From the NCBI GenBank assembly GCA_000934665.2, contig JYFJ02001343.1:62001-82361 (forward strand): a stretch of 20,361 bases of DNA, given 5' to 3'. The notes under the pieces were generated by a model. It saw only the letters and a program-made list of their open reading frames with translations. It did no database searches and had not been told where the DNA came from. Position numbers and translations under genes: made by a program. The stretch comes from Catajapyx aquilonaris (lineage: Eukaryota). Of this stretch, positions 1 to 20,361 are shown piece by piece. Position 1 is the stretch's first letter. The number at the start of each line of letters is the position of its first letter.

Positions 1-11
1 AAATCGCGGTT

Positions 12-442
12 GGGGTGTTCACACCTGCCCTTCCTCCACCCAATCGTGGTTGTGAAGTTGACTTGGGGAATCAGCTTGTAGAAGTTCACTGCCAGGTTTC
101 CACTCCTGATGTCACTCCCCCCTCCAGACTGGTTCTTAGCCGAGCAACATAGCGGCTCTCTACTTGGCCCCATCTGCCCCTCGCTCTGCGGGCAGACCTG
201 TGTAATAATGTAGATAGCATGCCTCCAGCCCTCCATTCTATTAGAGCCAGGCCTATCGTCGAGTCACCCATGCCTTTGGCCATGAGCCGAAGCGAGTAAT
301 TTTTTTCGCCAGGCAGGAGGGCGTGCTTCCAGTCAACTACCAAAAATCACGAAAAGTACATGGCTCATGTGAACAGTCACCAAACAATCCGCGAACCAAT
401 CATGGTTGAAGATTGAGGTTTTGTGGCATGTGTGAACGGCCC
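12..442. mobile_element. Possible non-autonomous DNA transposon (MITE-like) relic bounded by imperfect 18-bp inverted repeats
   Basis: 12-29 GGGGTGTTCACACCTGCC matches the reverse complement of 425-442 (GGGCCGTTCACACATGCC) at 15/18 positions. TA follows the right end, and a related TGTGAAC core recurs at ~368 (TGTGAAT at ~643). No transposase or clean TSD seen. Confidence 0.3.
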
Positions 443-794
443 TATTTATGACGCCACAAGAAACAGTACCAAAGGAATCGGATGAATAGGCAGGAAGTAC
501 CTCTCTTTTGCGTGCATTTTAACTAGGTTAAACAGTAGGAATGTACTTTTTTAAAGAACTTGTAAAAGTTGAGTGCAAGATGGTGGCTTCACTAGTCTGT
601 TTAGGCATGTGATTTACCAGCCATGTCAATTTCATGTCCACCTGTGAATAGCCCTTTCTAGACAACTTACGCAAAATGAGTTTTGAAATATATTATTTAT
701 CATAAAATAGGTTTAGTAATAAACTCTGTTCACAACAGGTTAGACATCATTGAGGTATAAATGCAGTCTAAATTCACATCCTTTTCTTGGATTA

Positions 795-860
795 TCAGTC
801 AGGGACAATGGTGATAGCAAGTTTATGTTCCGGCCAGGAGAATGTCTTAGGTAGTGTGAT
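795..860 (-). CDS. Sufu: Sufu coding exon 7 (last)
   Basis: Acceptor ccttttcAG, ITLPKTFSWPEHKLAITIVPD, then TGA TAA. Confidence 0.94.
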   Translation of the reverse strand: MTLPKTFSWPEHKLAITIVPD

Positions 861-3231
861 CTGAAAAGGAAGGCACATCAGGTCTTAGTATGTTGTGCTG
901 TCATAGCACCCTATTATTAGGTAACAAACCTGTTCTGCAGTGCTAAGCATAACCATGTCATCTAACATTCTGTCAGCTAGATCCTCTCCAATCAGAATTT
1001 GTACCCAGGATCCTTGCACTGCATACGGCCGTCCTGAGTCTACAAAAGCACCAGTGACACTTGGTGCAACCAGAGTCACTGCAATGCTTCCAGTCATGAA
1101 AGCCTTGAATGTGAAATGCCTGCCATGTTTAATCCTACCCCTGAAAACAAGACAGAGCAGAGTTATTTATGAGGTCATTACTGCATGGAAAGGTGAGGTG
1201 CTTGTATGGTCGTTACATCTGACTTGAATGACAAAATGGGACTTCTTCATACAATGTGCCTTGACTTTTACACACAGCTGCCTAATGGTGGGCCCTTAAA
1301 ACCCATTTGAAAGAGATACAAGTGAACAATTACCCAGAGTGTCATGCAAACTCACTCTTACCTGAGTGCAAGTGGTAGCAAAATTCCAGCCTCCAGATTC
1401 AAAGTGAAATGGATTCCATCCAATATTCGAGCTGCCAGCAATTCAGCAGATTCCAGCATCACATTTGAGGCACTGCTCTCAGATTTGGATGATGAGCTGT
1501 AGGGTAAAAAACTTGTTAGTTAATTACATACACTGCAATACATTCAGGTTTACAAGGTGCAAATGGTTGTAATATGCAACCAGTATTTGAAAGACCCTGA
1601 CACAAAAATGACTTAATAATGATTGCCAATTATAATAACATGAGAGAGGTATCATTTTAATTCATGAAACTATGCTGTCATAATCCAACCTATTCCTCAA
1701 CTCCTTCCAGTTCAGTGCTCTTCCCTTGACCGCACCACCATGGACCATCCCTCTCCTCTCCTTGGGTGCGTCTTCCTCTGTGCTGCATTCTTCCTCATAC
1801 TCATCGCTCTCCACCTCCAGTGCTGAAGACCGACCCCATTCAACCCAGGTGCAACGAGCACTCACGCCACTTAGGTTGGATCCTTCCTTCTCCACTGCCC
1901 CATCCACTTCTTCATGGACGGTAGGGTCTAGTTCATACATGCTTTCTCCACGTCGCATGTTTGTTACCAGCCAAGGACCCCCAGCACTGAAAGTCACATC
2001 AGTGAATCACTGGGTGTTATTCAGTTCATGAAATTACACAGGTGTAAATAAACATATTCAATGATTTTCCGTCAAATATGTAAATCTGCTCGTTACAGAA
2101 AAATTATTTGAAATTGAATGACATCACCATAAGTATCCCTCAAGTAATAAATATGTAACTTGCAAAGCATATCATTTATTGCATTGTAACCTATTCACGA
2201 GCATCATTTGTACTTGACAGTCTGCTAGGTGATACCTGAATCTCTTACCCATGAATCTGTTGAAGTATTTTGATCACTGCTGGCCCATTCCAATGTTGTG
2301 CTGCTTGGAGCTCCTCTAACGTGACCCCAACAACCTGGACGAACCTCACCTGGCCAAAGGGCGTGTTCAGAGGTGCTGGCATCTGCGGATCTTCAGCCAT
2401 GAGCATGTGCTGTATCCTCGATTCGCCATTGTCCAAGGGGCAGTGCCAAGAGACATGGTCCCCTGCACACAGCAGATTACCAGACTGGAAGACATACTTG
2501 GACAGCGCCTGTAAAAGAGCAGCAGGCCAAGTGGGGGGTGCGGCATCTTCCGACTCACGTTGCAAGCGGAATGTCAGCTCAAATCCAAATCCACTCGGAG
2601 TCGTAGGATCAGGGTTGTCGTGGACACGGCCATCGCCATGAAGATCTGACAGGCCAAAGCTGAAAGAGGGAATCAGCTGATAACTTGACAGTTTACCCAT
2701 GCTTGTCATGACTCCTCCTTGCTCATTTTCAGCCACAGACTTTCTCTAGGCTGTCTACTTGATGAGTGCAGCAATAATATTTTATGCAGGGACTGTAACA
2801 TCTGCAATATTGTGGCCTAGAGAGGGTTGACCTGCAGATACTGACGTGATGTAGTGCCAGTGGGCCGAGATCCCTTCCTCCTCCTTCCCTGAGTTGGCGT
2901 ACATGCTGATGTAGTCGAGTGGATCTGGTCCTCCCAACCTGAGACGAAGAGGGCAGCGTCACAACAGGTGTGTCAACCCCCAAACAAGACATGACTGAGG
3001 AGGTGGAGGTGCAACAGACCAGAACTTGAGCAGGGCGGCGACCTGCAAGGGGTTCGGCTGGTCCGGATAGACCTCCCTGCAGGCCTTGTAGAGGGACTCC
3101 AGGCCGGGCGGGGGCTGGGGCAGGGCGGGCGCCGCATCCTCCTGCTCCTTCGCCGCCGCCGCTCCCACGGGCGTCGGGGACGGGGCCGTCGGGGAAGAGC
3201 AGGCGGCCTTCTTCTTCTTCTCGTCCGCCAT
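795..3231 (-). CDS. Sufu: Suppressor of fused (Hedgehog pathway Gli/Ci-binding protein), complete, 7 coding exons, 474 aa
   Basis: Exons 3231-3020, 2938-2846, 2659-2249, 1986-1690, 1496-1362, 1140-930 and 860-795 join in phase through GT-AG introns (1425 nt). Hallmark SUFU motifs: PPGLESLYKACREVYPDQPNPLQV, WLGGPDPLDYISMY, HWHYITFGLSDLHGDGRVH, SGFGFELTFRL, GDHVSWH, AAQHWNG, GSNLSGVSA, RGRIKHGRHFTF, LPKTFSWPE. Confidence 0.97.
930..1140 (-). CDS. Sufu: Sufu coding exon 6
   Basis: Acceptor gttttcAG, GRIKHGRHFTFKAF...PYAVQGSWVQILI...STAEQ, donor CAG|GTTTGT. Confidence 0.95.
1362..1496 (-). CDS. Sufu: Sufu coding exon 5
   Basis: Acceptor tttttaccctacAG, SSSKSESSASNVMLESAELLAARILDGIHFTLNLEAGILLPLAL(R), donor GTAAGA. 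Confidence 0.93.
1690..1986 (-). CDS. Sufu: Sufu coding exon 4
   Basis: Acceptor gactttcAG, AGGPWLVTNMRRGES...GSNLSGVSARCTW plus an acidic disordered stretch. AG|GTTGGA at 1689 is the phase-compatible donor, so the 3' boundary is less certain. Confidence 0.85.
2249..2659 (-). CDS. Sufu: Sufu coding exon 3
   Basis: Acceptor ccctctttcAG, FGLSDLHGDGRVH...KILQQIH(G), donor GTAAGA. Confidence 0.96.
2846..2938 (-). CDS. Sufu: Sufu coding exon 2
   Basis: Acceptor tcttcgtctcAG, (W)LGGPDPLDYISMYANSGKEEEGISAHWHYI(T), donor GTCAGT. Confidence 0.95.
3020..3231 (-). CDS. Sufu: Sufu coding exon 1
   Basis: ATG at 3231-3229, MADEKKKK...YPDQPNPLQVAALLKF(W). GC-rich. Donor TG|GTCTGT at 3019. Confidence 0.9.
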
Positions 3232-3560
3232 CGCACAGGGGAGCACACCCAACCCAGATTCCCTCACAATATTAATTAACGCCACATTCCTTTCCCTCTC
3301 TCCGACGGACAGCTCCGGACCAAAAATGCCGGGCGGCAACAGGGATCCAAACTGCCACAATATCCATGGCCCTACTAACAGTGCATTTACCCCACGATTT
3401 ACCCCAACCGGTTGTAATTTTAAGATCATACCCGGATCATACCTTTGTGGTTGTTTCTAATTATTAACTGACAAGGTTTCGTGATGTGATATACATTCAA
3501 TGCTCAGTTTTGGTTTGCGGGTGTGGGTGGCCAGATGTGCGCCATCTTTGTTCTCTTTCG
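3232..3560. promoter_or_regulatory. Short divergent promoter region shared by Sufu (-) and the plus-strand non-coding gene, with a YY1-like CGCCATCTT and a TCT/5'TOP initiator
   Basis: CGCCATCTT at 3540-3548 (part of the palindrome AGATG-TGCGC-CATCT). Pyrimidine run TTCTCTTTC at 3551-3559 fits the TCT initiator YC(+1)TTTY. It lies ~320 nt from the Sufu ATG on the opposite strand. Confidence 0.55.
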
Positions 3561-3739
3561 ATGATTTTGCCGCGCTCCTGCTCCCTCCCCGAGGCTGAAG
3601 GACGGCTAGGAAGAGTGCAATGTTTTCAATGTTTTGGTCCGTGAAGCACCCTGTACGTGGTGAAGACTGGTGGAGTGGTGGGGCACCATGCTTCGTGCTA
3701 TCCAGGGACTCGATCCGTTGTAGTTGGTAAGTATATCAC

Positions 3740-5150
3740 ACAAAGACGCTCTTGATCTCGAGCAATCCAGAACGTTTTCTGGGCATTCTATGGCTGTCGG
3801 ACTCAGACACTGGAGAATTTTTGTATCCAGCCGGTTGCATCTGGCGACATGAACTCCATCAATACGAGGTTCAATGAAAGTTCATGTATCATTTCTTAAT
3901 AATCAAAAACACGACTTATTTGGTAGTACGTACATATCCATTACGTCCATTACTAAACATACGGTACCTGTACTCCTGTAGTGGTATTGCATATGCAGTT
4001 CCATTTGTGTCGCAGATTAACATCACAAGTGAAGTATCCAAGTATCCTATCTCTATAGTGTTTAACGTTCACTTGATGCTTGCTGGACATTTGTGTTGAA
4101 GACTGGACATTGACTTGCATTATTAATGTTGACTGAACATTATTTGTGTGTTATACTTGGGAGAGAGGAAATGAGATGCTTGGAAGCATGCTTGGGAGTG
4201 CCAAAATGAATGGTTCAATCTTGGAAATACACGTAGGGCCTACTAATGCAATGATGTACTTGCTGGGAAGGTAAAAGGTTAACGTAGAAGGACTCCAGTG
4301 CATTTTATAATGCTCATCAACTCGTCAGAGTAAGTCACATCCAGATCCCTTATTGGGTTTGGGCCATGGTCATAGCAGGTTTTGCTGGGCCATCCATACT
4401 TAGGTCAGCTTGTTACATTTTCTATATTACATGTGCAGGATATCTTGTTAGTTGGTTTTGATTAGGAAGGAGGCAAAGCAGCAATGGCTAACTAAAGATA
4501 CAAAGGTGGGATAGATGGAGACAGAAACAAAGAAAAAAAAGAAGAGAGGAAGGCATGGCGTCCCTCTTTGTGTGTCTCCTACCCCAAATGTTATAGTTAG
4601 ATAATTTTCAATAGCAGTGCAGGACTTTCAACTTGACGTGCACAAAGTGAAGGATCCCTTACCATCATATGCAAAGAACTTTCTTGGCAATCACTCAGTC
4701 ATAACATTTCATTCAATTTGGTGCTTCCTACATGATATGAATTGTTGTATGACCAATAAAATGATTTGGGAAATTTAAGTTATTATGATATTTATACTGC
4801 TTCAAGTAATCCTTTGATAAAAGCCGTACACCAGCAATGTGGTGCCAAAAGTGAGCTATTTTCGCCTTTTGAGTGATGTGCTCTGCTGGCCACAAAGTTT
4901 AGCAATCTTTGATGTATGCAGGGTCGTGTCTCTCTTGACAGCACAAAGAAATGTGCATATCATGTAGCCATCACTTGACTAGTGAAAATAGCTATTTTTT
5001 TTGGTTCCACATTGCCAAGAGGGGAATGCACCTTTATGAAATATCATTCCTGTGACCTGCAAGGATATATCAGTATGTAGCAGACCTTCCCAAGTAATAT
5101 GCTTGGATTCTGTGTGCTAATGAAAAGTGCAATTGAGCAGAACCTCTTAC
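3740..5150 (+). ncRNA. Large, highly structured intronic RNA of unknown family
   Basis: More than 25 mostly nested helices read directly from the sequence, e.g. 4037-4046/4175-4184, 4055-4064/4134-4143, 4264-4272/5084-5092, 4834-4842/5007-5015, 4854-4865/4982-4993, 4869-4878/4969-4978. Many G-U pairs work only on the plus strand. The ends are approximate. Confidence 0.65.
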
Positions 5151-5254
5151 TTTTTGACAGGTTTTATTTTGAAAACATGGGCATCATCACGTTGCCATCC
5201 AGAGGTGAAAATTTCACAATTTTGGTCAAAGGTTGGTAAAAACAACTGGGTTGT

Positions 5255-8060
5255 AGGTATATCGTAAGTTGCTTTATTGAAGCATCTATAAACTTTCCTG
5301 TGAACTAAGGCAATTTGTTCTCCCACTCTCTATCTGAAATTTGTGCCATTCCACCATAATTCACTCCACCGCATCCAAGATCATTAGGCAACATTCCTAC
5401 ATGACTTCCGACAATAGAGATATTATCCATCAGTGTAAAACAGGTGCAGTATGAAAAGAGAAGATATGGTGTCAAAACCAGAAATATTCTGTAAAATATA
5501 ACTTCATAGTACACAAAGCCATGGAATATTGAAACATTTCACCAGCACTTGATGGTGCTTTTTTTCCCGCCTTATTCACATGAAAAATTGGGACTTTTAA
5601 AATTACAGGGGAGGTGAGGATAAGTGAAAAACAAATGGTAACATATGTATAACAGAGTAAAATGGCCTTGTCATAAGATTGATTATTGTGGGAATATTAG
5701 TAAGATTATTATAATATTCTTTTCTTCTACATGCCTAAGCAAAAGCTGAAAACATGTGTCCACGTGTAACTTGTACTTCTCTCTATGACTGCTTTTGTTG
5801 CCACTAAAAAGGTGGTGGTGAGTGTTGGTTGTCAGGGGGGGGCAGGGATTAGGAAGGTGGATGTTGGAGGAAGGACATGGTGTGTAGAACCCAATTCACC
5901 TAGGCTTTTGATCAAAACAGGAGTGGGAAGAGCAAGCTCCTCATTTTATGTTTCTGTCTCTCTGCGTTTATATATATATACATGTGTGTAGCAATGGCTG
6001 ACCTACTCACCCCTCTATAAAGCAGTGCGCACACCTGATGAAGGGATTGCCAAGTTGCCCCATCCTAAATCTCACCACAGTATTCATTTTTCCCAGCATA
6101 CGTGGAACTTGGCCCAGGCCAACCAGGGACCAGCCCTGGGTCACCAAGCATGAGCACTGGAAATCCCACGTTGTTGTTTTTACATTTAGAGTGAGCAGGG
6201 AGGGCAACTTCCGCAGAAGTGGTTTCACACTGAACTCTCTGCCCACATGTGTAAAAATTAAGGTCATCTTACAATTTACACAGGACAAGGCTACATGTCT
6301 AGAACATCTGAGAACTACTTGTGGGTTAAGAGTACAAGTTTGGAAATGGCAATCCCTTCACAAAGTGGTACAAAACAATAGACATGGTGGGAAGTGTGTG
6401 GTCATGCTTTTATTTGCTTGTTGGCAGCCAGTATATGATGGAGCAGAAATGGATGGAGGCGTCTGCAAAGTTCTGTGAATAGTGAGTGTCACAGTAGTTG
6501 TTCTTGTTGAGACCGGAAAAATGGTCATTGCACCAATCTCACTACACACGAAGGCATATCACATGTGGATTGAATTTGACCATATGCAAGCGTATCTAGA
6601 AATAGCAGCTGCGCTGGGAAGCAAGGACACTCGAGATGAAGTATCTTGTAGGTGGATTTTATATAGCAAAACTTCCCTCAAGAACCTACAAACTCCTCCA
6701 TTCACAGCCCAACTCACTATCACCTACCCCTAAATCACTGCTGTCTAGTTATATTGACTGCACCTTCTTAGAAAGTGTGTGTGCAGGCTGAGGTGAGGGA
6801 AGGGGCGGTCAAGGTTCACTTATGACACAAGAGTAGTAGTGTATGTGCACAAGGCATATTGTCTTTCTAAACCACAAATAGTCAAAGTTTTTTTCTCTTC
6901 TGTACCAGTAGTTAAACATTTGATTTTCTTTCCTACTCTGGGGACAAGGCCTGTGTACAACAAATACTCCCAAGACATGCTCTGCACGATGTGTCTGTGC
7001 AAAATGCGAGAAACAACAAAAGAGAGGACAGTGCAATTTCTACTCATTACAAGTTTGCCTCGCTAAGAGATAAACACTAAGTAGAAACTTCTATGAAACC
7101 CAAGATGGCTTTCCATCAGAGCGCTCTGATCAGAATACCAAGCCTGGACAGGGTAGAATAATCATGGCATAATAAAGAAATTATACTGATATCACTATGC
7201 AACTAGTACAATACAGGCCTAAGCAACTATAATTGGCAACATGGGGCAACGTGCAAACTGATCCCTTCTGGCGTGTGTTTTGTCCACTGAAAATGTTGTA
7301 TTTGTTGATACAGTGGTTATATCAAAATTGATTTTTTTTGCTCACTTTTTGAAAATTTTTGGCAACGTTGTCTTCAGCCCCCTTAGTACAATTTTCCCAT
7401 TTTGGCAGCTTCAGTTTGAATATACAGTTTCATCTGGACCAAAAATGTAATTGGATGTTTTGTAGCGTTGATCAGGATGAAGGGGGAAGGTTGGGGAGAA
7501 AGTGGGGGAGGGAAGGGAGAGGACAGGTTGATTGACATGACTGGTTGGTGGTGTTTGTGTGTGACAGGGTGGGAGGGGGGGGGGGCATGGATTACGGAAT
7601 TTTTCAGAGAAGGGTTGTGGGATAGGAAGCCAGCACTACCACTCAGAATTAAAGTGACTATCAGTCTTGTCAAGAGCTAGCTCTTCACTGCTTCTTTTCT
7701 GACGCTCCAAAGGTTGACTGACTGATGTTCCTCGGCGGCAATGACCTACAGGCGATGCCAACACTTTTTTTTTTTCCTTTATAACTATTATTCTGTCGCT
7801 ACTCAAAACACTACGGGCCCTGTGGGTAACTTGGAATATTCGACTAATCAGTCCATCGGGTCGGTCCACATGTTGAGTGTTTTAGCTGCTTCATCCACTC
7901 AATCTCCAACTACTTCCATCCTGGGACCTGCATCCTCACAATGCTTAGAGAAGCTCTGCTGTCCGCACGTGCTGCTGGTTGCATACTTGAGTTATACCGT
8001 GACTTTTTTGTAATATATATATCTTCACCACATTACAGTCCAAAGTTGTGTGCATAATAC
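5255..8060 (-). other. Non-coding last exon (long 3'UTR, ~2.8 kb) of the NDRG gene
   Basis: Strong acceptor ttgacttaatttcctctctttcacAG ending at 8061, paired with donor AG|GTTGGT at 8516 just after the stop. No credible ORF. Ends at the AATAAA at 5273-5278. Confidence 0.6.
5273..5278 (-). terminator. Distal polyadenylation signal of the NDRG gene
   Basis: AATAAA on the minus strand, a CA ~20 nt downstream, then GU/U-rich GTTGTTTTT (~5247-5239). Another minus-strand AATAAA lies at 6409-6414. Confidence 0.55.
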
Positions 8061-8518
8061 CTGTGAAAGAGAGGAAATTAAGTCAACTGAAGCTATGAGC
8101 TGCTAGTTGTTACAATATAACATAATGTACACTTTCAAGAGATGTTGCAGTGCACTACCAGTATGATTATCTGTGTACAAATCCAACTTTAATGGAGTAC
8201 AGTTCTAGCAATGTGTAAAGGTCAGTTGAAATTTTTATATTGCATCAAATTAAAGTGGAAGTGCAGCGGTTTGCTTTGCTTTTATGACCTTTCATGCAAT
8301 GTACAGTCAATGTTAAGAAGACAGTAGGTTTGACACCTGCACCTACTTGTTAATTTGGCCAAAAATCATGGAACTACCGGTACACTATTTGCATATGAAG
8401 CTGTCATTTTTTCCATTGCTCTGTGCTAGTTACTTTTTATGTCGTATGAGCTATTAATGGCGCAGCACTTTGATCATTTACAAGCATACTCTTGTGAAAC
8501 TTTCTGGTGTACCAACCT

Positions 8519-8749
8519 TTATTGGTCTGGCTTGTTCATGAAGGTGGGTGCGGTGATGGATAGTCGTCGGATGTTGGGCCTGTCGTACTCCTCCATGCTC
8601 ATGGTCCTCTGTCGACGAGGCCTGCCTTCTGCCGAGTCAGAAGATCCGCCTGAGAAGGTCCTCTGCCGCTCAACACCAGGCATGGTCACCGATGTCAGGA
8701 GACCCTGACCCTTCACGAATAGGAGGATGCTCTGTGCTAGCTTCTCCGG
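8519..8749 (-). CDS. NDRG: NDRG last coding exon
   Basis: Acceptor ttttcttttgttAG, PEKLAQSILLFVKGQG...RRLSITAPTFMNKPDQ, TAA at 8521-8519. Confidence 0.94.
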   Translation of the reverse strand, partial: PEKLAQSILLFVKGQGLLTSVTMPGVERQRTFSGGSSDSAEGRPRRQRTMSMEEYDRPNIRRLSITAPTFMNKPDQ

Positions 8750-11700
8750 CTAACAAAAGAAAAATATAATATTAACTTTTAAAGCTCACCCTCATGAAAT
8801 GAAATTGTATGCCTTCGCTGCATAGGCTTACAGGATGTTCAAATTCGAAATGTGTTGTTATAAAGCTGCAATGAGCTTGACAGAACTAACTGTTTGATGT
8901 TTGAGATAGTTTTCTGGGACTTTACCTTATTACATATCAACTCCAATATATGCGAGTTTATTTTTCTTACGCAACCAGTGCACTTAATACTGTACTTGCA
9001 GGCTGCATGCAGTGCCCCTCTGGATTTTTCTTTTTTTGTGTGTGTACCATATTGAGATAGTTTGTTTATTCTAAGAGATCTTGAAGATGCCTCATTACAT
9101 AACAGGTTAGGAGAAAGTCAGCTAGCTCTCGACAAGAACACTCTCGCAAGGTTTTGTTTAAGGTAGAAACTTTTCTTATGCTCTTTTTCCCCCCTTCTTC
9201 ACTAAGAGATATTATGATGCATTAGGACTTTCGTACCGCTTCGGTCATAATGTCACCGATGTCGTCGATCTTGAGCAGTGTGCAACGAGTCTTATCCATG
9301 ACAGCATGCAAGCTCAGCACTGTCTGAACATGTGCTCCCAAGGTACCGGTCACCAGCAAGGAGTCCACTTTGAGGTTGGGCAGTTGGGTCGTCACATCTT
9401 TACGGCTGAAAGCAAACAGGTCCTAACCAATTATGACTGGCCTTAAGAACAGAACATGCTTTGCTATTTTATGATCTTCATGATCCTGTTTGGGAAGAAG
9501 AGCAGCAGGACCGTTTCAGAACTCACTTGAGGAAAGCCTCGACGTATTTCTTGAGGTTCTTAGGATTGATGGAAGAGCGAAGGCGGGCTTGGAAATCCTG
9601 GATTGTTCTCTCTCGTTCCTTGGCCGTGGCGTTCTCGAGTTGCTGAAAAATACCAGGAACCGAGATTAGGCACATACCTTCCTAGCTGTCACCTCACATT
9701 CCGTACAGTGGACGTGTAGATGATGCTTTGTGTGATTTGCATTTTTGTACACGGGTGAACAATAACAAGAGTGGTAAATAATAATAATAACGTGAGCGCG
9801 GTTGTATACTGCTCGTCAAATGTGTTTCTTTCGGTTTGCTAGTTGTGCTGAGATAAAACAATTTCCCATATTAACATGCACGCAAATTCTGGAAGCAACT
9901 ATAGTACACGTGGTTCAGATCCATGCTAAGCCAGTGCTGACGTACACACACGGGACATTGACACGATACATACGTGAGACTGAGAGCCAAGTTCGTGGTC
10001 CCAATTCGGCAGGTGTCACACGGTCAGAAATAAACACGGATGTGGACACATCCCACATGTATTCCCCACGTACAAATGCGTTTTTAAATTATTTACTGCC
10101 GACTGCTTTTGAGTGACACAACACACAAGAAGTCTTAGCCAATCACGTCGGTCATTAAAATTCTAATAACAATATTCAGGCACACTTACCATCATATTGG
10201 CTGATGCGTGATTGTACTGGCAGGATTTTGTTTCTATACGTACTTGCGATGAATATCTCCGACATATTTTTGCACGCACTGTGGAGGCGGGTGTTTGCAA
10301 AATTGAAGGCCTTAAGTATGTTGAAAATTAATTCGTGAGATGGCATACTAGAATCTTAGGAAGAGATTTCATTTCATTTATTAGCCGTAAACACATTAAT
10401 GGCACCAGCAGGTTAAGGTCTCCAATTGCGCAACAATTAATTTAAACACGCTCTTTTAAATCGAATAAATGCGCATTTCACCCATCTCCACAACCCACAA
10501 AAAAAACATCTACACATTGATCTGTTTGCGTGTTGCAAAAAAGAGCAACAAAAAATGTGCGCTTTGCATTGCAAATCAAACAATGTTTACGGGAGCGGTT
10601 GAAACCTCGATTTGAAAGCGAATAGCTCAAACTTGACGCACTTGTCAAATGCAATTCGAATCCAATAGTGAGACATGATGTAAGCAAGGATTACGAGCCA
10701 ATCCCGCATTCAAGAGAGGTCCCCACCGCAGGCTAATCGAGGCAATCAATTCCGGAGGGCTATACAGTAAGACAAGTCGGTTTTATACAATGGAAAAGAT
10801 TATTCGTCCGCCTTTCAAAAGCTGGAAGCTTCCTCCAGCGAGACCCGATTAGTCGATGATGAACTCATTTGATACAGCTGCATAACTTTGATGCAAAGAA
10901 CTTAGGGCTTATGCATTCAATTTCCAGGCAAAGTTCCTAGAAACGGACTCGGTAAGTGCCGCTAGTTTTCTAGGCCAAAAATTCTTAATAAACATGGGTC
11001 CTAATTAGGCACGGGTATCTGTACGATATCTTGCTCAAGAATTAGGGAACCGCTCTAGAATTGGGGCTTAATTGCCCTTCACGCGGAAACCCGCTCTGTA
11101 AATACGGATTTTAATATTCGCTTCCCCTCCTCTTTTCCGGACGCCCCCAATCCAATCTGGATGGTAACGTCTTCCGAGGCAGGCCATTAACCCTGGCTTT
11201 TACGACACACCCTTGTCATCAACCTAAAGCAAACCTATCCGTCAGATTCGATCACGTCTAGAATTGATTTACTTGGGTGTACTTGTGTGTGTGTGGTACG
11301 GTATGTGAGCGTGTTCCCTTATGACACGGAGTTAGTCACTATTTCTAGCTATTTGGCTACGACTGTCGTCGTTAATAACAACTACTGTCCAAGTCGGTAG
11401 ATGTGATCGGAGCGTCTGTTTTGCATTGGGGGAGGGGGGGGGGGAACCAAGTTTTTAAAAATATTGTGTTGTTCGTACATGTTGCACGTTTCCGCATTCC
11501 AAGCAAGTTATGAGGGCCTTGCACCATTTTGGAATGCGAAACAATACCTTTATCCAGATCAGGGTGAAGGCAAACTGGGTGGGATCAGTGACCGAAACAA
11601 AAGGCTATTGACGAATGCGCTGGTTGACGTCAACGCGCTCACATCTACGTCGTGCACAAGCACATATAAGGCAGCGAAATGATAAAATAATAAGGGGGGA

Positions 11701-14700
11701 GGGGAAGGGGGACCTTGGAGTTTCTATTGAACGTGCACGCAACCGTCAAGGGGTACTGTGGAGTGGAGGGGGGCGACATGTATACTGTGCGCGGACCAGG
11801 TCGATAGCCCGTAATAAGATGCCGTCGACGGGATGTATAAGTCGGTTTTAATCAGTCTCAAATTCATTTCCTGGGGATAGCATGAGATATAGGTCATAGA
11901 GAGAAAGAGAAAGCCATGCTGTGAGAGGAAGCCGTGCTGAAGCTACACAAGCTGAACTATACGACTTTGATCGGAGGGCGTGGTGACCGTCTCGCCAAAG
12001 AATTAAAAGGCCCTGATGGGCAATCTGTTTAAATGTCAATGATATTTTTTTTAATGCTTCCAATTTGACCTCTGACGAGACGGCCCGGGTTCGTAAGTGG
12101 TGTTCTACTTCCCACAGGTGTCTAGAAATATACTCCTGGGGAGTATACATATAGTGGGGGGTTGGGGGGCTAGCTACCACCCTACGCCAATCCCCCACCA
12201 GTTCAACTTTACCTCCTCCAAGTTCTGTGGCAAGAGTTGCAGTGGCGCACAATAGAACATGGAATGAAAACAACAGTCATTATGTCATTACTGCTGGGGA
12301 GGGCCGAAGATAGATGAGGAGAGGTGAAGAGTGGACTCGTTTGAAGAGGGATGAAGAAGGCGGGAAGAGAGTTGGTCAACATTCTCCAAGCCATTCGGAG
12401 GACGATGTCGAAGTCGATGCTGCCATTGGTTTCCGTCAGGTCGTCATTTCTCAAGAGACATGCTTTCAGTAGAGAGCTTCGATTAATAAAGTGTCAAGTG
12501 TGTTCGTTGGAAGGGATTATTTCCAACATGCATTGAATGACTCGATTGAAAATGTGTTGTGATGCACTCATGTGCATGCAGTATTCGTTGTGGTTAAGTT
12601 GCAAAAAAACAAACAAAAAAAAGTTACAGCGAATTTATTCCTTTTTTCGTACCAATGGCAGACCAGCTTACGCATCGATCCCCCACAAAGTAGTTTCCAT
12701 TGACGGAATGAAACACCCAACAATGACAGGAGGGAATAAAAAATAGACCACACTACCAACAACAGCCAACATTACTATGCGAGCGGGGCATGCACCACTG
12801 GCATTTCAAGTTACTCCCCAATATGTAGTTAAAATATTATTATTGGTTTTTTAAAAAAGTACGTCCTTCAACCTGAAACTTGTAAAGAATGTTAACATGC
12901 TGAAAATATGTCACCAACGTTTAAAAAATATATAGAATACCTGTTGAAACCAATTTTGTGCAAGTTTTATTTGTTGAGATTAGAAATTAATTCATCAGTG
13001 GAGGTTATTCCAATCATTATTATCGATAAGCGTCGAAACATTATACTTACGTAGCCGAATTTGTGGAACACGAGGTACTGCTCCGTTCCGGGATTCATTC
13101 CAACGTTGGATAACTTTCGGTTCATCACCTGAAAGAGAAGACAATTAATTTTCACACCATCTTGGAAAATATTGCCCAGTATCGTTAACACTTAGATGAT
13201 GGGGTGGACGAATACAGCTCTCGCCGTTATCTCCATAACAACAAAAGGGCAGTAGTCATATTTTACACGGCAATCGTGTTGTGCGGCTGGCTATAAACAG
13301 GATTTTATAATGGAGATAAAAGTGGGATAGACGAGCTAGACGAGTCCACGAGTTAGACCTACGCGCACCTTGGCACCGGTTTCATAATTGGCAAAGAGCG
13401 CATATCCACCAGGTATTTATCACAAGTGCATGGGCAACCTCCGCGGAGTTCCTCTCGTACATTATTTTATCAATGACGGACACTTGGGAAAGCATTTTGA
13501 CTCGTTTGATGAACCAATTGAATGCCATTTGCTAAACTCAGGTCGTTACGCTTCATTGAAAGCGGTTATGTATTCAGCCAGTGCTTACTGCTCTTTGAAC
13601 CACTGTGCGACAAGAGCGCCACTGCACTGGGAGACTCTGAATTCCGCGAATTTTCCAATGGATTTCATCCTATTGCAGTTATGCAGGAAACGCTGAGTAT
13701 GGAATCCCCATACTTATACTGTACAAGTTGAGGGTTGCATTCGTGGAAAGTAGCCCATCTGGTTCAAATGACCCGTACTGCTGAGTTGTGATTGCTTTTA
13801 TCCATAAACTGACCCAGATTATTATTGGATGAATTAAAGCTAAATGTGATCAATAATTTTCTTTTCATTTAGCTAGGTGTAGGTCAGAAACGGCTTCAAC
13901 CATAAGAGGTAATTTTGATCCAGTTATGCCAGTGAGCGACAGTAAGTTTTCCCGTTTATAGCTTTCATCATTTTAATGTAACCACTGGTGGAGCTAGGGA
14001 GGGAGTTAAATCTTAGCCATATTACATGACGGAGTGAGGTGGCGGGTTCCCTCGGAACTGCAAAATGCTCTCGCAGTATTATTTTTATAGAACATACGCC
14101 TCATTTCAGGCTTTTAATCTTCATTAGAAGTAAGAGGCTGTAACTTTCTTGTTTCAACCTCACCTTTCTCAATGATATTAATTTACTGCCACGCCCATTA
14201 TACGTACACCAAGACCATCTTTCACGTCCTTCTCCCTTTCCAATAACAGTGTGCAAGAAATATACACTGGCACATCCCTCATGATTTTTCTGGAGATGAC
14301 AGTTGCAAATGATTTTTCCACGATAGCACCCTACATACTAATGCGAACCATGTCAGTGTGATGATAGAGTACATTGTATACCGACCTTGTCCTTGAAATA
14401 CTCCCATACTCCCGCGGGGCCGGCGGTACAGTTGATGAGGATGAGGCCCATGCAGCGTGAGAGATGCGCAACACCAAAGCGCAGCAGGATATTGGCGCCA
14501 GCGCCTTCGCCTATTCCGATCACATACTTGACGTGGAGGAAATCCAGCACCGTGACGATGTCTTCGCCCATGATCTGAAGCGTCGGGAACTGGAACCTGA
14601 GGAGGGACAGGGAAGGGGACATCAGTGATTATGGCTGGAGGCAGGTGTGGACGGGTCAACTTACTCGTCGGTCAGAGGAGGAGCATTGTCCTCCTGTCCG

Positions 14701-14782
14701 GGGATATCAATGTGGATGAACACGGAGCGCTCTTTGATCTCCGACATGCACGGGTGCTCCACAAAGTCGTGGAACACCGTGT
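8519..14782 (-). CDS. NDRG: NDRG-family protein (alpha/beta-hydrolase-fold pseudoenzyme, MESK2-like), 5'-partial, six constitutive exons visible (~306 aa)
   Basis: Exons 14782-14665, 14596-14386, 13128-13051, 9642-9527, 9405-9237 and 8749-8519 join in phase via GT-AG. Motifs: FIHIDIPGQEDNA, FPTLQIMGEDIVTVLDFLHVKYVIGIGEGAGANILLRF, GLILINCT, YLVFHKFG, INPKNLKKYVEAFLNRKD, EAPEKLAQSILLFVKGQG, RTMSMEEYDRPNIRRLS. The N-terminal TVHDLG-type exon was not found in the window. Confidence 0.95.
9237..9405 (-). CDS. NDRG: NDRG exon
   Basis: Acceptor tttgctttcAG, RKDVTTQLPNLKVDSLLVTG...LLKIDDIGDIMTEA, donor GCG|GTACGA. Confidence 0.93.
9527..9642 (-). CDS. NDRG: NDRG exon
   Basis: Acceptor gtatttttcAG, QLENATAKERERTIQDFQARLRSSINPKNLKKYVEAFL(N), donor GTGAGT. 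Confidence 0.93.
10190..10216 (-). CDS. NDRG: Candidate 27-nt alternative microexon of NDRG (YNHASANMM)
   Basis: atcctgccAG|TACAATCACGCATCAGCCAATATGATG|GTAAGT, frame-preserving, consensus donor, weak pyrimidine tract. Confidence 0.5.
12213..12224 (-). CDS. NDRG: Candidate 12-nt alternative microexon of NDRG (NLEE)
   Basis: actcttgccacAG|AACTTGGAGGAG|GTAAAG, frame-preserving in a phase-0 intron, no stop. Confidence 0.45.
13051..13128 (-). CDS. NDRG: NDRG exon
   Basis: Acceptor cttctctttcAG, VMNRKLSNVGMNPGTEQYLVFHKFGY, donor GTAAGT, phase 0/0. Confidence 0.92.
14386..14596 (-). CDS. NDRG: NDRG exon
   Basis: Acceptor gtccctcctcAG, FQFPTLQIMGED...GEGAGANILLRF...WEYFKDK, donor AAG|GTCGGT. Confidence 0.94.
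14665..14782 (-). CDS. NDRG: NDRG exon (first visible)
   Basis: Acceptor ggtttcAG, TVFHDFVEHPCMSEIKERSVFIHIDIPGQEDNAPPLTD(E), donor GTAAGT. Confidence 0.93.
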
Positions 14783-17713
14783 CTGAAACCAAGAGAACAT
14801 TTGTGCCAATCATTACGATCGCTGGAAGGCAAGAAGCCGCAAAACGACCTCAAGTTTGCATCAAGCGTGCAGCCAAATTAGAGCGGAGCCTTTCACACAT
14901 TTGTGTTCACACTGTTTTGGAGGTGATGAGTTCATCTACAGAGCCAGGAGCGATGCAGAATATGGGGAGTTTCTTAATGAGGAATGTAGTATAGGAAAGT
15001 GTGGTGTCGGAAGAAATGAGGACAATTTGTCGTTTAAAAACGTCCATGTCAGTGCCAGTTGGAACATTTTTACTTTCTGCTAATTTTTGTTGCTTCTGGG
15101 ACAATATATCCCTCCTCTCTGTTTGAGACACTTCCGATCCACATACGGGGTAATGCTGTCATTTTTGACAAGTACGGCGTAATATGCTGCTTTGAAATCG
15201 ATATAATGACTTGTTTGGAGAGTTAATTCTCAGAGGGAGAATCGCACTTTCTCTTATAGTGAAAACATGTCTATTCCGATGAGTACTTTCATTTGTAAAC
15301 TAGCCTTACATCTTTTGTGATCACAGTCATTTGAACACTTTGTGGGGATGATAAAGTGACCTGTCAGAACTGGGATTATTTTATTTACGCGCCATTTGTG
15401 AATTAGCCTACATAACTCGAATCAGGGCCATTCTTTTTTTCCAGTTTAAATCTCCAACTGCATGCTAGCCCGACTTTTCATAGTAGGACCTCAAATACTG
15501 TTGTGGTAGCATAGAAATAAAAACGTCTTATTAATAATTCAGTGTAACGTACTTGTAGCTATATTAAACTCATGTGTTTCGTAGCATCCTCAGGGCTGTT
15601 CTGTGCAAAATGTGCATGTGCATATCTTACAAGCTGCATCGCACGAATCTGGCTTCGAAATCAGAAAGTACGGTACCTAGTGTTTTTTGACCCTCCCNCC
15701 CCCCCCCTCAAACACGTGCATGCACGTGCGATTGGAGAGCAAGCCTGTCTAAAATGGAATGCAGACAAGCACGGTGCCCACACTTGAATAGGAACAATGG
15801 GAACGACAGCTATTGACCGACAGTTTGAATGCCCGACTTCAGTTGCACAAAGAGACATCCATTGCAATAAAGCAAAGCTCGCACTTACAACTGCCATTCC
15901 GGTCGACAACAACCTTTGCACTTTCTTTGTTCCACAGCATTAAAAAGAATACCACCGAGAATTTATAGCTCGCAGCGTTCTGAACCGATGTTGTTATACC
16001 ACCCTCTTGGACTTTGATCCACGTATTGACCCGAATCGGAAACTGCTGCCGAGAGTCCTCCACAGTCACAGAGAAAAACAGGCTGAGAGGAAATCTGACC
16101 CGAAAGTAACAAATACTGGCAACACCCTCTTGCTTCTGACGTATCTTACTAAACAATTTACTCTTTCCGGTGAACAAGTCAAGCCCGATGCATTTTTAAA
16201 GGTAGAACCGCATAACTATTGCATCTCCACGCCGCGCCGCCTCTTTCCTGACCCCGACGGGATATAGCAACACACATTAAGGTGAGGAGGTCCCAGTGCA
16301 AGGATATTGGAGAGATGTTTCTGACTGAGAAACACTGCTCTGAATTGTCTCCGAGTCAAATCCAAAGCTGTGTTTAATTTTAATTGAGTATTATCAATGT
16401 CAGTTTTAATTCACCAGAAGTTTTATTTCGTTTAGTTGTTCATCAAATTAAATTCCTAATGATAGCAGTAATTTTGTGGTAGTGCGCGGTACAGCGTGGT
16501 TTACATATGCTGGCCTAAGGCGGGTAATGTGCAATGGAGCATAATAGCATCACTATGATGTGGAAATAAAATTCGATTAGTAACAACTATTTGTGCATGT
16601 CGCGAACAATGAACTAACATCGGCAATTAGTTTTTTTTCTGGCTATTTAATTACCCCCATTCAGTAATTTGCAAACAGTGCCACCAGCAAGGAACTATAA
16701 TAACTGTCTCGCACCTGAAACTTTCAGAAAACAATGCTCCCGTCACGTACTACAAGTACATATGGCTTTACAGCACACCCATAAAACATAGTCAAGCAAC
16801 TACTGACCTAAAACTGAACAGGTGACTGTGCAATACTATTCTGTATAGACCTATGTAGGATATGAGGCTCGAAGAGTATTCCGTGACACGAATTCAGACG
16901 CGTAGACTTCATTAGTCCTCGTGACTTGCTAACCGTGATAAACAATAGACTGCGCATGATTGGATGTGGCGTCGTCGTAAATATTCCGTGGCTTCGTGTA
17001 TAGCCTATGTGTGCGTGCTGATTTGGGCAGATTTATGGAGTAGAGTTGTCTGACCTTACAGCAATTTTTCCCCGTTTTCACATCCACGCCCTTTACAGTG
17101 GCTTTGGGAGGTTTCCAGGCCTCCTTCTGTTGCATAATAGGCACTTTGCTTCCGACAGCACTCATGTTAGGACACAATTTGTAGCCATCATAAATGATGG
17201 TAATTTTTCAAGAGCTTTACCTGGGGGCAAAATAGTTCTGGAATATAATAATGCATTATTTCCGTAACCACTCTGCAGCATGGTGCAGTACAACATCAAC
17301 AACCTTTTGCATCTCCGTCGAAAGAACTAATTATGCATGTTGGAATTTGTCATGTAAATGGAATTTTTAATTACAGGAATGTCTTTGTTCTGCTGGCGAT
17401 TTTTAGTCGTGCCATTCGGCCTGCATGAGCATACACCAAATTTGATGATAACATGCACGTACCCATGGCCAGTGATTGCATTTCAATGTAGGACCGTCCA
17501 CTCTGTAAGAAATGATGGAATGCGAGCGTTATATCCAGGCACGCAATATGAGCAGCACATAAAGATTGCATGTTGCATCGACGCTGGTCATGTCGGCCTA
17601 GGGTTATGGAAGAGGTGGTGGCAAAAGTCCAACGCAAATAACCTCCACCGAAGGACGTCCGGCATTGTAAAAGTCATCGTCGCCACTAATTGATAGCGGC
17701 ACTGAAAAGCAAG

Positions 17714-17737
17714 CCCCCCNCCCCCCCCCCCCCCCCC
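17714..17737 (+). repeat. Poly-C homopolymer containing an ambiguous base
   Basis: C run of ~24 nt with N at 17720. A similar C-rich run with N lies at 15691-15707. Confidence 0.8.
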
Positions 17738-20361
17738 TCGAACAAGGAAGGCAAGGCAGAGGCAGGTGCGAACTACTTAGGACCCCAACCAGATAGAATC
17801 CATTGACCGTCAGACAAAGGCAACCTAACTTCATGGACGTTAAAGTTGCAGACGCGCACTTTGCCCATTTGCAGCTTCCATGCATACCAAGCTCCCTTAT
17901 ATTGGCCTTGGCTGCTGGAGGCAAGGCAGGTGTTTCAATAGGCTTTTCTATGACTTTCCTGCTGCTGGTGTGATGCACATGCATGTATGTGTGCATGAAT
18001 TTATGTATGTGTTCATGTGTGTGAAGCCCAACCCCCCTCCCATCACCCCAGGCAAGCGAAGTAAGAAACGAGGCCAGGAGAGACTGAATATAGTCGGTTG
18101 GCTAGTGTCCAGGGTAGTCCATTAGTGAGGCCACTACCCGCGATCATGGCTACCAGTCCACGAGGACTGCCAAATACGAATAAGGATGCAAAGTTTCCAT
18201 CGACAATCGCCAATCTAAATCATTAGTAGATTAGGAAGATACTTGTATAAATCCATGTGTGCAATGTGATAACTGCAAAATTGTGCTTTGTGTTGCAGCC
18301 ATGCACAAGCTCCGGCTTAATGTCAAACTGTTTCTCTGTCTCCATACCCATTCTGCAGAACTAATATAGCCACATACACTACTGGGTTGAGAGCTGGGAA
18401 ATTAATTAGGAGTTTGAAGCAGGAACTACGTCGGAAAGGCTTTACCTGTCCAACGTGCGAAACTGTATATCTGTGTTTATGATTAGTGCTTGCGATATGG
18501 GCCTTGCGACTAGACATGCTACATGAGTGACATTTCGTTCTCTGTTATAAATCAACTCTACAAGGAAGTGATTAGATCAGGGTTTTAATTAGGAAGAAAA
18601 CTCTGTGTCACTCTATACGAGCTATGATGTGGGACAATTAAACTACCACAGCCGTTTAATGTGTTGTAGTTAAACTATTTTCTAACTGCGTCTAGTGCAC
18701 CTGAAAGCAGAAGTGGATAATTGTACACAGTGCCGCTGTATAGGTCTAAAGCGTTATTCATTGCAGAAAGTCGAAAATACTGTACAGTACAGAGAGAAAT
18801 TTATATAGGTATCCCAGTCACATTCTTTGCAAGCACGGGCTCTTGGGATAAATGCAAATAGATATTATAAAATGCCGCGGCCAACTTCTATCCTGAATCC
18901 ATATACATATTGACTACGCCAAGCAGAGGCCTGGAATATCACGGAGTCTTTCTCATTCAATAGAGAGCTATAGGCTGTTGTGCATATCATGAAAAGTTGC
19001 AAATACACAGAATGATCTATAGAAGTGAATATAATACTTCCGGGAGTATGTTCTCTGATATAAATAATACGTAATCATATAGACACAAAATACTGTGTCG
19101 TCCGCGACGAATTGTTATATGAACTGTACTTTTAAAACGAATATTGACATTAATGAACAGGTTACACTACGTTGTTGTAGAAATTATACCAGTGTTTGCG
19201 CTGTGAGCTTATTGCGTACAATTTTACTGTCGATATAATTTAACTCAAAAATACTAAATATGGCAATGACCATGTTGCATAGGATCAAAAGCACTTGAAA
19301 CAAAGATAGCAAGTTCTCACTCATGGTCATGGTACAGTACTTTCGTTGTTTGTTCAGGATTCCCGGAGGATAAGTATAATGTCGTATCCAGTGTTCAGTT
19401 TTAACCTGAGGTGATCGGAGATTCCGCACAACAATTCCGATCTCAGGAAAGACTTCATCAAGAAGTCATCTTATAAATTAAATAAAAACAGCGAGGTCAT
19501 ATTGATACACTGGATAAATGACTGATGGATCCGGATAATAATCCTCTATACTCGTGTACACGAGACATTTATTGGCATGACAGCTCGAGGTACAGTAATG
19601 CATAAGCCACATGGTCTTACAGTATGCCAGATATTCAACTGCGCTTACGCGAACTATGTAGATGCAATCAGTAGTTACAGAGGCACTAGCATATTTCAGT
19701 GTGTTGGCATTCTGCAACTGAACCAGAAATGTGTATGGTGTGATAAGAGAAGCGAGTGTGTGTGTCACAGTTCATAGATTTTAACTTGCCCGTGCAGTAA
19801 GCGCATGCATACCAGCAATTGACGCAATCAGACAATACAAAATCCCTGCAATGTGACACGAAGAGTAAACCCACATCAATAGGATTCCATTATCTTATCG
19901 TCCGTTCAAAACACTTGATCCTTTATATACCCCACCTACTTTTAAATATAGAGTCGTCGCAGTGGATGGATCATAGACTATTGGTTGTCGTTCCTGATGT
20001 GTCGAAACGGACATGAACGAGTTGAAAGGTCAATAGAGCAATCCCATATCCTGCCACCCTTTCCCCTTGCCGATGAAGCCTACATAAGATGCTTGATTGT
20101 GACCTTACCACCCTCTCTCCCCCACGTCACCCTCACAACACACTCAACACGCACATGTGATACACACTGGCAAGGCTGTCCTCTAAATAAGAATTATGTT
20201 GGTCATATCCGGGGCTGTTCGAATGGTGCGATGAAAGAAGGCTTAACAGACTCTTCCGCACAGTGTACGAGGGGTGTTATATAAGTTCGTGGTTTCGCCT
20301 AGAAGGAGAAGCAAATGCGGAAGCTAAACATCGCCATTAAATCGAGCCACCCTTCAAACCC

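Follow-up and report, generated by a model that had tools for sequence, protein, structure and literature searches.

A candidate divergent non-coding gene with a single-copy intronic hairpin between Sufu and NDRG in Catajapyx aquilonaris

We analysed a window of 20,361 nt from Catajapyx aquilonaris (contig JYFJ02001343.1, positions 62,001 to 82,361). The candidate gene lies on the plus strand between Sufu and NDRG (Table 1). A sequence-only reading of the window had named these flanking genes, and Pfam matches and contig joints confirm both as real spliced genes of the minus strand. Six CT..AC joints support the Sufu exons, contigs of run X1 (kind of run not recorded) cover the gene from end to end, and a single contig, spanning 5390-8058, connects the NDRG exons. 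All nine joints in the run X1 contigs are minus-strand introns of Sufu or NDRG. Minus-strand AATAAA hexamers at 5278 and 5168 may be the NDRG poly(A) signals. In run X1, a single shallow contig set in which Sufu has a depth of about 5-7, positions 3301-4290 and 4621-5280 are without cover, and the cover at 4291-4620 derives from other copies of the intronic repeat. Since such a set shows presence and not absence, these gaps were used neither for nor against a gene.

Table 1. Features of the Sufu-NDRG interval (positions in the window)
Feature	Positions	Strand	Length	Remarks
Sufu gene	427..3295	-		head to head with the candidate; ATG at 3231; Pfam SUFU, E 5e-34
CpG island	3000..3900			common to Sufu start and candidate exon 1; GC-skew flip near 3480
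YY1-type motif	3540..3548	+		CGCCATCTT; sole match in the window; chance level
Pyrimidine initiator	3551..3560	+		TTCTCTTTC at 3551-3559; predicted start C3553 or C3555
Predicted exon 1	3553..3726	+	174 nt	inferred from initiator and donor
61-codon ORF	3620..5239	+	61 codons	ATG 3620; requires splicing of 3726^5161
Predicted intron	3727..5160	+	1434 nt	GT-AG; branch-point-like CTAAT at 5117
Dispersed repeat copy	4442..4592		 	in the intron; 39 other matches, 74-86% identity (40 scored of 124 candidates)
Hairpin	4834..5015	+	182 nt	predicted fold; single-copy; the intron's one cargo candidate
Predicted exon 2	5161..5310	+	about 150 nt	TATAAA at 5287; 3' end inferred
NDRG 3' UTR	5390..8058	-		tail to tail with the candidate; Pfam Ndr

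The CpG island extends 600 nt past the Sufu start and encloses predicted exon 1. Its observed to expected CpG ratio is 0.73-0.84 vs 0.14-0.37 in most flanking bins. Within it the GC skew turns from -0.29 to +0.18, that is, from C-rich to G-rich, which is in the top 1.3% among 795 positions for a boundary picked after the data had been seen. The intron is depleted of CpG, but so is the whole neighbourhood, and the depletion is not discriminating.

The motifs at the predicted start are each weak, and mostly not above chance when taken one by one. The upstream motif CGCCATCTT we take to be of YY1 type. The sequence CGCCATNTT occurs once in the window, and at least once in 46 of 100 shuffles. Positions -35 to -20 of the predicted start contain no TATA box; in the available part of PMC554972, such a box is present in eight of nine mammalian non-ribosomal TOP promoters. 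The initiator agrees with the human TCT consensus YCTYTYY (PMC5580651, available part), as do 38 plus-strand places in the window, but it does not fit the fly consensus YYCTTTYY, which has 22 matches there. Both patterns are common in the window. The earlier reading held that TCT starts are typical of genes for ribosomal proteins and translation and of snoRNA hosts, in agreement with the accessible portions of PMC5580651 and PMC554972. Co-regulation with ribosome biogenesis, for which the initiator was the only basis, found no support. The pattern GCCATCTT-N(0-8)-CTCTTTC has 25 matches vs three for a reversed control, and many of these are repeat copies. There were 137 frames downstream of the pair at 24 other loci; the 64 frames scanned, from 17 loci, contained no ribosomal protein, with one Pfam match, to ankyrin. 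At the 10 of these 24 loci searched with Rfam there was no snoRNA and one tRNA. The RpL3 promoter region is without the pair. From the copies tested, the YY1-like and CTCTTTC pair is not a signature of ribosomal genes here. A second locus with GGACGGCTAGG was dismissed as chance; it has no further similarity and is embedded in a long frame of the minus strand with the look of a transposase fragment.

Fourteen introns of this genome supplied the matrices with which the splice sites were scored. The donor G/GTAAGT (7.6 bits) ranks 18th among 1236 plus-strand GT and the acceptor (6.9 bits) 24th among 1253 plus-strand AG. Both are inside the leave-one-out range of the 14 true sites; 17 donors and 23 acceptors on the plus strand, where there is no known gene, score higher. 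Three of the six plus-strand GTAAGT fall within 3553-5310 (p about 0.01, for a region picked post hoc), the first of them 174 nt past the predicted start. The two-exon model is not unique, as there are alternative donors at 4330, 5232 (rank 3 of 1236) and 5264 and an alternative acceptor at 4941; exon 2 could end at donor 5232 or 5264 instead. All motifs lie where they had been reported (3540-3548, 3551-3559, donor 3726/3727, acceptor 5160, TATAAA 5287).

The earlier statement that the exons hold no recognisable protein is borne out, though the ORF running across the predicted junction had gone unmentioned. An ORF of this length is reached in 7.5% of 2000 shuffles, and an upstream ATG at 3561 starts an ORF of 27 codons. 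The search for homologues of the 61-residue product took the frame of each exon separately, that of exon 2 against Pfam only. For the exon-1 frame there is no Pfam match and no homologue in a set of proteins 23-76 residues long, and its atlas hits are all below 0.9.

The CpG island, the skew flip, the usable splice sites and the lack of a homologous protein together make a divergent plus-strand non-coding transcript plausible. A two-way promoter is better supported by the island, the skew flip and the GTAAGT cluster than by any single motif, the last two forming a modest joint signal.

Rfam, box and H/ACA searches of the intron detected neither a snoRNA nor another known RNA. This weakens the proposal that the gene is a snoRNA host, since a host needs a cargo. 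The intron contains no perfect C box (RUGAUGA), four TGATG cores and one CTGA (4133). Two C/D-like candidates, 4251-4328 (C-like ATGATGT, D-like CAGA) and 4074-4136, have no terminal stem and fold no better than shuffles (z +0.9 and -1.0). An 8-nt complement of U5 loop 1 lies 20 nt past the 4251 motif. Guide complements were sought in U5, RNase P and MRP RNAs, a 481-nt 18S fragment and a 114-nt 28S fragment, as the rDNA is unassembled in this genome. A C/D guide would have a complement of 10-21 nt to rRNA or snRNA ahead of its D or D' box. The best, of 8-12 nt, are at chance level for these few targets, with rRNA represented by fragments. Matches of 11 nt to RNase P RNA (5081-5091) and the start of the 18S fragment (4961-4971) and an 11-nt identity with U5 loop 1 (4860-4870) were rejected as chance, each arising in 6-19% of 500 shuffles with nine targets tried. 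On the minus strand, a C box (5190) combined with CTGA (5073) was discarded as well, folding no better than shuffles. No ANANNA follows position 5015, and none of the 15 best H...ACA pairs has the typical layout. The two rRNA-pairing motifs of U17/SNORA73 are absent, and a genome search with RF00045 points to other places. A profile of the six RNase P RNA copies of this genome has no match here at E <= 10, and its MRP RNA sits at another locus. No 7- or 8-nt telomerase template for TTAGG or TTAGGG occurs on either strand of 3540-5400; for TCAGG there is one 7-mer per strand. A 16-nt pairing of 3729-3744 with 4143-4158 closes a region of 434 nt (z -2.6) without a C box.

The intron contains one strong predicted structure. 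Its stem has 39 pairs, with interruptions, between 4834-4878 and 4969-5015 (pair probabilities 0.83-1.0). At the top a four-way junction is predicted, which bears three small hairpins and an unpaired linker of 12 nt. The folding energy is -75.8 kcal/mol (z -5.4; 0 of 200 shuffles), and the hairpin is the strongest fold in the 20-kb window, with z -8.1 on the plus strand vs -7.3 on the minus strand. Its G-U vs A-C asymmetry is 5 to 1 (p 0.11). The strand asymmetry of the intron is uninformative, since the controls disagree. Strong hairpins are common in this genome: 16 at z <= -8 were counted in 148,896 bases of other, non-randomly chosen loci, and several of them share the shape of a stem with branches. 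A genome-wide search for the hairpin gave one candidate and one locus with the arm pattern, vs 622 candidates for a control hairpin 10 kb away. At least 121 metagenome loci have the arm pattern, and none of those listed matched the hairpin interior above chance.

A canonical pre-miRNA has a stem of about 35 bp, a simple loop and a precise small-RNA duplex. The hairpin has a 39-pair stem but carries a branched top of 90 nt, and the only Rfam match has E 9.3. The 3' arm presumably resembles the ends of vertebrate Y RNAs and the miR-279 seed, a likeness without support in Rfam. Like the MITE-like palindromic repeats of this genome, the hairpin has a long imperfect terminal stem and a branched top. 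Unlike them, it has no second copy that could be found, and its flanks share only a 2-nt match (CA) as a possible target duplication. Its assignment as a MITE was thus not adopted, though a very old or low-copy element could escape the search. The openly accessible literature covered, in its main texts, contained no report of this locus or of such an RNA.

The Uhg genes of Drosophila are non-coding 5'TOP hosts of snoRNAs. The same is stated of GAS5 and U17HG in the available part of PMC554972. The candidate resembles these genes in its pyrimidine initiator, short exons without a conserved ORF, and a product expected from the intron. It differs in having no detected C/D or H/ACA RNA, one long intron with a repeat insertion and no TATA box, and in being a gene predicted from sequence. 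ZFAS1, as described in the accessible text of PMC13238724, lies head to head with ZNFX1 and hosts three canonical C/D snoRNAs, SNORD12, 12B and 12C. Here too a spliced non-coding gene is predicted on a two-way promoter with a protein-coding partner, but the sole candidate cargo is a boxless hairpin. According to the available part of PMC6009668, head-to-head pairs are common in Drosophila, and a downstream 5' splice site is a mark of divergent transcripts that are stable. As in those transcripts and in PROMPTs, the candidate would use a second core promoter less than 500 bp from the gene start, with 5' splice sites downstream; theirs were mapped by CAGE, while ours is a computational prediction. 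RNase P RNA is intron-encoded in insects and crustaceans (PMC4287351; see also PMC6797745), which provides an arthropod precedent for a large structured RNA, other than a snoRNA, from a Pol II intron (PMC4287351). The locus, however, has no homology to the six RNase P RNA copies of this genome.

The analysis establishes the two neighbours, the CpG island, the presence of the motifs, and the predicted fold with its single-copy status; from these features we infer how transcription could start, and how splicing, processing and any function could follow. The Sufu CpG island would act as a two-way promoter. From its second core promoter, Pol II would transcribe the plus strand, beginning in the pyrimidine tract at C3553; the outermost contig end of Sufu is 260 nt away. 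The early U1 sites would spare this transcript the early termination that is fatal to upstream antisense RNAs. It would be spliced at 3726^5161 or in a variant of this pattern and terminate near 5310. The exons would be non-coding and probably short-lived. The product, if any, would be the 182-nt hairpin, freed from the lariat and trimmed to the 39-pair stem; otherwise the transcript would be a divergent lncRNA lacking cargo. That a real divergent spliced non-coding gene lies beside Sufu has, in our estimate, nearly an even chance. The single-copy hairpin keeps alive, without proving it, the proposal that the product is the intron. It is unlikely that the gene is a TCT-initiated non-coding host delivering a new class of intron-encoded structured RNA of about 180 nt. 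Such an RNA would have the 39-pair stem and four-way junction but neither C/D nor H/ACA boxes. It would mature from the lariat, as the intronic RNase P RNA of arthropods does, and would be regulated together with the translation machinery.

A serious but more doubtful possibility is that the plus strand carries no stable gene here and that the interval is the upstream half of the Sufu promoter together with the NDRG 3' flank. The motifs would then be chance or belong to Sufu, and the hairpin would be either a palindromic element in decay or the result of an old inverted duplication at this site. Every single motif is indeed at chance level, the YY1-type motif is in sense orientation for Sufu, the genome is rich in strong hairpins, and the canonical minus-strand AATAAA hexamers suit NDRG better than TATAAA suits the candidate. 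On the other hand, the skew flip and the cluster of U1 sites face outward on the plus strand, and no family can be detected for the hairpin, in contrast to the control hairpin.

The other explanations are far less probable. The start and the head-to-head layout known from ZFAS1 (PMC13238724, available part), as well as the U5 loop 1 complement, would suit an ordinary snoRNA host of the GAS5, ZFAS1 or Uhg type with a degenerate-box guide such as 4251-4328 or 4074-4136. The missing Rfam hit and perfect C box, the solitary CTGA, the absent terminal stems and folding signal of both guides, the lack of an H box past the big hairpin and the lack of a typical layout in the best H...ACA pairs make such a host improbable. 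An orphan peptide of 61 residues, translated from ATG 3620 of the spliced RNA, seems very improbable: the frame is open across the predicted junction, but 7.5% of shuffles equal it, an upstream ATG precedes it, and its exon-1 part has no homologue in the sets searched. We give equally little credence to a role of the hairpin on the minus strand, where it might serve, for instance, in double-stranded form for editing or termination, within read-through RNA or a longer NDRG 3' end. The hairpin does fold on that strand and NDRG RNA reaches at least 5390, but past the end of the NDRG contig both AATAAA hexamers come before the hairpin, and the plus-strand fold is better by 9 kcal/mol.

The locus yields exact predictions: a start at C3553, the junction 3726^5161 and RNA ends near 4834 and 5015. 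If the gene is merely a divergent spliced lncRNA, it would be an ordinary gain in annotation. If the hairpin is a stable product, this would be a TOP-type host with a non-snoRNA cargo, and the second structured RNA of arthropods, after RNase P RNA, to come from a Pol II intron.

In this animal assembly of 285.6 Mb (window at C575:62001-82361), Sufu and NDRG, recognised by the Pfam domains SUFU and Ndr, both lie on the minus strand. Contigs assembled from sequencing run X1 contain nine CT..AC joints over the two genes; the Sufu cover spans 427-3295, and the contig of the NDRG 3' UTR runs from 8058 down to 5390. These domains, joints and contig extents place the candidate plus-strand gene in an interval of about 2.1 kb, divergent (head to head) from Sufu and convergent (tail to tail) with NDRG. 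The NDRG 3' UTR is at least 2.7 kb long (5390-8058), and two AATAAA hexamers on the minus strand, at 5278 and 5168, may serve as poly(A) signals for its 3' end. Loose ends at 9642 and 9644 in two NDRG contigs suggest alternative splicing higher up the gene.

The CpG observed/expected ratio is 0.73-0.84 across 3000-3900 and much lower on either flank; low ratios usually reflect methylation in the germ line (PMC5915941). The island reaches 600 nt beyond the end of the Sufu contig and includes predicted exon 1. GC skew flips from -0.29 (3232-3480) to +0.18 (3481-3726), equalled at 1.3% of 795 positions for a boundary picked post hoc. Three of six plus-strand GTAAGT motifs fall within 3553-5310, a region also picked post hoc (p ~0.01). 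Downstream 5' splice sites are reported to mark stable transcripts in Drosophila, where head-to-head pairs are frequent (PMC6009668). Together, the island, the skew flip, the GTAAGT cluster and this precedent make transcription of the plus strand more likely, rather than demonstrate it. Strand asymmetry and CpG depletion of the intron do not discriminate.

All motifs of the sequence-only reading (YY1-type motif and initiator, donor, acceptor, TATAAA) were found where it had placed them. The YY1-type motif CGCCATNTT (3540-3548) occurs once in the window, as is also reached by 46 of 100 shuffles. The putative TCT initiator, a tract at 3551-3560, agrees with the human consensus YC+1TYTYY, which 38 plus-strand sites in the window match as it does, but departs from the Drosophila consensus YYC+1TTTYY (both as given in PMC5580651) and is not among its 22 window matches. 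A 10-letter mammalian initiator consensus has 54 plus-strand matches with at most one mismatch, one of them inside 3300-4000. Splice matrices built on 14 introns (nine seen in RNA contigs, five read from RpL3) give the predicted donor 7.6 bits and the predicted acceptor 6.9 bits, values that true sites also span; on the plus strand they are outscored by 17 donors and 23 acceptors, respectively. The donor at 5232 ranks third on this strand and an acceptor at 4941 falls within the intronic hairpin, and the two-exon model is therefore one among several.

The same reading proposed co-regulation with ribosome biogenesis. PMC5580651 describes TCT starts as characteristic of genes for ribosomal proteins and translation, and PMC554972 (Tables 3-4) as characteristic of GAS5 and U17HG; zebrafish snoRNA hosts use dual starts, according to PMC6954239. 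PMC554972 also reports that YY1 sites in mammals are mostly located downstream of the start and seldom occur in non-ribosomal TOP promoters, of which eight of nine have a TATA box, whereas the candidate's motif lies upstream and a TATA box is absent. At the other loci that were tested, the pair of YY1-type and initiator motifs led to no ribosomal protein or snoRNA. Thus the initiator is the sole backing for the proposed link.

Candidate and related features (L numbers, other loci of the genome; other positions, window)
Feature	Location	Strand	Context	Score or copies
Predicted exon 1	3553-3726	plus
Predicted intron	3727-5160	plus
Hairpin	4834-5015	plus	predicted intron
Predicted exon 2	5161-5310	plus
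Dispersed repeat	4442-4592		predicted intron
SNORA73-like H/ACA candidate	L050:689-885 (C3)		RpL3 intron	22-27 bits, below cut-off
SNORA73-like H/ACA candidate	L050:1175-1369 (C3)		neighbouring RpL3 intron	22-27 bits, below cut-off
U83/SNORD103-like C/D RNA	L050:2623-2706 (C3)
SNORD35-like C/D candidate	L046:214-291	minus	C and D boxes present	23 bits, E 0.15
Near-perfect palindromes, 100-220 nt, tiny loops	L012:2144-2337, L022:2284-2477, L038:2007-2109, L050:7965-8185
MITE-like family, ~130-200 nt	L051:5244-5436			622 genome candidates

Six copies of RNase P RNA (L010-L015; 284-428 nt) form at least three diverged types, two copies being in tandem on contig C323. In five of the six, a perfect C box (RTGATGA) precedes the RNA by 68-102 nt, and CTGA follows it 62-85 nt downstream in five, the sixth contig ending after 47 nt. 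The copies do not count as independent, being related to one another, with L014 and L015 almost identical. Judging from these motifs, box C/D elements may frame the RNA, as in a sno-capped RNA; the consulted passages of PMC4287351 do not mention such framing. The two SNORA73-like candidates are paralogous and lack the U17 rRNA-pairing motifs, and further C/D-like stretches occur in the same locus. Near-perfect palindromes are frequent in the assembly and could be elements or amplification artefacts. A single 18S fragment was found (L017:1440-1890), GC-rich and diverged, the rest of the rDNA unit being unassembled.

The hairpin has a predicted energy of -75.8 kcal/mol (z -5.4; none of 200 shuffles as good). 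Its 39 pairs, 34 Watson-Crick and five G-U, form four helices with pair probabilities of 0.83-1.0, topped by a predicted four-way junction of three small hairpins and a 12-nt linker. It is the window's best local fold on each strand (z -8.1 and -7.3); 148,896 bases of other loci, non-random, repeat-rich and taken on the plus strand only, contain 16 folds with z <= -8 and 38 with z <= -6. It is single-copy (one genome candidate, arm pattern at one locus), while the control, an imperfect hairpin of similar kind some 10 kb off, gave 622 candidates and 81 matches. As a functional RNA element it is a reasonable candidate, and no less so as a decayed palindrome. The wobble bias of its stem favours the plus strand 5 to 1 (p 0.11). 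A role of the hairpin on the minus strand seems very improbable.

The candidate had also been read as a host gene without recognisable protein, its product being the intron. The predicted splice would create a 61-codon ORF starting at ATG 3620; among 2000 shuffles of the predicted 324-nt RNA, 7.5% reach at least this length. The absence of a recognisable protein was borne out: proteins of 23-76 residues include no homologue of the exon-1 frame, whose atlas matches are all below 0.9, and neither exon frame matches Pfam. On sequence grounds the exons are treated as non-coding, and an encoded peptide is highly unlikely. Rfam gave nothing at gathering score over the window, and focused scans of the candidate gave only matches with E 0.19-9.3. 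The intron contains four TGATG cores and one CTGA, and no perfect C box; two degenerate C/D readings folded no better than shuffles. None of the 15 best pairs of the H box-hairpin-ACA scan, scored on the 3' hairpin alone, has the typical layout. These searches did not turn up the snoRNA that defines a snoRNA host, so the candidate cannot be classed as one. A hidden snoRNA is improbable. A profile of the six RNase P copies has no match in the candidate region, nor is a telomerase template for TTAGG or TTAGGG present in the candidate; RNase P, MRP and SNORA73-like RNAs map elsewhere in the genome. The short dispersed repeat, of which there are at least 39 other copies, itself contains a hairpin (minus strand, z -6.0).

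A real spliced divergent gene has a nearly even chance, and the absence of any stable plus-strand gene a considerable one. A real gene would start rightward at C3553 from a second core promoter within the Sufu CpG island; its RNA would be protected by early U1 sites, spliced, and would end near 5310, adjoining or overlapping the NDRG 3' end. Such a gene would function in the manner of TOP-type host genes or of stable divergent lncRNAs. The exons would be disposable and the product, if any, would be the hairpin trimmed from the lariat, much as arthropod RNase P RNA is described as cut from an intron (PMC4287351); that the hairpin is a stable product is doubtful, taking about a third of the share given to a real gene. 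The main texts searched, largely papers available without subscription, describe neither the locus nor an RNA of this kind. The candidate is unproven and probably ordinary.
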